The notes below the pieces were generated by a model, which had not been told where the DNA came from, did not search any database, and was given only the letters and a program-made list of their open reading frames with translations. The translations under genes were made by a program, and so were the position numbers. A DNA stretch of 64,000 bases. Origin: a virus. Its lineage: Duplodnaviria > Caudoviricetes. Every line of letters starts with the position of its first letter. The first letter of the stretch is position 1. The stretch covers positions 1-64,000 of IMG/VR virus record IMGVR_UViG_3300008111_000023. One strand, written 5' to 3'. This document shows, piece by piece, positions 1 through 64,000 of the stretch.

Positions 1-2563
1 CTCCTGCTTTAGATGAAATTTGTTTTTTACCGTAGCTAGTACCACCTACTTTATCCCATCCAACAGTTCCGCTGCCTCGACCACCCGATTCATATTTCTC
101 TGCTACAGCTCCTAAACCTGTACCAATCGCAGATGAAGATGCCCCACCACCTCCAACTGCCGATGCTCCAGGTTGATTAGTTGCTCCAGCAGTTTCACCT
201 TTTTGCCTACGTACCATACTATCAAACATTTTTTGAGGATTTGACAGATCAATACCAGGAACGCCACTAGGTCCAGCAGCGGCAGCTTTAGCTGCTGCTA
301 CTTCTGCTTCTTTAGCGGCAGCAACTTTGTTGGCTGCTTCAACTTCTTTTTCTTTTGCTCTTGCCGCTGCCCTACCAGCTACTGTTTCTTTTTCTTTAAC
401 TTCTGTTGCTTCAGTAGTTGCTGTTTTTGCATCTGTTTGAACTTCTTCTACACCTCTAGCTGTTCGATTTTCGGCACGTTTTGCATCTCTAACTAGTTCT
501 CGTTGTTTTAAATCTTTTCTTTCTGCAGCGATACTTTCACGACGAGCTTTTGCTTCATCCTTACTAATACCTCCAAATTTAGGTCCTAAAAATGCCAGTA
601 TAGATGTCATTAAATCTTTGAATCCCAATACAAATATATCGTATAGTTTATCGCCAACTGCTTCAAAAATAGTACCTAAGTCCCATCCCGAATTGTATAA
701 TGCTTTAAATGCTAGATATAGTGCTCCTACCACAAGAGCAATTTTTGCAAAAGGTCCCAACGCCATAAAGGATGCTACGCCCATTTTGAGTAAATTTCCT
801 GCGGCACTTAATGCATTTACTGCCATAGCTTTTAACGGTGCTAGACTCAGTGTTATACCTAATGTTTGTAATGATTGTTTTAAGGTAGCTAGTGCTATTA
901 TACCCTTGTAGGCCAAAAATGATCCAATCAATATGCCACCTGCAACTACTATGTTATCAAAGTTATCTACTACATAACGAAATGCTGGAACTACAACAAG
1001 TTCTACAACGTCAACTAGAGTTCGAAATGATTCCATCATTATGTCTAACAATCCGCTGTTAGCTAAAAACTTAGTAAACTCATTGCTTGTTTCTGCAATT
1101 TTATTTTTATATGCCTCCATGCTTGCTGGATCTAGCTGCTTGTCTTTTAATTCTTTTTCTTTGGCTGCACGTTCGGCTGCGGTCTTTTGTTGTTCGGCCT
1201 GGATCTGGCCCATAGTTTTTTCTCTGGCTGCGGCATCGGCTGCTCCTACAAAAAATCTTTTACTAGCTTCATCACCATGCAATGCCATATTTTCAGCAAC
1301 ACCCGATTTTACAAAAGCCTTTACTTCATTTTGATAGGCAGCATTAAGTTGTTGTGCTTGATTTGCTCCCATTTTACCTGTGGTACGAATCTGCTGATTC
1401 AACTGCATCATGTTTCTAGCACTTTGAGGCAAGAATGCCAATGCTTTTTTACCTGCTTCGGATGTAGCTGTACCTGTGGCAATAATTTCTTTCATGCCTT
1501 CTTGATGCTCTGCTGGTATAGAGTCCATTAAGGAATGCAAATTTTTCTGGCTTTCGGCATCTAACTTGCTAGCAATCAAACGGAACTGCGCATCTTTCAT
1601 CCTAGCATTACGCTGATCTTCTAATTCTTTTTTGCTTTGACCTGTTAACTTTGTCAGTGCATCAAGATCTTTTAAGTATGATCCGGTCTGAGCTATCAAT
1701 TGACTATTGCTCATTCCTTGCAATGCTCCGGTCTTGGCTAACTGGGCTGCATAAGATGCCATACCTTCGTTAATAGCTTCAGTTGAATAGCCTAGTCGAT
1801 TGAGATCTCCTGCTAATGGAGTTCCTTTAATTTGTTTACCTAGTGCTGCTAATCGTCTTGCACCTGCTTCACTATCACCACCTAACAATGCAAGGTCTTT
1901 ACCAGTCTTAGCAAGAATTCCACTAAACTGTTCAAATGTTAATCCAGCACCAGTTGCTGCATCCATCATCTCAGTCATGCTGCCGCCAAAGTTTGCACCG
2001 ACACTGGCAGATTTCTTAAATGCTTCATAGGTTTTTTCAGCAGCTCCTGCTACCGCACCAAACATAGAACCTAGTACGCCTCCTACAATTGGTATTTGAG
2101 TAAACACCTGAGCAGTTGAAGTTAGACTATCTCCAAGATTTGCCAAAGAACTCAACATGCCAGTCATACCAGTAGCCAAACTAGACACCGTTGATCCTAA
2201 CTGAGACAGTTTGCCCGCAACAAAATTCATTTGATCGAGCTGTTTTTGTTGGGCTTTTAATTTTGCCTCATCTGCCTCCTTGAGTTTTTTATCAATCTCA
2301 AGTTGTTTATTATCCGCTTCTAGCTTTTTTTTCTGAGCTTCAGTAAGTTTATCTTGCGCTGCCTGTTGCTTTTTGGCTGCTGCCGCAAGTTTCTTTAATT
2401 CTTTTTCAAGTTCTTGTTGTGATTTTGCCTGTGCAGCTTTATCTTTACCAGTATTATTGGCAATAACAGTCATGGCCGCAAGAAGTTGCTTTAGTGTAGC
2501 CTCCGTGGCTGCATTGTTTAATTGTATTGGCTGTCCGCCAAAATCACCAGTAACTTCTGCCAT
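1..2563 (-). CDS. Tape-measure-like tail protein with a C-terminal peptidoglycan hydrolase (VgrG3-C-like) domain; 3' end lies outside the window
   Basis: Not in the ORF track because it is open at the edge. ATG at 2563 (MAEVTGDFGGQPIQLNNAATEATLKQLLAAM...), then long Ala/Gly/Lys/Gln-rich helical sequence. The same frame at 130..2 reads AIGTGLGAVAEKYESGGRGSGTVGWDKVGGTSYGKKQISSKAG (YESG...GG.SYG..Q muramidase-like motif). Frame checked at several points, not codon by codon. Confidence 0.8.
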   Translation of the reverse strand, partial: MAEVTGDFGGQPIQLNNAATEATLKQLLAAMTVIANNTGKDKAAQAKSQQELEKELKKLAAAAKKQQAAQDKLTEAQKKKLEADNKQLEIDKKLKEADEAKLKAQQKQLDQMNFVAGKLSQLGSTVSSLATGMTGMLSSLANLGDSLTSTAQVFTQIPIVGGVLGSMFGAVAGAAEKTYEAFKKSASVGANFGGSMTEMMDAATGAGLTFEQFSGILAKTGKDLALLGGDSEAGARRLAALGKQIKGTPLAGDLNRLGYSTEAINEGMASYAAQLAKTGALQGMSNSQLIAQTGSYLKDLDALTKLTGQSKKELEDQRNARMKDAQFRLIASKLDAESQKNLHSLMDSIPAEHQEGMKEIIATGTATSEAGKKALAFLPQSARNMMQLNQQIRTTGKMGANQAQQLNAAYQNEVKAFVKSGVAENMALHGDEASKRFFVGAADAAAREKTMGQIQAEQQKTAAERAAKEKELKDKQLDPASMEAYKNKIAETSNEFTKFLANSGLLDIMMESFRTLVDVVELVVVPAFRYVVDNFDNIVVAGGILIGSFLAYKGIIALATLKQSLQTLGITLSLAPLKAMAVNALSAAGNLLKMGVASFMALGPFAKIALVVGALYLAFKALYNSGWDLGTIFEAVGDKLYDIFVLGFKDLMTSILAFLGPKFGGISKDEAKARRESIAAERKDLKQRELVRDAKRAENRTARGVEEVQTDAKTATTEATEVKEKETVAGRAAARAKEKEVEAANKVAAAKEAEVAAAKAAAAGPSGVPGIDLSNPQKMFDSMVRRQKGETAGATNQPGASAVGGGGASSSAIGTGLGAVAEKYESGGRGSGTVGWDKVGGTSYGKKQISSKAG

Positions 2564-2589
2564 TTAGTTTAGACCTTGAAAACTGCGCA

Positions 2590-2597
2590 TATAAATA
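2590..2597 (+). promoter_or_regulatory. T4-type late promoter TATAAATA for the gp26-like gene
   Basis: Exact T4 gp55 consensus 33 nt before the ATG at 2631, which has a GGAG RBS. Confidence 0.75.
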
Positions 2598-2612
2598 TAC
2601 GACTAGATAAAG

Positions 2613-2619
2613 TATTTAT
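2613..2619 (-). promoter_or_regulatory. Late promoter ATAAATA for the tape-measure-like gene
   Basis: Plus-strand tatttat about 50 nt upstream of the ATG at 2563. The same motif precedes other structural genes. Confidence 0.55.
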
Positions 2620-2630
2620 CGGAGATAAAA

Positions 2631-3497
2631 ATGCCAGATCAAACAATGCCGCAACCTGTTAAAAAACACAATCCACTTGCTAATTATTTTAGGCAACCCA
2701 AGTTGTATATGAAACTTCCCAGTCACGGACGCTTCTATCCAGAAGGCTCATTAGATCGCAGCGAGATCGACGAATACCCAGTCTATGCTATGACTGCTAA
2801 AGATGAGTTAATGTTTAAAACACCTGATGCTCTAATGAACGGTCAGGCCACTGTGGAAGTTATTCGGAGCTGTGTACCTGCTATTAAAGAACCGTGGCTA
2901 ATGCCTAGTCTAGATTTAGATGCAGTACTTATTGCCATTCGAATTGCCACTTACGGCGAGCAAATGGATATTAATTCTAGCTGTCCAGAATGTAAACACT
3001 TTAACGAGTTTTCAATGAACCTCGTTCAGTATCTTGACGAAATTGCGCAAACTGATTATAATACCGAAGTTAATGTACCTCCATTGAGCGTGCATATTAG
3101 ACCGTACAGCTACAAAGAAATTAGTAAGGCTGCTATTAAAGGTCTAGAACAACAAAAAATATTCAGTATCGTTAACGACGAAACAATGCCTGATGAGGAA
3201 AAAATTGAAAAATTTGGAGAAAGTTTTGTTAAATTAACTCAACTTACTGTAGACGTTGTTGCAGGTTGTATTACAAAAATTATCACTCCCGAAGGTGAAG
3301 TTGAAGATCCTGCATTAATTAAAGAGTTTGTAGAGAATGCTCCTAGCGATATTTTCAATTCTATTAATGAACGAGTGCTGACTCTAAAAGAGCAGATGGC
3401 ATTAAAAGCACAGAACGTAGAATGTACAGAATGTCATCATAAATGGAATGTTGAAGTAACAATGGATCAAACAAATTTTTTCGGCAAAGGATCTTAA
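2631..3497 (+). CDS. Baseplate hub / tail assembly chaperone, T4 gp26-like
   Basis: 288 aa with LPS.G.FY, MTAKDELMFKTPDALMNG and LD.VLIAIRIATYGE, plus two CxxC pairs (CPEC, CTEC). Ends NFFGKGS. Confidence 0.75.
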   Translation: MPDQTMPQPVKKHNPLANYFRQPKLYMKLPSHGRFYPEGSLDRSEIDEYPVYAMTAKDELMFKTPDALMNGQATVEVIRSCVPAIKEPWLMPSLDLDAVLIAIRIATYGEQMDINSSCPECKHFNEFSMNLVQYLDEIAQTDYNTEVNVPPLSVHIRPYSYKEISKAAIKGLEQQKIFSIVNDETMPDEEKIEKFGESFVKLTQLTVDVVAGCITKIITPEGEVEDPALIKEFVENAPSDIFNSINERVLTLKEQMALKAQNVECTECHHKWNVEVTMDQTNFFGKGS

Positions 3498-3519
3498 CAC
3501 TGCCTCAGGCTGAGATCCT
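3473..3519 (+). other. Predicted -1 programmed ribosomal frameshift signal (slippery site plus stem-loop)
   Basis: In-frame overlapping heptamers A AAT TTT (3473-3479) and T TTT TTC (3476-3482). After a 5-nt spacer, a 9-bp stem AGGATCTTA (3488-3496) / TGAGATCCT (3511-3519) with an inner GCC-TCA-GGC hairpin. Confidence 0.7.
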
Positions 3520-3709
3520 AGAATATGTTAAGTCGTTGGAAAAAGAGGCTGTGGCTATTAAGAAAGATGCACTTAAAATATGTTGGTATATGAGAGGTAT
3601 GAGTTATGAAGAGGCTATGAATCTCAGCTACGAAGAACGTTCACTTGTTGGAGAAATTATCAAAGACAATTTAGAAACTACTAAGAAAAGCGGATTACCG
3701 TTCTTCTAA
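3482..3709 (+). CDS. gp51-like / tail chaperone 'GT-like' extension in the -1 frame of the gp26-like gene
   Basis: Missed by the ORF track. Open -1 frame RQRILTLPQAEILEYVKSLEKEAVAIKKDALKICWYMRGMSYEEAMNLSYEERSLVGEIIKDNLETTKKSGLPFF*, with no ATG near its 5' end. It fills the gap up to the terminator. Confidence 0.7.
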   Translation, partial: RQRILTLPQAEILEYVKSLEKEAVAIKKDALKICWYMRGMSYEEAMNLSYEERSLVGEIIKDNLETTKKSGLPFF

Positions 3710-3711
3710 TA

Positions 3712-3737
3712 AAAAAGGACTCCTAGGAGTCCTTTTT
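3712..3737. terminator. Bidirectional intrinsic terminator
   Basis: Perfect palindrome AAAAAGGACTCCTAGGAGTCCTTTTT between convergent genes, giving U-tracts on both strands. Confidence 0.9.
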
Positions 3738-3742
3738 GTTTG

Positions 3743-5011
3743 TTAACGCTTTCTAAACAAACTGAAACTTTCTGAAACTTTCTCTCTAACTTTAGTTGGC
3801 TTTGAAGTTCCCATAATATTTCTACGGTCAGCATCAATCGATTCTTGAGCAGCTGGTGCTGCTGCCTTTGCTTTCATTCCTTTTCTAATTTTACCTAATG
3901 TATTCGAACCGTATTCTGCTTGTTTACGAACAGCATTAAGTGCTTGTCCAGGTAATGGTTTACCGGTTTCTTTGTCAAATGTTGGCTCACCAATATTGGT
4001 CGCACGTTTGAGTCCTACAGTGGCTACAGGATTTGCAATAACTTTTTCACCGCTTGGTGAAGTTGTGGTTGCTCCAGGTTCAGCAGCTGGTTTAGGATTT
4101 GGTTTACCAGTTTTAGTATCGAATCCGTATGGTGCTTCTGCTTTGGCAGCTTCGCGATTCTTTTTCATCTGTGCAGGGCTTGCTACACCAGTTTGTGTGT
4201 TGTAGTTTGGTTCATCAGCTGCTGGTGCTGCTGGCTCAGTTGTTGCTGCTGGTGCAGGTTGAGTCGGTGCTGAAGCAGCAGGCGCAGCATTTGGATTACC
4301 TGGTTTAGCTTTGTTAGTTTTGCTAGTAGGAGTATTGGCCATTGTATTAGGCTTTGCAGATGCTCCTGCTTTTGCCAATTGTCCTGCCATGTTAGCCATT
4401 GCACCACTATCAGCTGGAGCTTCTGCGCCACCTGCTGCCGGTTTTGCAGCAGGAGCCGCTGGCTTAGCGGCAGGAGCAGCACCTACTTCTTTTTGTAATG
4501 TTGCTAAAATTCTTTGCTTGCCTTTCTTATCAAGTTTGTCAATATTTGCTTTAACTTGAGCATAGGCGGTACCACCTGCTGCGGGTGCAGGTTCACTTGC
4601 CGGAGCTCCGCTTGCTGCCGGTGCCGAAGCTGCTCCACCACTTGCTGCAGGTGTAGTATTACTTGCCGGTGCTGAAGTTGCAGGTGCCGAAGCTGCTCCA
4701 CTACCTGCTGCCGTTGTTGTCTTAGTTTTTGGAGCTGCTTTAGCTGTAGGAGTTGTTCCAGCTGTTGCTGTATTGTCTGCCGGAGCTGCTCCAGCGTCTG
4801 CTGCTGGTTCGTCGCCTGCGCCTGCTACTGTGGCTTTACCTGCCTGAAATCCTTTTTTAACAGCAGACCCTAGACCTGCTACGCCGCCTGCTACTGCGCC
4901 AACACCTTTAGCAACAGTACCTGCAACTTTACCGATGCCGGCTCCAATTTTATTTAGAATAGGACCTTCGTCTAATTGGTTGTTTTCTACTAATATTTCT
5001 GTAATTTTCAT
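3743..5011 (-). CDS. Ala/Pro-rich low-complexity protein, probable internal head/ejection protein
   Basis: 422 aa. N-terminus MKITEILVENNQLDEGP has (I/L)xE motifs like T4 gp21 cleavage sites. Shares a helix with the neighbouring gene product. Confidence 0.6.
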   Translation of the reverse strand: MKITEILVENNQLDEGPILNKIGAGIGKVAGTVAKGVGAVAGGVAGLGSAVKKGFQAGKATVAGAGDEPAADAGAAPADNTATAGTTPTAKAAPKTKTTTAAGSGAASAPATSAPASNTTPAASGGAASAPAASGAPASEPAPAAGGTAYAQVKANIDKLDKKGKQRILATLQKEVGAAPAAKPAAPAAKPAAGGAEAPADSGAMANMAGQLAKAGASAKPNTMANTPTSKTNKAKPGNPNAAPAASAPTQPAPAATTEPAAPAADEPNYNTQTGVASPAQMKKNREAAKAEAPYGFDTKTGKPNPKPAAEPGATTTSPSGEKVIANPVATVGLKRATNIGEPTFDKETGKPLPGQALNAVRKQAEYGSNTLGKIRKGMKAKAAAPAAQESIDADRRNIMGTSKPTKVREKVSESFSLFRKR

Positions 5012-5012
5012 T

Positions 5013-6494
5013 TTATGAAGTTCCTAATTGTTTTTGTAGATACGCAGTAAGGCGTCGTTTACTTTTTTTATCTAGTTTAGCTAAGTCTGCTTTAACTTGA
5101 GCGTATAATGTTGCACCAGCATCCTGAGTTCCTGCACTAGATATTTTTAAAGATTTATACACAGTGTCAATGGCAGTAGTGTCTACTCCTTGACTAGTTA
5201 AAAACTTTTTAAGTTCTTCACTGTCAGTAGGTGCACCAGCTTTTTGCCAAGCTGAATTTAATTTGTCAGCGGTGATCTTGGTAGTTAAATTGGTACCAAC
5301 TGTGCGAGCTTTATCCATTGCTTTGCCAGCAAATCCTTTGATGACATCCATTGGCCCTTCGTTGAGTTGCGATTCAGTAATGCGTTTGAACACTAGATAT
5401 ACTTGTCCTTCACTTAAAGGACGAACTTGTTGTTCTATAGATTCTTTTTTAGTTAGACTGCCCTTGACCCCCGCACCGGCAACCGCACCTTGTGCAGCAG
5501 CACCGAGATATTTGGTAGCTTCTTGAGCAGCCTGTGCTGCTTGACTGATCATAGTTCTACTAGCTTGATCAGAAGCTATTTGAGCTATGTATTGTTTATC
5601 ATTAAATGTATCAGCAATCATACCTTCAAGTGACTTCCAAGTGGCTGCACTTTGTTCATAGTCGCCTGCTTTCCAATATTGTCCCGCCTCGCTAAACAAT
5701 TTTTTAGCTGTGTTTATATCTTCTGGAGTTCCTACTAGACCTTTAATTTCAAAATTAGCCCATCGTGTACCCAATTCTCCGCCAACTTCATCAAAGATCT
5801 GATTCATGTTCAAACGAAGTGCATTAGGGAACATAGTGTCCTTAACAACCTGCGCACCGCCTTTGATCGCATCGCCTAGCAATTCAAAAGTTTTACCTGC
5901 AATAAAACCGTAGGCCGCAGTTTTAATACCTTTACCAATAGCTGTTGAAAGTTTTTCACCTTTGAGTAATTCTACAGCGCCTCGCAGTACTTGACCAGCA
6001 ATTGCGCCACCAACTGGGCCTCCTGCTAATGAAGCGATTGCAGTAAGCACACCTACAATCGCTGCTGTTTTTCCAGGATTTTCTTTAGCCCATATCCCCA
6101 TTTGAGAAATACCATCTAGTATTTTGCTGTCCGGAAACTTGGTATTAATTTTATTCTTTAATTGATCAAACTTTTGATCAAAGGCTTTAACTGGAGTTGT
6201 ATCCTGTAGCCATTTACCGATATTATCAACAATCTCGTTGGCTTTTTTACCAACATCGATCCCTTTGCCTAACATGGTTCTATTACCGCCTGCGTCAGTT
6301 GCAGATTTTTCTACGGCACCAAATATAGATTTGATTTGATCAGGACTAAGGCTAGCTTCAATTAAAGGCCGTAATTCATGATAAATGCCTTCAACAACAG
6401 TACGTTGTTCTTGATCAAGGCCATGACACGATTCTAATAGAATTTTATTAGAATTATTCATATGTTGTTCAAATAATATATTGCTGATTCTCAT
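5013..6494 (-). CDS. Hypothetical virion protein, probable internal head/ejection protein
   Basis: 493 aa with ILLES, LIEAS and QLNEGP motifs and a Gly/Ala hydrophobic segment. A late-promoter motif lies upstream. Confidence 0.6.
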   Translation of the reverse strand: MRISNILFEQHMNNSNKILLESCHGLDQEQRTVVEGIYHELRPLIEASLSPDQIKSIFGAVEKSATDAGGNRTMLGKGIDVGKKANEIVDNIGKWLQDTTPVKAFDQKFDQLKNKINTKFPDSKILDGISQMGIWAKENPGKTAAIVGVLTAIASLAGGPVGGAIAGQVLRGAVELLKGEKLSTAIGKGIKTAAYGFIAGKTFELLGDAIKGGAQVVKDTMFPNALRLNMNQIFDEVGGELGTRWANFEIKGLVGTPEDINTAKKLFSEAGQYWKAGDYEQSAATWKSLEGMIADTFNDKQYIAQIASDQASRTMISQAAQAAQEATKYLGAAAQGAVAGAGVKGSLTKKESIEQQVRPLSEGQVYLVFKRITESQLNEGPMDVIKGFAGKAMDKARTVGTNLTTKITADKLNSAWQKAGAPTDSEELKKFLTSQGVDTTAIDTVYKSLKISSAGTQDAGATLYAQVKADLAKLDKKSKRRLTAYLQKQLGTS

Positions 6495-6516
6495 AAGTAT
6501 TCAAAGATTAATATGT

Positions 6517-6523
6517 TATTTAT
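6517..6523 (-). promoter_or_regulatory. Late promoter ATAAATA
   Basis: Motif 22 nt upstream of the ATG at 6494. Confidence 0.55.
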
Positions 6524-6529
6524 TGTAAT

Positions 6530-6619
6530 TGTGAGCTGAAGCTCACATTCGTTTTCGCTTTCGCTCAACGAATTTTCTTTCTTCTAAACATTGTTGATTA
6601 TAATAATTGCGAAGCAATT
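6530..6619. other. Cluster of three short hairpins
   Basis: TGTGAGC-TGAA-GCTCACA (6530-6547); ATTCGTT...AACGAAT (6547-6573) enclosing GCGAAAGC on the minus strand; AATTGC-GAA-GCAATT (6605-6619). Confidence 0.6.
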
Positions 6620-6901
6620 TAAGTATTATGCAGATTGTTCAGTCATACTTAGCCCTTGCGGGCTAAGAAGCATTATGCGAGTTGCACAGTACATACAGCG
6701 TTATGGCAATTACAGAGGCGGTCATCCGGTACCTCGAGCCACGTCTTATTAATGACGGCGGATTGCTACACAAACGCAGTCTTGCATAACAACCGTGGGT
6801 TTTTCTCCCATCTTTTAGCCTTGATATAATACTTTCTTGTACAGTAAACCGGTTCTGTAGGCATATCCGATCGTGGTCCTGTTAAGGATACTACTGTACA
6901 A
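6620..6901 (-). ncRNA. Candidate large structured non-coding RNA, family not recognised
   Basis: Relatively GC-rich, with no ORF of its own and at least 8 nested helices. A GCAA tetraloop hairpin (6648-6667) and a G-U-rich stem (about 6759-6795) form well only on the minus strand. Confidence 0.65.
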
Positions 6902-7252
6902 TTTGTGATTAAATTGTTCTCTAGCTTCTATGTAAGAGCATTGCGCCTTGGATGTACAGTAAAATAATATGTCTCTACGGAAATTTTCTTTGCCTAATTG
7001 TTCCACATCCTTGCTTAATTCAACGTTTGACCCGTAATAATCACGCCAATCGCTGTCTATTTTAGAACGTATCTTCTTTTTCTTCTTGTTGCCGTTTTTG
7101 AGTTTTACTGTTTTGTAGCTAGTTTTTGAGAATTTGGCTAGTTTTTTGCCTATGTATTTCCTGCCAGTAATATTATTAGTAATAAGATAAACGAATCCTA
7201 CGCAAGTTTCGGGTAGCTCTTCTATTAACTGATTTTCATAATACCATGACAT
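6815..7252 (-). CDS. GIY-YIG endonuclease (Seg-like), C-terminus apparently truncated or replaced
   Basis: GFVYLITNNITGRKYIGKK, YYGS and the catalytic Glu in YIEAREQF. The expected downstream YN motif is absent, and the last 28 codons run through the structured element. Confidence 0.8.
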   Translation of the reverse strand: MSWYYENQLIEELPETCVGFVYLITNNITGRKYIGKKLAKFSKTSYKTVKLKNGNKKKKKIRSKIDSDWRDYYGSNVELSKDVEQLGKENFRRDILFYCTSKAQCSYIEAREQFNHKLYSSILNRTTIGYAYRTGLLYKKVLYQG

Positions 7253-7483
7253 TCACTTAGTTATTGTCTTGGGCCTTCCTATCATGCCTTTTCTGGATCT
7301 TTTGCGTTCTTCACGCTTTGCCTGTATTTCTACCCTGCGGGTGCTTGCTTCGTTGCGTATTTCACTTAGCCAATATCGTGCCTTAATGCCTGCTTCGTCT
7401 GAGCCTTTATATTCAAATCGTTCCTGCCACTTAAAATATTCCTGAAAAGCAGCAATCATTTTGTCGTGGCTTTCTGTAGTCAA
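7253..7483 (-). CDS. Small basic protein, Hc1 / histone H1-like nucleoid protein
   Basis: KGSDEAGIKARYWLSEIR resembles the Hc1-family KG.KAAG.RAR..L.E pattern, with a basic tail. TTG start overlaps the gp46 stop. Confidence 0.5.
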   Translation of the reverse strand: MTTESHDKMIAAFQEYFKWQERFEYKGSDEAGIKARYWLSEIRNEASTRRVEIQAKREERKRSRKGMIGRPKTITK

Positions 7484-9258
7484 TCAACAATCTCCACATC
7501 TGTTGAATAACTAGTAAATCCGTTTTCTTTGATCACCTTAAGAACATGATTAACACGGCTGGTTAAATCGTCTCTATGTGAAATCAAGAACACATTTTTG
7601 TTGCGTTCACGAGTCATCTTCTTAAGAACAGCAATACTACTTTCAACACCACTTGCATCCATACCGCTGTCTACTAGTTCGTCAATGAATAGTAGGTTAA
7701 TAGCTTGATATAGGTTTTCCCATACATCGCGGAATGCCCATGACATCGATAATATCAATCGATTGCGTTCACCGCGTGACAGATTGTCAAAGTCTAAGTC
7801 TTGACCTAACTGGGTAATAATAACAGTAAGGTCGTTCTGAAATTCAACTGTATGTGGAAGTCCAATGCGATCGAGATAATAGGTCAATCTTTGATTCAAA
7901 TAGGCTAAGTTTTGATCAATGATACGCTTGCGAATAAACGAATCTTTATTAGTCAACAGTTTATGTAAAAATTCTTGGTGTTCTTTAATCCTAACCAATG
8001 TGTTTACATTATCAAAATTAATTTCTTGTACCGCTGTGTTGCGTAATTCGTCAATCTGTTCAATGTAGGGATTATTTTCAGCGACCTTTACTTCTAGATC
8101 ACGTTCTAATCCGCTAAGAGTATTTTTATGATTTAGTGCTTGCTCTAAATTGTCGTAAATTACACTTGGACACGCACCTAGTTCACCAATTAAACTAATC
8201 GCCTCGTTGAGTTCGCTTAGTTCTTCGCTGTGAGTTTTTAAATGTCCTTGACTTTCTTCAACCTGTTTAACTTTGGCAGTCATCATCTCGTCGTGTTTGA
8301 CATCGTGAATGTCTTGACCACAACTATGACATTTATGATCTGCTAGAGTTGTTAACTCTCGCTCTAACTTGTCTAGATTTTTTTGCTCTCGTTCTAGAGT
8401 ACTAGTTTGTTTAGCAATCAAAGCAGTTAGACTATCTCGTTCTTTTTTGCTTTTTGTCCATTCAATTAACGATCGTTGATTGGCAATTTCTTCGTCGATG
8501 TTAATATCTAATAGTTTTTCTATTGCTTTGGTTAAATTGGCAAGAGCTGTTTCGTGTTGTTCTTCCCATAACCGTTGTTTGCGTTCTAACGATTCAATAC
8601 TCTGTTGAATTCGATCATTAGACACTTTAATTGTTTCAATTTTTGTATTTTCTGTAGCAATAGAGTCTTTGCTATTTTTAATTTGTTCTTTTAATGCTTC
8701 GGCTTTTTCACTTAATTGTGTAATACCTAACAACTGTTCGATAATAGCACGTTGGTCAGCTGCCTTCATTGACAAGAAAGGTTCAGTGTAGGTATTCAAA
8801 GCCACAAGATGTTTAAACATATCGTGAGTCATACCAAAAACTTCTTCAATAGCCTTTTGTGTTTCTCTACTATCGCCTTGAGCTTCATCAGTTTCTAATG
8901 AAGATTGTTCGTGTCCGTTAACACTAAACTTTAGGACATTAGGTTTACGACCTCTCTCAATGTGATAATCAACACCGTCTTTTTCAAAACTAACTGTACA
9001 TAACATACCCTTGTTGTTAATTTTGTTAACAAGGTTATCTTTTTTAATATTAGTTAGAGCATTGCCGTAGATAGCATAGCTGAGACCATTGATGATTGTA
9101 GTTTTACCAGTACCATTACGAGCACCGCTGTCGTCGCCACCTAGATCTAGATTTTCACCTAGTACAAGGGTTAACTGGCCTTTGTCAAATGTAATAGCCT
9201 GCGTTTGAGCTCCAACGCTCATAAAATTTCTAACGGTTAAATCTTTAATCTTTATCAT
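7480..9258 (-). CDS. gp46: Recombination endonuclease ATPase subunit (gp46 / SbcC / Rad50)
   Basis: Walker A NGTGKTT, coiled coils with zinc hook CHSC, signature LSRGE, Walker B LFIDE, H-loop ISH. Confidence 0.95.
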   Translation of the reverse strand: MIKIKDLTVRNFMSVGAQTQAITFDKGQLTLVLGENLDLGGDDSGARNGTGKTTIINGLSYAIYGNALTNIKKDNLVNKINNKGMLCTVSFEKDGVDYHIERGRKPNVLKFSVNGHEQSSLETDEAQGDSRETQKAIEEVFGMTHDMFKHLVALNTYTEPFLSMKAADQRAIIEQLLGITQLSEKAEALKEQIKNSKDSIATENTKIETIKVSNDRIQQSIESLERKQRLWEEQHETALANLTKAIEKLLDINIDEEIANQRSLIEWTKSKKERDSLTALIAKQTSTLEREQKNLDKLERELTTLADHKCHSCGQDIHDVKHDEMMTAKVKQVEESQGHLKTHSEELSELNEAISLIGELGACPSVIYDNLEQALNHKNTLSGLERDLEVKVAENNPYIEQIDELRNTAVQEINFDNVNTLVRIKEHQEFLHKLLTNKDSFIRKRIIDQNLAYLNQRLTYYLDRIGLPHTVEFQNDLTVIITQLGQDLDFDNLSRGERNRLILSMSWAFRDVWENLYQAINLLFIDELVDSGMDASGVESSIAVLKKMTRERNKNVFLISHRDDLTSRVNHVLKVIKENGFTSYSTDVEIVD

Positions 9259-10265
9259 AGGTTATTATAAATGTCTAATAGAAGAGCTTTGTCAAATGCA
9301 TCGCTGTCGATGGCATTGATTTGATTCATAACAATAGTGTCAACACTTTCAAAATTGATATCAATTGGAGTAGATTGTGCATCTACTTCTACCTTTTCTG
9401 GTATTAACATAAGTTCTCGAAGATTGTATTGAGGAACAAATGTTTCTTTAATAAAATTAGCTTCTTCAAAACTAATTGGCAAATCGATTGTGACGCGGCA
9501 ATGCATTTTTTCTTTCAGCAGGTCGTCGGGTTTGTCAATGATCTGACTCAATTTAAATGTTCTGTATACAGGTTGCCCTGGCCATGTTTTAAACTCCGGC
9601 GTACCTCCCCACTCTAACATCATCATACCTCGATCATCATCGCCTGCATCTGCATAATTGTGCGGAAACGCATTGCCAATATAATGTATGTTTCTATTGT
9701 GTTGACGCTTGTGAAAGTGACCAGTAAACACATATTCTTGGTTAACAAAATGGCTACTTTGTACTTGTCCGTGATCCGGCATTTGCACCATAGCATTCAT
9801 GTAAAAGCTGGGCAATTCTAAATGTCCAAACAAATACTTGCTTTTGATATTGGGAATGTTTTTCCACTCGTCAGCTACCAACCAAGGCATAATAGTGACA
9901 TCGCCTTCTGTCAACGTTTCCTTAATAGGAACTACATTTGGAAACAGTCGCATAAATTCAACAGAGTTAATCTCACGCTTGTCCTTGTAGAACAAGTCGT
10001 GATTGCCTAGAATAAAATAGACTTTTTCAAACGACTGACTTAGTTTTTCTAAGTTGGACACAGTATAGTTCATAGTACTAACATCGGTAGTACTACGATT
10101 ATGATGCCAATCGCCTAGAAAGATTGCAGTTTCACAACCTTCTTTTTTAGCAGTCTCACAGAACCAAGAAACAAAATCTTCACAATCTTGATTATGTGTA
10201 CGACTACCAGACTTTAGACCAAAATGAATATCGGTAAAACAGGCTACTTTTTTAAATAGTGACAT
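9255..10265 (-). CDS. gp47: Recombination endonuclease nuclease subunit (gp47 / SbcD / Mre11)
   Basis: Metallophosphoesterase motifs DIHFG, LGD, GNHD, GHFH; overlaps gp46. Confidence 0.95.
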   Translation of the reverse strand: MSLFKKVACFTDIHFGLKSGSRTHNQDCEDFVSWFCETAKKEGCETAIFLGDWHHNRSTTDVSTMNYTVSNLEKLSQSFEKVYFILGNHDLFYKDKREINSVEFMRLFPNVVPIKETLTEGDVTIMPWLVADEWKNIPNIKSKYLFGHLELPSFYMNAMVQMPDHGQVQSSHFVNQEYVFTGHFHKRQHNRNIHYIGNAFPHNYADAGDDDRGMMMLEWGGTPEFKTWPGQPVYRTFKLSQIIDKPDDLLKEKMHCRVTIDLPISFEEANFIKETFVPQYNLRELMLIPEKVEVDAQSTPIDINFESVDTIVMNQINAIDSDAFDKALLLDIYNNL

Positions 10266-10280
10266 AGGATCTCCTTAGTT

Positions 10281-10309
10281 ATTATAACAGGTAAACAAGG
10301 TGAGATCAA
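10281..10309 (-). promoter_or_regulatory. Sigma70-type promoter for the gp47-gp46-GIY-YIG operon
   Basis: TTGATC-N17-TATAAT with extended -10 TG, followed by an AAGGAG RBS and ATG. Confidence 0.7.
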
Positions 10310-11172
10310 TCCCAATCACCGCCGTCCACCGGAGTAGTACTAACCGGACCATAACTAGCCCCACCTTTGCCCGCAGCGTTCTGTCTAGTCCAACTTGGAT
10401 TCATTCCGTTTATTTCTAAAATGTCATCTCGAATATTTTGATTGCGTTTTTCAATATTGATAATTCTAACAAAACTGTTAGTCACTGCGGCAGTATAATA
10501 GGCAAACGGATTATCTGATTTCGATTCGTCAAACTGTAGACCAATTTGTGTCAACTGGAGAATAGCCTGCCCACGCATTTCATCATTGTAAGTATACCCG
10601 CGAACGTTTCCTCTTGTGGCATATCGCTCGCAGAGTTTTAAAAACATACGAGCTAGATTGTTAGTCATCTGACCATGTTCTTTGTTAAATGAGCCAGTGT
10701 CTAAATCTCCCTTCCAATGACTTTTACCTACACATATAAGATTGTTATTGTCATCAAACTTCCAATGTTGGAACGGAGGAAAGTTCACCTTGTCGTGACT
10801 GTCTGCGGTATTTTTCAAAGTCTTTTTGCGACCAGGAGCCAACGGTATGTGATCAAAGGTCATAACCCTAAAAACAACGTCAGTTTTTTTAATAGTTTTG
10901 TAGTCAACTTCAAATTCTTTAGCTGGAATTTTCTTTCCGCCTGACTGTGCAATTTCGTGATTTTTTTTACCTATTTTTATTGCTCTGCTACGTTTAGCAT
11001 CGGCAATTGACCTAATATTAATTTTAGATAAATTTGAAATTATTAGATCATAATCTCCATATGCAGGATCAGTATAGGAACAATAGGTGTTTTTACTTAG
11101 ATGAATTTCTTTTAGTAAATCCTTATTAGTAAGATACTTGATCTTGGGAGGTTGAGTGGGCATTATTGTCAT
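10306..11172 (-). CDS. gp55: Late-transcription sigma factor, gp55-like
   Basis: YLTNKDLL N-terminus; RGYTYNDEM...FDESKSDNPFAYYT.....SFVR; sits next to gp47/gp46 as in T4-like phages. Confidence 0.85.
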   Translation of the reverse strand: MTIMPTQPPKIKYLTNKDLLKEIHLSKNTYCSYTDPAYGDYDLIISNLSKINIRSIADAKRSRAIKIGKKNHEIAQSGGKKIPAKEFEVDYKTIKKTDVVFRVMTFDHIPLAPGRKKTLKNTADSHDKVNFPPFQHWKFDDNNNLICVGKSHWKGDLDTGSFNKEHGQMTNNLARMFLKLCERYATRGNVRGYTYNDEMRGQAILQLTQIGLQFDESKSDNPFAYYTAAVTNSFVRIINIEKRNQNIRDDILEINGMNPSWTRQNAAGKGGASYGPVSTTPVDGGDWD

Positions 11173-11220
11173 TGTTATAGAATTCTCCAGTAGTTAATAT
11201 AATAGCATATTTTGTCAAGA

Positions 11221-11227
11221 ATAAATA
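11221..11227 (+). promoter_or_regulatory. Late promoter ATAAATA for the baseplate operon
   Basis: Motif 26 nt before the ATG at 11254, at the head of the structural module. Confidence 0.6.
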
Positions 11228-11253
11228 GAGTATACAAGGAATAATCATTCAAA

Positions 11254-12408
11254 ATGTCACTATCTATTAACCCTTTGGCAAAATTAGTTTCCAGCGTGTC
11301 GTCTCAAGTTAGTGCAGCAGCAGATGCTGCCAGCGGCGCACTAAAAAGTGATAATTTTGCTGCTTTAAAATCTAACCTAGACTCAACTGTTGGTCGTTTA
11401 AGCGGCGAAATTGGCAGCGGTTTAAACGGCATGACAGCGTCGGCTAATACTTTTTTGAATGACGCTAAAGGAGCATTAGGACAAGCTACCGGCGCACTTG
11501 GCGGTATTACAGGTGCCTTAGGTGGAGTTAGCAGCACTATACAAAGTCTAGCGTCAAACGCTACTGGAGCATTAGGTGGTATTGCAGGCCAGTTAGGTGG
11601 CGCAGCAGGATCAATAAGTAATGCTGGCGCAGCAATTGGTGCAAGTTTGAACAAGTTAGGATTATCCAGTGGTGGCCTTGGCGGCATTGCTTCACTAGCT
11701 ACTTCAGTTTCGTCAGCAGCTGGCATGGTTAATAATTTATTAAGTATGGCAAGAGGAAAAAATCTGCCTAGCGGTGCAGAATTATTTAGTCAGGAAGGGG
11801 CCTTTGTAAAATTAGAAACTGGTTCAGCAGAAGACTGGCGTGTAAAATTAAATGCAAATTTTGGTCTGTTTGGTAGTGCATTCAGTCGACTTTCTGCTAC
11901 AGGCGGTTTTGTTTGGCCCTATCTTCCGTCAATTACTGTATCCTCAAAAGCCAACTATACTCAAATAGATCCAACGCATAACCTACAACCGTTCTATGCT
12001 TACAAAAACAGTCAAATAGATGATATCACTATCTCCGGAGAGTTTTCTGTTGAAAGTGAATTAGATGCTGGTTATTGGATTGAAGGCACTACTTTTTTAA
12101 AAACAGCCACTAGGATGTTTTATGGTACAGGGCCTAATCAAGGAAACCCTCCAATAATTTGTAATCTATCAGGGTATGGTGCTAGGGTGTTTTCTGGTGT
12201 ACCGGTTATAGTAAAAAGTTTTACAGTAGATTTTAAAGATGATGTATCTTATATAAAATACACTAAAGGTGGCGCACCTACATGGGTGCCTGCAATGAGC
12301 ACAATATCTGTGACAGTTTCTCCAATCTATAATCGAACACGATTGAGACAATTTAATCTTACACAATATGCCAACGGAAATATTGTAGCAGGTCAAGGAT
12401 TCATCTAA
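11254..12408 (+). CDS. Baseplate tail-tube initiator-like protein (gp48/gp54-like) with a Gly/Ala/Ser-rich N-terminus
   Basis: C-terminal tube-fold-like region (WPYLPSITV, GNPPIICNLSGYG..FSGVPVIVKSFTVDF); position ahead of gp53, hub and gp5. Confidence 0.55.
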   Translation: MSLSINPLAKLVSSVSSQVSAAADAASGALKSDNFAALKSNLDSTVGRLSGEIGSGLNGMTASANTFLNDAKGALGQATGALGGITGALGGVSSTIQSLASNATGALGGIAGQLGGAAGSISNAGAAIGASLNKLGLSSGGLGGIASLATSVSSAAGMVNNLLSMARGKNLPSGAELFSQEGAFVKLETGSAEDWRVKLNANFGLFGSAFSRLSATGGFVWPYLPSITVSSKANYTQIDPTHNLQPFYAYKNSQIDDITISGEFSVESELDAGYWIEGTTFLKTATRMFYGTGPNQGNPPIICNLSGYGARVFSGVPVIVKSFTVDFKDDVSYIKYTKGGAPTWVPAMSTISVTVSPIYNRTRLRQFNLTQYANGNIVAGQGFI

Positions 12409-12409
12409 T

Positions 12410-12709
12410 ATGGCCAAATATCAAAAAGTATCTCCCTATTATAATACTCCACAGAACAATTTGTATCTAGACCTGTTGGCTATTCGACCCGTGCCTGCTG
12501 AAGCAGACGACTATCAATATACCATTGAAAATCAATACAAACATAGACCTGATTTATTAGCGTTTGATCTATACGGCAATGCTCAACTTTGGTGGGTATT
12601 TGTACAACGTAATATGGAAACAATCAAAGATCCAATATATGATTTTGCTCCCGGAACAGTAATTTACTGTCCAAAGAAATCAAATATAGAAAGATTTATT
12701 GGAATTTAA
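12410..12709 (+). CDS. gp53: Baseplate wedge protein gp53-like (LysM-like)
   Basis: RPDLLAFDLYGNAQLWWVF motif. Confidence 0.8.
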   Translation: MAKYQKVSPYYNTPQNNLYLDLLAIRPVPAEADDYQYTIENQYKHRPDLLAFDLYGNAQLWWVFVQRNMETIKDPIYDFAPGTVIYCPKKSNIERFIGI

Positions 12710-12710
12710 T

Positions 12711-15260
12711 ATGCCTGATTTTAGGAATATAGGACAGGCAATCGGTCAAGCTACTAGTGCAATATCTCAAATTGCATCAACATCTAATCTAGCCATTGGC
12801 ACTGTTAAGAATATCACTAAGTCTATCAGCGACTCGGCAGCTACATTTAATGTGTCTAAAATTGCTGACGTAGTTTCTAATCCTGGATTAACTCCTTTAT
12901 TAAAAGCATTTGGAGCAATTAAACCTCCAGCAGGCGGCCCGCCATATGATAATGTGCTAGAACAATTTGCATCGTATACTCCTCTATGGACTTTGTGCTG
13001 CTTAACACCAAATCAATTTAATGATCCTAGAACCTACAGGGGTTCTCCTGCCGCACTACAGAATATTGTAATTTCGTCTGGTGGACGACAGGATAAACAA
13101 CGAGTAAACACAGCCTACGGAGCTCCGGAGTATTATATTGACAATGTCACAATGGCTACGTCTCTTGGCGGTACTGCTAATGCTGGAAATACCAACGTCA
13201 CTGGATTTAAGTTTGAAGTATTCGAACCTTATTCACTAGGTTTATTCCTACAAAGTCTACAAGCGGCAGCTATAAATGCAGGATACCCTACCTATCTAAA
13301 TGATTGTCCATACCTTCTTAAACTTGAAATAAAGGGATCTAAAGATGACGGGTCTATGTATGCAGGAAAAGATGAATTAACAAAATATTTTACAATTAAG
13401 ATTACTAAGATTGAATTTAAAGTTGACGAAGCAGGCAGCAGATACAACGTAGAAGCTTCTCCCATGCACCATACTGGATTTAGTGATCTTGTTAATGTGT
13501 TTCCTAATGACATGAATGCTACAGGCATGACAGTTAGCGAGGTGTTGATTTCTGGACCTCAGAGTATATGCAGTGAACTTAATAAAATACAATTACAAAG
13601 AGTAGCAGATGGGCAGGCAATTTATCCAGACCTTTACGAGGTAGTATTTCCTTTTAACGAAAGTGATAAGGTTGGCTTAGATGGCGGAACTTCTACCGAA
13701 GTGTTAAAAGCCATGGCCGACCCTAAGGCTCAAAAAACTCAAAAGATTGACACTGCTAGACGAGAATCACAAGCCGAATCGTTTGGATTTGGAGCCATAG
13801 GAAAAGCCAGTATGGGATTTTCAGAAACATCTGGCGGTAATTATAATTTTAAATTGGCAGGGGATGTAGTTGACGAGCAGGGAAATATAGTAAGAGACAA
13901 CATGACTATTGATCCTAAACAGAGAGCTGTAAATTTTCCTCAAGGTACAAAAATTACAGAAGCCATTGTTCGAGTGCTACTTTCTTCGGAGTATTGTGTT
14001 AAAGCGGTTAAAGGAGAAAATATCAAAGACGGCGAAGTTGATTGGTTCAGAATTGATGTGCAAATTCAACTTTTAGATTTTGATTCTAAGCGTAATGTAA
14101 GAGCAAAAAAATACATCTATAGAGTTGTACCCTTCAAAGTCAGTGCAGCAGTGTTTTCAAATTCAACTAGTGCTACTGCTGGTGAAGCAAAATTACAACA
14201 AATCATAGCTAAACGCTATGACTATTTGTATACAGGCCAGAACAACAATATTTTAAAATTTGATTTACAATTTAATGGACAGTTTTTCACAGCTATTTCT
14301 CCAACACCTTTACAAAATAATGATAAAATTGCCAACAAGGATCAACAGAATACCAATGATGAAAAAACTTCTAAGGCAGAAATAAAAGAAGGCGATGCTC
14401 CTACTAGTGCGACTTCTGTAAATGGCTCAGCACCAGTGAAGCCGCATCCGTTGTTATCGTTTGCTTCAGCTACTGGAGAGAAGACAGTTGAGCAAATGGT
14501 AGCCGATAACTTTAACCAATCGTTTACTAGATCTATGGATATGATAGATGTAAAAATGGATATATTGGGTGATCTTTACTTTTTATCGGACAGCGGAATT
14601 AACTCGAATTATCTTGCAGAATATGGACCTAACAGTCAAATAAAAGCAGACGGTGCAATGAATTGGGAAGGCAGTGAAATTTTTATCTATATTACATGGC
14701 GTAATCCAGTTGAGCCCAACTTAGGAACTACCGGAAAAGGCGGCCTATACAATTTTCCCAACAGCGGCAAACCTACACCGTTTAGTGGTATCTATAAAGT
14801 GAAATCCGTAGAGAATAAATTCTCAGGAGGGGTATTTACACAAACATTAGACTTAGCCCGTCAACCTTTTCAGTCTATTGATTATGAAGGTCAAGTTAAG
14901 ATTGCTGGAGAAAACAGTGTTATGTACGATACAACAAAAGAAGAGAAACCTAAAACTAGTGTGTTTGATAATGCAGCTGATCAAGAAGATGCAGACCTAG
15001 GAGCAGCTATGAGAGCAAATGCCGCCGGCGGTAATTCAACAAGTGCAGCAACAGGTGTAGGCATTCCCGGAGAAGAAGCTGCCGCTGCCGGAACAGGAAG
15101 AACTATTAACATTGACCTTAGAGCCGAGCAACAAGAAGCTAGAGTATCAGCTTATCTACAGGCACGTGCCTCTGGTCAAAGCGAAGAACAAGCACAAAAC
15201 ATATCAGCAACTGTTGGTAATAATGTAGGTGCGGCAGCATTAGCCCGCATTAAAATATAA
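12711..15260 (+). CDS. Baseplate hub protein (gp27 / VgrG-N-like)
   Basis: Lies between gp53 and gp5; MDILGD and FSGIYKVKSVENKFSGGVFTQTLDL are typical hub C-terminal motifs. ATG at 12711 preferred over TTG at 12699. Confidence 0.6.
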   Translation: MPDFRNIGQAIGQATSAISQIASTSNLAIGTVKNITKSISDSAATFNVSKIADVVSNPGLTPLLKAFGAIKPPAGGPPYDNVLEQFASYTPLWTLCCLTPNQFNDPRTYRGSPAALQNIVISSGGRQDKQRVNTAYGAPEYYIDNVTMATSLGGTANAGNTNVTGFKFEVFEPYSLGLFLQSLQAAAINAGYPTYLNDCPYLLKLEIKGSKDDGSMYAGKDELTKYFTIKITKIEFKVDEAGSRYNVEASPMHHTGFSDLVNVFPNDMNATGMTVSEVLISGPQSICSELNKIQLQRVADGQAIYPDLYEVVFPFNESDKVGLDGGTSTEVLKAMADPKAQKTQKIDTARRESQAESFGFGAIGKASMGFSETSGGNYNFKLAGDVVDEQGNIVRDNMTIDPKQRAVNFPQGTKITEAIVRVLLSSEYCVKAVKGENIKDGEVDWFRIDVQIQLLDFDSKRNVRAKKYIYRVVPFKVSAAVFSNSTSATAGEAKLQQIIAKRYDYLYTGQNNNILKFDLQFNGQFFTAISPTPLQNNDKIANKDQQNTNDEKTSKAEIKEGDAPTSATSVNGSAPVKPHPLLSFASATGEKTVEQMVADNFNQSFTRSMDMIDVKMDILGDLYFLSDSGINSNYLAEYGPNSQIKADGAMNWEGSEIFIYITWRNPVEPNLGTTGKGGLYNFPNSGKPTPFSGIYKVKSVENKFSGGVFTQTLDLARQPFQSIDYEGQVKIAGENSVMYDTTKEEKPKTSVFDNAADQEDADLGAAMRANAAGGNSTSAATGVGIPGEEAAAAGTGRTINIDLRAEQQEARVSAYLQARASGQSEEQAQNISATVGNNVGAAALARIKI

Positions 15261-15298
15261 TGACAAACATAAAAACAAGTAGTTAACAAGGACATAAC

Positions 15299-16798
15299 AT
15301 GGCACAAGAAAAACGTTCACCAGAAAGGCCAGGAGGCAAAAAATTACCTGTTGGCATTTTGTTGGCTAAAGTTGTAAGCTACTTAGATCCATCGTTCATG
15401 TGCGGATTAGAAGTTACCTTGCTTAGAGAAAACGGAAATGACATTGGAGACACTGGACAATCATATCCGGTAAAGTACGCTAGCCCTTTTTATGGTATTA
15501 CTGCCTATGAAAACATGGGTCTTAATTTAACTGATTTTCACGATACTCAACAGGCCTATGGCATGTGGTTTCCTACAGTGGAAATAGGAACTACAGTTTT
15601 AGTGGCTTTTATCAATGGTGAAGTATCAGAAGGATACTTTATAGGATGTATTCCTAGTAGATTTATGAATCAAATGATGCCGGCAATTAGCGGAGCATCT
15701 GAGTTTGCAGCAACGCCTGAACAAAAAAAGAAATACGATACAACACAACCGTTACCTGTAGCGGAAATGAACAGGAAAGCAAACACGCTTGAAAAAGGCA
15801 CCAATACTGAAAAAATTAAAAAAGCCATACATCCTATTGCTGATAGATTTCTTAAACAGGGCCTCTTAGAAGATGATGTCCGCGGAGTTACTACTTCTAG
15901 TAGTAGACGTATGATTCCTAATTCAGTGTTTGGTATCAGCACCCCCGGACCGTTTGACCGCAGCACAAATGCTAAGAAACAATTTATTGGTAGCTCTCAA
16001 AGCAAAAGTCCTGTGCAATTACCTGCAAGTAGACTAGGTGGGACTACCCTAGTAATGGATGACGGCGACGATCGATATATTAGAAAAACGCCTGCAGGCG
16101 AAGGCCCTGTGTCATATGCTGATGTTAGCAAGAAAGAAAAAGGCAACGTCGATATTCCTTACAACGAATATGTTAGAATACGAACACGTACTGGACATCA
16201 ACTGTTGATGCACAATAGTGAAGATTTGATCTACATTGGAAATTCTAAAGGTACTACATGGATAGAATTAACCAGCAACGGTAAAATTGACATCTATGCC
16301 GAAGACAGCATCTCCATCCATACTGAAAACGATTTAAATTTTAGAGCCGACAGAGACATTAATTTTGAAGCAGGTAGAAATGTTAACATAAAAGCTGCCG
16401 GTGGAAAAATGCAATTAGAATCAGTTGGAAGCGTGAATATAATTGCTGCCGCTGACGGTAAAATTACTGTAGGAGCTGGATTTGATCTAGTGTCCGGATC
16501 GGGTACCAAGTTATCTTCAGGCGGAGCAACTAACATTAAATCATCAGGTACCAATATTGACGGCGGTAATATTAATTTAAATTCCGGACTAGCAGTAGCA
16601 GCAGCACCTGCCTCGCCACTGAAAACACACGTTAATCCTAAAACTAGTTCTAGCGGACAGTGGGGCAATAAAAAACGATATCAAACAGGAACTGCAACAA
16701 GTATAATGAAACGGATACCAATGCACGAACCGTGGACATTGCATGAAAACCAAGCTCCAAAACAATTAACGCCAACCAACACTGATAGGGAAACATAA
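15299..16798 (+). CDS. gp5: Central baseplate spike, gp5 / Vgr-like (OB-fold plus beta-helix, no lysozyme domain)
   Basis: YGMWFPTVEIGTTVLVAF..G....YFIGC OB-fold motif, RTRTGHQLLM, and short beta-strand repeats. Confidence 0.8.
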   Translation: MAQEKRSPERPGGKKLPVGILLAKVVSYLDPSFMCGLEVTLLRENGNDIGDTGQSYPVKYASPFYGITAYENMGLNLTDFHDTQQAYGMWFPTVEIGTTVLVAFINGEVSEGYFIGCIPSRFMNQMMPAISGASEFAATPEQKKKYDTTQPLPVAEMNRKANTLEKGTNTEKIKKAIHPIADRFLKQGLLEDDVRGVTTSSSRRMIPNSVFGISTPGPFDRSTNAKKQFIGSSQSKSPVQLPASRLGGTTLVMDDGDDRYIRKTPAGEGPVSYADVSKKEKGNVDIPYNEYVRIRTRTGHQLLMHNSEDLIYIGNSKGTTWIELTSNGKIDIYAEDSISIHTENDLNFRADRDINFEAGRNVNIKAAGGKMQLESVGSVNIIAAADGKITVGAGFDLVSGSGTKLSSGGATNIKSSGTNIDGGNINLNSGLAVAAAPASPLKTHVNPKTSSSGQWGNKKRYQTGTATSIMKRIPMHEPWTLHENQAPKQLTPTNTDRET

Positions 16799-16800
16799 AA

Positions 16801-17238
16801 ATGGCAAAAATATATAATAAAAAATCAGTAGCGTCGATGACTGCTAGTGCTGGAAACGCCAATACTTCTGCATTTACCTATAAAGGATTTAGTTCTCAAG
16901 AATCAAAATCATCTTTTAAACTCAACGATATTGCTTTAGTAAAACAGGACATTATCAATCATTTTTATATTCGTAAAGGTGAGAAATTAATGAATCCAGA
17001 CTTTGGAACAGTTATTTGGGATTTGTTATTTGAACAATTCACAGAAGAAGTAAAAAAATTAATTACAGAAGATGTTGAACAAATTATTAACTACGATCCT
17101 AGGATTGCTATCAACGGAGTGTTAATTGACAGCACTGATATGGGAATTAGAATAGAAGCAGATATAACATATATTCCTTTTAACATCAACGAACGCATGT
17201 CCTTTAACTTCGATAGAGAAAATAAACTTATAAACTGA
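16801..17238 (+). CDS. gp25: Baseplate wedge / sheath initiator gp25-like
   Basis: RKGEKLMNPDFGTVIWDLLFE...YDPRI motif. Confidence 0.9.
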   Translation: MAKIYNKKSVASMTASAGNANTSAFTYKGFSSQESKSSFKLNDIALVKQDIINHFYIRKGEKLMNPDFGTVIWDLLFEQFTEEVKKLITEDVEQIINYDPRIAINGVLIDSTDMGIRIEADITYIPFNINERMSFNFDRENKLIN

Positions 17239-17280
17239 CCACTTTATTTTTTAGTTAAATACACGATAGGATAGAAAAAT

Positions 17281-20200
17281 ATGACCACAACCTCTAGACA
17301 AAATAACTTAATCTTAAATGAAGATTGGACTAGAATCTATCAGACTTTCAAAAGTGCTGACTTCAAAAGCTACGACTTTGAAAATCTTCGTAGAGTTATT
17401 ATTGCCTATTTCCGTGAAAACTATCCTGAAGATTTTAACGACTACATTGAAAGTTCTGAATATCTAGCACTAATTGATGCAATTGCATTTTTAGGACAAA
17501 GTCTTGCTTTTCGTATAGACCTAGCCAGTAGAGAAAACTTTATTGAATTAGCCGAACGCAAAGAAAGTGTTCTACGTCTTGCAAAAATGCTTAGTTATAA
17601 TGCCAAAAGAAATATCGCATCTAAAGGGTTATTGAAGTTTGATACTGTAAGCACTACCGAATCGGTTCTAGACAACAACGGAAAAAATCTTGCTCAACAG
17701 ACTATTGTGTGGAATGACCCTACTAATTCTAACTGGGCTGAACAATTTATCACTGTATTAAATGCATCAATGGCTGATAATACAGTGTTTGGTCGTAGTC
17801 AAGGCACATCTGTAATTGACGACATTGCTACAGACCAATATAGATTTAGAACAGCATCAACCGATGTGCCAATCTTTACATTTACAAAGATCGTTGCTGG
17901 AAGAAGTATGACGTTTGAATTAGTTAGTACAGGGTTCAAAGGCAAAGAAGAATTGTATGAAGAACCACCAGTACCTGGTAATCAACTAGGATTTGTATAT
18001 AGGAATGATGGAAAAGGCGGCACTAGTTCAAACACTGGATTTTTCTTAATGTTTAAACAAGGCAGTTTAGAACTTGCAGATTTTTCAATAGATGTACCTA
18101 CAACTAACGAATTAATAGCCATCGATAGTAACAATATCAATAATGACGATATTTGGCTGTACTCATTAAACTCATTAGGCGCACAGTTAAATGAATGGAC
18201 TAAGGTATCGTCTTTGATAGGAAACAATATTTCTTATAACAGTATTGAATCCAACATTAGAAATATATATTCGGTAATCACTAAAGAAAATGACAGAGTT
18301 GACCTAGCATTCTCCGATGGTGTTTACGGAAATTTGCCCTCTGGTGCATTTAGAGTCTATTACAGGATTAGCAATGGCCTAGTTTATCAAATTGCGCCTA
18401 GCGAAATGCGAGGAATTAGTATAGCTGTTCCTTATATTAATAAGTCTGGAGTAAGACATACACTAACAATAACTTTGAGTTTAAAATATACAGTGAGTTC
18501 GTCGTCGGCCTCAGAGTCAGTAGCATCAATTAGACAAAACGCACCAGCACAATATTACACACAAAATAGAATGATTACCGGTGAAGATTATAATCTTGCA
18601 CCACTTTCTTCCTCACAAAATATATTAAAAGTAAAAGCTATCAATCGAGTTTCAAGCGGAATAAGCAGAAACTTTGATCTAATTGATGCCAGCGGAAAAT
18701 ATTCAAATGTTAATGTTTTTGCTTCAGACGGCCTTATCTACAAAGATGAAATAGAAAGATCACTGGCCTTTAAGTATTCTAATAGAATTGATATTATTAA
18801 TTTTATTAAAAATAGCATTGAACCAATTTTTACCGCAACAGATATCTATAATTTTTATCTAACTAAGTTTGATAAAATTTTGTTTACAGATATTAATTAC
18901 AGATGGACTCAACTAACTACCGACGTTAATAGTTCTACAGGTTATTTTTACAATAGTATAGATTCTACAATTTTAAAAGTGGGAACATATACCACAAGTA
19001 CATTAAAATATGCAAATTCTGAAGCATTGATTAAATTCACAGCCCCAGAAGGTAAATCTTTTAAAAGAGGCAAACTAGTAGATACCAACGCCTCTGATCC
19101 AGAACAAACTAATTTATTATGGACTAAGATTATTAAAGTAGTTGGAGATGGTACTAATGCCGGTAGAGGTGTATTGAGTACAGGATTAGGTCCAGTTCAG
19201 TTCAGTGATGTGATTCCTACAGGTGCAATTGCAACTAGAATTATTCCAAAATTTGTTTCAAATTTAACTGCGGGATTAGAATTAGAAATGACAAATTTGT
19301 TATTTTCAAATTTAAATTTTGGATTAAGGTATTCTATAATTGAATCGTCATGGAAGTTAATTACCTCTGCCAATTTAAATTTATTAGATAATTTTAATCT
19401 TGGTAAATCGGGAGACACGTCTAACAGCAGTTTAGATTCGTCTTGGATTATTGCATTCATTAAAGAAGCAGACGAATATTTTGTAAGAATTCGTGGACTT
19501 GATTATATATTTGGAAGCCTTGAAGAAAACAGATTTTATTTTGATTCAGCGCAAAAAACTTATGACAGTAAAACAGGCAACGTAATAAAAGATCAAGTTA
19601 ATGTGTTAAGTATAAATCCTGATAGTAATTTATTAGGTCCGTTAAAACAAGACATTATCTTTGAAATTAGTGATACGATAAAATACGATGACGGATACCA
19701 AAGTACCAACGAACTAAAAATAGCGTTTTCTGATACCGATGACGACGGAGTAATTGATAATCCTGAAGCATTTGAACAGATTGTGGGAACTGATCTAGCT
19801 CTCAATTATTTGTTTTTTAAACAATCTACAGATATTGCAGGAAATACAATAAAAGAATATGTAGATAACAGTGATAATCATATTACTATTGTTCAGAAAG
19901 AAAGTCTAGTAAACGTTAACAATTATAATAACGGAGATTTAATATATTTTTATAACAGCGATGAAAATGTTATAAAGCGAGTAGATAGAACAACAAATAC
20001 ATTGATATTAGAAAGTACCTATCAAGCAAATATTGGTCGTGCCGGATTGAAATTTCAGTACGTACACAATGCCAACGTTGATCGAAGAATTGATCCAAGT
20101 TCTAGTAATATTATAGATGTATACCTATTAACAAGAAGTTATAATACCGCTTTTAGAAATTATCTAGCAGGAGTTGGAACTGAACCCGAAGCACCAAATA

Positions 20201-20682
20201 GTGATAGTCTGAGAATAAGTTTTGGTTCTAATTTAGATTTGATAAAATCTATTAGTGACGAAATTATATATCATCCTGTAACTTATAAAGTTCTTTTTGG
20301 GCCTACGGCAGACGTAAAGTTGCAGGCAAAATTTAAAGTGGTAAAAAATACCAACAGATTAATCAATGATAACGATTTAAAAGTTAGGATTATTAATTCA
20401 ATAAATGAATTTTTTGATATTAATAATTGGGATTTTGGAGATAAATTTTATGTTAGCGAACTGATAACTTATATTGTTAATACTGTTTCTCCTAATATTA
20501 GTAATATTGCTATTCTTCCAAGACAGCTAACACAATCGTTTGGTAGTTTATTTGAGATACAAAGCAGAGTAGATGAAATTTTTGTCAGCGGAGCAACAGT
20601 GGACGATATAGAAATCGTTTCCTCTCTTTCAGCATCCGAACTTAGAATTTCTTCTGATGAAATCATATCGAGTACAAATTAA
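17281..20682 (+). CDS. gp6: Baseplate wedge subunit gp6-like
   Basis: DFENLR..., ENFIELAERKESVLRLAKMLSY, FSDGVYGNLP, ESVASIRQNAP..YYTQNRMITGEDY. Confidence 0.85.
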   Translation: MTTTSRQNNLILNEDWTRIYQTFKSADFKSYDFENLRRVIIAYFRENYPEDFNDYIESSEYLALIDAIAFLGQSLAFRIDLASRENFIELAERKESVLRLAKMLSYNAKRNIASKGLLKFDTVSTTESVLDNNGKNLAQQTIVWNDPTNSNWAEQFITVLNASMADNTVFGRSQGTSVIDDIATDQYRFRTASTDVPIFTFTKIVAGRSMTFELVSTGFKGKEELYEEPPVPGNQLGFVYRNDGKGGTSSNTGFFLMFKQGSLELADFSIDVPTTNELIAIDSNNINNDDIWLYSLNSLGAQLNEWTKVSSLIGNNISYNSIESNIRNIYSVITKENDRVDLAFSDGVYGNLPSGAFRVYYRISNGLVYQIAPSEMRGISIAVPYINKSGVRHTLTITLSLKYTVSSSSASESVASIRQNAPAQYYTQNRMITGEDYNLAPLSSSQNILKVKAINRVSSGISRNFDLIDASGKYSNVNVFASDGLIYKDEIERSLAFKYSNRIDIINFIKNSIEPIFTATDIYNFYLTKFDKILFTDINYRWTQLTTDVNSSTGYFYNSIDSTILKVGTYTTSTLKYANSEALIKFTAPEGKSFKRGKLVDTNASDPEQTNLLWTKIIKVVGDGTNAGRGVLSTGLGPVQFSDVIPTGAIATRIIPKFVSNLTAGLELEMTNLLFSNLNFGLRYSIIESSWKLITSANLNLLDNFNLGKSGDTSNSSLDSSWIIAFIKEADEYFVRIRGLDYIFGSLEENRFYFDSAQKTYDSKTGNVIKDQVNVLSINPDSNLLGPLKQDIIFEISDTIKYDDGYQSTNELKIAFSDTDDDGVIDNPEAFEQIVGTDLALNYLFFKQSTDIAGNTIKEYVDNSDNHITIVQKESLVNVNNYNNGDLIYFYNSDENVIKRVDRTTNTLILESTYQANIGRAGLKFQYVHNANVDRRIDPSSSNIIDVYLLTRSYNTAFRNYLAGVGTEPEAPNSDSLRISFGSNLDLIKSISDEIIYHPVTYKVLFGPTADVKLQAKFKVVKNTNRLINDNDLKVRIINSINEFFDINNWDFGDKFYVSELITYIVNTVSPNISNIAILPRQLTQSFGSLFEIQSRVDEIFVSGATVDDIEIVSSLSASELRISSDEIISSTN

Positions 20683-20684
20683 AA

Positions 20685-23600
20685 ATGGCAGATAAATTTT
20701 TTCCAGATAGTCAACTTCCTATAAGAAAGACATTAGATCTCTTGCCTCAGATTTTTCAAACTGAAGCAAACTCAAAGTTTCTTGCAGGAGCTCTAGACCC
20801 GTTGGTTCAACCGGGTGTCTTAGAAAAGAAAGTAGGATACATTGGCAAAAGATACGGAAAAACGTACAAACCTAATGAGATCTATCTAGACACAGATCAA
20901 ACTTTGCGCAGTCGGTATCAATTAGAGCCCGGCGTTGTTGTAGAAACAGATGGCAAAATTAAAAATTTCTATGATTATCTAGACTTTAAAAATCAATTAA
21001 AGTTTTTTAATAATAGTGAAGAGCGAGATGATCTAATTACAGCTCAGGAACATTATACTTGGTCACCGCCTATAGATTGGGATAAGTTTGTAAACTATAG
21101 AGAATACTATTGGGCACCAGACGGACCGCCCCCTATCAAGATTCTAGGCCAAGCTCAAAATATTACTAGCACCTATCGAGTAGGTCTCGGTGTGGGCAGC
21201 GTTTATATCTTCACTCCTGACGGACTAACAAATAATCCAACCTTAACATTATATCGAGGACAAACATATAAGTTTCAGGTTAATGTTCCGGGAAATCCTT
21301 TATTATTTAGAACTACAATTGATACAGGCACATTACTTTACAATCCTGATTTTCAATATTCTAAAGGACAATTAGTTGTCTTTGATAGCAAATTATGGAA
21401 AGCAAAAAATAATATAACCGGCAACGACGGTAGTACCATTGATGAAAATACCGACGACTGGGAATTTGTTGATTTTACCGCTGTATCATCATCCGCATTA
21501 AATTATACAAAGGGTATAACAAATTCAGGAATTGAAAACGGAACCATCACTTTTGAAGTTCCGTTAAATGCTCCGGATGTATTATACTATCAAAGTTTTA
21601 CAGATCCTAATAGATTTGGTAGAATTATTATTACTAATATAGAAGAAAACACTAAAATTGATGTAGAAAATGAAATTTTAGGTAAAGCAACCTATACCAG
21701 TAGCAACAACGTAGCTTTTAGTAATGGCATGATTGTTTATTTTATTGGAAAAGTTTTTCCAGAAAAATATAGTAGTAATACGTCTAACAACAAATGGGTA
21801 GTTGAGGGTGTAGGAGAAAAAATATCTTTAACTAATGTTGCCGACCTAATTGTGTCTACTACCTTCTCAGACACTGCCCCTGAGATATTATTTGATAATG
21901 GCGGTTTTGATACACAGCCATTTGACGATGCTAGCGCATATCCTGGAAAGAAAGATTACATTACTATTAATCGTTCTAGCCTAGATTCAAACCCTTGGAG
22001 CCGATACAATCGTTGGTATCATCGAGCAGTTTTAGATTATGCCCATACTCTAAATAATTCTAATTTTGATGCTCCGGAAACAACTCGAGCAAAACGTCCA
22101 ATTATTGAATTCAAACCTAATTTGCAGTTGTTTAATCATGGCTCAATTGCCAAAGCTGCTGTTGACTATGTTGATGATTTTACAACTGATGTATTTTCAG
22201 TTATTGAAGGCAGTACAGGTTATATTGTTGACGGTGAATATCTATTCAATGGTGCAAGACTGTTAATAACCAACGATACCGACACGCTAGCTAACAATCA
22301 AATTTACATTGTAAATTTTATTACTCACAATAATGTTAAACAAATTAGCCTAACTCGCGAATCTAATGTTGATACTCAGGCCGGAGACGGAGTATTAATA
22401 CGTCGAGGTATAAAGAATAAAGGAGTAATGTATCATTTTAACGGAATTGATTGGGTTCAGAGTCAATTAAAAACTGCAACAAATCAAGAACCGCTATTTG
22501 ATATGTTTGATGATAACGAAGTTAGTTTTGGAGATGCTGAAACGTATCCGGTTAGCTCGTTCGTAGGAACTCCTATTCTAAGTTATAAAATTGGTTCAGG
22601 ACCAACGGATATTGAATTAGGATTTAGCATTAGCTATCTCAATATAGATAATGTGGGTGATATACAATTTAATTTTAATATTGATGCAGATTCATTTAAC
22701 TATAAACTTGACAACATTAATTACTCTAAAGAAATTTCAACAGGATATTTGAAATTTAATAATGATGAAAGTTTTATTAATGCATGGAACACACTAGATT
22801 CTAATTATGTCCAACCAATAATTGACAGCGTAGATATTACAGAATCTACAAACGAAATTACCACAACTATGGTTGATTGGAATTTGTTGGACGATAAGGA
22901 CATCCGTAAAATACTAGTTTATCTTAACGGAGTACATGTTCGATCGGGTTTTACTAGAACCGCAGGTACATTTGTATTTGACAAACAATTTACAGTAGGT
23001 GATACGGTAGCAATTAAACTGTTTGCTGACATTGATCCCAACACAGGCTATTACGAAATTCCTTTGGGATTAGAAAAAAATCCCCTAAACGAAAAAATAA
23101 AAACATTTACTTTAGGACAGGCATCTGATCATTTAGCCACAGGATTAGAACTATTAGAAGACTTTACCGGAATATTTCCAGGATTGAATAATCTAAGAGA
23201 TATTAGCGGTTATCAAACGTTAACAAGAAGATTTTTAAAACACTCAAGTCCATCTCCATTATCTATTGCACTATTATGTAATAAAGAAAATAATATTATA
23301 AAATCTATTCAGTATGCAAAAAAATCATACACTGATTTTAAAAATAATTTTATTACTCTAGCATATGAAATATATTACGATCAAACTGCAAATGATTTTG
23401 TAGACTCTATTCTAGAAGAGATTAGTAGAACTCAAGATATCAACAGACCCTTTGCTGGATCTGACATGATAGGTAGTGGTGCCCATACTACTATAAATTA
23501 TACTGTTGAAGATACAGGAATTAAAACATTTGCTCTTTCAGAAAAATTTGATCTAAAAAGCCTAAGCTCACGGGCAGTTTACGTTTACTTTAATAATCAG

Positions 23601-26600
23601 CAATTATTAGTAAATCGAGATTATGAATTTAATTCTACATTTGGATTTGTTAATTTAATGATTAATTTAACAGAAGGAGACGTAATTCAAATTAGAGAAT
23701 ATACTTCAACGGCTATTAATTTTATACCACCGACTCCAACTAAGTTGGGATTATATAAAAAATATACTCCCAGAAAATTTGTTGACGATACGTATGTGGA
23801 CCCAAAAGAAGTAATTCAAGGACACGACGGAAGCATAACAATTGCCTACGGCGATTTTAGAGATGACGTTTTATTAGAATTAGAAACTCGAATTTACAAC
23901 AATATCAAACAAGAATATAACGAGTCTATAATCAACATCGATAATATTCTAGGCGGATATTATGGAAATGCACTCTATGGAAAACCAGCATTAGATAAAA
24001 TTATTTCTTCAGAATTTTTAAATTGGATTTCTGGAACAAATATTGATTATGTAAACAATTTATATTTCGACAGTGAAAATAGTTTTACATATACCTATAG
24101 TAATATGGTAGATCCAACAGGCACTCAAAACTTGCCAGGATACTGGAAAGGTGTTTATAGTTGGTTTTACGATACATACAGGCCACACACAAATCCTTGG
24201 GAAATGTTAGGCTTTAGTGAAAAACCATTATGGTGGGAAACTGAATACGGTCCTGCCCCGTATACAAGCAATAACCTAATTCTTTGGGAAGATCTTAGAG
24301 ACGGTATTATTCGTCAAGGAGAAAGAGCAGGTACTAGAGATAGATACAAGCGTCCATCGATCATGAGTCACATTCCTGTAGATGGCGATGGCAAATTGTT
24401 AAGTCCGTTAGATTCGGGATTGGCCGGTAATTTTTCTTTGATCAATAATCAAGGAGCATTCAAAATAGGGGACGATGCGCCAGTTGAAGCAGCCTGGAGA
24501 ACAAGTTCAGAGTGGCCGTTTGCAATAATTTCTGCTCTTGCCCTATTAAAACCTTTTGAATTTATTACTGATAATTTTAATAAATCATTTATATCAACTA
24601 ACAAGCTAGGTCAGACAATAAATTTAAAAACTAATTTATTTTCTACTTTTAATGATTTTGTCTATGAGAATACAACAGACACTCCGGTTTCAGGATTAGT
24701 AGTTTATATTACAAACTATTTAAAAAGTACCGCTGCGTCAACAGCTACCTTAGAAGATATTGTTGGAAACATAAATGTAAAATTATCTAACAGAATTTCT
24801 GGTTTTGTTGATCAGCAACAACAAAAATATATTTTAGATAGTAAAAATCCTAGATCTACATCTAATAGTGTTTTTATTCCGCCAGAAAATTATGACATTA
24901 TTTTTAACGTTAGTTCGCCAATTTTCAATTTATCCTATAGCGGAGTTATTTTAGAAAAAGTTAATACCGGATGGAAAATTTCAGGATACGACAATTCGAC
25001 TCCGTTGTTTTACTATTACCAGCCAACTGATTCTCAATCTGATCCTTTAATTTCGGTTGGCGGTCTAAGTGAAAATTTCTTAGATTGGACTGAAAACACA
25101 TTCTACGGCAACGGTGTAATTTGCAGATTTAAAGATAAATTCTATAGATGTCTTAGTAGCCATACGAGCTCAACTGAATTTTTAGAAAGCACAAACGGTT
25201 TAAATATTTGGAAACAACTACCGTCGTTGCCGTTAAATGGTGCAGTAGAAGCATTTAGAAGAAGAAATTTTAATAAATTAAAACTTAAAACTCTGTCATA
25301 TGGTACTATATTAACCAGTATACAACAGGTAGTTGATTTCTTGTTAGGCTATCAAGAATATCTTAAATCTGTTGGATTTATATTTGACGGATATGATAGA
25401 AATTCTTCAACATCATTTGATTGGTATACTTCTGCTAAAGAATTTATGTTCTGGTCTAAGCACAATTGGGCTGAAAATTCTTTACTTACACTTAGCCCTT
25501 CAGCAACTTACATAAAAATTAAATTTAATATCGGTGTAGTTGATAACATTTTAGACAGTTTCTATGATTACCAAGTTTTGAAAAATGACGGAAATCCTCT
25601 ACAGCCTAGATTTATTAATGTTAATAGAGACTTTCAAGAAATCGTAGTATCTACTACAAATACTACAGACGGAATATATTTTTTAAGAATGCACTTCGTA
25701 CTTAAAGAGCATGTAGTAGTATTTGATGATCGAACAGTGTTTAACGACATACTCTATGACAAGCCAACTGGTTATCGTCAGGAACGAATTAAGAGTCGTG
25801 GATTCCGCACAGTTGACTGGGACGGTGATTACACCAGTCCTGGATTCTTGTTTGACAATGTTAATATTGATGTTTGGCAACCATTTACAGATTATAAATT
25901 AGGCGATATTGTTGCATATAAATCTTATAATTGGACCAGCAAAAAAACTCAGTTGGGTTCTGCAGAATTTCAAGATGCGTTTTGGTCAAAATTAGATTCT
26001 ACTCCTAGTAAATCGTTGGTGCCTAACTTTGATTATAAAATAAATCAGTTTAGCGACTATTACGAAGTGAACACCGACGGCGTTGGGTCTAGTCAACGAG
26101 ATCTTGCAAGGCACGCAATTGGTTATCAGCAACGAGAATATTTGCAAAATATTGCAGAAGATGAAATTAGTCAGTTTAGAATATATCAAGGATTTATTAG
26201 AGAAAAAGGAACTGCAAATGCTATCGTTAAGGTATTTGACAAACTTAGCAGAACACAAGACGACAGCGTTGTATTAAAAGAAGAATGGGCATTTAAAATT
26301 GGAGAATTTGGAGGAACAAATCAGATAGATGATTTTGAATTTGAAATTAAAAAAGATAATCTTGTAATAAATCCTCAACCGATACTATTAACTTACAGCA
26401 CAAATTCATCTGTTGTTCTAGATCAATATTTAAGAATTAATTCTTCAAATTTTACAATCGCACCTACCCCGTTTACTACAGATTTAAATCGCACATCGTA
26501 CTATGACGGAGTCACTAGATCTGCAGGATACGTGAATACAAATCATGTTGATTTTGTTGTAAGAACAATAGACGATATTGTAAATTTAAACATTGCAGAT

Positions 26601-29600
26601 GTTTATGAAAATGCTCATATATGGATAACGTTTTATAATAATTCTTGGACAGTATTTCGATATAATCAAGAAGTTGCACTACGAGTAGAGTCTTTAATAA
26701 AGATAGATTCTAATGTAGAATTAACACTAAGTCGACTACACAATTTTAAAGTCGGCGATATTGTTGGTTTAAAATACATTGCTAATCTTACAGGCTTTTT
26801 TAAAATTACTGCAATTACAAATAAAACAATTACAGTAATTACTACTAGCACCAACGAACCTGAGATTGAAGATAGTACATCGGCAACTATTGGAATTTTT
26901 ACAGTTGCAAGAAAAACAAATTATCAAGAGTTAGATCCGCAACAGGCCTCATTGTTATCTCTTTCAGCAAGGATTTGGGTAGATGCAAATGAATCCGATA
27001 AATGGGAAGTTATTGAAAAAACCAAACAGTATACTACCTACGAATTAAGTGAATACGGAATCACAACCCCTGTGGGCACTGGCACATCGGTAGTCTATAT
27101 TGATAACCTAAAACAAATTGCCACAGGCATTCCGGGATCGGGTTATGTAATGATTTATACAACCAAGGCTTCTGGTGAAGTTATTGGCCTAAAACAAATT
27201 GTGCCACCGCCCGATGGATTTGAAACTGCGGTTGGAACATCGTTTGGAAAAGTATTAGCAGTTAGTCCGGATTACAAGTGGTTAGCTGTAGGATCTCCAA
27301 ATGCCAGCGGAGTAAAGAGTGCATATCAAGGCGAATTGTATCAATATAGAAGTTATCTTGCAGGCGAGATTGTGCTATATCAAGGAAAACTTTGGGAAGC
27401 CATTGATAACATTGATCTAGGTGACGGTAGTTCTATTAACTTTAACAGCGACGATTGGAAGCCAGCAACTATAGTTAACGCTAATCCTGCTGCCCGAGGC
27501 GACGGATTCACCGACCAGGGAATGATATCCTTGTACAAATACAGTCAAGGACAGTGGGAAATTGCCTACAGTTTTGTTAGTCCAAGACAAGCGGCCTACG
27601 AAGAATTTGGTTCAGCAATTACTATTGGTGTTTCTGGAACAACATATTATATGGCAGTATCTGCTCTAGGGTCATTATGTGATCCTGCAGTAGGACCAAA
27701 TACTGGTAAAGGAAGAATTTACCTTTATCAATACAACGGCACAGAGTGGAGACATTTAGAAAATACAAAGTACCTAGGAGTGTATCAACCATCACCCTTG
27801 GCATTTTATCCTGCTGGATCAATAGTATGGTCTAATGATAGTTTATGGGAAGCATTATACGACAACACCGGCGACGGCAGTTCGTTATCCTTAGAGTCAA
27901 GTGATTGGAAAAAATTAGATCCTATTTCTACGCAATGTTCGTTGCCAACAAATATTGCAATGGATGATGACGGTTCTACCCTAGCAGAAGGATTACTAAG
28001 TTCAACGCAGTTAGCCGAATTAGTTAAAGAAGGCGATCAGTTTGGTTTTTCTCTTACTATGAGTAGAGACGGACGTTTATTAGTTGTTGGCGCACCAAAT
28101 AGTGACGGTCAATATTTTGCCAATTACCGAGGCGACTGGAATGTTTATCAAGAATATAAAGAAGGTGATGTTGTAAAATATCAAAACGGCTATCATAGAT
28201 TAACCGACGCAACAACATCATCTATTACAAGTCTTGGACAATTTCCAGATGATGGATTACCTTGGTTAAATGTAGGAGATAGTGCATCTCCTTCTACGGG
28301 TAAAATTTACATCTACGAAAGAAATTCAAATGATTTGTACAGTCTAACACAGACAATTACCGCTGATTCTTTAAGCGATATAAACGATACTACGAATTCT
28401 GGGATTATTGGATCGGGGGACCAATTTGGATTTGCCATCGATATTGATGCATCGGGCACAACTATTGTAACAAGTAGTCCCTTAGCAGACATTAACAAAC
28501 AGAATCAAGGAGCAGCATATGTTTTCAAACGGGATGCTACTCAATTTAGGCTAAAACAAAAATTACAAAGCTACGAATATTTTACAAACGAGTATTTTGG
28601 TTCTAGTGTTTCTATCAGTGCTGCAACTGAACGAATTGTAATTGGAGCAAAAAATGCCGGATATGCTGTTGATGCATATTTTACCGATGGTACAACATTT
28701 GATAGAAGAAGAACCTCGTTCTCTTCTTCTAGAGGATTTCCTGGACAAGTCTATGTGTATGAGAGAAAAGATCAGGGATATTTCTTAGTTGAAAAATTAG
28801 AGGCTGAGTTAGTTTCTGGAGAGTCGTTTGGCTATTCTATCGATTGTACCAGTTCTGTAATTGTTGTAGGATCTCCTACCTATCAAGTAGAAGGTGTAGC
28901 AGTTGGTATGGTTAGACTGTTTAAAAAATCACCCGAAACAAATAGTTTCAATGTAATTTCTCAAGAAACACCTTTAGTAGATGTTGACTTGTTGCAAAAT
29001 ATTGAATTATATGATAATGTCAATAATAAAAAAATCACAGACCTTGATGTTGTTGACGGTTTTAAACTTAAAATATTAGGAGTTGCTGAACAAGAAATTT
29101 CCTATAAAACAATTTACGATCCTGCAATATACATGTTGGGTACTGACGACCAAGTAGTTGATGAATCACAACCGTGGTTTGAAAAAAATGTTGGAAAAAT
29201 TTGGTGGGATTTAAGTACAGTTAAATTTATAAATTATGAGCAGGATGATTTTTCCTATAGAATAGGAAACTGGAATTCTCAAGTAGAAGGCTCTTCAATT
29301 GATATCTACGAATGGGTAGAATCTGTACTATTGCCATCGGAGTGGAGTTTGCTTGCCGATACTGTAGAAGGATTAGTTGAAGGTATTTCCGGCCAACCAA
29401 AATTTGCTGACGATACAGTTTACAATACTAAGATTTTGTACAATCCAAACACAGGATTAACTACTGGAACATTGTATTACTATTGGGTTTCTTCAAAGAC
29501 ACTGCTCCCTGCTAATAATCCAAATAGACGAATTTCAGCATCAGCAATTGAAGATTTTATTAATAACCCAATTGGGTCTGGAATTCCGTTTGTAGGGATA

Positions 29601-32600
29601 TTAGGAACAGACAAATTTTTAGCCTATAATTTCCCAGCAGTTATTGGAACAGATACAGCACTGATAAATGTTGAATATACTAAAAATAAAAAACAATTAA
29701 CACCAATTCATAGAGAGTATCAATTATTAACTAGCGGAGTTGCCGACAGTCTGCCTTCTGAATACTTAGAAAAGAAATGGATTGACAGTTTAGTAGGATC
29801 AGACGAAGCTGGAAATGCAGTTCCTGATCCTAAATTGCCAGTTAAGAAACAACAAGGACTAAGTTTTAGGCCTCGACAAAGCATGTTTGTTAATAGAGAT
29901 AAGGCATTAAAGATTGCAATTGACAATATTAATTCTGTACTAATAACTAGACCTTTTGCTGACACGATTGATTTTAGTAATCTTAACAAATTTGATCCTA
30001 TTCCTAGTGAAGTATTAAATCAATATGATTTAGCAGTGGATACCTATATTGATTTGGAACAAGTAGGAACAGTAAAAATTCGTCAGGCAGAATTTACCGC
30101 AAATATTATTAATGGTGAAATTGATACCATTGATATTTCAGATGCAGGGTTTGGATACCGAACAGCTCCTTATATTGAAATTCAAGGCGACGGAATTGGA
30201 GCAAAAGCATTCATTACTTTAAACGCACAAGGTAAAGTAAATTCTATTACATTAACGTCTAAAGGAAAAAAATATACAACAGCTATCGTAAAAATTAGAC
30301 CGTTCTCTGTGTTGGTGCGAAACGATTCTACATTAAACGGATTTTGGAGTATATATGCTTGGGATCAACAACGTAAGATTTTTTATCGTAGTAAATCTCA
30401 AGGATACGATACTACCATTTATTGGGAATTTATCGATTGGTGGAAATTAGGATATTCTATAAATTCTAGAATTATTAAAGAAATTACTAATATATACCAA
30501 GAACCAACTCTAGATCTTTCTGTGGGTGATCTAATCAGAGTTAAAGAATATGGCAATGGCGGATGGGTAATATTAGAAAAGACAATAGAAGGTGACGGAA
30601 ATCTGCTTGGAAATTATAATTTAGTTGGTCGTCAAAATGGCACAATACGGATTACCGATACTCTTTATAATCGGTTGATTAACAGCCTTGGTTATGACAA
30701 TGTCGGTTCTTATGATGCAGCATTGTATGATTTACAACCAACTAAAGAATTACGAATTATTTTACAAGCAGCAAAAGAAAATATATTTGTTGATGACCTA
30801 AGAGTTGAATGGAACAATTTATTCTTCTCTTCGGTAAAATATGCGTTCTCTGAACAGACTTATATTGATTGGGCATTCAAGACAAGTTTCTTAAATGCAA
30901 TTCATAATGTGGGCGATCTCGAACAGAAGACCAACTATAAAAACGATAATTTAGAAAGTTTTCAACAATACATAGAAGAAGTAAAACCCTATAGAACCAG
31001 CATTAGAGAATACACTAGTCGATATACTAAAACTGAGTCTTCTAATTCAGCGGTATCTGATTTTGATCTACCACCTGCATATTCTGTTAGAGACGGTAAA
31101 ATATTACCAGTAAATCAATATTATAATAGATTCAGTGAATATCCATGGAAGTCGTGGTTTGACAACAATGGATATTCTATAGTAGCAATTGAAGTTGCTA
31201 ACGCAGGCGCTGACTATCGCACTCCGCCAACAGTATTAATTACAGGTAATGGTACTGGTGCTACGGCCCAAGCATTTATATCTAATGGTCGAGTGTCTGG
31301 AATTAGAGTTATTACTAATGGTAGTGGTTATACACAAACTCCAACAGTATCATTAGTAGGCGGCAACGGAACATCAATTAATATTGCTAGAGCTGTAGCA
31401 GTTCTTGGCGACACACCTGTTAGATCCTTTGATCTAACAATGAAGTTTGATAGAACAAATAAAATTGGTACTTATAATGATTTTGAATATTCACAAACTT
31501 TTATTGCTACGGGATATAGTTCAATATTTGATCTAAATTATGCTCCAACTAGAGATAAAGGAAAAATTACAGTAGTTAAAAACAATCAGTTAGTAATTAC
31601 CAATGAATATGAAATTAGTCTATATACTTCAACAATAGATACGTATGAATTATTAAAGGGTAAATTGAAATTTTTTACAAATCCAAATGCAGGGGACGTA
31701 ATTGTAATTAACTATGAAAAAAATACTGAATTGTTTAATAGCATAGATAGAATACGTAAATTTTATCAACCAACAGCCGGCATGAAAGGTAATGATCTTG
31801 GTCAATTAATGACCGGAGTTGACTTTGGCGGTGTACAGGTGCAAGGTACAACTTTTGATGTTACTGGCGGGTGGGATGCTCTGCCATGGTTCACAGACAG
31901 TTGGGATAGTGTAGAATCTAGTAATGATTTTTATTATGTAGCAGATGGTAGCACAACATTTGTTGTCTTACCTTATACACCAGAAAACAACCAACCTATT
32001 TCGATCTATATTAAACGAGTTGGAGATCAACGTCCGATTAGAATTGATGATCCTAATTATACTCCTAGCTGGGATTCTAGTGTAGCAACTAATCCCAACG
32101 CCGAAATGCCAACATTCGTTGGAGATGGATCTACAAATATAATTGAAGTCCATCGATATTTAAGTACCAATTCTGGAGATACACTAATCTTTAGAAAATT
32201 AGAAAGTGACGGTTCTGTTGTTATTAGTGATGTAAATTTATTAGATACAAGAATTAGCGGCGGATCGTTATCGAACATTAATGGCGCATATGTAACTGCC
32301 GCTGGATTAACTCCAGAAGAAATAGTTATAGACGGAGAAAAATTTATCAGTCCAGATCAAGTGCCGGCACCCGAAGAGAATATTCCAGGCCAAGTACTTG
32401 ATAGTTTAAGTATCAAGGTATTTAATAAAACCAATCCGGGTGCAGCCCCAATACAAAATAATGTTATTATTGGAGATGGTGTCAGAACTAGATTTACAAT
32501 AGGATTATCCATCTTTGAAGCAACGTCGGTAATGGTATATGTTAATAAAGTTAAACAAGAATATATTGGTGATAGTACTATAAATTACACCATAGATTTT

Positions 32601-34409
32601 GTTGAAAATGAAATTGAATTTAATCTAGCACCAGCGTTGGGAGATGTTATTGAAATTATTGCTGTGGGTATAGGCGGTATAGGATTACTAGATTATCAAG
32701 AATTTGTAGCAGACGGTGAAACTAACTTATTTTTAACCAAAGCTGCATACGATCAAACATCAATAGTTTTAGTGACTGTAGACGGAGTAGCTATAGACGT
32801 TGGTTTTGTCAACAGTTCAGATTTTATTGATACTAAAAATAAAACAATGATACAGTTCGGATTAACTCCTGCATTTAGACAAGTTGTAAAAATTATCTGT
32901 TTTGGTGCAGTCGAAGGTGCAGATTCGTTTAACTCTTCCTTTATTCGAATTAATCAACAAACAGTTCCGTATGATGGAAGTACTAGGACCATAGCATTAG
33001 ATAATTTTGTTAATTTAGAACAATCGTCGGCAGCTGCCTCAATTATAGTCAACGTTAATGGTACATATCTTCAAGGAGTTGATACTACCTATATTGAATA
33101 TGACGGTACTAATAACAATATATCAGTGGGTGTTGATCCTGCAGAAACAATTGGAACTATTACTTCTGGAAATGTCAAAGTATACATTAATAATGTTCAA
33201 CAACAATTTGTTATTGACTTTACCTATAACGGAAACAACAATTTAATTAATATACCTTCTTCAAATTTAGAATTAGGCGATATAATCAGAGTTGAAACTA
33301 ATGTTAGATCAAAATATTCGATTGTTGATGGAAATATTATATTAGATAATAGTGTTGATCTAGAGGTTAACGATGATATTCAAATAACATGGTTTAGCCA
33401 ATATTCTACAATGAATATTATTTCAGACGAATACCAAGGCGGTAAATTGCAATACAAACTGCCAAGGGATCCTCTAGATGTTAATTATGTTTGGGTATAT
33501 AAGAATGGAATTCGTTTAACTAAAGATGCAGATTATAGACTATCGCGGTCTTCTATTGTTTATCTAACTGAAGAGTCGTTATCTACAGACACTATTAAAA
33601 TTGTACAATTTAGTAACGTAATTTATTCAAGTAATAGGGCATTTGAAATATTTAAGGATATGTTAAACAACTATCATTATAAGAGATATTCTAGAGATGT
33701 TGAAGTTAAATTAGTTAAAGATCTAAATTATTTTGATACATCTATAGAAGTTTCAAACGCTGATAAATTATCAACTCCAATCTTTAGTAGACGAATTCCT
33801 GGAGTTGTTATTATTAATAATGAAAGAATTGAATATTTTGAAAAGAATGGAAATATTCTATCTCAATTAAGACGTGGAAGTTTAGGTACAGGAATTGCCG
33901 AATTACATCTAACAGGTAGTTTTGTAGTCGATGTTGGTGCAACCGAAACTCTTCCTTATACCGAAAATCAAGAGAAAGCCAACTTTATCAGCGACGGTAG
34001 CACAATATTGATTGGACCACTAGATTATACTCCTCGCCAATCTACAAGAAATAATTGGTACAGAGAATCGATACCATCTAATTTTGGTCCTTGCGACGAA
34101 ATAGAAGTATTTGCGGGCGGTAAGCGCCTACGTAAAAATCCTATAGATGCCTATCAAGAAGATAACGGCGCTAGCAGCCCTGGTGCTGATATTATGCAAG
34201 AAGCTGAATTTTCAGTTAACGGAACAACTGCATATATTCGATTAACTGACTCAGTACCTGCAGGAACTCGAATAACAATCATTAGAAAATTAGGAAAAAT
34301 TTGGTATGAGAAAAGTGAATTTGCAGCCAGTAAAGGCATTACGTTGTTGTCTAACAACACACCTATTGCTAGTTTCATTGCTGTAAAGACCACTGAGCTG
34401 CCCGAATAA
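20685..34409 (+). CDS. Giant (4574 aa) multidomain baseplate wedge / adhesin-like virion protein in the gp7 position
   Basis: Single ORF after gp6 with FG-GAP-like propeller repeats, Y..G..V.Y....W repeats, GSGY..PTV repeats and C-terminal beta-sandwich-like repeats. Confidence 0.7.
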   Translation: MADKFFPDSQLPIRKTLDLLPQIFQTEANSKFLAGALDPLVQPGVLEKKVGYIGKRYGKTYKPNEIYLDTDQTLRSRYQLEPGVVVETDGKIKNFYDYLDFKNQLKFFNNSEERDDLITAQEHYTWSPPIDWDKFVNYREYYWAPDGPPPIKILGQAQNITSTYRVGLGVGSVYIFTPDGLTNNPTLTLYRGQTYKFQVNVPGNPLLFRTTIDTGTLLYNPDFQYSKGQLVVFDSKLWKAKNNITGNDGSTIDENTDDWEFVDFTAVSSSALNYTKGITNSGIENGTITFEVPLNAPDVLYYQSFTDPNRFGRIIITNIEENTKIDVENEILGKATYTSSNNVAFSNGMIVYFIGKVFPEKYSSNTSNNKWVVEGVGEKISLTNVADLIVSTTFSDTAPEILFDNGGFDTQPFDDASAYPGKKDYITINRSSLDSNPWSRYNRWYHRAVLDYAHTLNNSNFDAPETTRAKRPIIEFKPNLQLFNHGSIAKAAVDYVDDFTTDVFSVIEGSTGYIVDGEYLFNGARLLITNDTDTLANNQIYIVNFITHNNVKQISLTRESNVDTQAGDGVLIRRGIKNKGVMYHFNGIDWVQSQLKTATNQEPLFDMFDDNEVSFGDAETYPVSSFVGTPILSYKIGSGPTDIELGFSISYLNIDNVGDIQFNFNIDADSFNYKLDNINYSKEISTGYLKFNNDESFINAWNTLDSNYVQPIIDSVDITESTNEITTTMVDWNLLDDKDIRKILVYLNGVHVRSGFTRTAGTFVFDKQFTVGDTVAIKLFADIDPNTGYYEIPLGLEKNPLNEKIKTFTLGQASDHLATGLELLEDFTGIFPGLNNLRDISGYQTLTRRFLKHSSPSPLSIALLCNKENNIIKSIQYAKKSYTDFKNNFITLAYEIYYDQTANDFVDSILEEISRTQDINRPFAGSDMIGSGAHTTINYTVEDTGIKTFALSEKFDLKSLSSRAVYVYFNNQQLLVNRDYEFNSTFGFVNLMINLTEGDVIQIREYTSTAINFIPPTPTKLGLYKKYTPRKFVDDTYVDPKEVIQGHDGSITIAYGDFRDDVLLELETRIYNNIKQEYNESIINIDNILGGYYGNALYGKPALDKIISSEFLNWISGTNIDYVNNLYFDSENSFTYTYSNMVDPTGTQNLPGYWKGVYSWFYDTYRPHTNPWEMLGFSEKPLWWETEYGPAPYTSNNLILWEDLRDGIIRQGERAGTRDRYKRPSIMSHIPVDGDGKLLSPLDSGLAGNFSLINNQGAFKIGDDAPVEAAWRTSSEWPFAIISALALLKPFEFITDNFNKSFISTNKLGQTINLKTNLFSTFNDFVYENTTDTPVSGLVVYITNYLKSTAASTATLEDIVGNINVKLSNRISGFVDQQQQKYILDSKNPRSTSNSVFIPPENYDIIFNVSSPIFNLSYSGVILEKVNTGWKISGYDNSTPLFYYYQPTDSQSDPLISVGGLSENFLDWTENTFYGNGVICRFKDKFYRCLSSHTSSTEFLESTNGLNIWKQLPSLPLNGAVEAFRRRNFNKLKLKTLSYGTILTSIQQVVDFLLGYQEYLKSVGFIFDGYDRNSSTSFDWYTSAKEFMFWSKHNWAENSLLTLSPSATYIKIKFNIGVVDNILDSFYDYQVLKNDGNPLQPRFINVNRDFQEIVVSTTNTTDGIYFLRMHFVLKEHVVVFDDRTVFNDILYDKPTGYRQERIKSRGFRTVDWDGDYTSPGFLFDNVNIDVWQPFTDYKLGDIVAYKSYNWTSKKTQLGSAEFQDAFWSKLDSTPSKSLVPNFDYKINQFSDYYEVNTDGVGSSQRDLARHAIGYQQREYLQNIAEDEISQFRIYQGFIREKGTANAIVKVFDKLSRTQDDSVVLKEEWAFKIGEFGGTNQIDDFEFEIKKDNLVINPQPILLTYSTNSSVVLDQYLRINSSNFTIAPTPFTTDLNRTSYYDGVTRSAGYVNTNHVDFVVRTIDDIVNLNIADVYENAHIWITFYNNSWTVFRYNQEVALRVESLIKIDSNVELTLSRLHNFKVGDIVGLKYIANLTGFFKITAITNKTITVITTSTNEPEIEDSTSATIGIFTVARKTNYQELDPQQASLLSLSARIWVDANESDKWEVIEKTKQYTTYELSEYGITTPVGTGTSVVYIDNLKQIATGIPGSGYVMIYTTKASGEVIGLKQIVPPPDGFETAVGTSFGKVLAVSPDYKWLAVGSPNASGVKSAYQGELYQYRSYLAGEIVLYQGKLWEAIDNIDLGDGSSINFNSDDWKPATIVNANPAARGDGFTDQGMISLYKYSQGQWEIAYSFVSPRQAAYEEFGSAITIGVSGTTYYMAVSALGSLCDPAVGPNTGKGRIYLYQYNGTEWRHLENTKYLGVYQPSPLAFYPAGSIVWSNDSLWEALYDNTGDGSSLSLESSDWKKLDPISTQCSLPTNIAMDDDGSTLAEGLLSSTQLAELVKEGDQFGFSLTMSRDGRLLVVGAPNSDGQYFANYRGDWNVYQEYKEGDVVKYQNGYHRLTDATTSSITSLGQFPDDGLPWLNVGDSASPSTGKIYIYERNSNDLYSLTQTITADSLSDINDTTNSGIIGSGDQFGFAIDIDASGTTIVTSSPLADINKQNQGAAYVFKRDATQFRLKQKLQSYEYFTNEYFGSSVSISAATERIVIGAKNAGYAVDAYFTDGTTFDRRRTSFSSSRGFPGQVYVYERKDQGYFLVEKLEAELVSGESFGYSIDCTSSVIVVGSPTYQVEGVAVGMVRLFKKSPETNSFNVISQETPLVDVDLLQNIELYDNVNNKKITDLDVVDGFKLKILGVAEQEISYKTIYDPAIYMLGTDDQVVDESQPWFEKNVGKIWWDLSTVKFINYEQDDFSYRIGNWNSQVEGSSIDIYEWVESVLLPSEWSLLADTVEGLVEGISGQPKFADDTVYNTKILYNPNTGLTTGTLYYYWVSSKTLLPANNPNRRISASAIEDFINNPIGSGIPFVGILGTDKFLAYNFPAVIGTDTALINVEYTKNKKQLTPIHREYQLLTSGVADSLPSEYLEKKWIDSLVGSDEAGNAVPDPKLPVKKQQGLSFRPRQSMFVNRDKALKIAIDNINSVLITRPFADTIDFSNLNKFDPIPSEVLNQYDLAVDTYIDLEQVGTVKIRQAEFTANIINGEIDTIDISDAGFGYRTAPYIEIQGDGIGAKAFITLNAQGKVNSITLTSKGKKYTTAIVKIRPFSVLVRNDSTLNGFWSIYAWDQQRKIFYRSKSQGYDTTIYWEFIDWWKLGYSINSRIIKEITNIYQEPTLDLSVGDLIRVKEYGNGGWVILEKTIEGDGNLLGNYNLVGRQNGTIRITDTLYNRLINSLGYDNVGSYDAALYDLQPTKELRIILQAAKENIFVDDLRVEWNNLFFSSVKYAFSEQTYIDWAFKTSFLNAIHNVGDLEQKTNYKNDNLESFQQYIEEVKPYRTSIREYTSRYTKTESSNSAVSDFDLPPAYSVRDGKILPVNQYYNRFSEYPWKSWFDNNGYSIVAIEVANAGADYRTPPTVLITGNGTGATAQAFISNGRVSGIRVITNGSGYTQTPTVSLVGGNGTSINIARAVAVLGDTPVRSFDLTMKFDRTNKIGTYNDFEYSQTFIATGYSSIFDLNYAPTRDKGKITVVKNNQLVITNEYEISLYTSTIDTYELLKGKLKFFTNPNAGDVIVINYEKNTELFNSIDRIRKFYQPTAGMKGNDLGQLMTGVDFGGVQVQGTTFDVTGGWDALPWFTDSWDSVESSNDFYYVADGSTTFVVLPYTPENNQPISIYIKRVGDQRPIRIDDPNYTPSWDSSVATNPNAEMPTFVGDGSTNIIEVHRYLSTNSGDTLIFRKLESDGSVVISDVNLLDTRISGGSLSNINGAYVTAAGLTPEEIVIDGEKFISPDQVPAPEENIPGQVLDSLSIKVFNKTNPGAAPIQNNVIIGDGVRTRFTIGLSIFEATSVMVYVNKVKQEYIGDSTINYTIDFVENEIEFNLAPALGDVIEIIAVGIGGIGLLDYQEFVADGETNLFLTKAAYDQTSIVLVTVDGVAIDVGFVNSSDFIDTKNKTMIQFGLTPAFRQVVKIICFGAVEGADSFNSSFIRINQQTVPYDGSTRTIALDNFVNLEQSSAAASIIVNVNGTYLQGVDTTYIEYDGTNNNISVGVDPAETIGTITSGNVKVYINNVQQQFVIDFTYNGNNNLINIPSSNLELGDIIRVETNVRSKYSIVDGNIILDNSVDLEVNDDIQITWFSQYSTMNIISDEYQGGKLQYKLPRDPLDVNYVWVYKNGIRLTKDADYRLSRSSIVYLTEESLSTDTIKIVQFSNVIYSSNRAFEIFKDMLNNYHYKRYSRDVEVKLVKDLNYFDTSIEVSNADKLSTPIFSRRIPGVVIINNERIEYFEKNGNILSQLRRGSLGTGIAELHLTGSFVVDVGATETLPYTENQEKANFISDGSTILIGPLDYTPRQSTRNNWYRESIPSNFGPCDEIEVFAGGKRLRKNPIDAYQEDNGASSPGADIMQEAEFSVNGTTAYIRLTDSVPAGTRITIIRKLGKIWYEKSEFAASKGITLLSNNTPIASFIAVKTTELPE

Positions 34410-34419
34410 ATACACTATT

Positions 34420-35088
34420 ATGAATAACCAAGAAGAAACTAATATGTCAAATACACCAGAAAAATCAACAGTTCCTGATAAAATGCCAGACGAAGTTGGT
34501 GGTTTTCACTTCGAAGGGCATATAAAAATCTTTGATCCGCAAAGCGGAGAAGTTTTTATTGACAAGCGGAATGCAATTCATTACGAAAACATGAGCGTGG
34601 CCATGGTTAATAGCCTCTCAAATCAAGGCCAGGGCACAATTTATCAAATGGTATTTGGCAATGGAGGCACAAACGTTGATCCAACAGGACTTATTACCTA
34701 CTTAACACCTAACACTGTGGGTATTAATACCAGTCTTTACAATCAAACATTTAGCAAAGTAGTAGATCAAAATGCTGCCGAAAACGTAGATCCTGTTAGA
34801 AATAAAATGGAAATTAGGCATATTAGTGGCGCAACTTATAGCGATGTAATAATCAGTTGCATCTTAGACTATGGCGAGCCTGACGGACAGGAAGCATTTG
34901 ATAACAGTCAAGATATGAGTGGTAATTTTGTATTTGACGAGCTAGGATTGAAATCTTATAGTCCTAATGGAAATGGAAAACTATTAACACATGTTATCTT
35001 TCACCCTGTGCAAAAGTCATTGAACAGACTACTACAGATTGATTATACAATTCGAATTCAGAGCTTGACCAGCTTCACAGAGGTATAA
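34420..35088 (+). CDS. Baseplate / virion structural protein
   Basis: 222 aa with FDELGL and LLTHVIFHPVQKSLNR.....YTIRI. ATAAATA at 34406-34412; sits between the wedge and fibre genes. Confidence 0.55.
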   Translation: MNNQEETNMSNTPEKSTVPDKMPDEVGGFHFEGHIKIFDPQSGEVFIDKRNAIHYENMSVAMVNSLSNQGQGTIYQMVFGNGGTNVDPTGLITYLTPNTVGINTSLYNQTFSKVVDQNAAENVDPVRNKMEIRHISGATYSDVIISCILDYGEPDGQEAFDNSQDMSGNFVFDELGLKSYSPNGNGKLLTHVIFHPVQKSLNRLLQIDYTIRIQSLTSFTEV

Positions 35089-35091
35089 CAG

Positions 35092-37164
35092 ATGCCATAT
35101 ATTGTTAATTTTACCGATAAAGATAATAAACTGCCCATAACGGTTTATGATAATACTTCAAGTACTGATACCAGTTTAACATTTCCAGGACGAAATGTTA
35201 CAGGATACGGACAAACGATCGCTGAAAATTTTTTAGCATTGTTAGAAAATTTTGCCAAAGAATCACAACCAGCAAATCCTGTAGAAGGACAGTTGTGGTA
35301 TAATACTGCCGATGGGATACTTCAGATATGGGATAGCACTACATGGAAAGCTGCAAGTAATATTCAGAAAAGCGGAGTTGAGCCAGCTACTGAACAAAGT
35401 AAAGTTGGCGAGCTGTGGGTAGATACTACTAACCAACAGTTGTATGTATATTCAGGAACACGTTGGATTTTAGTAGGACCTAATTTTTCTACAGGTCTTA
35501 GAAGCGGACCTATTGTTGAAGCAGTTATTGATTCTGACAACGTATCTAAAGTTATTTTAATATTTTACATTGAAGACATTCCGCTTATCATCTTTAGTAA
35601 AGACAGCTTTACACCTAAAATATCTATTTCCGGATTTGTCACAATCAAATCGGGTCTTAATATAACAGAAAATGATGTAGGGCTTGGCGGATTTCCTACA
35701 AAAATTTACGGAGCAGCAACGTCTGCAGAATCTTTAGTAGTTGCAGACGTTGAAATTCCTGCAAATAAATTTTTAAGATCTGATATTATCAATACTACTG
35801 AATACGGAATCAATGTTAGAAATAATCAAGGCATCACATTAGGAGTTGACGGTACATTTAGTTTGACTACTTCTGAAATAGCTTCTAAAATTTATAATTC
35901 TTCTTCTGGTAGTAGTATCGATCTACAGATTAACAAAGATGGTATACCGTCTACAGTGCTTCGTGTAATTGGAAACACAGTAGGTGTTAACATACTATCT
36001 CCAGAAGAAGCACTCCATGTTGACGGCAACATTAAAACAAACGGTGCAATAATTCTAACTGATACTACGCCGAGTAGTAATTTTAGTAATGGAACTTTTA
36101 GAACAGCAGGCGGCGCAGCAATTAGTAAAAATTTATTAGTAGGTGACGGAGTCAAGGTAACTGGCACTAGTGAAGTTGACAATTTACAGCCTTCTACAAC
36201 TGATTTTTATGACAGCGGAACACCGCTAAAACGTTGGAACACAGTTAGAACAAAAACACTAATAGCCGAAACAATTGAAGGTGTTCTTACAGGAAATATT
36301 GTAGGAAATGCATCTACTGCTACTAACTTGAAATTTGTTACAACTTTTAAAATGGAAGGAGATGTTACAGCTCCAAATTTACAGTTTGACGGACAAGTAG
36401 GCGGAAACACAAAAACTTTTACAACAACTCTTACTTCGGGATTAATTAGCAGTAAGGATGAGCCATTTCCAAACATATCTATAAAAGCAGACACTGTATT
36501 GGTATACAGACCAGGATCGGGTCTTATCAAAGAGACTAGAGATACGTTTGTTGCCGATCTAGGAGTTCCCATTGGGGGAATTATGCCGTATGCTGGTGCA
36601 GAAGCACCTTACGGATATTTGTTATGCGATGGTAGTGAAGTTGAAAGAACTAAATTCAGTGACTTATTTGATGTGTTAGGAACTACATATAACGGTGCTA
36701 TTCCTTTAGTTGGAATTGGTACATTTAGAATACCTGACCTAAGAGGCAGATTTCCTCTAGGTAAAGACAACATGGATAATGCTGGAACTGTTCCTAATTC
36801 CTTAGGAGGATATGTTGACGCTGGAGGCGGAAACGTTGATAGGGTTTCTGGTACAGCACCTGACAACCTAGGCGACGGTGGCGGACAAAGTTCAAATATT
36901 TTAACAGTTTCAAATCTACCTGATCATGAACATAATATGAAAGGGTCTACGGGACAACAATATTACGCCACACGAATTGATACCGCAATTCCAAGCGATA
37001 CAGGATCGTTATCAGATAAAGGTCCTACAACTGTTGGACAAAGTCAGTATATTCCAACATCAGGCGGCATTAAAACTGCTGGAACATTAGGTCAAGAATT
37101 TAGTGTTATGAATCCGTTTTTAACATTAAATTATATTATTCGATCTGGTCCACCAGCATTCTAA
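35092..37164 (+). CDS. Tail fibre protein with tail-collar domain (gp10/gp12-like)
   Basis: Shared N-terminal GYG...ENF..LLENFA...P..GQLWY module; collar motif PIGGIMPYAG..AP.GYLLCDG...FRIPDLRGRFPLG; HEH metal-binding motif near the tip. Confidence 0.8.
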   Translation: MPYIVNFTDKDNKLPITVYDNTSSTDTSLTFPGRNVTGYGQTIAENFLALLENFAKESQPANPVEGQLWYNTADGILQIWDSTTWKAASNIQKSGVEPATEQSKVGELWVDTTNQQLYVYSGTRWILVGPNFSTGLRSGPIVEAVIDSDNVSKVILIFYIEDIPLIIFSKDSFTPKISISGFVTIKSGLNITENDVGLGGFPTKIYGAATSAESLVVADVEIPANKFLRSDIINTTEYGINVRNNQGITLGVDGTFSLTTSEIASKIYNSSSGSSIDLQINKDGIPSTVLRVIGNTVGVNILSPEEALHVDGNIKTNGAIILTDTTPSSNFSNGTFRTAGGAAISKNLLVGDGVKVTGTSEVDNLQPSTTDFYDSGTPLKRWNTVRTKTLIAETIEGVLTGNIVGNASTATNLKFVTTFKMEGDVTAPNLQFDGQVGGNTKTFTTTLTSGLISSKDEPFPNISIKADTVLVYRPGSGLIKETRDTFVADLGVPIGGIMPYAGAEAPYGYLLCDGSEVERTKFSDLFDVLGTTYNGAIPLVGIGTFRIPDLRGRFPLGKDNMDNAGTVPNSLGGYVDAGGGNVDRVSGTAPDNLGDGGGQSSNILTVSNLPDHEHNMKGSTGQQYYATRIDTAIPSDTGSLSDKGPTTVGQSQYIPTSGGIKTAGTLGQEFSVMNPFLTLNYIIRSGPPAF

Positions 37165-37175
37165 GGTAAACACAA

Positions 37176-39014
37176 ATGGCATATACACTTAATAAAACTG
37201 ATGGAACAATATTAGCTACCGTTGCAGACGGCCAAGTTGATGAGCTATCAACAGATATTACACTTATTGGAAAAAATTATAGCGGCTTTGGCGAATCTAT
37301 AAACGAAAATTTTATTAAAATTTTAGAAAATTTTTCTAGTACATCGCAACCATCTAGTCCTATTAGAGGACAAATTTGGTTTGATGCTAACGAATCAAAA
37401 TTAAAAGTTTATAACGGAACAGGGTTTGTACCAGTAAGCTCTGCAACAATATCCAGTCAACAACCTATTAATTTAGGTGTAGGCGACTTATGGTTTAATG
37501 ATACTGATAAACAATTATATTTCTTTGATGGTACTAACACTATTTTGCTTGGCCCTGATTATTCTGTTAGTCAAGGGGTTAGCGGATTACGTGTGGCAAA
37601 TATATTAGACTCGTTGAATCAAAGTCGAGTAATTACCTACTTGTATACCAACGGAGTTCTAATAGGTATATTCTCAAAAGATGCATTTACTCCAAAACTT
37701 CCAATAGATGGATTTAGCGGTAGTATTATTCCTGGATTTAATGCAAGTACATTAGCTGGCCTAAAGTTTAATGTGACTGCAACTAACAGTGAAAAGTTAG
37801 GAGGACAACTTGCTAGCTTATATGTTCGAAATGACACGTCAAACATTATTAACGGACAGATTATTGTTTCTTCAAATTTAGGTTTGATTATAGGTGATGC
37901 CAACCAAGGACAATTCCAAGTACAAGATGGTAATTTAATTATTGCTAATATTGCATCTAACAAGCAGATGGTTTTTAACGTTCGTCGAGATGTTATTGCT
38001 GAAGAAGCAATTGCAATTAGTGCCGATACCAGAACAGTTAATATATATGACGGATATCTTACAAGTGAAGTAGACATTGGTGGAAACTTAACGATTCAAG
38101 GCAATCTTACAGTGAACGGCGATGTTGTCACAGTTAACACTAGTGTAATGACTGTTGAAGATAAAAATATTGTACTGGCAAAACAGACAGGAGTAACTCC
38201 CTTTGATGCTAATGCCGCCGGTGGTGGCCTAGTTTTACAAGGGGCATCTAGCCATGTGTTTTTATGGCACGATGTTGGACAGACAGCACAGGCTTCTAGT
38301 TCAGAAGCTATTTCGGGTGGTTATAATGATGCTATTCCAGCACTGGCTAGTCAAGCGTGGACAAGCTCTGATCACATTAATTTAGCTTCAGGAAAAGAAT
38401 TTAAGATTGACGGAGTAACAGTTTTGTCAGGAACTTCGTTAGGAGCTGGCATTACCAGTATTCCAGGCGTTACTAGTTTCGGTACACAAACTCAGCTAAC
38501 AGTTGATAGTTTATATTTTAATGATGCTGCAATCGAAGTTACAGCATCTAATACTGATCTAACACTAACAATTAACGGCACAGGCGGCCTAAATTTAGGA
38601 AGTAAGCGGATTAAAAGTGTTGCTGATCCTACTACAAGTACAGATGCAGCAACTAAAAATTACGTTGATAATACTGTTAGATCTAGAAATCTTGTGCTTA
38701 GTATGGATATATCAGACGGAATTTCTAATGCAGGTATTGCCGCATTATTGGAGCAAATAGCACCAGTAGTCGAATATAACAACGGTACAATAGCTAGAGT
38801 TTTATGTTCGTTCTTGGTTAACGGTACCACTAACTTAGATATTAATCCGTTGCTGTCAACATCATCGACGGAATTTGTTACACCAACAGGAACAGCGTTT
38901 GGATTGAATAACATTAGTTTCACACCAGCAACCATTGCAGCACCTGGATTAGCAGTGTCTAGAACAGTTAAAACTTTTCAGATTATAACGGGCGCATGGA
39001 TATTTGTATCTTAA
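37176..39014 (+). CDS. Tail fibre protein (paralog 2)
   Basis: Same N-terminal module; GNLTIQGNLTVNG and VADPT...DAATKNYVD fibre motifs. Confidence 0.75.
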   Translation: MAYTLNKTDGTILATVADGQVDELSTDITLIGKNYSGFGESINENFIKILENFSSTSQPSSPIRGQIWFDANESKLKVYNGTGFVPVSSATISSQQPINLGVGDLWFNDTDKQLYFFDGTNTILLGPDYSVSQGVSGLRVANILDSLNQSRVITYLYTNGVLIGIFSKDAFTPKLPIDGFSGSIIPGFNASTLAGLKFNVTATNSEKLGGQLASLYVRNDTSNIINGQIIVSSNLGLIIGDANQGQFQVQDGNLIIANIASNKQMVFNVRRDVIAEEAIAISADTRTVNIYDGYLTSEVDIGGNLTIQGNLTVNGDVVTVNTSVMTVEDKNIVLAKQTGVTPFDANAAGGGLVLQGASSHVFLWHDVGQTAQASSSEAISGGYNDAIPALASQAWTSSDHINLASGKEFKIDGVTVLSGTSLGAGITSIPGVTSFGTQTQLTVDSLYFNDAAIEVTASNTDLTLTINGTGGLNLGSKRIKSVADPTTSTDAATKNYVDNTVRSRNLVLSMDISDGISNAGIAALLEQIAPVVEYNNGTIARVLCSFLVNGTTNLDINPLLSTSSTEFVTPTGTAFGLNNISFTPATIAAPGLAVSRTVKTFQIITGAWIFVS

Positions 39015-39040
39015 TAGTTAAATATGTAGGGGAGCGATAA

Positions 39041-40861
39041 ATGGCATACATCATAAACAAGTTTAGTGGCGGGCAATTAGTAGTGCTAGAAGACGGCACA
39101 CTAGATACTTCAACCAGTCTAGGATTGCTTGGCAGAAACTATACTGGGTATGGTGAAGTACAAAATGAAAATTTTGTATTCTTACTAGAGAATTTTGCCA
39201 ATGAAGATCCGCCTTCGCGGCCAATAACAGGTCAAGCATGGTATAATACATCGCTAGGATCACTTAATGTTTATAATGGTACAGCATGGACCCCAGTGGG
39301 CTCGGCAACAACCAGCAATACAGAACCCGAAGGATTTGACGGTGCTCTTTGGTATAAAGATACTACTGATCAATTGTTCATATTTGATTCGGGATTTTGG
39401 AAATTAATAGGACCAGAAGCAGTAGAAGGTTTTGGCGCTACTCGAATTAGAGCTAGAACAATATTAGACAATGCCAACATAGAACATGCAGTAGTAGAAA
39501 TTTTAGTAGACGGCACAACTTTTGTTATATGTGCCGACGAACCATTTACCATTGACGACAGCAACTTAGTTACAGGATTTACTAGTCTACAAGCAGGTAC
39601 AAATTTTTCATCTAATAGACCAGCAATTGGACCGTTAGTTGGTAATGCTTCTAGTGCATCTAGATTAGAACCAGGTAGACGAATTAACGGTGTCTTTTTT
39701 GATGGTCAAACAGATATTACAATTGGATCAAATACAACTAACACGTTAACAAGAGGCACATACTTAACAGGTGCAAATTTTAATGGATCGGCAGCAACAA
39801 CGTGGTCGGTAGATGCTAGTTCTGCTAACGTTATTGGTAAAATTGTTGCTAGAGACAGCGCAGGAGATTTTTCTGCAGGAACTATTACAGCTGATTTAGT
39901 GGGGAATGTCAGCGGTAATGTGACAGCAACTACCGGAACTAGTAGATTTATTAGGGTAGAAGCCAACGAGTTTGTTGGTGCTACATTATCAGGCAACGCA
40001 TTTTCGACCACAAAACTAGAAACAGCAAGAACAATTAATGGCGTACTATTTGATGGTACTGCAAATATCACAGTTCCTGCAAATGCAGAGACTCTTACAG
40101 GGGATAGGTTAGCTGTAGATATAAAGTATTCTAATCTAATTAGTGTAGGAACACTTCTTACTTTGCGAGTAAGCAATTATGCAACTTTTGGGCCTAGTCT
40201 TACTGAAAATGTAACAATTGGTTATTCGGATGCTACTAACCCTCTTCTAAGTAATGCAGGTTTTGTTAGCACAAATACTCCTTCACTCATATTATCTACA
40301 GGCGGTGCTGGTACCGGAGATGCGCTGACACTAGCCCTATGGAATAGTAATAAATCTTTGACTGAAGGAGGCGCTGCACAACCAGCACTAGTGCCATTAA
40401 ATGCAACGCCTCAAAACATAGGACACTCAAATTTTAAATGGAATAGAGTCTATGCTAATTATTTTGAAGGTATTGCAACTACAGCACAATATGCTGACCT
40501 TGCAGAAAAGTATGTAGCAGATGCAAATTACGAAGCAGGAACAGTGCTAGAATTTGGTGGTGAATTTGAAGTAACACTAGCAGAAGACGGTACAGCTAGA
40601 TTAGCTGGAGTAGTTTCCACTGATCCTGCATATTTAATGAATAGCAAGTGTGTAGGCAAACACACAGTTGCACTTGCATTACAAGGTCGTGTACCCTGTA
40701 AAGTAAGAGGTAAAATACAAAAGGGCGATATGTTGATGAGTGGCGGTGGCGGTTATGCCCGTAAAGCAACAAACCCGCAAATAGGTACGATTATAGGCAA
40801 GGCTCTAGCTGATTTTGATGGTGTAAGTGGAGTTATCGAAGTAGCAGTAGGCAGAGTTTAA
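39041..40861 (+). CDS. Tail fibre protein (paralog 3) with a C-terminal intramolecular chaperone (peptidase G2-like) domain
   Basis: Same N-terminal module; R.INGV.FDG repeats; AQYADLAEKY...ALQGRVPCKV C-terminus. Confidence 0.75.
   Translation: MAYIINKFSGGQLVVLEDGTLDTSTSLGLLGRNYTGYGEVQNENFVFLLENFANEDPPSRPITGQAWYNTSLGSLNVYNGTAWTPVGSATTSNTEPEGFDGALWYKDTTDQLFIFDSGFWKLIGPEAVEGFGATRIRARTILDNANIEHAVVEILVDGTTFVICADEPFTIDDSNLVTGFTSLQAGTNFSSNRPAIGPLVGNASSASRLEPGRRINGVFFDGQTDITIGSNTTNTLTRGTYLTGANFNGSAATTWSVDASSANVIGKIVARDSAGDFSAGTITADLVGNVSGNVTATTGTSRFIRVEANEFVGATLSGNAFSTTKLETARTINGVLFDGTANITVPANAETLTGDRLAVDIKYSNLISVGTLLTLRVSNYATFGPSLTENVTIGYSDATNPLLSNAGFVSTNTPSLILSTGGAGTGDALTLALWNSNKSLTEGGAAQPALVPLNATPQNIGHSNFKWNRVYANYFEGIATTAQYADLAEKYVADANYEAGTVLEFGGEFEVTLAEDGTARLAGVVSTDPAYLMNSKCVGKHTVALALQGRVPCKVRGKIQKGDMLMSGGGGYARKATNPQIGTIIGKALADFDGVSGVIEVAVGRV
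40482..40509 (+). repeat. 28-bp perfect direct repeat, copy 1
   Basis: CAGCACAATATGCTGACCTTGCAGAAAA, identical to 42295-42322. Confidence 0.9.
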
Positions 40862-40904
40862 ATAGCTTTATAGCGATAAATAATAGTTAGAACGGAGTAT
40901 ATCA

Positions 40905-42662
40905 ATGGCATATCAAGTAGACAAATTTAATGGAACTTTTCTAGTCTCAGTTGACGATGGAACCATTGATACCACCACTGATCTGCGTTTTGTAGGAAAA
41001 AATTACGCAGGCTACGGCGAAGTACAGAACGAAAATTTCTTGCATTTAATGGAAAATTTTGCAAATACTTCAGCACCACCCAAGGCAGTTGTTGGTCAAA
41101 TTTGGTATGATAGCGGCAATAAAAAAATACGTTTCTATGATGGCGCACGATTTAGAACAGCTAGTGGAGCTGAAGTAGGCCCAACTGCACCTTCCGGATT
41201 ACAGTCAGGCGATTTTTGGTTTGATACCAGCGCAGGACAACTATATACTTGGAACGGAACTGAGTTTGTATTAATTGGTCCAGAAACTCCTCCAGATCTA
41301 GGAGCAAGTGCAGTAGTTTCTCAAGTGGTAAAAGATACAATTGGCAACAATCATACCATTGTAAAGTTTCAAGCAGGTGGTGATGTAATATCAATAGTTA
41401 GTAAAGATGCATTTACACTAAACAGTACAATTAATCCTATTACAGGATTCACAACAATTAAGAAAGGTGTTAATCTAGTTAACACTAATGGTACAACAGG
41501 AGTTACATCCACAGATCATTATTTCTGGGGTACCGCAAGTAATGCAGCAAGGCTAGGTGGGTACCCAGCTTCAGAATATATTAGACTAGGTGAAGTATCG
41601 TTTGACAACGAAATTTCTTTTAAAGACACTGGTCTTACTATTGGCGATCAAAATGATCTGCGTATTAGAGTTGAAAACGGTGATGAACCAGTTATTGAAA
41701 ATCGATTAGGTAATACAATAACTCTAAGAATACGAGTAAGTGACAGCGATTTAAGAAACGTTGGAATTATCTCCTCAACAGGAATGATTCCCGGAACTAC
41801 TAATTTCTTTAATCTAGGATCTTCTACTTCTAGATGGGCCAATGTTTATTCTACATTGTTTACTGGGAATGTATTAGGCAATCTTACAGGTAATACATTG
41901 GGTATTCATAGAGGTAATTTGCTAGCCAACAATGAAGTTTTATCATTTAATGCAGATACTCAAACATTTATTGGTAGTTTTACCGGTACACTTACCGGAA
42001 ACGTAATTGGAAATATTACCGGAACATCTACCAATTCTTTAAGTTTAAACAGTCTAGTTGGCGAGCAAGGTGCCGTAGCAACTTCAGTTGCACTTAGAGA
42101 TGGTGCAGGAAATTTAACAGCAACTAGATTTATTGGAGTTACTGATAAATCCGATAGATTAAAGATTGATGACGTAGCAGTAGATACTGATCCAAATTAT
42201 CGATCTGCAAGAACAACTAAAACTGCAAACTCTATTGCAGCTAGAGACAGTTCTGGTAATTTATTAGCAAATACATTTGATGGTACTGCTACCGCAGCAC
42301 AATATGCTGACCTTGCAGAAAAATACCTTGCAGATAAACAATATGATGTTGGAACAGTGGTTGCAATTGGTGGAGAAAAAGAAGTTACAGCCGCTACATA
42401 TGGTGATAGAGCAATTGGCATAGTATCTGCCAATCCTGGATTTATGATGAACAAAGATTTAGAAGGCGGGACATATATAGCATTGAAGGGTCGAGTACCT
42501 GTAAAAGTACAAGGTACAGTTAAGAAAGGTGACAAACTTGTTCCGGCCCAAAATATGTACGGTGCTGCATCAGCTGCTAATAAATCTGACACAGATTATT
42601 TTGCTATTGCCCTCGAAGACCATCAGTCTGATTCGGGTGTTATAGAAGCATTGGTATTATAA
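40905..42662 (+). CDS. Tail fibre protein (paralog 4) with a C-terminal intramolecular chaperone domain
   Basis: Same N-terminal module; GN(V/L)TG repeats; AQYADLAEKY...ALKGRVPVKV; ATAAATA at 40876-40882. Confidence 0.75.
   Translation: MAYQVDKFNGTFLVSVDDGTIDTTTDLRFVGKNYAGYGEVQNENFLHLMENFANTSAPPKAVVGQIWYDSGNKKIRFYDGARFRTASGAEVGPTAPSGLQSGDFWFDTSAGQLYTWNGTEFVLIGPETPPDLGASAVVSQVVKDTIGNNHTIVKFQAGGDVISIVSKDAFTLNSTINPITGFTTIKKGVNLVNTNGTTGVTSTDHYFWGTASNAARLGGYPASEYIRLGEVSFDNEISFKDTGLTIGDQNDLRIRVENGDEPVIENRLGNTITLRIRVSDSDLRNVGIISSTGMIPGTTNFFNLGSSTSRWANVYSTLFTGNVLGNLTGNTLGIHRGNLLANNEVLSFNADTQTFIGSFTGTLTGNVIGNITGTSTNSLSLNSLVGEQGAVATSVALRDGAGNLTATRFIGVTDKSDRLKIDDVAVDTDPNYRSARTTKTANSIAARDSSGNLLANTFDGTATAAQYADLAEKYLADKQYDVGTVVAIGGEKEVTAATYGDRAIGIVSANPGFMMNKDLEGGTYIALKGRVPVKVQGTVKKGDKLVPAQNMYGAASAANKSDTDYFAIALEDHQSDSGVIEALVL
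42295..42322 (+). repeat. 28-bp perfect direct repeat, copy 2
   Basis: Identical to 40482-40509. Confidence 0.9.
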
Positions 42663-42671
42663 GGATAAATT

Positions 42672-43583
42672 ATGGCAATCGGTGATTTCATTTCCGCAAC
42701 AGATTACAACTCAATCAGAACTAAAATTATTAACGTCATGAGTACAGGATCCGGTAATTTTGGTTATGGTCAAACAACTTTTAGTTCTTTAGTATCTGCT
42801 GGAAATACTGTAACAAAAACACAATGGGATTCTCTTAGATACGATATCTACAATGCTATTCTACACCAAACTGGATCAGCAGCTTCGTTGGTGCAAGTGG
42901 CAGTGGGTGATGTTATTAGATTTGGTGCAAGCAATCCTAATTCTCAATATGACACTGTTGCTAATACCGCAGTTACCAATCGATTCAATTTAGGAACTGG
43001 CCAGTTTGTAACAGAAGCAATTAACAGCACATCATTTACTTCATCGTGGTATCAATCAGTTAGTGCTACAGCATCGGTTACATTTTCCACAGCAGAACAA
43101 GCAAGATTTTTCTTTAATGCAGGCGGAAAGATTCGATTTGCTAGCACCAGAACCGGCGGCAACGGTGAAGCACAAAATACTTCGTGGAGTAATTTATTAA
43201 GTTCTGCAGGAGCTCAATCATTTGTAGGCGGCCCCTCTGGAATTAATTTCTTTTCTTTAACTAGTGGTTTTCAGACTTTTGCTGAAATTTCAGGAAGCTC
43301 GGCATATTCTAATAACAAATGGCGTTTAGAAGCATCGTGTAATGTTGCAAGCAATACATTAGGAACCGCCAATGTTGTTAATTTTAGAATAACGTGGTTA
43401 GATGCATACACTGATCCAGTACCAGGAGGCGGAACACCGGCAATTCCTCCTGGAGATTTAGTTGACGGTACGCTTACTCTAACAGTTGATCAGGTTCGTC
43501 CTTCTGGATTTTTACAACCAAGTGGTACATTTACCACTGTAGGCCCATCGTCGTCTTCTTTGAGTGCAATCTCTGGTTCATAA
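42672..43583 (+). CDS. Virion structural protein (tail-associated)
   Basis: Ser/Thr/Gly-rich 303 aa with ARFFFNAGGKIRF, at the end of the fibre cluster. Confidence 0.55.
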   Translation: MAIGDFISATDYNSIRTKIINVMSTGSGNFGYGQTTFSSLVSAGNTVTKTQWDSLRYDIYNAILHQTGSAASLVQVAVGDVIRFGASNPNSQYDTVANTAVTNRFNLGTGQFVTEAINSTSFTSSWYQSVSATASVTFSTAEQARFFFNAGGKIRFASTRTGGNGEAQNTSWSNLLSSAGAQSFVGGPSGINFFSLTSGFQTFAEISGSSAYSNNKWRLEASCNVASNTLGTANVVNFRITWLDAYTDPVPGGGTPAIPPGDLVDGTLTLTVDQVRPSGFLQPSGTFTTVGPSSSSLSAISGS

Positions 43584-43607
43584 ATTTTAATCCCCTATAA
43601 GACGCCA

Positions 43608-43615
43608 TATAAATA
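43608..43615 (+). promoter_or_regulatory. Late promoter TATAAATA for the glycosyltransferase operon
   Basis: Exact T4 late consensus followed by AGGAG and the ATG at 43641. Confidence 0.75.
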
Positions 43616-43640
43616 ATGTGCGTGTTTTATAGGAGATACC

Positions 43641-43991
43641 ATGGACGACCGTCTAAAAGCTGCCTTAGATTTTTCAAATTATAGACAAACCCTAGCAATT
43701 CAAAGAAAAACCCTTAAAGAAAAAATTGAGGGCAAATTGACTTACGGCCACTCCGGCGGTATATTTAAGATTGATAGAACACTATTAGTTTTTGTTCAAA
43801 TGCTAATTGATCAAGACAGAACAGAAAATGTTCCTCTAATTGATCAAAATGAAAATCCAATTTTAATTCCAGACCTACAAATATTTCGAGATGAAATTTT
43901 AGATAGGTATTTTACTGCCACCTACGAATATCACGAAGAATACGAAAAAATTAAATCTAGCAGGACCGTAGAAAAATTATTGAATATATGA
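43641..43991 (+). CDS. Hypothetical protein, possible tail-fibre assembly factor
   Basis: 116 aa with a strong RBS; first gene of an overlapping-gene operon. Confidence 0.5.
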   Translation: MDDRLKAALDFSNYRQTLAIQRKTLKEKIEGKLTYGHSGGIFKIDRTLLVFVQMLIDQDRTENVPLIDQNENPILIPDLQIFRDEILDRYFTATYEYHEEYEKIKSSRTVEKLLNI

Positions 43992-44848
43992 CTAAAGGCG
44001 TATTAATTTTTGCTCATAATGGCCCAGAAGTAGATTACGGTGTAATGGGTATAATTTCTGGCGGACTAGCAAAAAAACATTTGGGATTACCAGTCAGTTT
44101 AATAACAGACAAATGGACTATTGCTTGGTTAAAAGAATCAGGGATGTATGCTAGAGCCGAGTCTATTTTTGATAAGATTATTGAAATTGAAAAGCCTAGA
44201 ACAAAAAATACAAGAAAACTGCATGATGGTTTCTACAGCCAGACAATTCCCTTTGTAAATTCAAATAGATTTTCAGTTTGGGATTTAAGTCCTTACGATC
44301 AAACTTTGCTAATTGATAGTGATTATCTAATTTTTTCTAACAAACTAAATGAGTACTGGAACACAGATAGTAGCGTAATGTTAGGACATTCTATGAATGA
44401 CATAACGGGTGACCGTAGTGGTATATTAGATCAACGTGTAAGTGAAACTGGGATTCATATGTTTTGGGCTACCACAGTAATGTTTACTAAAAATGAAGAA
44501 AGCAGATTCTTTTTTAAATTAGTTGATTATATTAAAGACAATTACAGATATTATGCCGACCTATTTAGATTTGATCCAAGACAATATCGAAATGATATTT
44601 CATTCAGCATTGCTAAACATATCATGAACGGGTTTGAAACAGAATTTATTTACACTCTTCCTCCTATTCTAACGGTGTTTGACAAAGATATTTTGCATGA
44701 TGTAATCGAAAATCGATTGACATTTCTAATTGAAAAACCACTCAATTGCGGAGATTTCTGGGCTGCAACTACACAAGGATCTGATGTTCATATTATGAAC
44801 AAACAAAGTATTATTAGAAATAAAGAAAAATTACTGGAGTTAATATGA
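43988..44848 (+). CDS. GT-A fold glycosyltransferase (GT8-like)
   Basis: KGVLIFA N-terminal strand, SPYDQTLLIDSD (DxD), RND..FSIA. Confidence 0.7.
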   Translation: MTKGVLIFAHNGPEVDYGVMGIISGGLAKKHLGLPVSLITDKWTIAWLKESGMYARAESIFDKIIEIEKPRTKNTRKLHDGFYSQTIPFVNSNRFSVWDLSPYDQTLLIDSDYLIFSNKLNEYWNTDSSVMLGHSMNDITGDRSGILDQRVSETGIHMFWATTVMFTKNEESRFFFKLVDYIKDNYRYYADLFRFDPRQYRNDISFSIAKHIMNGFETEFIYTLPPILTVFDKDILHDVIENRLTFLIEKPLNCGDFWAATTQGSDVHIMNKQSIIRNKEKLLELI

Positions 44849-45687
44849 ACTTTGGTTATTTAATTGTAGTTGCTTCAAATAAAGATATAGACTATCTTAA
44901 ATTAGCCTATGCTCTTGCATTAAGTATTAAAAATACTCAGAAGCCAGGATATGATAACGTTGCTTTAGTAATTGACAATCCTCAACTAGTTGACAATTTA
45001 AAAAGCCCTTGGGTCTTTGATCATGTTATTGCTTGGGATAAGGAAACGTATTGGGATGGTCGTAGTTGGATGGATCAATTATCTCCTTTTGAAAATACAG
45101 TATGTCTTGATGCAGATATGATTTTCCTTAGAGATCATAGTCACTGGATTGATTACTTTATTGAAAATTGTGAATTATATATTCCCTCAAAGGCATTGAC
45201 CTATAGAGGCGAAACAATTACAAATGATTTTTATAGAAAAACATTTACAAAGAACGGTCTTCCTAATTTATATTCTATGTTTACTTTTTTTAAACAGGGA
45301 TCTGAAATTGCAACAGAATTTTTTAATCTAGGTAGATATATTATAAAAAATCCTTTGGAGTTTAGTAATTTATATCTTACAAAACATAAACCAAAAGTTG
45401 TTGGAACAGATGAAGCGTTTGCCTTGAGTGCAAAGATTTTAGATATAAGTGATATTGTAAGTTATGATCTAGCGTTTCCTAACATTGTTCATATGAAACC
45501 TATGGTTCAAAATTGGTCATGGACTGCTGATAAAGTCACTGAACATGCTGGTTTTTATTTTAATATCCAAGGAAAATTAAAAATAGGAAATTATCAGCAA
45601 CATAATATTGTGCATTATGTTGAAAAAGATCTAGTTAATGACGAAATAGTTAGTATGTTAGAGGAGATTGCATGGAACAAGAACTAA
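44845..45687 (+). CDS. GT-A fold glycosyltransferase (GT8-like), paralog of the preceding gene
   Basis: YLKLAYALALSIK, SPFENTVCLDAD (DxD), TDEAFAL, VHMK, VHY. Confidence 0.75.
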   Translation: MNFGYLIVVASNKDIDYLKLAYALALSIKNTQKPGYDNVALVIDNPQLVDNLKSPWVFDHVIAWDKETYWDGRSWMDQLSPFENTVCLDADMIFLRDHSHWIDYFIENCELYIPSKALTYRGETITNDFYRKTFTKNGLPNLYSMFTFFKQGSEIATEFFNLGRYIIKNPLEFSNLYLTKHKPKVVGTDEAFALSAKILDISDIVSYDLAFPNIVHMKPMVQNWSWTADKVTEHAGFYFNIQGKLKIGNYQQHNIVHYVEKDLVNDEIVSMLEEIAWNKN

Positions 45688-46265
45688 TGGATTTTGACGA
45701 GTGGATCAAATTACCAGTCAATCAAACCGTTGAATACTATGCAACATTTAAAGATGACGGATCTTTAATTGGAATATATCCTTCTCATGCGGTATTTGAT
45801 AATACAAATAAGATAAAAATTGATGAAGAAATTGCTACAGCAGTGTCCACAGGTGCGGAAAATTTATTTTCTTATAGGGTTGATCTACCAACTAAGAAAT
45901 TAGTTAAATTAAACAAATTTTCCACTCATAGTCTAATAAAGATTGATGATATCTTGCATAGAATAATAGATAAAAAGTGGTCAAATATGCAAGATCCTGA
46001 TATCACAATTTCACATGATACAAAAAATAGTACATTAATATTTTCAATGAGCAACAAATACTCAAATAATATTATTTGGGACGGTGCAACTGAAATGATT
46101 TTTTTAGTAACTGATTACAACGACCCCAATGTCCTCCTTCATATGTTAAGCATTAGGGCAGGCGATATTACAGAAAATACAAAATTATTTACATTAGATT
46201 TGCCAAATAGATTTAGTGTTTACACAAGACGAATTTTTGACAAATATATATTTGAAACAATATGA
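45672..46265 (+). CDS. Hypothetical protein within the glycosyltransferase operon
   Basis: 197-aa ORF overlapping both neighbours. Confidence 0.6.
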   Translation: MEQELMDFDEWIKLPVNQTVEYYATFKDDGSLIGIYPSHAVFDNTNKIKIDEEIATAVSTGAENLFSYRVDLPTKKLVKLNKFSTHSLIKIDDILHRIIDKKWSNMQDPDITISHDTKNSTLIFSMSNKYSNNIIWDGATEMIFLVTDYNDPNVLLHMLSIRAGDITENTKLFTLDLPNRFSVYTRRIFDKYIFETI

Positions 46266-47173
46266 AAACAATAGAACTTGACATTGTATTTTTAAGTTAT
46301 GACGAGCCCAATGCAGATAAGCATTATGCTGATTTATGCAATAAACTTCCTTGGGCTAAACGAGTTCACGGAGTGAAGGGTAGTGATGCTGCACATAAGG
46401 CAGCAGCTGAGTTAAGTGAAACTGAATGGGTTATCACGGTTGACGCTGATAATATAGTTAATCCTAAATTCTTTAATCTAGACATTGATACAAGTAATCC
46501 TAAGATACAGGTATATAGCTGGTTAGGAAAAAACAAACTTAATGGCTTACTTTACGGTAATGGCGGACTTAAAATATGGAAACGAGATTTTATTCTCAAT
46601 ATGAAAACTCATGAAGCTAGTGAAAGTGATCGTGCTCAAGTAGACTTTTGTTGGGAAGATGGTTATCGTCAATTTAAAGAATGTTATAGTGATACTGATA
46701 TTACCGGAAGTCCTTTTCAAGCATGGAGAGCAGGATTTCGTGAAGGCGTTAAGATGACCTTGCTTGACGGAATTAAAGTGGCACCACAAGAGATTAGTGA
46801 ACGTGTTTGGTGGCACAATTTGCATAGATTACGTATGTGGTCAACAGTTGGTGCTCATGAAGAAAATGGACTTTATGCCATATATGGTGCTAGATTAGGC
46901 ACTTGGTTAGCAAACTGTACCGACTGGAATTATGTAGAGGTTCGAGACTTTGAAATCCTTAAAGGTATTTGGAATCAATATGGCCGCCCATTTGAAGAAT
47001 TAGGCGGTAATGGTCTAGATGAAGAAATTAAATCATTAGGTGAAAAAATTAAATTAGAACTAGGTTTTGATTATCCCTATCTAGATAGTCAACAGAGCAA
47101 ATATACTTTAGATTTGTACGAAGAAACTATCAAATTAACAAATACATATATGAGGACCACTGATGGTCTATGA
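46262..47173 (+). CDS. GT-A-like nucleotide-sugar transferase
   Basis: DIVFLSYDEPNA, RVHGVKG..AAH, TVDAD (DxD), YGNGGLK, AWRAGFREGVK. Confidence 0.65.
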   Translation: MKTIELDIVFLSYDEPNADKHYADLCNKLPWAKRVHGVKGSDAAHKAAAELSETEWVITVDADNIVNPKFFNLDIDTSNPKIQVYSWLGKNKLNGLLYGNGGLKIWKRDFILNMKTHEASESDRAQVDFCWEDGYRQFKECYSDTDITGSPFQAWRAGFREGVKMTLLDGIKVAPQEISERVWWHNLHRLRMWSTVGAHEENGLYAIYGARLGTWLANCTDWNYVEVRDFEILKGIWNQYGRPFEELGGNGLDEEIKSLGEKIKLELGFDYPYLDSQQSKYTLDLYEETIKLTNTYMRTTDGL

Positions 47174-48848
47174 TATTTTTTATGTAAGTAAAAATATTAT
47201 TGATGAACAAAATTGGAAACAATTTCGTTCTAAATTTCCATCTTCTCAAAAAATTGATAATGTAAAATCGTTTGATGACATTAAAAAGAAAGCATTTACA
47301 AAATTCTTTTGGGTTGTATGGGATGATTTAAACATTGTTGATACTTTTAAATTTGATTACAAAGTTTCTACATGGGATCAAGATTATATTCATGTGTGGT
47401 TAAATGGTGAAAACTACGACGGTGTTGTATTGTTTTCAAAAAAGTCAGTTCCCTCGGAAAAAGAATTTCAACATAGATTTTATGTTAACAAAAAAGAAAT
47501 CGATATAGTAGCTAGTAAACCTAAAAAATACCCTATTTTTATTATTAGCAATTATGCAGAATATCAATCTGCATTAAAAAATTCACCTTTAACAATGTTT
47601 TGGGTAGTATGGCCAAACATTGAAATAATTAATGATCAAATTTTTGAAACTTACTTTAGTCACCATAATTCCTATGATCGAAATGAAAATCATGTGTTTA
47701 AAAATATTTCTAACGATCAGGAATCGTTTGTTAACGGTGTTGTGTTATTTTCTACAAATAAGCCAGTATCTAAGAAAGAGATTGAACATAGATTTTTTAT
47801 AGATAAAAAAGAACACAATCTAGTGGCCAGCAAATATAAACCGTACGACAAATTTGTAATCGATACGTTTAGCGATTACGAACATGCTCTTAACACAGCT
47901 GATACAGATATGTTTTGGGCAATTCCTCCGGAAGTTGAACCTGTACCAGATTTTAAATTTGATCTTCAATTTCCATACCAAAATAAGTATGAGCTCAGTA
48001 TAAATCACGTCTTTAAAAATATTGATGTTGAAGAAATTAAGTACAACGGTATAATGTTATTATCGAAGAAAAGACCTATTTCTGCAAGAGAAGTTGAATA
48101 TAGATATTTGATTGAAAAGAAAGAATATGACCTTGTGGCAAGTAAATTAAAATTATACGATATTGTGTTTATATCTTATAACGAACCTAATGCAGATGAA
48201 AATTTTGCTAACTTAATTGATCGATTTCCAAGAGCTAAACGTGTACACGGCGTAAAAGGTATTCACCAAGCACATATTGCAGCCGCAAAATTAGCAACAA
48301 CTCCAATGTTTTGGGTAGTAGACGGTGATGCAATAGTAGAAGATGATTTTCAATTTGACCTACTACTACCTAAACACGATACAGATATTGTTCATGTTTG
48401 GTTAAGCAAAAATCCTATCAACGGATTAACATACGGCTATGGTGGTGTTAAATTATTGCCTAAAAACTTAACTATTAATATGGAAATGACTAGTGTTGAC
48501 ATGACTATGGCAATTAGCAAAAAATTTAAAGTTATAAAAGAAGTTAGTAATCTAACAGTTTTTAATACAGATCCGTTCAATACTTGGAAATCTGCGTTTA
48601 GAGAGTGTGTAAAATTAGCCAGCCGTCCTGTTGATTCTGGATATCAAGAAGAAACTGAAGATAGATTAATTACTTGGTGCAGTGTTGGATCTGATAAACT
48701 TTATGGAGAATATAGTATAGCAGGAGCTCGAGCTGGAAAACAGTACGGGCTATTGAATATTGCCGATGCTAACCAGTTAAGAAAAATTAATGATTTTGAA
48801 TGGTTGCAAAATCAATTTAATTTATTGCAACCCTTAGTAGAAAAATAA
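47163..48848 (+). CDS. GT-A-like transferase with three degenerate N-terminal repeats and one complete C-terminal domain
   Basis: C-terminal domain is paralogous to 46262 (ISYNEPNA, RVHGVKG, VDGD, WKSAFRECVK). Three upstream repeats each end KKE..(I/L)VASK. Confidence 0.65.
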   Translation: MVYDIFYVSKNIIDEQNWKQFRSKFPSSQKIDNVKSFDDIKKKAFTKFFWVVWDDLNIVDTFKFDYKVSTWDQDYIHVWLNGENYDGVVLFSKKSVPSEKEFQHRFYVNKKEIDIVASKPKKYPIFIISNYAEYQSALKNSPLTMFWVVWPNIEIINDQIFETYFSHHNSYDRNENHVFKNISNDQESFVNGVVLFSTNKPVSKKEIEHRFFIDKKEHNLVASKYKPYDKFVIDTFSDYEHALNTADTDMFWAIPPEVEPVPDFKFDLQFPYQNKYELSINHVFKNIDVEEIKYNGIMLLSKKRPISAREVEYRYLIEKKEYDLVASKLKLYDIVFISYNEPNADENFANLIDRFPRAKRVHGVKGIHQAHIAAAKLATTPMFWVVDGDAIVEDDFQFDLLLPKHDTDIVHVWLSKNPINGLTYGYGGVKLLPKNLTINMEMTSVDMTMAISKKFKVIKEVSNLTVFNTDPFNTWKSAFRECVKLASRPVDSGYQEETEDRLITWCSVGSDKLYGEYSIAGARAGKQYGLLNIADANQLRKINDFEWLQNQFNLLQPLVEK

Positions 48849-48865
48849 TAATCTATACTAGATGC

Positions 48866-49729
48866 TTAATTGGCATCTCTATCATCCGGACTTTTACCCC
48901 ATCCGAAATGTTCTCTTGCTAAATCTCTAGCATATTCAGCATGACCGGGCGGAAGTACGTGCCCACACGCAGTCATTTGTTCGAACGCTCCTTTATTGAA
49001 CCATCGATCATTGATCTTATCAAATTCTAATAAATCAAACCAAAGCATTCGAAGCCATTGATTTTTAGAGTTATTAACTATTTCTTTGTATTGCCAAAAT
49101 TCACCTACGGTGTTTAAGAAAATAGGATCTCTTCCAATTCTCCGCTTAACATAATTTTTAATTTGTAAACATTCTTTTAGATAATCAATAAGCAATTCTT
49201 CATCACTGAGTGTTGTCCAAATAGCTTCAAACAATTTTTTATGTTTACTTTCATATCCTCGATAATGAAATCCCGGAATAGATGATTTAACCCAATTAAA
49301 AATTTTCCCAATATCTTGTGTATCTTCGTGATACCAACCTAATCTTCCAATGCTTGTTAAGCCTATGAAAACATAATCTGGCAAGTCTGCTCGACTTCTT
49401 AATGATTCAAGATAGGCAATAGTTCTAGTTGATATGCCCGTCATACATGATCCGCCAATGGCCCCATTAACTACATTAACAGTGTCATTAACTAGCATAG
49501 TATCAACTAGTTCACCTAATAATGTAGCCCACACATATTTCTTATTACTAAGTTGCCAATGATTATGTAAATCAAGATTTCTATCTAGCATTGCATGCCT
49601 TTTGTTACACCATGCTACGTCAAATTCTACGTCGCAAGAATGATGCCCTGGATACAAATCTGGAAAAACTTCTGGATCAGACAATCCGTCGCCAGCAGTA
49701 AAACTATCCCCATTTACATAAATTTTCAT
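48866..49729 (-). CDS. SGNH/GDSL-like hydrolase or acyltransferase
   Basis: IYVNGDSFTAG (block I), NGAIGGS (block II), C-terminal GH..P.GH..YA. Confidence 0.6.
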   Translation of the reverse strand: MKIYVNGDSFTAGDGLSDPEVFPDLYPGHHSCDVEFDVAWCNKRHAMLDRNLDLHNHWQLSNKKYVWATLLGELVDTMLVNDTVNVVNGAIGGSCMTGISTRTIAYLESLRSRADLPDYVFIGLTSIGRLGWYHEDTQDIGKIFNWVKSSIPGFHYRGYESKHKKLFEAIWTTLSDEELLIDYLKECLQIKNYVKRRIGRDPIFLNTVGEFWQYKEIVNNSKNQWLRMLWFDLLEFDKINDRWFNKGAFEQMTACGHVLPPGHAEYARDLAREHFGWGKSPDDRDAN

Positions 49730-50526
49730 AATTCAAATCCTACTTCTAATCCTCGAGATAAATTTTGATGCATGAGTTGTTTAATTTCCCATTTATTCTT
49801 TTTAAAGTTTCCTAAAATAATCCACGGTGGCATAACTTGTAAATTATTTTGATTGCACCACTCTATATATGCTGGATTAGGAAGAATACCTTTATTTAAT
49901 TGTGGATTAAATACATATTCAAACCTAGCCGAAATTGTTTTGTAATTGCTAGTTTCTTCATCAACTGAACTTCCAGTAATCCATTGGTCATACTGATGTT
50001 TTCCTAAATCGTCAAATCTTAAAATTAGATCGTGTTGTGAGTATTCGCAATCTTCCGGCTGTATTTTAATATCAATATTTTCTAAATATGCTCCGTTTGT
50101 ATTAGTAAAATAAACAGAATAGTAATATTCTAAAGAATGAATGTATAAATTAATATTTTGCCAGGATTTCACAAAGCTGGGATAGTTTTGTTTCGTATTG
50201 TCTCCGTTGACTATATTTTTTAATCTGTCAGTGTACAATACCCATTTTTTATGTGACGCATTGAGCCATTGTTGATCAATACCAACAATTTTATTAAACA
50301 TGATTTGAGGTAGATTTTTTTCTACAGCAAACTTATTAACTATATCAATTGCAGCATTTAGATTATTAATAGTCTCATTAGAACGAGTTATAAACGAAGT
50401 ATCTCTAGCAAAATAACTCATATTCATTTTTTTAGAAAAAATGCTTTCAAACCAAACAGACGCTATGGGTGTATTGTTAGGCTCTAATTCTAAATAGTCG
50501 CCTGATTTTAAAAAAATAAATTTCAT
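49726..50526 (-). CDS. Hypothetical protein in the radical SAM operon
   Basis: 266-aa ORF with 4-nt overlaps on both sides. Confidence 0.6.
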   Translation of the reverse strand: MKFIFLKSGDYLELEPNNTPIASVWFESIFSKKMNMSYFARDTSFITRSNETINNLNAAIDIVNKFAVEKNLPQIMFNKIVGIDQQWLNASHKKWVLYTDRLKNIVNGDNTKQNYPSFVKSWQNINLYIHSLEYYYSVYFTNTNGAYLENIDIKIQPEDCEYSQHDLILRFDDLGKHQYDQWITGSSVDEETSNYKTISARFEYVFNPQLNKGILPNPAYIEWCNQNNLQVMPPWIILGNFKKNKWEIKQLMHQNLSRGLEVGFEL

Positions 50527-51731
50527 TTGAGTTTTGGAAAAATACTATTTAAATCTTCGTTACGCACAGTATCAATTTTTTCTGTAAAATATTTAAAGTA
50601 TTCCCACTGTCCGTTGGCTTCTGGAGTGTAGTAATGGCCATAGAGATCTTCCCAATTGCGTCGATCAATAATACCGTGTAATGAATTAATTTTATCCTGT
50701 CGCATTTGTTTAGGTAGTATATTAGCCGATAGATAGTCTGGGCTTTGAACATGATTTAATCCTACTCTAATGCGTATTTTATTGTTGGACAAATATCTTT
50801 CTAATTCGTCAACATACATAAAATTATAGACGCTGACAGTTTGAGTTACACGATAAATGAATTTGTAATTATTTAAAAATAATTTTAAGTTATTAATGGT
50901 TAAATCCCAATCGCTTAAACTTCTAATGTAAGTGTTGCGTTCTCCAACATCATCGATGCTGAAACTAATATGTACTTCTTTAAATTTAGTCAATAGATCC
51001 AATGCTGGAGTAATCTTATCCCATTTGTAATTTAAATTTGTGTGATAATGTATAGCAATATCAGTTTTGCCTTCACGTACTAATTTTTCTAGTAGTTTAA
51101 AGTGAGTAGGTACAAGAAATGGTTCGCCGCCACTTATATGTATTTGTTCTAGATTAGGAGCAAATTCTGTTAACCTGTTGTAAAAAGATTCATCGTCTAC
51201 CCAATCAAAACTAAAATCAGGATTACTTTTAATCCAATGATAACCACTAGCTAATTTGACTGTATCTTTTAATTTATAGTAATCTTGAATCCAACTTGTG
51301 CTAGAGTCTGCATTACAGCTTCGACATTTTAAATTACAAAAATTTCCTAATCGTAATTCAATGTGACGAAGATCTGTCTTAATAGAGCCGTCGGCAGCGG
51401 TTAGTGCAGCGTGATCTAAATTACGATTGGTTTCCTGTTGGCGCTTACTCTTTCCGCCAGCCTGTTCAATTTGATGGCATCCCTCACATGCAGTCGGTAC
51501 CTTGCCTGCTAACATGTCTAGTCTAATAGTTTTATAATTATCGCAGTTAATAATCTCTGGTATATTACTATTCATAACTGTGACAGTTTTAGTTTTATCT
51601 TCACTAACCCTGTTCCAGCTATGTCCGTTGCCCTTACCTGAATGTTTGGCAACACAACAAATTGTACAATTGCCTTGTGGAAACACACTCAGATGTATCC
51701 AAGGAAAATCACAAATAAATTTATCACTCAT
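50523..51731 (-). CDS. Radical SAM protein with N-terminal SPASM/twitch-like Cys cluster
   Basis: CDFPW...CTICC...CEGC, then CNLKCRSC and SGGEPF. Confidence 0.9.
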   Translation of the reverse strand: MSDKFICDFPWIHLSVFPQGNCTICCVAKHSGKGNGHSWNRVSEDKTKTVTVMNSNIPEIINCDNYKTIRLDMLAGKVPTACEGCHQIEQAGGKSKRQQETNRNLDHAALTAADGSIKTDLRHIELRLGNFCNLKCRSCNADSSTSWIQDYYKLKDTVKLASGYHWIKSNPDFSFDWVDDESFYNRLTEFAPNLEQIHISGGEPFLVPTHFKLLEKLVREGKTDIAIHYHTNLNYKWDKITPALDLLTKFKEVHISFSIDDVGERNTYIRSLSDWDLTINNLKLFLNNYKFIYRVTQTVSVYNFMYVDELERYLSNNKIRIRVGLNHVQSPDYLSANILPKQMRQDKINSLHGIIDRRNWEDLYGHYYTPEANGQWEYFKYFTEKIDTVRNEDLNSIFPKLK

Positions 51732-52942
51732 AATGTATCAAACCATTCGGCTAATTCTGGTACAGCCGTTCTTATATCTTCTTTTCTAATACGGTCTAAC
51801 TTTATAGTATCTCTTTTAAATTTTTGTTGTAGTTCTAATGTTTTTTCTAGAGAAATTGTTGAGTTTAAATAAAATTTAACTTCGTTATATAAGTTAGCTA
51901 GCCATCGACTTTCTTCTTCAGTTACAATTGAAGTTATTTTTTCTAAATGTTCATCTAGTTGTATTCTTACTTTATTTTTTAACTCTTCAGGTAGTATTGA
52001 AGACATATAATGTTGCGGCCAGTTAACATGACTTACTAGTACTTTTCTAGTTGACATTTTTAATTCTATTAGTTTATCAATTAATTTAGTAAAATTAAAA
52101 ACAGTGAGAATATTTATAGTAGTTGATACTACATAACCAACATTCGATTGCGATAAACGGACTAAGTTTTCTTCCACTCTAGGCCAATCGGTTCCAGATC
52201 TACTGTACTCTGCATTTTCATCAATGCCGTCGATACTTGCAAAAATTCTAACATCTTTAAATCGTTTCCAAATATCAACTAGATCGTAATCTTTATACTT
52301 GATAGTACTCATGTTGGTGTTGTAACGCAAAAACACATCATATCGTTCTTTGGCAATTAACTTATCTAATATCTGATAGTGTTCAGCCATAAGTAATGGT
52401 TCACCGCCAGCAAAGTAAATCTCTTCAACATCATCAATAAACTGATCAACGTATTTCATTAAATCAGTTCCGTAGTATGAACTATCAAGAAATTTTATCT
52501 TAGTTTTCTTTTCCTCAGGAGTGAAGTCGTCAAACCAAGAACTGCTACTACCATGTCCGCACATACGACATTTAAAGTTACAGATATTACTAAATCTAAA
52601 ATCCCAAAAAATTATTTCAAATGTTTCGTAGGTACCGTCGGGTAATGTATTACTTTTAGCTTTTTCGATATGATGGCTGAATCTTTCAGTAACCGCCATT
52701 CTATAGCTTACACCCCCGCTGTCTTCTTTTTTAGTACAGGTTAGGCATCCTTCTGGAATTTTATTTTCTAAAAAGCTTCTACGCATAGATTTAGTATGTT
52801 CGTTATTCCATATTTCTTCTAGTGTAGTATCTTTTAAGTTTCCAAAGTCTTGCCCAAGATACGCACAACAAGGCTTAACACGACCGTTAGGTTCTGTATT
52901 AAGATGTATCCACGGCACTATACAAAATTTATCTTCGCTCAT
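51728..52942 (-). CDS. Radical SAM protein with N-terminal SPASM/twitch-like Cys cluster
   Basis: CIVPW...PNGRVKPCC...CLTC, then CNFKCRMC and AGGEPL. Confidence 0.9.
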   Translation of the reverse strand: MSEDKFCIVPWIHLNTEPNGRVKPCCAYLGQDFGNLKDTTLEEIWNNEHTKSMRRSFLENKIPEGCLTCTKKEDSGGVSYRMAVTERFSHHIEKAKSNTLPDGTYETFEIIFWDFRFSNICNFKCRMCGHGSSSSWFDDFTPEEKKTKIKFLDSSYYGTDLMKYVDQFIDDVEEIYFAGGEPLLMAEHYQILDKLIAKERYDVFLRYNTNMSTIKYKDYDLVDIWKRFKDVRIFASIDGIDENAEYSRSGTDWPRVEENLVRLSQSNVGYVVSTTINILTVFNFTKLIDKLIELKMSTRKVLVSHVNWPQHYMSSILPEELKNKVRIQLDEHLEKITSIVTEEESRWLANLYNEVKFYLNSTISLEKTLELQQKFKRDTIKLDRIRKEDIRTAVPELAEWFDTL

Positions 52943-54267
52943 ATTGTGTTAAACCATTCTATAAATTCTGTTGGGAATACACTAGCTAATGCGATATTTT
53001 TTCTATCGGCATATTGTTGTGTAAAACTTTTTAAATCGTGCACCTTATTGGTTTGGCTGTCGGTATCTTCTTGACTGCGATCAACGTTTCGAAGATATAC
53101 AGCTATTCTCTCTATTTGATTACTTTCAGCAGGACTTAACCCAACAACATTACTTAGCCAAGTTTCAATTTTGTCTGCTTGTGCTTGTTTCAAATTATCT
53201 GGCAATACATTTAAATTTTGAAAACTAGGAAAACGCACTAGATTAAGACTCATATGGAACTGATGCCCGCCAAATTGTTTACGTAGTTCTAACATGTCTG
53301 TCATAAACTCTGTTATGGTCCAAATGCTTAGGGCACTAATAGTCATCATAACATGTATCATGTTATATTTCCCTTCTTTGGCAAACTGTATTAAATTATT
53401 ACGCCATACTGTATAATCTAATCCATGACGAACAAACTCGCCGTGGGCACCGTATCCTTCGCCGCTAGTATACAGATCAAATTTCTTAAACTTTTTACTA
53501 GCATTGATTAGTTGATGTAGTTTTACCTGATCCATTACTAGATTACTGTTAACGGCAAAATCAAAATTTGTACCTTCACATTCATCTAACAGTTTCCAAA
53601 ATGAAGGACTACGGGTAGGTTCGCCGCCTGTAATTCTTAGTTCTTGTAAATTGTTTTTAAGGCTAGCATGAAACCATTTAAAAAATGCTTCAATGTAGGG
53701 ATTGTTTTCATTTTTAATTCCGTAAGGCAAAGCATGTTCTCCAGCATTTTGAAATGCTCCACCGCCAGCTGTCTTTAATTCAATATATGGTCCGTTAACT
53801 TTAATATCGCTAGCCCAGGTAGAACTAAACTCTGCGTTACAATAACTACAACTTAAATTACATAAATTATCAAAACTAATTTCTAAAGTTTTTGGATCAA
53901 TATCTGATCCAGGATCTAATTTAGCTAGTTGAAGTATTTCATCTTCTTCGTAAATCCTAGTCTTATAAACTCGATCACTGTATACATCCGGTGCCGCATT
54001 ATCCTCAACAGTCCAGCAATAAGCGCACTCGTCACACCGCTTACCAATTAGCATTTCTAATCGACGATCTTTCTTAAAGGTTGTATTATGTAGTGCGGAT
54101 GGATTACGACTGATCTCGGCTATAGGTATTGTATGCGCCGGCGGCAAATGACAACTAGCTGTTCTTCCGTTGCCTAACCATATAGTAGCGTTATACCATT
54201 TTGCGGCACAAAAACTAGGACTTATTTCATTAATAATTTCTATTGTGCGTTTTACGTTTGTTGGCAT
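52939..54267 (-). CDS. Radical SAM protein (SPSFC.AKWY subtype)
   Basis: SPSFCAAKWY...SCH...CAYC, then CNLSCSYC and TGGEP. Confidence 0.9.
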   Translation of the reverse strand: MPTNVKRTIEIINEISPSFCAAKWYNATIWLGNGRTASCHLPPAHTIPIAEISRNPSALHNTTFKKDRRLEMLIGKRCDECAYCWTVEDNAAPDVYSDRVYKTRIYEEDEILQLAKLDPGSDIDPKTLEISFDNLCNLSCSYCNAEFSSTWASDIKVNGPYIELKTAGGGAFQNAGEHALPYGIKNENNPYIEAFFKWFHASLKNNLQELRITGGEPTRSPSFWKLLDECEGTNFDFAVNSNLVMDQVKLHQLINASKKFKKFDLYTSGEGYGAHGEFVRHGLDYTVWRNNLIQFAKEGKYNMIHVMMTISALSIWTITEFMTDMLELRKQFGGHQFHMSLNLVRFPSFQNLNVLPDNLKQAQADKIETWLSNVVGLSPAESNQIERIAVYLRNVDRSQEDTDSQTNKVHDLKSFTQQYADRKNIALASVFPTEFIEWFNTI

Positions 54268-55586
54268 AATTGATAAAATTTTGTAAGTGCTGGAAAGATT
54301 TTATTAAAGTCAGTTCCTCGTCTAATATCATATTCAGTGATAAATGCTGCAAAGTCTTTTCTTAATTGTAATTCTTTGCTGTCAGTACCGTTCATATAGT
54401 CAAGCATACGACGCAACTGATCTATTTCACTTTCTGATAAATCAGGTCGTTCTATAATCAATGCTGTTACGTCTTTTGTAAATTGTTGTTTACTAGAAGG
54501 GTCTAAAATAGTCAATGACAAGAATTCTGGATACCGTAAAAAGTTAGTCATAAACTGAACTTTGTTAAATGTAGCATTCTTGTTATAATGCTTACGTAGG
54601 TCTAGCAAGTATCGTATAAAATCACAATAGGTTGTAATACTAGTTAAGTTAACAGTGGTCATTACAGCAACAATGTTATTGGTATTATCTAAAACTTTTT
54701 CCAAGTTTTTAGTCCATGCTGAATAATCTAATCCGTATCTAATATATTCAGCAGGAGCACCTACTGCTTCGCCGCTAGTAAATATTTGTACTTCTTTAAT
54801 ATTTTTAGATATACTATTGAGCTTAGTGATCATTCGATCAACTAGTTCGTCTGGAATGCCTAAATTGGTATTAATAGCAAATACTAAATCAGATTTAGGA
54901 TTAGCTTCGATGTCGTCAAGCATACGCCATACGTCTTTGCTTAACAGCGGCTCGCCGCCTGTAAGTCTAAGCGTTTCAAGTTTTTGGTATAGTTCCGGCC
55001 ACCATTTCCAAAAAGCATCTACATAAGGATTAGGGTCACTATGTTTGATAGGCATTTTACCTACCTCTTTAAACCATCCAAATCCGTTATACTTTTGACT
55101 AGTTGGATATTCCCCGTGCTTGGCAATTTCGTCATACCACTGGCTACTAAGGTCTGGGCTACAGTAAGCACATTTAAAATTACAAACATTACTAAAACTA
55201 ATTTCAACGTATGTAGGTTCTACGTCGGCTGTTTTATTTTTAACAACCTCGCCAATGTGAGGATACGCCCACGATGTAGCACTTTTATAACTTCTATCAC
55301 TAATGTGGCCGCTGTCCTCAGCAGTCCAACAATAGTCACACTCGCTCGGCCGAACACCGTCGAGCATTTTTTGCATTTGTTCTTTTTTATAATTAGTATT
55401 ATGTAGAGCCTTGTAATTTTGCTCTAATTCGTCTAGCGGAATCTTATGTGGGGAAGGATGATGGCAGCTGTGATTAAACCCATTTTGAAGATACAATGTT
55501 AATTGATACCATTTGGCTAAACAAAAGCTAGGACTAACAGCATTTAAGATTGGAATAACTTTTTGAAATTTTTCGTGTTCACTCAT
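54252..55586 (-). CDS. Radical SAM protein (SPSFC.AKWY subtype)
   Basis: SPSFCLAKWY...SCHH...CDYC, then CNFKCAYC and TGGEPL. Confidence 0.9.
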   Translation of the reverse strand: MSEHEKFQKVIPILNAVSPSFCLAKWYQLTLYLQNGFNHSCHHPSPHKIPLDELEQNYKALHNTNYKKEQMQKMLDGVRPSECDYCWTAEDSGHISDRSYKSATSWAYPHIGEVVKNKTADVEPTYVEISFSNVCNFKCAYCSPDLSSQWYDEIAKHGEYPTSQKYNGFGWFKEVGKMPIKHSDPNPYVDAFWKWWPELYQKLETLRLTGGEPLLSKDVWRMLDDIEANPKSDLVFAINTNLGIPDELVDRMITKLNSISKNIKEVQIFTSGEAVGAPAEYIRYGLDYSAWTKNLEKVLDNTNNIVAVMTTVNLTSITTYCDFIRYLLDLRKHYNKNATFNKVQFMTNFLRYPEFLSLTILDPSSKQQFTKDVTALIIERPDLSESEIDQLRRMLDYMNGTDSKELQLRKDFAAFITEYDIRRGTDFNKIFPALTKFYQLCQQT

Positions 55587-55709
55587 ATGATAATTGTTTT
55601 CATTTTATTATAACTTAGTCACGTAAATTGAGTGAGACTAATATCATCAATTAATTTTTTTTAGATGATTCGAAACCCTTAAAAAAGTATTCTTTTTGTT
55701 TCAACAGTC

Positions 55710-56018
55710 TTATTTAAAAAAGTCATTGGATTGATTTTGAATATCTTTCTTCAGTCTATCGACATCAATTTTAAAATCAATCTTTTTTATATCTTCTTTA
55801 TATTCGGCAAAAGTTTCTACCAACCGATTGGCAACAATATCGCTATGACTACTAGCTAATTGTTCTTTGATATTGATTTCCCAAATCCTACCATTGCCAA
55901 ATTCTAACCTAATTGTTTCTAGGTAATGAACTGGCATGGTATTCATATAAAGGTCTTCAAAAACTTCCGGCCACTCTTGTATAAGATGTTTAGGCGGTTT
56001 GAATAACGGTTTAGGCAC
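55710..56018 (-). CDS. Hypothetical protein
   Basis: 102-aa ORF in a tightly packed minus-strand run. Confidence 0.65.
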   Translation of the reverse strand: MPKPLFKPPKHLIQEWPEVFEDLYMNTMPVHYLETIRLEFGNGRIWEINIKEQLASSHSDIVANRLVETFAEYKEDIKKIDFKIDVDRLKKDIQNQSNDFFK

Positions 56019-56649
56019 TTTCAGCTTCTTTGGCCTTTGCCGCTTTCTTTTGTGGTGGATCTAAATCGTCTGCTTCTTTACGTAGACGTGCAGCTTCTTT
56101 ATACATTGCATCTGCTTGACTACGATAGCTCTTGGCAATGTCTTTATCCGTTAGTACTTCGTTAGATGATGCCTTAAGCGGTACTGCTTTCTCTGGTTGT
56201 TGTGGTGAAAGATCTTTAACTTTGACTAGTTCTTCAGGTTGATCTTTTGGAGCTCCTGCCACAAATGTGCATAGGTCATCAACAGCACAATTCTTTTGTT
56301 CAGCAATTAATCCATTAAGTTGATGCAACGGAATCTCACTACCTGGGGACGGACTCATAATAACATCGTCAGTTGGCACTTTAGCCAGTCGTCCGTCTGC
56401 TCTTAGAGCTTGCAGCATTGGTCTACCGTCAGCAAACGATCTAGTAAATAATACTTCTCCTAGTTCAAATGCAGCTTGTGCTTCGTTGGTCTCGACAAGT
56501 TTCATGATATTGTCATGATATTCGTCTGGTAAACTGGCAACAGGAATAACTAATGCTTGATTAGATTCGCCTGGTAATGTTCTGAAAGCCACAAGAACTT
56601 TTGAACCTGCTTTTTTCATCTTTCCTACATGTTTTAATGATTTCATCAC
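56011..56649 (-). CDS. Hypothetical protein
   Basis: 212 aa with a C-terminal coiled coil; overlaps its neighbours. Confidence 0.7.
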   Translation of the reverse strand: MMKSLKHVGKMKKAGSKVLVAFRTLPGESNQALVIPVASLPDEYHDNIMKLVETNEAQAAFELGEVLFTRSFADGRPMLQALRADGRLAKVPTDDVIMSPSPGSEIPLHQLNGLIAEQKNCAVDDLCTFVAGAPKDQPEELVKVKDLSPQQPEKAVPLKASSNEVLTDKDIAKSYRSQADAMYKEAARLRKEADDLDPPQKKAAKAKEAESA

Positions 56650-56867
56650 TGATCCTTTTTAGAAACAGCCTCTAAGAAAGTGTTGAGTTTGTTATAAATC
56701 TTACCAACGGCTTCTAGTTCGGCTGCTTTGAACGCTCCACGCTGACTAGCTACATCTAAAATACTTCTTAATGCGGCTAGGTCATTAATATTTAAATCGG
56801 GTGCTGCTGCCTGTGTCTCTGGTTGAGCGGCTGGTGCCGCCTCTGGTGCTTTAATTTCTTCAGTCAT
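56646..56867 (-). CDS. Hypothetical protein
   Basis: ATG at 56867 with an AAGGAG RBS; LNINDL...IDVASQRGAFKA.E pattern. Confidence 0.7.
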   Translation of the reverse strand: MTEEIKAPEAAPAAQPETQAAAPDLNINDLAALRSILDVASQRGAFKAAELEAVGKIYNKLNTFLEAVSKKDQ

Positions 56868-57139
56868 GTGTTTCTCCTTATATGTGGACATGCTAACATA
56901 AAATAAGTTAGCTCTTTATGATCTTCAAATCCTACAAAAGTAGCAGTCTTTAATTTCCCATCTTGAGAAATAGTTGGCTGACGCTTTACATAGTATCTTC
57001 CTGCTAGTTTGGATTTGATCCAAGTTTCAACTTCAGTACCAAACAGGTCTCCGTCTGCAAGTTTAATTTTTGCAAATTGAGGAGCCACAAAATTAACTTC
57101 TCTGTGGCCTAAGATGTCAAGAGCATTAAGTTTTAACAT
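56864..57139 (-). CDS. Hypothetical protein
   Basis: 91 aa; TTAAATA motif just upstream (57145-57151). Confidence 0.65.
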   Translation of the reverse strand: MLKLNALDILGHREVNFVAPQFAKIKLADGDLFGTEVETWIKSKLAGRYYVKRQPTISQDGKLKTATFVGFEDHKELTYFMLACPHIRRNT

Positions 57140-57163
57140 AGTGATATTTAATAGAATTATTTT

Positions 57164-57562
57164 TTAGTTAGAGGATTCTTGGCTTAATCTTTTGTTAAGT
57201 GCTTTTGCTGCACCCATTTTTCTAACATCGCCTGCAAACAGATACAGTTCAAATGCCGCTTTTTCAGATAATACTCTAATATATCTTTTTTGTAAATGAA
57301 AAGGAGAATCTAGATATTGATCGAGCCAAACTAACACTTGTGGCCCAATAGTTAGGTCTTTCGGAAGTTCAATTTTGTAGGTTTTAATTTCAGAATGTGT
57401 CTCTACAAATTCTAAACATTGATCGGTCATCCGTAAGCCGCCAACATCTTTGCCTCTTGTACTGAACCACCAAGCAGCACGGAATTTTTTTGCATATGCA
57501 GCATCGTGCGGTTGTCCTGCGGCTTTGAGGAATACCGAAGTATAGGTATCCTTACGGTCCAT
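57164..57562 (-). CDS. Hypothetical protein
   Basis: 132-aa ORF in the operon. Confidence 0.65.
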   Translation of the reverse strand: MDRKDTYTSVFLKAAGQPHDAAYAKKFRAAWWFSTRGKDVGGLRMTDQCLEFVETHSEIKTYKIELPKDLTIGPQVLVWLDQYLDSPFHLQKRYIRVLSEKAAFELYLFAGDVRKMGAAKALNKRLSQESSN

Positions 57563-57565
57563 ATA

Positions 57566-57850
57566 TTACTCTATTTTTTCACCTTGGCTTAGTTTATAAA
57601 CTGCAAAGTCTTTAGTCTTAAAAAGTCTATTAAGTTTTTTTGCAAGGTTGTGTGCATGGCCGGGATTACTAAATGAGACCTTCTTGTATTTAGGACCTGG
57701 ATAGCTAGCAACGAGACTACCACTCTTTAAATTGAATGGAGACTCTTTATAAAACACAGCCCAAATGGCATCACTTTCAAGTATTTGTTCAATCTTAAAA
57801 GTGTCTTTGTTTGCATGTTCAAGTATAACTTTGGGTTTCGGTCTGCTCAT
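57566..57850 (-). CDS. Hypothetical protein
   Basis: 94 aa, basic; AGGA RBS; ATAAATA at 57881-57887. Confidence 0.7.
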   Translation of the reverse strand: MSRPKPKVILEHANKDTFKIEQILESDAIWAVFYKESPFNLKSGSLVASYPGPKYKKVSFSNPGHAHNLAKKLNRLFKTKDFAVYKLSQGEKIE

Positions 57851-57886
57851 TAATACGTGTTTCCTAATTAACCACGTATATATTTA

Positions 57887-58141
57887 TCAAGAACCGAAGC
57901 CGCCCCCGTCGAACTTAACGTCAATCCTAGTAGTAGATTCACGTATTTCTGCCAGCATTTGATGTATCTCTTGAACTGTGCGCCCTAGTTTACTGGTTAA
58001 AATAGCCAATTCAGCAGTTAAATCACGTGCCTCTTGTATAGATAGTCTAATATCTTTCTGTTGACTGCGTTCTGCTGTTGCAACTCTAGTAAGCAGTTTT
58101 TCTACACTAGGTAAATTAGTAGGTAAATTATTTTGAGACAT
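57887..58141 (-). CDS. Hypothetical coiled-coil protein
   Basis: ATG at 58141 (MSQNNLP...) overlaps the end of the upstream gene; ends DGGGFGS. Confidence 0.6.
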   Translation of the reverse strand: MSQNNLPTNLPSVEKLLTRVATAERSQQKDIRLSIQEARDLTAELAILTSKLGRTVQEIHQMLAEIRESTTRIDVKFDGGGFGS

Positions 58142-58604
58142 TTGACAATACCTGCCGCATCTCAAACTCAGTTTTAAAAGGACCTTGATATGAGTATCTT
58201 TGCAAAGTGATCAATTTGGGACAAAAACTTTTAACCCAACCTTTGTCAAATTTAATTACATAAAACCCTGCACAATACAAACTCTTACTATCACCGCTCT
58301 TTGTAAATAACGGCAATTTTCTTTTAATGTCGAACATTGCATTATGCGGAGTTGTGCTAGTTGCATAGCCGTGAACTTCATTGGGTTCGGCACCATCAGC
58401 TTCTTTAACAATTTTAGCAACAAAGAAATTCTTACCAAACTGTCGAGTTAGACTTTCTTTATTGTCATAAATTTTAATTCCTAGTTCGTTGCTAAGAACA
58501 AATCGATTGTCTTCGTTCTTTCTCAGTGTGGCAAACTTTGTACCGTCTTTCTCAACGATCCAAAATTTATTTTCAATGATTGGTTTAGCATGTAAATCGG
58601 TCAT
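58128..58604 (-). CDS. Hypothetical protein
   Basis: 158 aa with a 4-nt overlap with the RNase H gene. Confidence 0.7.
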   Translation of the reverse strand: MTDLHAKPIIENKFWIVEKDGTKFATLRKNEDNRFVLSNELGIKIYDNKESLTRQFGKNFFVAKIVKEADGAEPNEVHGYATSTTPHNAMFDIKRKLPLFTKSGDSKSLYCAGFYVIKFDKGWVKSFCPKLITLQRYSYQGPFKTEFEMRQVLSNVSK

Positions 58605-59587
58605 AGTGTGTACCTCGCATTAAGTGGCTCAGCATAAGCCTGTGCCTGATCTGCAATCTTCTTAAGATCATAAAGATTACAAAATTTCATTAATCTAATT
58701 CCAACCTGACTGACATTTTTATTTGCCTGTGTTGCGGCAGTAATTGTGTCTGTCATAATCTGTCGAATATCATCTGGTTGAGCAGTTAGGTCAATCAGTT
58801 GCCGATTGCGCTCGTAATCTTCTTTAACTCTGTGTTCTTTACCTTCATGGTCGGTCCAACGCTGAAGCATCATATTGTTCCAATTGAACCCTTTTGTGTC
58901 TCGATCGCCAAAGGCTTCACGGAGACCAATCTTATTCTTTGTGCCTTTTTCACGTACTCCCGGATATGCAGAAAAGACGTTGTCTGAGGTATCGCCTCGC
59001 ATACACTTCTCAAAGAGTAGCCATTGCGGGTCTGGAGCCGCTTTGACTTCTTGAGTCTTTTTATCAATGACGGGCTTATTCTTTTTATCAAAGTAGCCTT
59101 CGTGCGTGATCGTGATTTCTGTGACGCCATTATATTGTTTTACGTTTGGAGCAATAAGTTGTACAAAATCTGTGTCGGTTGAAATAATTACATGATTATC
59201 GCTAGGATGACTCTGAATCCACCCTGCAATCAAATCATCTGCTTCAAGCCTAGGATGTTGCAATACTGAGCAGTTAGTCTTTTCAGTCACAAAATCTTTA
59301 AATGTATCAAATGCTTCCCAAAACACACGTTCTTCTTCTGCTTCACGTTCTGTATGTGCGGCACGAGCATCACTACGTTGTCGCTTATACGGAGCATAGT
59401 AATCTTTGCGCCACGAGCGACCTTCTAAAAAGAATACCACGTGTGTACCGCCAAAGTCTTGCCATGCTTTCTTAATTGAATTAAGAGTAATGTGAAAAGC
59501 CATGCCTAACTTAATATCAGCATCACCGTTGATAACGTGCCTAGCACGGAAAAATGTATTAGCAGTATCAACTAGAATATATGTCAT
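58601..59587 (-). CDS. rnh: T4-type RNase H / 5'-3' exonuclease (FEN family)
   Basis: ILVDTAN, SWRKDYY..YK..R, LEADDLIA, ISTDTDF.QL, GDTSDNV..AYPGV. Confidence 0.9.
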   Translation of the reverse strand: MTYILVDTANTFFRARHVINGDADIKLGMAFHITLNSIKKAWQDFGGTHVVFFLEGRSWRKDYYAPYKRQRSDARAAHTEREAEEERVFWEAFDTFKDFVTEKTNCSVLQHPRLEADDLIAGWIQSHPSDNHVIISTDTDFVQLIAPNVKQYNGVTEITITHEGYFDKKNKPVIDKKTQEVKAAPDPQWLLFEKCMRGDTSDNVFSAYPGVREKGTKNKIGLREAFGDRDTKGFNWNNMMLQRWTDHEGKEHRVKEDYERNRQLIDLTAQPDDIRQIMTDTITAATQANKNVSQVGIRLMKFCNLYDLKKIADQAQAYAEPLNARYTL

Positions 59588-60024
59588 AGATTATTTTTTC
59601 TAACAGAATTAATATCAATAACGCCGGTATTAACAGCGCCTCCAAAATCTCCGTCAACTACCACATTAGCGCAGAGTTCACGAAACCAACGGTCTACAAT
59701 TTCTTCGTCTTTATCACCGTCGAAACCGTATCCTTCTTGCTTTAATTTTAACACAAATTGCTCATTCCAGTCAAGCTCAAAAAACCCATTGCGTACATTG
59801 TCTTTATTGATATGAGTGTTAAGAACACCTACCCAGGGTTCTTTCAATTTAGTTGCACGATCTTTTGGGTTTAATTTAGCAAGTTCTTCAGAAGTTTTAG
59901 CACGTTCTGCAGCCTCTACAGCATCTTTAGCAATCTTTGTTGATTCTTCAGCTAACTTTACTGCGGCTTCAGTTTCTGCTTTGAGTTTATCAATACCAAA
60001 TAATTTTTCTATAAATCGTTTCAT
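59584..60024 (-). CDS. Hypothetical protein
   Basis: ATG at 60024; EPWV...GFFELDWN...EEIVDRWF. Confidence 0.7.
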   Translation of the reverse strand: MKRFIEKLFGIDKLKAETEAAVKLAEESTKIAKDAVEAAERAKTSEELAKLNPKDRATKLKEPWVGVLNTHINKDNVRNGFFELDWNEQFVLKLKQEGYGFDGDKDEEIVDRWFRELCANVVVDGDFGGAVNTGVIDINSVRKNNL

Positions 60025-60872
60025 TATGTTCCCCACTCATTTTTAAACAATGGTACCTGCAATCTGTCACTGTATCGCAATCCATTCTTCATAGCTAAGT
60101 CTGCCACTGTGCGATTGTTTAATGCGTAGACACTTTCAACACCGCCTACTGGCATTAAGTAGACATGTCCTTTAAATCCTGCTTTACGATAAGCGGCAAT
60201 AGCACACTCTGCATCTGCAAAGTCTTGTTCTGTGGCAATAACAAATTTCAAGTATGCTGTGCCAATTTGTTCGTATTCGCAAACTACTTCTGGAAGAATT
60301 GCTTCCTCCCACTTCTCACCACTGCACGGCAGTTTAGCACTTACTGAAAATGTAATTTCTCTATAAAAATCTAAGTTAGGCATTTGCCACTCTAACAAAT
60401 ATTCTTTAAACTCTTCTGTTAGTTTTTGAGTACCGTTTGTTTCAAATGTAATTTCTTTTAAGCCAGCCATTTTAGGATGACGCAACAAGTCAGGATAAGC
60501 ACGTTGCCACCCCAACAAGGGTTCACCGCCTGTAATAACTAGATGCTCATCTTGCCAAGTATTATGTGGAATAATTTCCATAATACGATCTACAATAGCT
60601 TCACTTGTAAGCATTGGGCTTAGATCTTTAAAGCGTGGATCCCAACTAGCATAGCTATCACATCCTGTACTAACCAACGGCAACATTTTGTAGTCGTTGT
60701 ATTTTGCTGGATCGATGTCATTTGCTTCTTGACTTAGCTCGCCTCTCAACATGCCAAATCCTTGACATTTAAAATTACATCCAAATGTACGTAAGAAAAC
60801 AGAAGGCACACCCATATAGCGTCCTTCACCTTGAATGCTGTAAAACAGCTCTGCGATTTTAATTTTGCTCAT
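60024..60872 (-). CDS. queE: 7-carboxy-7-deazaguanine synthase QueE (radical SAM)
   Basis: ELFYSIQGEG...PSVFLRTFGCNFKC...CDS, VITGGEPLL, FETNGT, SVSAKL, RLQV.L. Confidence 0.85.
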   Translation of the reverse strand: MSKIKIAELFYSIQGEGRYMGVPSVFLRTFGCNFKCQGFGMLRGELSQEANDIDPAKYNDYKMLPLVSTGCDSYASWDPRFKDLSPMLTSEAIVDRIMEIIPHNTWQDEHLVITGGEPLLGWQRAYPDLLRHPKMAGLKEITFETNGTQKLTEEFKEYLLEWQMPNLDFYREITFSVSAKLPCSGEKWEEAILPEVVCEYEQIGTAYLKFVIATEQDFADAECAIAAYRKAGFKGHVYLMPVGGVESVYALNNRTVADLAMKNGLRYSDRLQVPLFKNEWGT

Positions 60873-60877
60873 AATAT

Positions 60878-60907
60878 ATTATACACTCTTTTCACTATTG
60901 GTGTCAA
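60878..60907 (-). promoter_or_regulatory. Consensus sigma70 promoter giving a probably leaderless queE mRNA
   Basis: TTGACA-N18-TATAAT, then only 5 nt before the queE ATG; no RBS. Confidence 0.7.
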
Positions 60908-61061
60908 CCTTTTTCAAAAGCCAACTACCGTCTTTTTGGTCAATCCATGTGATGTTATCACCTTCTTTCCATCCTGCTTGTTCTAGCAGTTCTGGAGGAA
61001 AGCATAATATGTAATCTCCAGTTTTGGGATCTTCTTCTACGTTAAGTGTCCAGCTTTTCAA
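60879..61061 (-). CDS. Small AbrB/MazE-like (swapped-hairpin) protein
   Basis: Likely TTG start at 61061; ILCFPPELLEQAGWKEGDNITW matches the AbrB-type pattern. The longer 61217 start overlaps the deaminase gene. Confidence 0.55.
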   Translation of the reverse strand: MKSWTLNVEEDPKTGDYILCFPPELLEQAGWKEGDNITWIDQKDGSWLLKKVDTNSEKSV

Positions 61062-61563
61062 TTTCAACTCCTGATTTTTTGAGGAATTCAACCCCTGCAT
61101 CATCTCTATAGTTTTCACCATAGTAAACACGACTAATGCCAGACTGATATATAAGTTTAGCGCATTCAATACAGGGGGCATGAGTGATAAAAATATCAGC
61201 GCCGTCTCCACTGTCATTGGACTTCGCTAATTTTGCAATAGCGTTTGATTCAGCATGGAGTACCTCTGGTTTGGTTTTTAAAGCATACCGTCTAGCATAT
61301 CCTATGTCAGGATCAAAGTCTTCCTCTTCAAATGGCCAGCGTTCTTCAATTTCGTCAGGATTCAACCATCCACCTGCATCTCCGCTCATATATTCTTTAT
61401 CTTCGCAGTTGTTGTCCCAACCTGCCGGCATACCATTATAACCGATACTAATGATTCTATCATCCTTGACCACAATCGCACCCACATGTAATCTGCGAGC
61501 ATGACTAAGCTCTGCAAATCTTGCGGCCACATCCATGTAGGTTTTTTTAAACCGAGATTTCAT
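61042..61563 (-). CDS. cd: dCMP deaminase
   Basis: VGAIVVKD.RIISIGYNG, HAESNAI, THAPCIECAK zinc motifs. Confidence 0.92.
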   Translation of the reverse strand: MKSRFKKTYMDVAARFAELSHARRLHVGAIVVKDDRIISIGYNGMPAGWDNNCEDKEYMSGDAGGWLNPDEIEERWPFEEEDFDPDIGYARRYALKTKPEVLHAESNAIAKLAKSNDSGDGADIFITHAPCIECAKLIYQSGISRVYYGENYRDDAGVEFLKKSGVEIEKLDT

Positions 61564-61744
61564 TGTTTCTCTTTTGATCTATTTGTCTACGTTTACGACA
61601 TTCTTCTTTGACTGAGTTAGGAATATCAGGATGCCATTCTGCCATCCCACAATCATATATCCGATATTCTGGCATCTCTACTTGTGAAAGTACAATAATC
61701 CAAATAGCACAGGCAACTATAAATCCTACAACATATTTGATCAC
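61547..61744 (-). CDS. Small membrane-anchored hypothetical protein
   Basis: N-terminal hydrophobic helix; YDC..AEWHPDIP..VKEEC. Confidence 0.6.
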   Translation of the reverse strand: MIKYVVGFIVACAIWIIVLSQVEMPEYRIYDCGMAEWHPDIPNSVKEECRKRRQIDQKRNNEISV

Positions 61745-61944
61745 AATCTATCACTCACTAATATTTTACACATAAAAGCATCTTGTTCATTCTCAAAATG
61801 AAAGCACATGAAATTCTCATTAAGCTCGGTTGTGTATCTATGACCGGGTAATCCAAAGTGTTCTAAAATTGTAGCGCAAGTTTCATTCCACCAAATGTTT
61901 GGCTGGTTGTCCCACGGAACGGTAATTGTTCTTAAGTTAGACAC
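61741..61944 (-). CDS. Hypothetical protein
   Basis: 67 aa, GTG start with an AGGA RBS. Confidence 0.6.
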   Translation of the reverse strand: MSNLRTITVPWDNQPNIWWNETCATILEHFGLPGHRYTTELNENFMCFHFENEQDAFMCKILVSDRL

Positions 61945-61954
61945 AATATCCTAC

Positions 61955-62332
61955 TCATTTTTTATAATTGCCTTTTTCTGGAATGACATGCCTAACACCA
62001 CCTCTGGGGTCTTCCATATCGCCTTTTCTTCGTGGGATCAAATGTATATGAGGATACATTACAGTTTGACCTGCTGCTTCGCCCCAATTAAGACCAATAT
62101 TGAATCCGTCACACTCGCCTTTCTCAATCATATCTTTTCCAACACTAAGCGCATCATTAAAGCAGTCGGTAATAACTCCGTCTGCTGCATACTGTGGAAC
62201 AAATAGTAGATGTCCGTCTGTAACAGGGTACTTATCTTTAAAGACTTTAACATGGAAGTCTTCTCGAACTAGATCTGTCCACGGTGCAATACCAGCAGCT
62301 TCGGCCTCTTCTAATACATATTCTTTTTTCAC
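61955..62332 (-). CDS. HIT family nucleotide hydrolase
   Basis: DKYPVTDGHLLFVP, GFNIGLN.GEAAGQTV..PHIHLIPR. Confidence 0.9.
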   Translation of the reverse strand: MKKEYVLEEAEAAGIAPWTDLVREDFHVKVFKDKYPVTDGHLLFVPQYAADGVITDCFNDALSVGKDMIEKGECDGFNIGLNWGEAAGQTVMYPHIHLIPRRKGDMEDPRGGVRHVIPEKGNYKK

Positions 62333-62856
62333 TTAGTCCACCATTCTTCAAAGGGAAATTCGATCCATACAGGATTTTCTGCTTTGTTAATTTCTTCACC
62401 TACAAAATCCATTTTAACTTTAGACTCACTAGCAAGATTATCAAATATAGTGGCAAACCTTACATTTTGATTCCATATTTCATCAAGCCATCTTTCGGCG
62501 TCGGGTAAGCAACTACTTTGCCAGTCGTTTAAAATCCAATTGATAGTTGCACCGCTATCGTTAATGTCGTCGACAATTAAGATATTAGGAGTGGGAATAT
62601 CTGGGTCATATCCAAATGCATCCTCTGCCATCCATAGATTGCTTTCGGTGGCATGTTCTCCGCCGTTATCTCTAAGACTTACTTTTAGTGTTTCGCAGGG
62701 AACATTAAAATACTGACTGATCATAACAGCGGGCAATAGACCTCCTCGGGTAATACCTACTATATAATCCGGACGCCAATTACTTAAAGAAATATCTCTA
62801 CAAATGTTTGCTACTAGACCTTGAAACTCTGTCCAACTTACTTTACGTTTTTCCAT
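62329..62856 (-). CDS. Type I phosphoribosyltransferase (Gpt/Hpt-like)
   Basis: IVGITRGGLLPA, ILIVDDINDSGAT (PRPP loop), WIEFPFE. Confidence 0.88.
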   Translation of the reverse strand: MEKRKVSWTEFQGLVANICRDISLSNWRPDYIVGITRGGLLPAVMISQYFNVPCETLKVSLRDNGGEHATESNLWMAEDAFGYDPDIPTPNILIVDDINDSGATINWILNDWQSSCLPDAERWLDEIWNQNVRFATIFDNLASESKVKMDFVGEEINKAENPVWIEFPFEEWWTK

Positions 62857-63304
62857 GACGCTCCTTAAGATACTGCTCGTGTTGAATCCATTCGTCGTTT
62901 ACTAGAAATCCCCAATCACGTTTATGCGGACCGGGCATGAATAATGTCCATGCAGTTATGCCAGGCTTAAGCTCAACACGATGATAAGAATTAGGGCTAC
63001 ATATACGAAAATGGCCGGGTCCTCTCCATTTACGTACTTCACCTGATTTACTACCGTCTGCGTTAAATTCCGGAATCCATTCATAATATCCACCTTTCAA
63101 AATTAATGTTGCATAAGGCCAAGGATGATCATGTACATCATCTGGATCGCCTTTTAGGAATTTATGTAAAAATACATTAAAGGGAAACCGTGTTCTGTCT
63201 TTTAAGAAAACATAATATCTTTCTAGATAAGGCTCGTCATTAACACGATCCATAATAATACGTTTACGTCCAATGCGTTCTAAAAAATTAAGAAATGCTT
63301 TCAT
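62843..63304 (-). CDS. Cupin-fold hypothetical protein
   Basis: ATG at 63304; LHKF...D.DDVHDHPW...ILKGGY.E...HRVEL. Confidence 0.7.
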   Translation of the reverse strand: MKAFLNFLERIGRKRIIMDRVNDEPYLERYYVFLKDRTRFPFNVFLHKFLKGDPDDVHDHPWPYATLILKGGYYEWIPEFNADGSKSGEVRKWRGPGHFRICSPNSYHRVELKPGITAWTLFMPGPHKRDWGFLVNDEWIQHEQYLKERHGKT

Positions 63305-63528
63305 TCTACACCTTCTCCAAACCAATCATCTACCATACGTTCTGCTTCGTTTTGTGTGAGAGCAGGCACAAAGATTCTAGCAAGTTGTCCAACAGTATGT
63401 TGAATATTAAATCGAATAATACCTGGAGGAATAAGATCGTAATCTCTTTCAACTACGAATTCCTGCATATTTTTTGCACGATTAATTAATTCATTAGCCA
63501 TTACGGCTGCTGTTAGACTTGGGTTCAT
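63301..63528 (-). CDS. Hypothetical protein
   Basis: 75-aa ORF with 4-nt overlaps. Confidence 0.6.
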   Translation of the reverse strand: MNPSLTAAVMANELINRAKNMQEFVVERDYDLIPPGIIRFNIQHTVGQLARIFVPALTQNEAERMVDDWFGEGVE

Positions 63529-64000
63529 CTTGGGGCAAACTCCTGTTGTAGTTTAATGTTATCAAAAAACTCTTTCTTTGTGTGTGGATCATCCTTAAAC
63601 GATCCACGAAGCACGGTAGTTTGTGTTAGACTAGAGTGTGCCATAATTCCACGATTCTCACAGCATCCATGTGTGGCTTGAATGTAGACTGCCACGTTCT
63701 CTGAGTCGGTAGCTTTAGAAATTTCTCTAGCAATGTCATTACACAATTCTTCTTGCAGAGTACCACGTCTAGCACACCATTGTGCTATTCTTGTGTACTT
63801 TGACAAGCCAATGAGTTTTTGTGCGGCAATGATACCGATATACGCGACGCCAGCCACAGGCTGGTGATGGTGACTGCACATGCTACGAAGCTCACTACGC
63901 ACAACCAACATACCCTCATATCTAGCCTACGTGCTGTGCCTTTTGAGTTGGGATCATTTTCACGATCAATTAACAATGCATCTAACACTTGTTCAAATGC
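63525..64000 (-). pseudogene. folE: GTP cyclohydrolase I, disrupted in this sequence by an internal deletion and frameshift near 63924; 5' end lies outside the window
   Basis: One frame gives ...DPNSKGTARRL. Another gives RYEGMLVVRSELRSMCSHHHQP...GLSKYTRI...LQEEL...HGCCENRG. The AKMY...FPN segment that normally joins them is missing. Confidence 0.8.

What the first reader, a model, noticed from the sequence alone, without database searches (positions are those of the whole stretch)
6620..7252. Large multi-helix non-coding RNA candidate directly downstream of a GIY-YIG nuclease: possible nuclease-RNA system
Seen on the minus strand, 5' to 3': a 10-bp helix UUGUACAGUA/UACUGUACAA (6901-6892 / 6846-6837) enclosing UCCU-UAAC-AGGA and GAUCGG/CCGGUU; UGGG-AGAAAAA-CCCA; a long stem with several G-U pairs (about 6795-6759); CGUC/GACG; a nested GUGGC[GAGG[CGG-AUGA-CCG]CCUC]GCCAU domain; and CUUAGCCC-GCAA-GGGCUAAG flanked by a near-repeat GCAUAAU(G/A)CUU. 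Potential pseudoknots are loop GCCU with AGGC, and GCGUU with AACGC. The G-U pairs and GNRA loop favour the same strand as the nuclease gene, at the end of the gp47-gp46-Hc1-GIY-YIG transcript. With the adjoining hairpins it fills the largest intergenic gap in an otherwise gene-dense window. Known: HEARO/omega RNAs pair with IscB nucleases, and large phage ncRNAs such as GOLLD and ROOL exist. I do not recognise this one as a tRNA, tmRNA, RNase P or intron. Inference: it could be a scaffold or guide RNA for the small GIY-YIG protein, whose Lys-rich insert (KTVKLKNGNKKKKKIRSK) could bind RNA, or an independent ribozyme or ornate RNA.
Basis: partly seen in the sequence, partly recalled or inferred. 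Interest (0 to 1): 0.85.

Follow-up and report, generated by a model that had tools for sequence, protein, structure and literature searches.

The report
Truncated copy of large phage RNA
The flagged stretch is a real, strongly structured non-coding RNA found in many freshwater T4-like phages and already partly catalogued as an orphan RNA family, but this copy has lost its front end and nothing indicates that it guides the neighbouring nuclease.

Summary
The structured RNA is real. About 300 nt of it (6901-6531, minus strand) matches a roughly 450-nt non-coding RNA present in more than 180 related phage contigs.

- **Known part:** the 5' 141 nt of that RNA is Rfam RF01718 (Polynucleobacter-1, function unknown). 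The 3' ~300 nt, with two covariation-supported pseudoknots, appears undescribed.
- **This copy is truncated:** a 183-bp deletion at 6902|6901 removed RF01718 positions 1-82 and the last ~25 codons of the SegE-type GIY-YIG gene. The last 28 codons of the ORF at 6815-7252 are therefore RNA sequence.
- **Covariation:** on 44 sequences, 88.5% of cells pair against 38-46% for slid controls, and 73 of 97 pairs show compensatory changes.
- **Unexpected feature:** two 7-nt boxes about 50 nt apart are identical in 84 of 84 representatives, through 36 concerted changes. No complementary partner was found.
- **Nuclease link:** GIY-YIG adjoins the RNA in 133 of 139 loci. Three loci carry a PD-(D/E)XK nuclease instead, three have a gene inserted between, and one full copy has no adjacent nuclease. 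No end of the RNA is variable, as a guide would require.

Best reading: an independent phage ncRNA at the 3' end of the gp47-gp46 operon. Its function is unknown.

The parts
7253..7483 (-).
   Evidence: ORF list. No Pfam or PHROG match. tblastn finds it in most related loci at 35-100% identity.
6902..7252 (-). Native part (codons 1-117) of the SegE-type GIY-YIG nuclease gene
   Evidence: Pfam PF19835, E 3.5e-28, but only profile positions 1-110 of 123. The intact relative L003 covers 1-123 of 123. Alignment A1.
6901..6902 (-). Junction of a 183-bp deletion relative to near-identical relatives
   Evidence: Alignment A1: 183 columns are present in L003, L006 and L009 and absent from the window. 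No listed contig of 4 public runs bridges this point. A loose end at 6901 in run X1 reads into the undeleted form.
6815..6901 (-). Last 28 codons plus stop of the annotated ORF. These are RNA sequence read through, not native protein.
   Evidence: Relatives end the ORF at 141-147 aa with a different, conserved C-terminus. This stretch aligns to the RNA in all relatives.
6837..6901 (-). Three-way element P4 (6901-6892/6846-6837), P5 (6888-6885/6880-6877) and P6 (6872-6867/6852-6847). This is the surviving 3' part of Rfam RF01718.
   Evidence: cmscan hit 6898-6840, 28.6 bits (cut-off 37), model positions 83-138 of 141, E 4e-4. Helices 4-6 are 99.2, 89.9 and 98.9% paired. Coordinates.
6797..6809 (-). 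Hairpin P8 (GGG / CCC)
   Evidence: Helix 8: 3 of 3 pairs with compensatory changes. Coordinates.
6761..6794 (-). Long stem P9 (6794-6782 / 6773-6761). Its 8-nt loop forms pseudoknot PK1.
   Evidence: Helix 9: 12 of 12 pairs with compensatory changes, 89.4% paired.
6696..6779 (-).
   Evidence: Helix 10: 98.1% paired, 5 of 6 pairs compensatory. It was the top hit of an unbiased helix scan. In L128 the paired letters are entirely different yet still complementary.
6721..6756 (-). Pseudoknot PK2: GUCAU 6756-6752 with AUGAC 6725-6721
   Evidence: Helix 11: 98.2% paired, 3 of 5 pairs compensatory. Pair 269-312 is C-G in 23 sequences and U-A in 21.
6703..6742 (-). Nested helices P10 (6742-6738/6707-6703) and P11 (6735-6732/6718-6715), around an almost invariant 17-nt loop segment
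   Evidence: Helices 12 and 13. The loop segment served as the search pattern that found 119 contigs.
6670..6683 (-). Box R1 (14-nt repeat; 7-nt core GCAUAAU at 6678-6672)
6648..6667 (-). Hairpin P12 with GCAA loop, between the two boxes
   Evidence: Helix 14. 80% paired with 3 compensatory pairs.
6623..6636 (-). Box R2 (14-nt repeat; core GCAUAAU at 6631-6625). The core is always identical to that of R1.
   Evidence: 84 of 84 representatives have identical cores. There are 18 + 4 + 7 + 7 parsimony changes, all shared by both boxes.
6531..6619 (-). 3' hairpins P13 (6619-6614/6610-6605), P14 (6572-6567/6553-6548) and P15 (6546-6541/6536-6531). This is the likely 3' end of the RNA.
   Evidence: Helices 16-19; P15 has 7 of 8 pairs compensatory. 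No minus-strand terminator match in the simple scan.
5013..6494 (-). Downstream 493-aa gene with an internal-protein-like N-terminus. It is hypervariable among relatives.
   Evidence: No Pfam or PHROG match.

Best explanation
Window 6901-6531 (minus strand) is the 3' three quarters of a ~450-nt non-coding RNA. Freshwater T4-like phages carry it once per genome, directly after the stop codon of the last gene of the gp47-gp46-orf76-nuclease operon.

**Shown**
- Its first 141 nt is Rfam RF01718 (Polynucleobacter-1).
- The rest is an undescribed extension with two pseudoknots, a nearly invariant loop, and two identical 7-nt boxes flanking a hairpin.
- In this window a 183-bp deletion has removed the RNA's first three hairpins together with the C-terminus of the GIY-YIG nuclease. 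The ORF now runs on into RNA sequence.

**Inferred**
- The RNA is made as the 3' end of the early operon transcript and ends at the P14/P15 hairpins.
- It works as a self-folding RNA in its own right.
- Its two single-stranded boxes act as twin docking sites for one partner that reads their sequence in trans. That partner could be a nucleic acid, or a protein that reads base identity.
- The nuclease gene upstream fills a positional 'nuclease slot' after gp46 and does not need the RNA.
For: **Family and truncation**
- The window gives a partial RF01718 hit. Full hits of 72-114 bits occur in 20 of 20 relatives scanned, and there is one hit in each of 5 of 5 larger records, one of them 94% complete.
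- The 183-bp deletion shows in alignment A1.

**Extension beyond the Rfam model**
- blastn and nhmmer similarity runs ~300 nt past the Rfam model in 146 of 160 loci and in 39 of 39 further loci.

**Structure**
- 88.5% of cells pair, against 75.0% in shuffles (0 of 500 as high) and 38-46% when partners are slid.
- 73 of 97 pairs carry compensatory changes, against 32-39 slid.
- The covariation score is 0.402, against 0.07-0.10 slid.

**Non-coding**
- There are about 10.6 stops per frame on the RNA strand. Gap runs are mostly not multiples of 3.
- Antisense ORFs are inconsistent in place and length.

**Position**
- The RNA starts within ~10-25 nt of the upstream stop codon.
- In 43 of 122 loci no same-strand ORF of 100 aa or more starts within 400 nt downstream.

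**Twin boxes**
- The cores are identical in 84 of 84 representatives through 36 concerted parsimony changes.
- The rule also holds in the divergent L128.

**Independence from GIY-YIG**
- A PD-(D/E)XK nuclease (PF24608) replaces it in L094, L106 and L140.
- Genes are inserted between nuclease and RNA in L095, L102 and L148.
- L128 has a full copy with an amidoligase-like gene upstream.
Against: - No transcript ends are known. The RNA-library data are contigs only, and the depth peak over 6584-6727 is also present in the DNA run. It therefore reflects conservation, not expression.
- No partner for the boxes was found:
  - in cis (own complement in 5 of 84, controls 2-9 of 84);
  - in the flanking 5-7 kb;
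  - in the window;
  - in four large records (only 1-mismatch hits, at control level).
- GIY-YIG adjacency in 133 of 139 loci is tighter than gp46-GIY adjacency. A functional tie is therefore not excluded.
- The GIY-YIG protein (typically 77-82% identical) and the RNA are both more conserved than gp46 (58-63%) in the same loci. This could mean they travel or are selected together.
- The deleted form seen in the window is not confirmed by any independent contig and could be an assembly artefact.
Confidence: 0.6

Rival explanations
1. **Nuclease-RNA system.** The RNA is a scaffold or guide that gives the small, domain-poor GIY-YIG nuclease its target specificity, perhaps through the twin boxes.
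For: - Adjacency within 150 nt and in the same orientation holds in 133 of 139 loci.
- The nuclease is 141-152 aa in 163 of 164 ORFs, so it lacks the DNA-binding domain of Seg or I-Tev enzymes.
- It carries a Lys-rich beta-hairpin at residues 40-66, modelled at pLDDT 90.7.
- Nuclease and RNA are both more conserved than gp46.
- The boxes vary freely but in concert, like an address.
Against: - The same RNA follows a PD-(D/E)XK nuclease in 3 loci. It is separated from GIY-YIG by another gene in 3 loci. It stands without a nuclease in L128.
- No GIY-YIG column tracks the box sequence.
- No terminal variable guide segment exists.
- No complement of the boxes was found in phage records.
Confidence: 0.08
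2. **Cis-regulatory leader.** This is the label in the 2010 motif paper. On this view the RNA is a 5' UTR or riboswitch-like element controlling the downstream internal-protein-like genes.
For: - The table in PMC2864571 marks Polynucleobacter-1 as probably cis-regulatory (passage seen).
- In 79 of 122 loci a same-strand ORF of 100 aa or more starts within 400 nt downstream. Of these, 55 have an M[KR]x(1-3)[ED][ILVF] start.
- L128 also has such a gene downstream.
Against: - In 43 of 122 loci there is no such ORF and the next gene is convergent.
- The RNA abuts the upstream stop codon and is followed by two hairpins before the next gene.
- The downstream genes are hypervariable while the RNA is highly conserved.
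Confidence: 0.12
3. **Homing target or landing pad.** The conserved RNA gene is the recognition target beside which free-standing nuclease genes of different families insert and spread. This would explain the linkage without any RNA-protein partnership.
For: - Two unrelated nuclease families occupy the same slot in same-strand loci (GIY-YIG and PDDEXK_15). An endonuclease VII-like gene lies next to the divergent copy in L193.
- GIY-YIG is more conserved than flanking core genes.
- Many contigs break within 0-160 nt after the nuclease stop codon.
Against: - The nuclease is nearly universal (133 of 139) rather than sporadic.
- It lacks a DNA-binding domain.
- No RNA-bearing locus with an empty slot was seen apart from L128.
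- The PHROG labels of the alternatives are resolvase-like. That fits a housekeeping recombination nuclease after gp46/gp47.
Confidence: 0.12
4. **Strand-transfer template.** The two identical boxes are homology for a polymerase that copies the ~50-nt segment between them and jumps from one box to the other. The analogy (recalled) is with repeat-mediated template switching in reverse-transcribing or RNA-copying systems.
For: - Strict identity, rather than complementarity, holds through 36 concerted changes.
- The fixed differences begin immediately outside the 7-nt core.
- No complementary partner was found anywhere searched.
Against: - No reverse transcriptase (PF00078) occurs in 0 of 5 records, including one 94% complete.
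- Box spacing varies from 47 to 60 nt, and the segment has stops in all frames.
- There is no direct evidence of any copied product.
Confidence: 0.05
5. **Protein-coding region or pseudogene remnant** of a longer nuclease C-terminal domain.
For: The annotated ORF runs 87 nt into the region.
Against: - Relatives stop before the RNA at 141-147 aa.
- There are about 10.6 stops per frame, and gap runs are not multiples of 3.
- No antisense ORF is consistent across sequences.
- Compensatory base-pair changes occur throughout.
Confidence: 0.01

Closest known systems
Polynucleobacter-1 RNA motif (Rfam RF01718; Weinberg et al. 2010, PMC2864571)
   Same: - The 5' 141 nt of the full RNA is this family. 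There are full-length hits of 72-114 bits in 20 of 20 relatives.
- The window keeps model positions 83-138.
- The habitat matches: freshwater and estuary in the paper's table, and freshwater or lake metagenome runs hold the window sequence.
   Different: - The Rfam model stops at 141 nt. The conserved, covarying RNA continues for ~300 nt more.
- It was labelled probably cis-regulatory and Burkholderiales. Every instance seen here is in T4-like phage contigs.
- No hit occurred in 151 sampled genomes of one Burkholderiales-related family.
- The window copy itself fails the family cut-off because its 5' part is deleted.
GOLLD and ROOL large ornate RNAs of phages and prophages
   Same: All are large, heavily structured, phage-borne ncRNAs of unknown function, found by comparative genomics in lake or environmental data. 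This is recalled, apart from an abstract start seen in the listing for 10.1101/2024.12.08.627333.
   Different: - No Rfam hit to either family.
- This RNA is smaller (~450 nt).
- It has a fixed position after the gp46 operon rather than near tRNA clusters (the tRNA association is recalled).
HEARO / omega RNA of IscB and other OMEGA guide RNAs
   Same: A structured RNA next to a small nuclease gene.
   Different: - The nuclease here is GIY-YIG, not RuvC/HNH.
- The RNA lies 3' of the gene.
- There is no variable terminal guide.
- The RNA persists with other nucleases or none.
- No Rfam HEARO hit.
Free-standing GIY-YIG homing endonucleases of T-even phages (Seg family)
   Same: The protein matches Pfam SegE_GIY-YIG (PF19835) end to end. 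It sits between conserved genes of a T4-like phage.
   Different: - It has only the catalytic domain, at 141-152 aa in 163 of 164 ORFs.
- It is nearly universal in the group rather than sporadic.
- There is no PDB sequence match and no Foldseek match at E <= 0.001.
Paired identical recognition boxes such as lambdoid nutL/nutR, or repeat-mediated template switching (recalled analogies)
   Same: Two sites in one genome are kept identical to each other while differing between relatives.
   Different: - At least 11 core variants exist here, with 36 concerted changes among close relatives.
- No cognate protein or polymerase has been identified.

Membership tests
Rfam RF01718 Polynucleobacter-1 | Covariance-model score at or above the gathering cut-off (37 bits) | tested here: not met
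   The window scores 28.6 bits, a partial match. Relatives score 71.9-114 bits in 20 of 20 loci and 64-113 bits in 5 of 5 records.
Rfam RF01718 Polynucleobacter-1 | Three 5' hairpins (model positions 1-82) | tested here: not met
   They are absent from the window and lie within the 183-bp deletion. They are present and covary in relatives (helices 1-3).
Rfam RF01718 Polynucleobacter-1 | 3' three-way element: outer helix enclosing two hairpins (model positions 83-138) | tested here: met
   Window 6898-6840 aligns to positions 83-138. Helices 4-6 are supported.
OMEGA / HEARO-type guide RNA with nuclease | Obligate pairing with one nuclease family | tested here: not met
   Of 139 loci, 133 have GIY-YIG adjacent, 3 have a PD-(D/E)XK nuclease and 3 have a gene in between. 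L128 has none.
OMEGA / HEARO-type guide RNA with nuclease | A variable guide segment at one end of a conserved scaffold | tested here: not met
   Both ends are conserved helices (P1, P15). The only freely varying addressed positions are the internal twin boxes.
OMEGA / HEARO-type guide RNA with nuclease | RNA-dependent target cleavage | not testable with these tools
   Needs biochemistry.
Group I intron with internal GIY-YIG ORF | Match to group I intron covariance models | tested here: not met
   No hit at E <= 10 on window 6400-7350. No hit at E <= 1 on four intact loci.
Group I intron with internal GIY-YIG ORF | Interrupts a host gene (split exons) | tested here: not met
   The flanking ORFs are separate complete genes, and the downstream gene differs between loci.
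Seg-type free-standing homing endonuclease | GIY-YIG catalytic domain | tested here: met
   PF19835 at E 1.1e-31 over 1-123 of 123 in L003. The window copy covers only 1-110 of 123.
Seg-type free-standing homing endonuclease | C-terminal DNA-binding domain (the lengths of Seg proteins are recalled, about 200 aa or more) | tested here: not met
   141-152 aa in 163 of 164 ORFs. The domain spans residues 3-129 of 142.
Seg-type free-standing homing endonuclease | Sporadic presence among close relatives | tested here: not met
   Present next to the RNA in 133 of 139 loci.
GOLLD / ROOL | Match to the family's covariance model | tested here: not met
   No Rfam hits other than RF01718.

The most novel reading that the evidence does not exclude
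The RNA may carry a sequence address. Two identical 7-nt boxes have been rewritten in concert at least 36 times among close relatives. That fits a partner read by base identity which itself varies, such as a host or rival-element nucleic acid. It also fits strand transfer by a polymerase between the boxes. Either case would be a new kind of phage RNA device whose signature is identity covariation. Standard tools that look for complementarity miss this signature.
Probability: 0.12. Interest if true: 0.85.

Novelty: new variant of a known kind. Interest (0 to 1): 0.55.

Why it matters
- **It redefines an orphan Rfam family.** Polynucleobacter-1 has been catalogued since 2010 as a 141-nt, possibly cis-regulatory motif of Burkholderiales. 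Here it turns out to be the front third of a ~450-nt pseudoknotted RNA carried once per genome by a large group of freshwater T4-like phages.
- **The data set is rich.** More than 180 instances and about 84 sequences below 95% identity make it a good candidate for structure determination and for function tests.
- **The twin boxes are a rare, clean case of identity covariation rather than complementarity.** They point to a partner or mechanism not yet identified.
- **For the scan,** it shows that the nuclease-plus-RNA adjacency is positional. It also shows that this window's copy is a deletion variant or a misassembly.

Tried and rejected
- **Cultured phages.** blastn (distant mode) of window 6480-6920 against 50,697 phage records found no match.
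- **Bacterial genomes.**
It gave 120 loci from unrelated taxa, and 0 of 120 carry the RNA by nhmmer. Bacterial members of RF01718 therefore could not be examined.
  - RF01718 was not found in 2 handles.
  - It was also not found in 151 sampled genomes of one family. This means not found in those searched, not absent.
- **Expression.**
  - Contigs of three RNA libraries from three studies cover 6593-6901. They also cover other genes.
  - The DNA run shows the same depth peak.
  - No contig among those listed bridges 6901/6902, and 288 pieces were not shown.
  - No conclusion on transcription or on the reality of the deletion can be drawn.
- **Partner of the boxes.** The following were searched, without result:
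  - a wobble-tolerant complement in the window;
  - the same in 82 loci, giving 2 spurious hits;
  - the RNA plus 150-nt flanks;
  - four large records.
  - An apparent enrichment 1.4 kb upstream is a conserved Tyr-Tyr-Leu codon run in gp46 and does not covary.
- **Other checks.**
  - Reverse transcriptase: none in 5 records.
  - Nuclease fold: no PDB sequence match and no Foldseek match at E <= 0.001 despite pLDDT 90.7.
  - Promoter and terminator scan: nothing above shuffles on the minus strand.
  - Coding on either strand: rejected.
- **Limits.**
  - My one search test of CGUC/GACG was mis-registered.
  - Supplements of PMC2864571, which may describe Polynucleobacter-1 contexts, were not available.
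Full report
**What is at the coordinates.** On the minus strand the window encodes several genes in a row.
- A gp47-like phosphoesterase lies at 9255-10265.
- A gp46-like SMC/AAA protein lies at 7480-9258.
- A 76-aa basic ORF lies at 7253-7483.
- A 145-aa ORF at 6815-7252 matches Pfam SegE_GIY-YIG.
- A 320-nt gap follows, before a 493-aa gene at 5013-6494.

The stretch 6495-6910 folds better than shuffled sequence (z = -4.23, 0 of 100 shuffles as good). Its GC content is 0.45 against 0.36 for the window. ARAGORN finds no tRNA or tmRNA. The gap is large but not the largest ORF-free stretch in the window.

**A known family, and a truncated copy.** Rfam at gathering thresholds finds nothing in the window. 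With E-value thresholds, 6898-6840 matches positions 83-138 of the 141-position model RF01718, Polynucleobacter-1, at 28.6 bits against a cut-off of 37.

I fetched 80 viral-contig loci through the GIY-YIG protein; 394 relatives were confirmed. All 20 of the 20 I scanned carry a full-length RF01718 hit of 72-114 bits just after the nuclease gene.

Aligning the window with three relatives that are 95-98% identical in the flanks shows that the window lacks 183 bp. The missing piece holds three things:
- the last ~25 codons and stop of the nuclease gene;
- a short spacer;
- RF01718 positions 1-82.

Codons 118-145 of the window ORF are therefore RNA sequence read through. The Pfam match ends at profile position 110 of 123 in the window, whereas the intact L003 covers all 123.

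None of the other loci with internal RNA copies shares this deletion. In four public runs, no listed contig bridges 6901/6902. One loose end in the best DNA holder reads from 6901 into the undeleted form. The deletion may be a real variant or a misassembly; I could not decide.

**The RNA is much larger than the Rfam model.** Similarity continues about 300 nt past the end of RF01718, to within a few tens of nt of the next gene.

By nhmmer, 73 of the 80 listed and 39 of the 39 unlisted carry the RNA, and 7 are chance matches. In total 146 of 160 loci L001-L161 have it. Of these, 100 are unique near-full copies, and 84 are representatives below 95% identity. Each of five larger records has exactly one copy, including one that is 94% complete.

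**Structure.** I derived helices from an unbiased scan and from mutual information on the 84 representatives. I then tested them on a separate MAFFT alignment of 44 sequences (A2).

For 97 pairs in 19 helices:

| Measure | Observed | Shuffled | Partners slid 1-3 columns |
|---|---|---|---|
| Cells forming a standard pair | 88.5% | 75.0% (0 of 500 as high) | 38-46% |
| Pairs with compensatory changes | 73 of 97 | 49.8 | 32-39 |
| Covariation score | 0.402 | 0.168 | 0.07-0.10 |

Two pseudoknots are among the best-supported elements:
- The loop of the long stem pairs with a downstream segment, 6779-6774 with 6701-6696 in the window. It is 98.1% paired, with 5 of 6 pairs compensatory.
- GUCAU at 6756-6752 pairs with AUGAC at 6725-6721. 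It is 98.2% paired, and one pair splits into C-G in 23 sequences and U-A in 21.

My one search test of CGUC/GACG was mis-registered and is void.

Positions fixed as G-U on this strand support the nuclease strand. The RNA strand has about 10.6 stops per frame, and antisense ORFs are inconsistent.

**Twin boxes.** Two 14-nt direct repeats flank hairpin P12, at 6683-6670 and 6636-6623 in the window. Their 7-nt cores are identical to each other in 84 of 84 representatives, while the core differs between phages. There are ten variants among the representatives and an eleventh in L128.

I built a tree from the rest of the RNA. On it, the four variable core columns change 18, 4, 7 and 7 times by parsimony, and every change is shared by both boxes. 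Just outside the core, the two repeats differ at four fixed positions, all of them transitions.

Complementarity does not explain the pattern:
- The core's own complement is no more frequent in the RNA and its flanks than control cores (5 of 84 against 2-9 of 84).
- It is absent from the loci and from the window.
- It is absent from four large records beyond control level.
- The one apparent enrichment is a Tyr-Tyr-Leu codon run in gp46 that does not covary.
- No GIY-YIG alignment column tracks the core.
- None of 5 records encodes a reverse transcriptase.

This feature remains unexplained.

**Linkage and context.** I examined 139 distinct loci that have at least 600 nt upstream.

| Gene upstream of the RNA | Loci (of 139) |
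|---|---|
| GIY-YIG within 150 nt | 133 (131 counted, plus L006 and L009 missed through an alignment overshoot) |
| GIY-YIG with another gene inserted before the RNA | 3 |
| PD-(D/E)XK nuclease (PF24608) in the same slot | 3 |

- The PD-(D/E)XK finding rests.
- L128 holds a full copy behind an amidoligase-like gene.
- A divergent partial copy in L193 lies near an endonuclease VII-like gene.

Downstream, 79 of 122 loci have a same-strand gene within 400 nt. Most of these start like T4 internal-protein targeting sequences; the motif itself is recalled. Passages seen in PMC3012670 say that internal proteins are highly diverse, with only the targeting sequence conserved. The other 43 loci have none, and a convergent baseplate-hub gene follows.

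The RNA therefore sits at the 3' end of the early recombination operon, abutting the stop codon. It is not a dedicated leader.

**The nuclease.**
- It is 141-152 aa in 163 of 164 ORFs, so it is the catalytic domain only.
- It is typically 77-82% identical to the window copy where gp46 is 58-63%.
- The AlphaFold model (pLDDT 90.7) shows a long Lys-rich beta-hairpin at residues 40-66.
- It has no PDB match by sequence or by Foldseek at E <= 0.001.
- The alternative occupants carry resolvase-type PHROG labels.

I read the slot as a recombination or structure-specific nuclease position after gp46/gp47. That reading is inference.

**Expression.** Three RNA-library runs from three studies have contigs over 6593-6901. 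They also cover other phage genes, and the DNA run shows the same depth peak. This shows presence in RNA libraries, not transcription.

**Mechanism and rivals.**
- *Shown:* a conserved, pseudoknotted, non-coding RNA present once per genome, in a fixed 3'-of-operon position, independent of which nuclease precedes it.
- *Inferred (about 0.6 overall, less for the details):* it is released or stabilised from the operon transcript, and it acts on its own through its invariant loops and its twin boxes.

Rival readings:
- nuclease guide or scaffold (0.08);
- leader of the downstream genes (0.12);
- conserved landing pad for nuclease genes (0.12);
- strand-transfer template (0.05);
- coding (0.01).

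**Novelty.** In the paper library, 'Polynucleobacter-1' occurs in one paper, in a table only. A search for GIY-YIG together with noncoding RNA, phage and covariation listed nothing about such a pair among the 12 of 77 papers shown. The supplements of the 2010 paper were not available. The 3' extension, the two pseudoknots and the identity-covarying boxes therefore appear to be undescribed. I file the finding as a new variant of a known kind, and this window's copy as a truncated member.

Noticed in passing
window 1-2630: Several ORF-free stretches as large as or larger than the finding's gap: 268-617, 1532-1799 and 2031-2372 at an ORF threshold of 50 aa. Rfam gathering finds nothing there.
   Followed up: no
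window 5013-6494 and 3743-5011 (minus strand): Two genes without Pfam or PHROG matches begin MRISNILFEQ and MKITEILVEN. These resemble T4 internal-protein capsid-targeting sequences (motif recalled). The genes are hypervariable between related loci, and the second is Ala/Pro-rich.
   Followed up: partly
L001, L004, L005, L012, L037, L066, L071, L076 (contig ends): Many IMG/VR contigs end within 0-160 nt after the GIY-YIG stop codon, inside or at the start of the RNA. This suggests population heterogeneity or assembly trouble at this spot.
   Followed up: no
L003:3001-3426 and relatives (window 6902-7252): The GIY-YIG model (pLDDT 90.7) has a long Lys-rich beta-hairpin at residues 40-66 and no Foldseek PDB match at E <= 0.001. 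The PHROG family that matches it end to end (phrog_447) is labelled 'NAD synthetase', probably a mislabel.
   Followed up: partly
window 6530-6547 (plus strand): Read on the plus strand, hairpin P15 is followed by a T-rich run and scores as terminator-like. In relatives with a convergent gene it could act as a two-way terminator.
   Followed up: no
window 6672-6678 and 6625-6631, and all relatives: Every variant of the twin-box core reads as a sense codon followed by UAA or UGA. No conserved start codon lies upstream and the region is otherwise full of stops.
   Followed up: partly
L193:5065-5366 (minus strand): A distant partial homologue of the RNA (profile positions 80-281) lies in a different phage context, next to an endonuclease VII-like gene and a PhoH-like gene. 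It lacks the twin-box module.
   Followed up: partly
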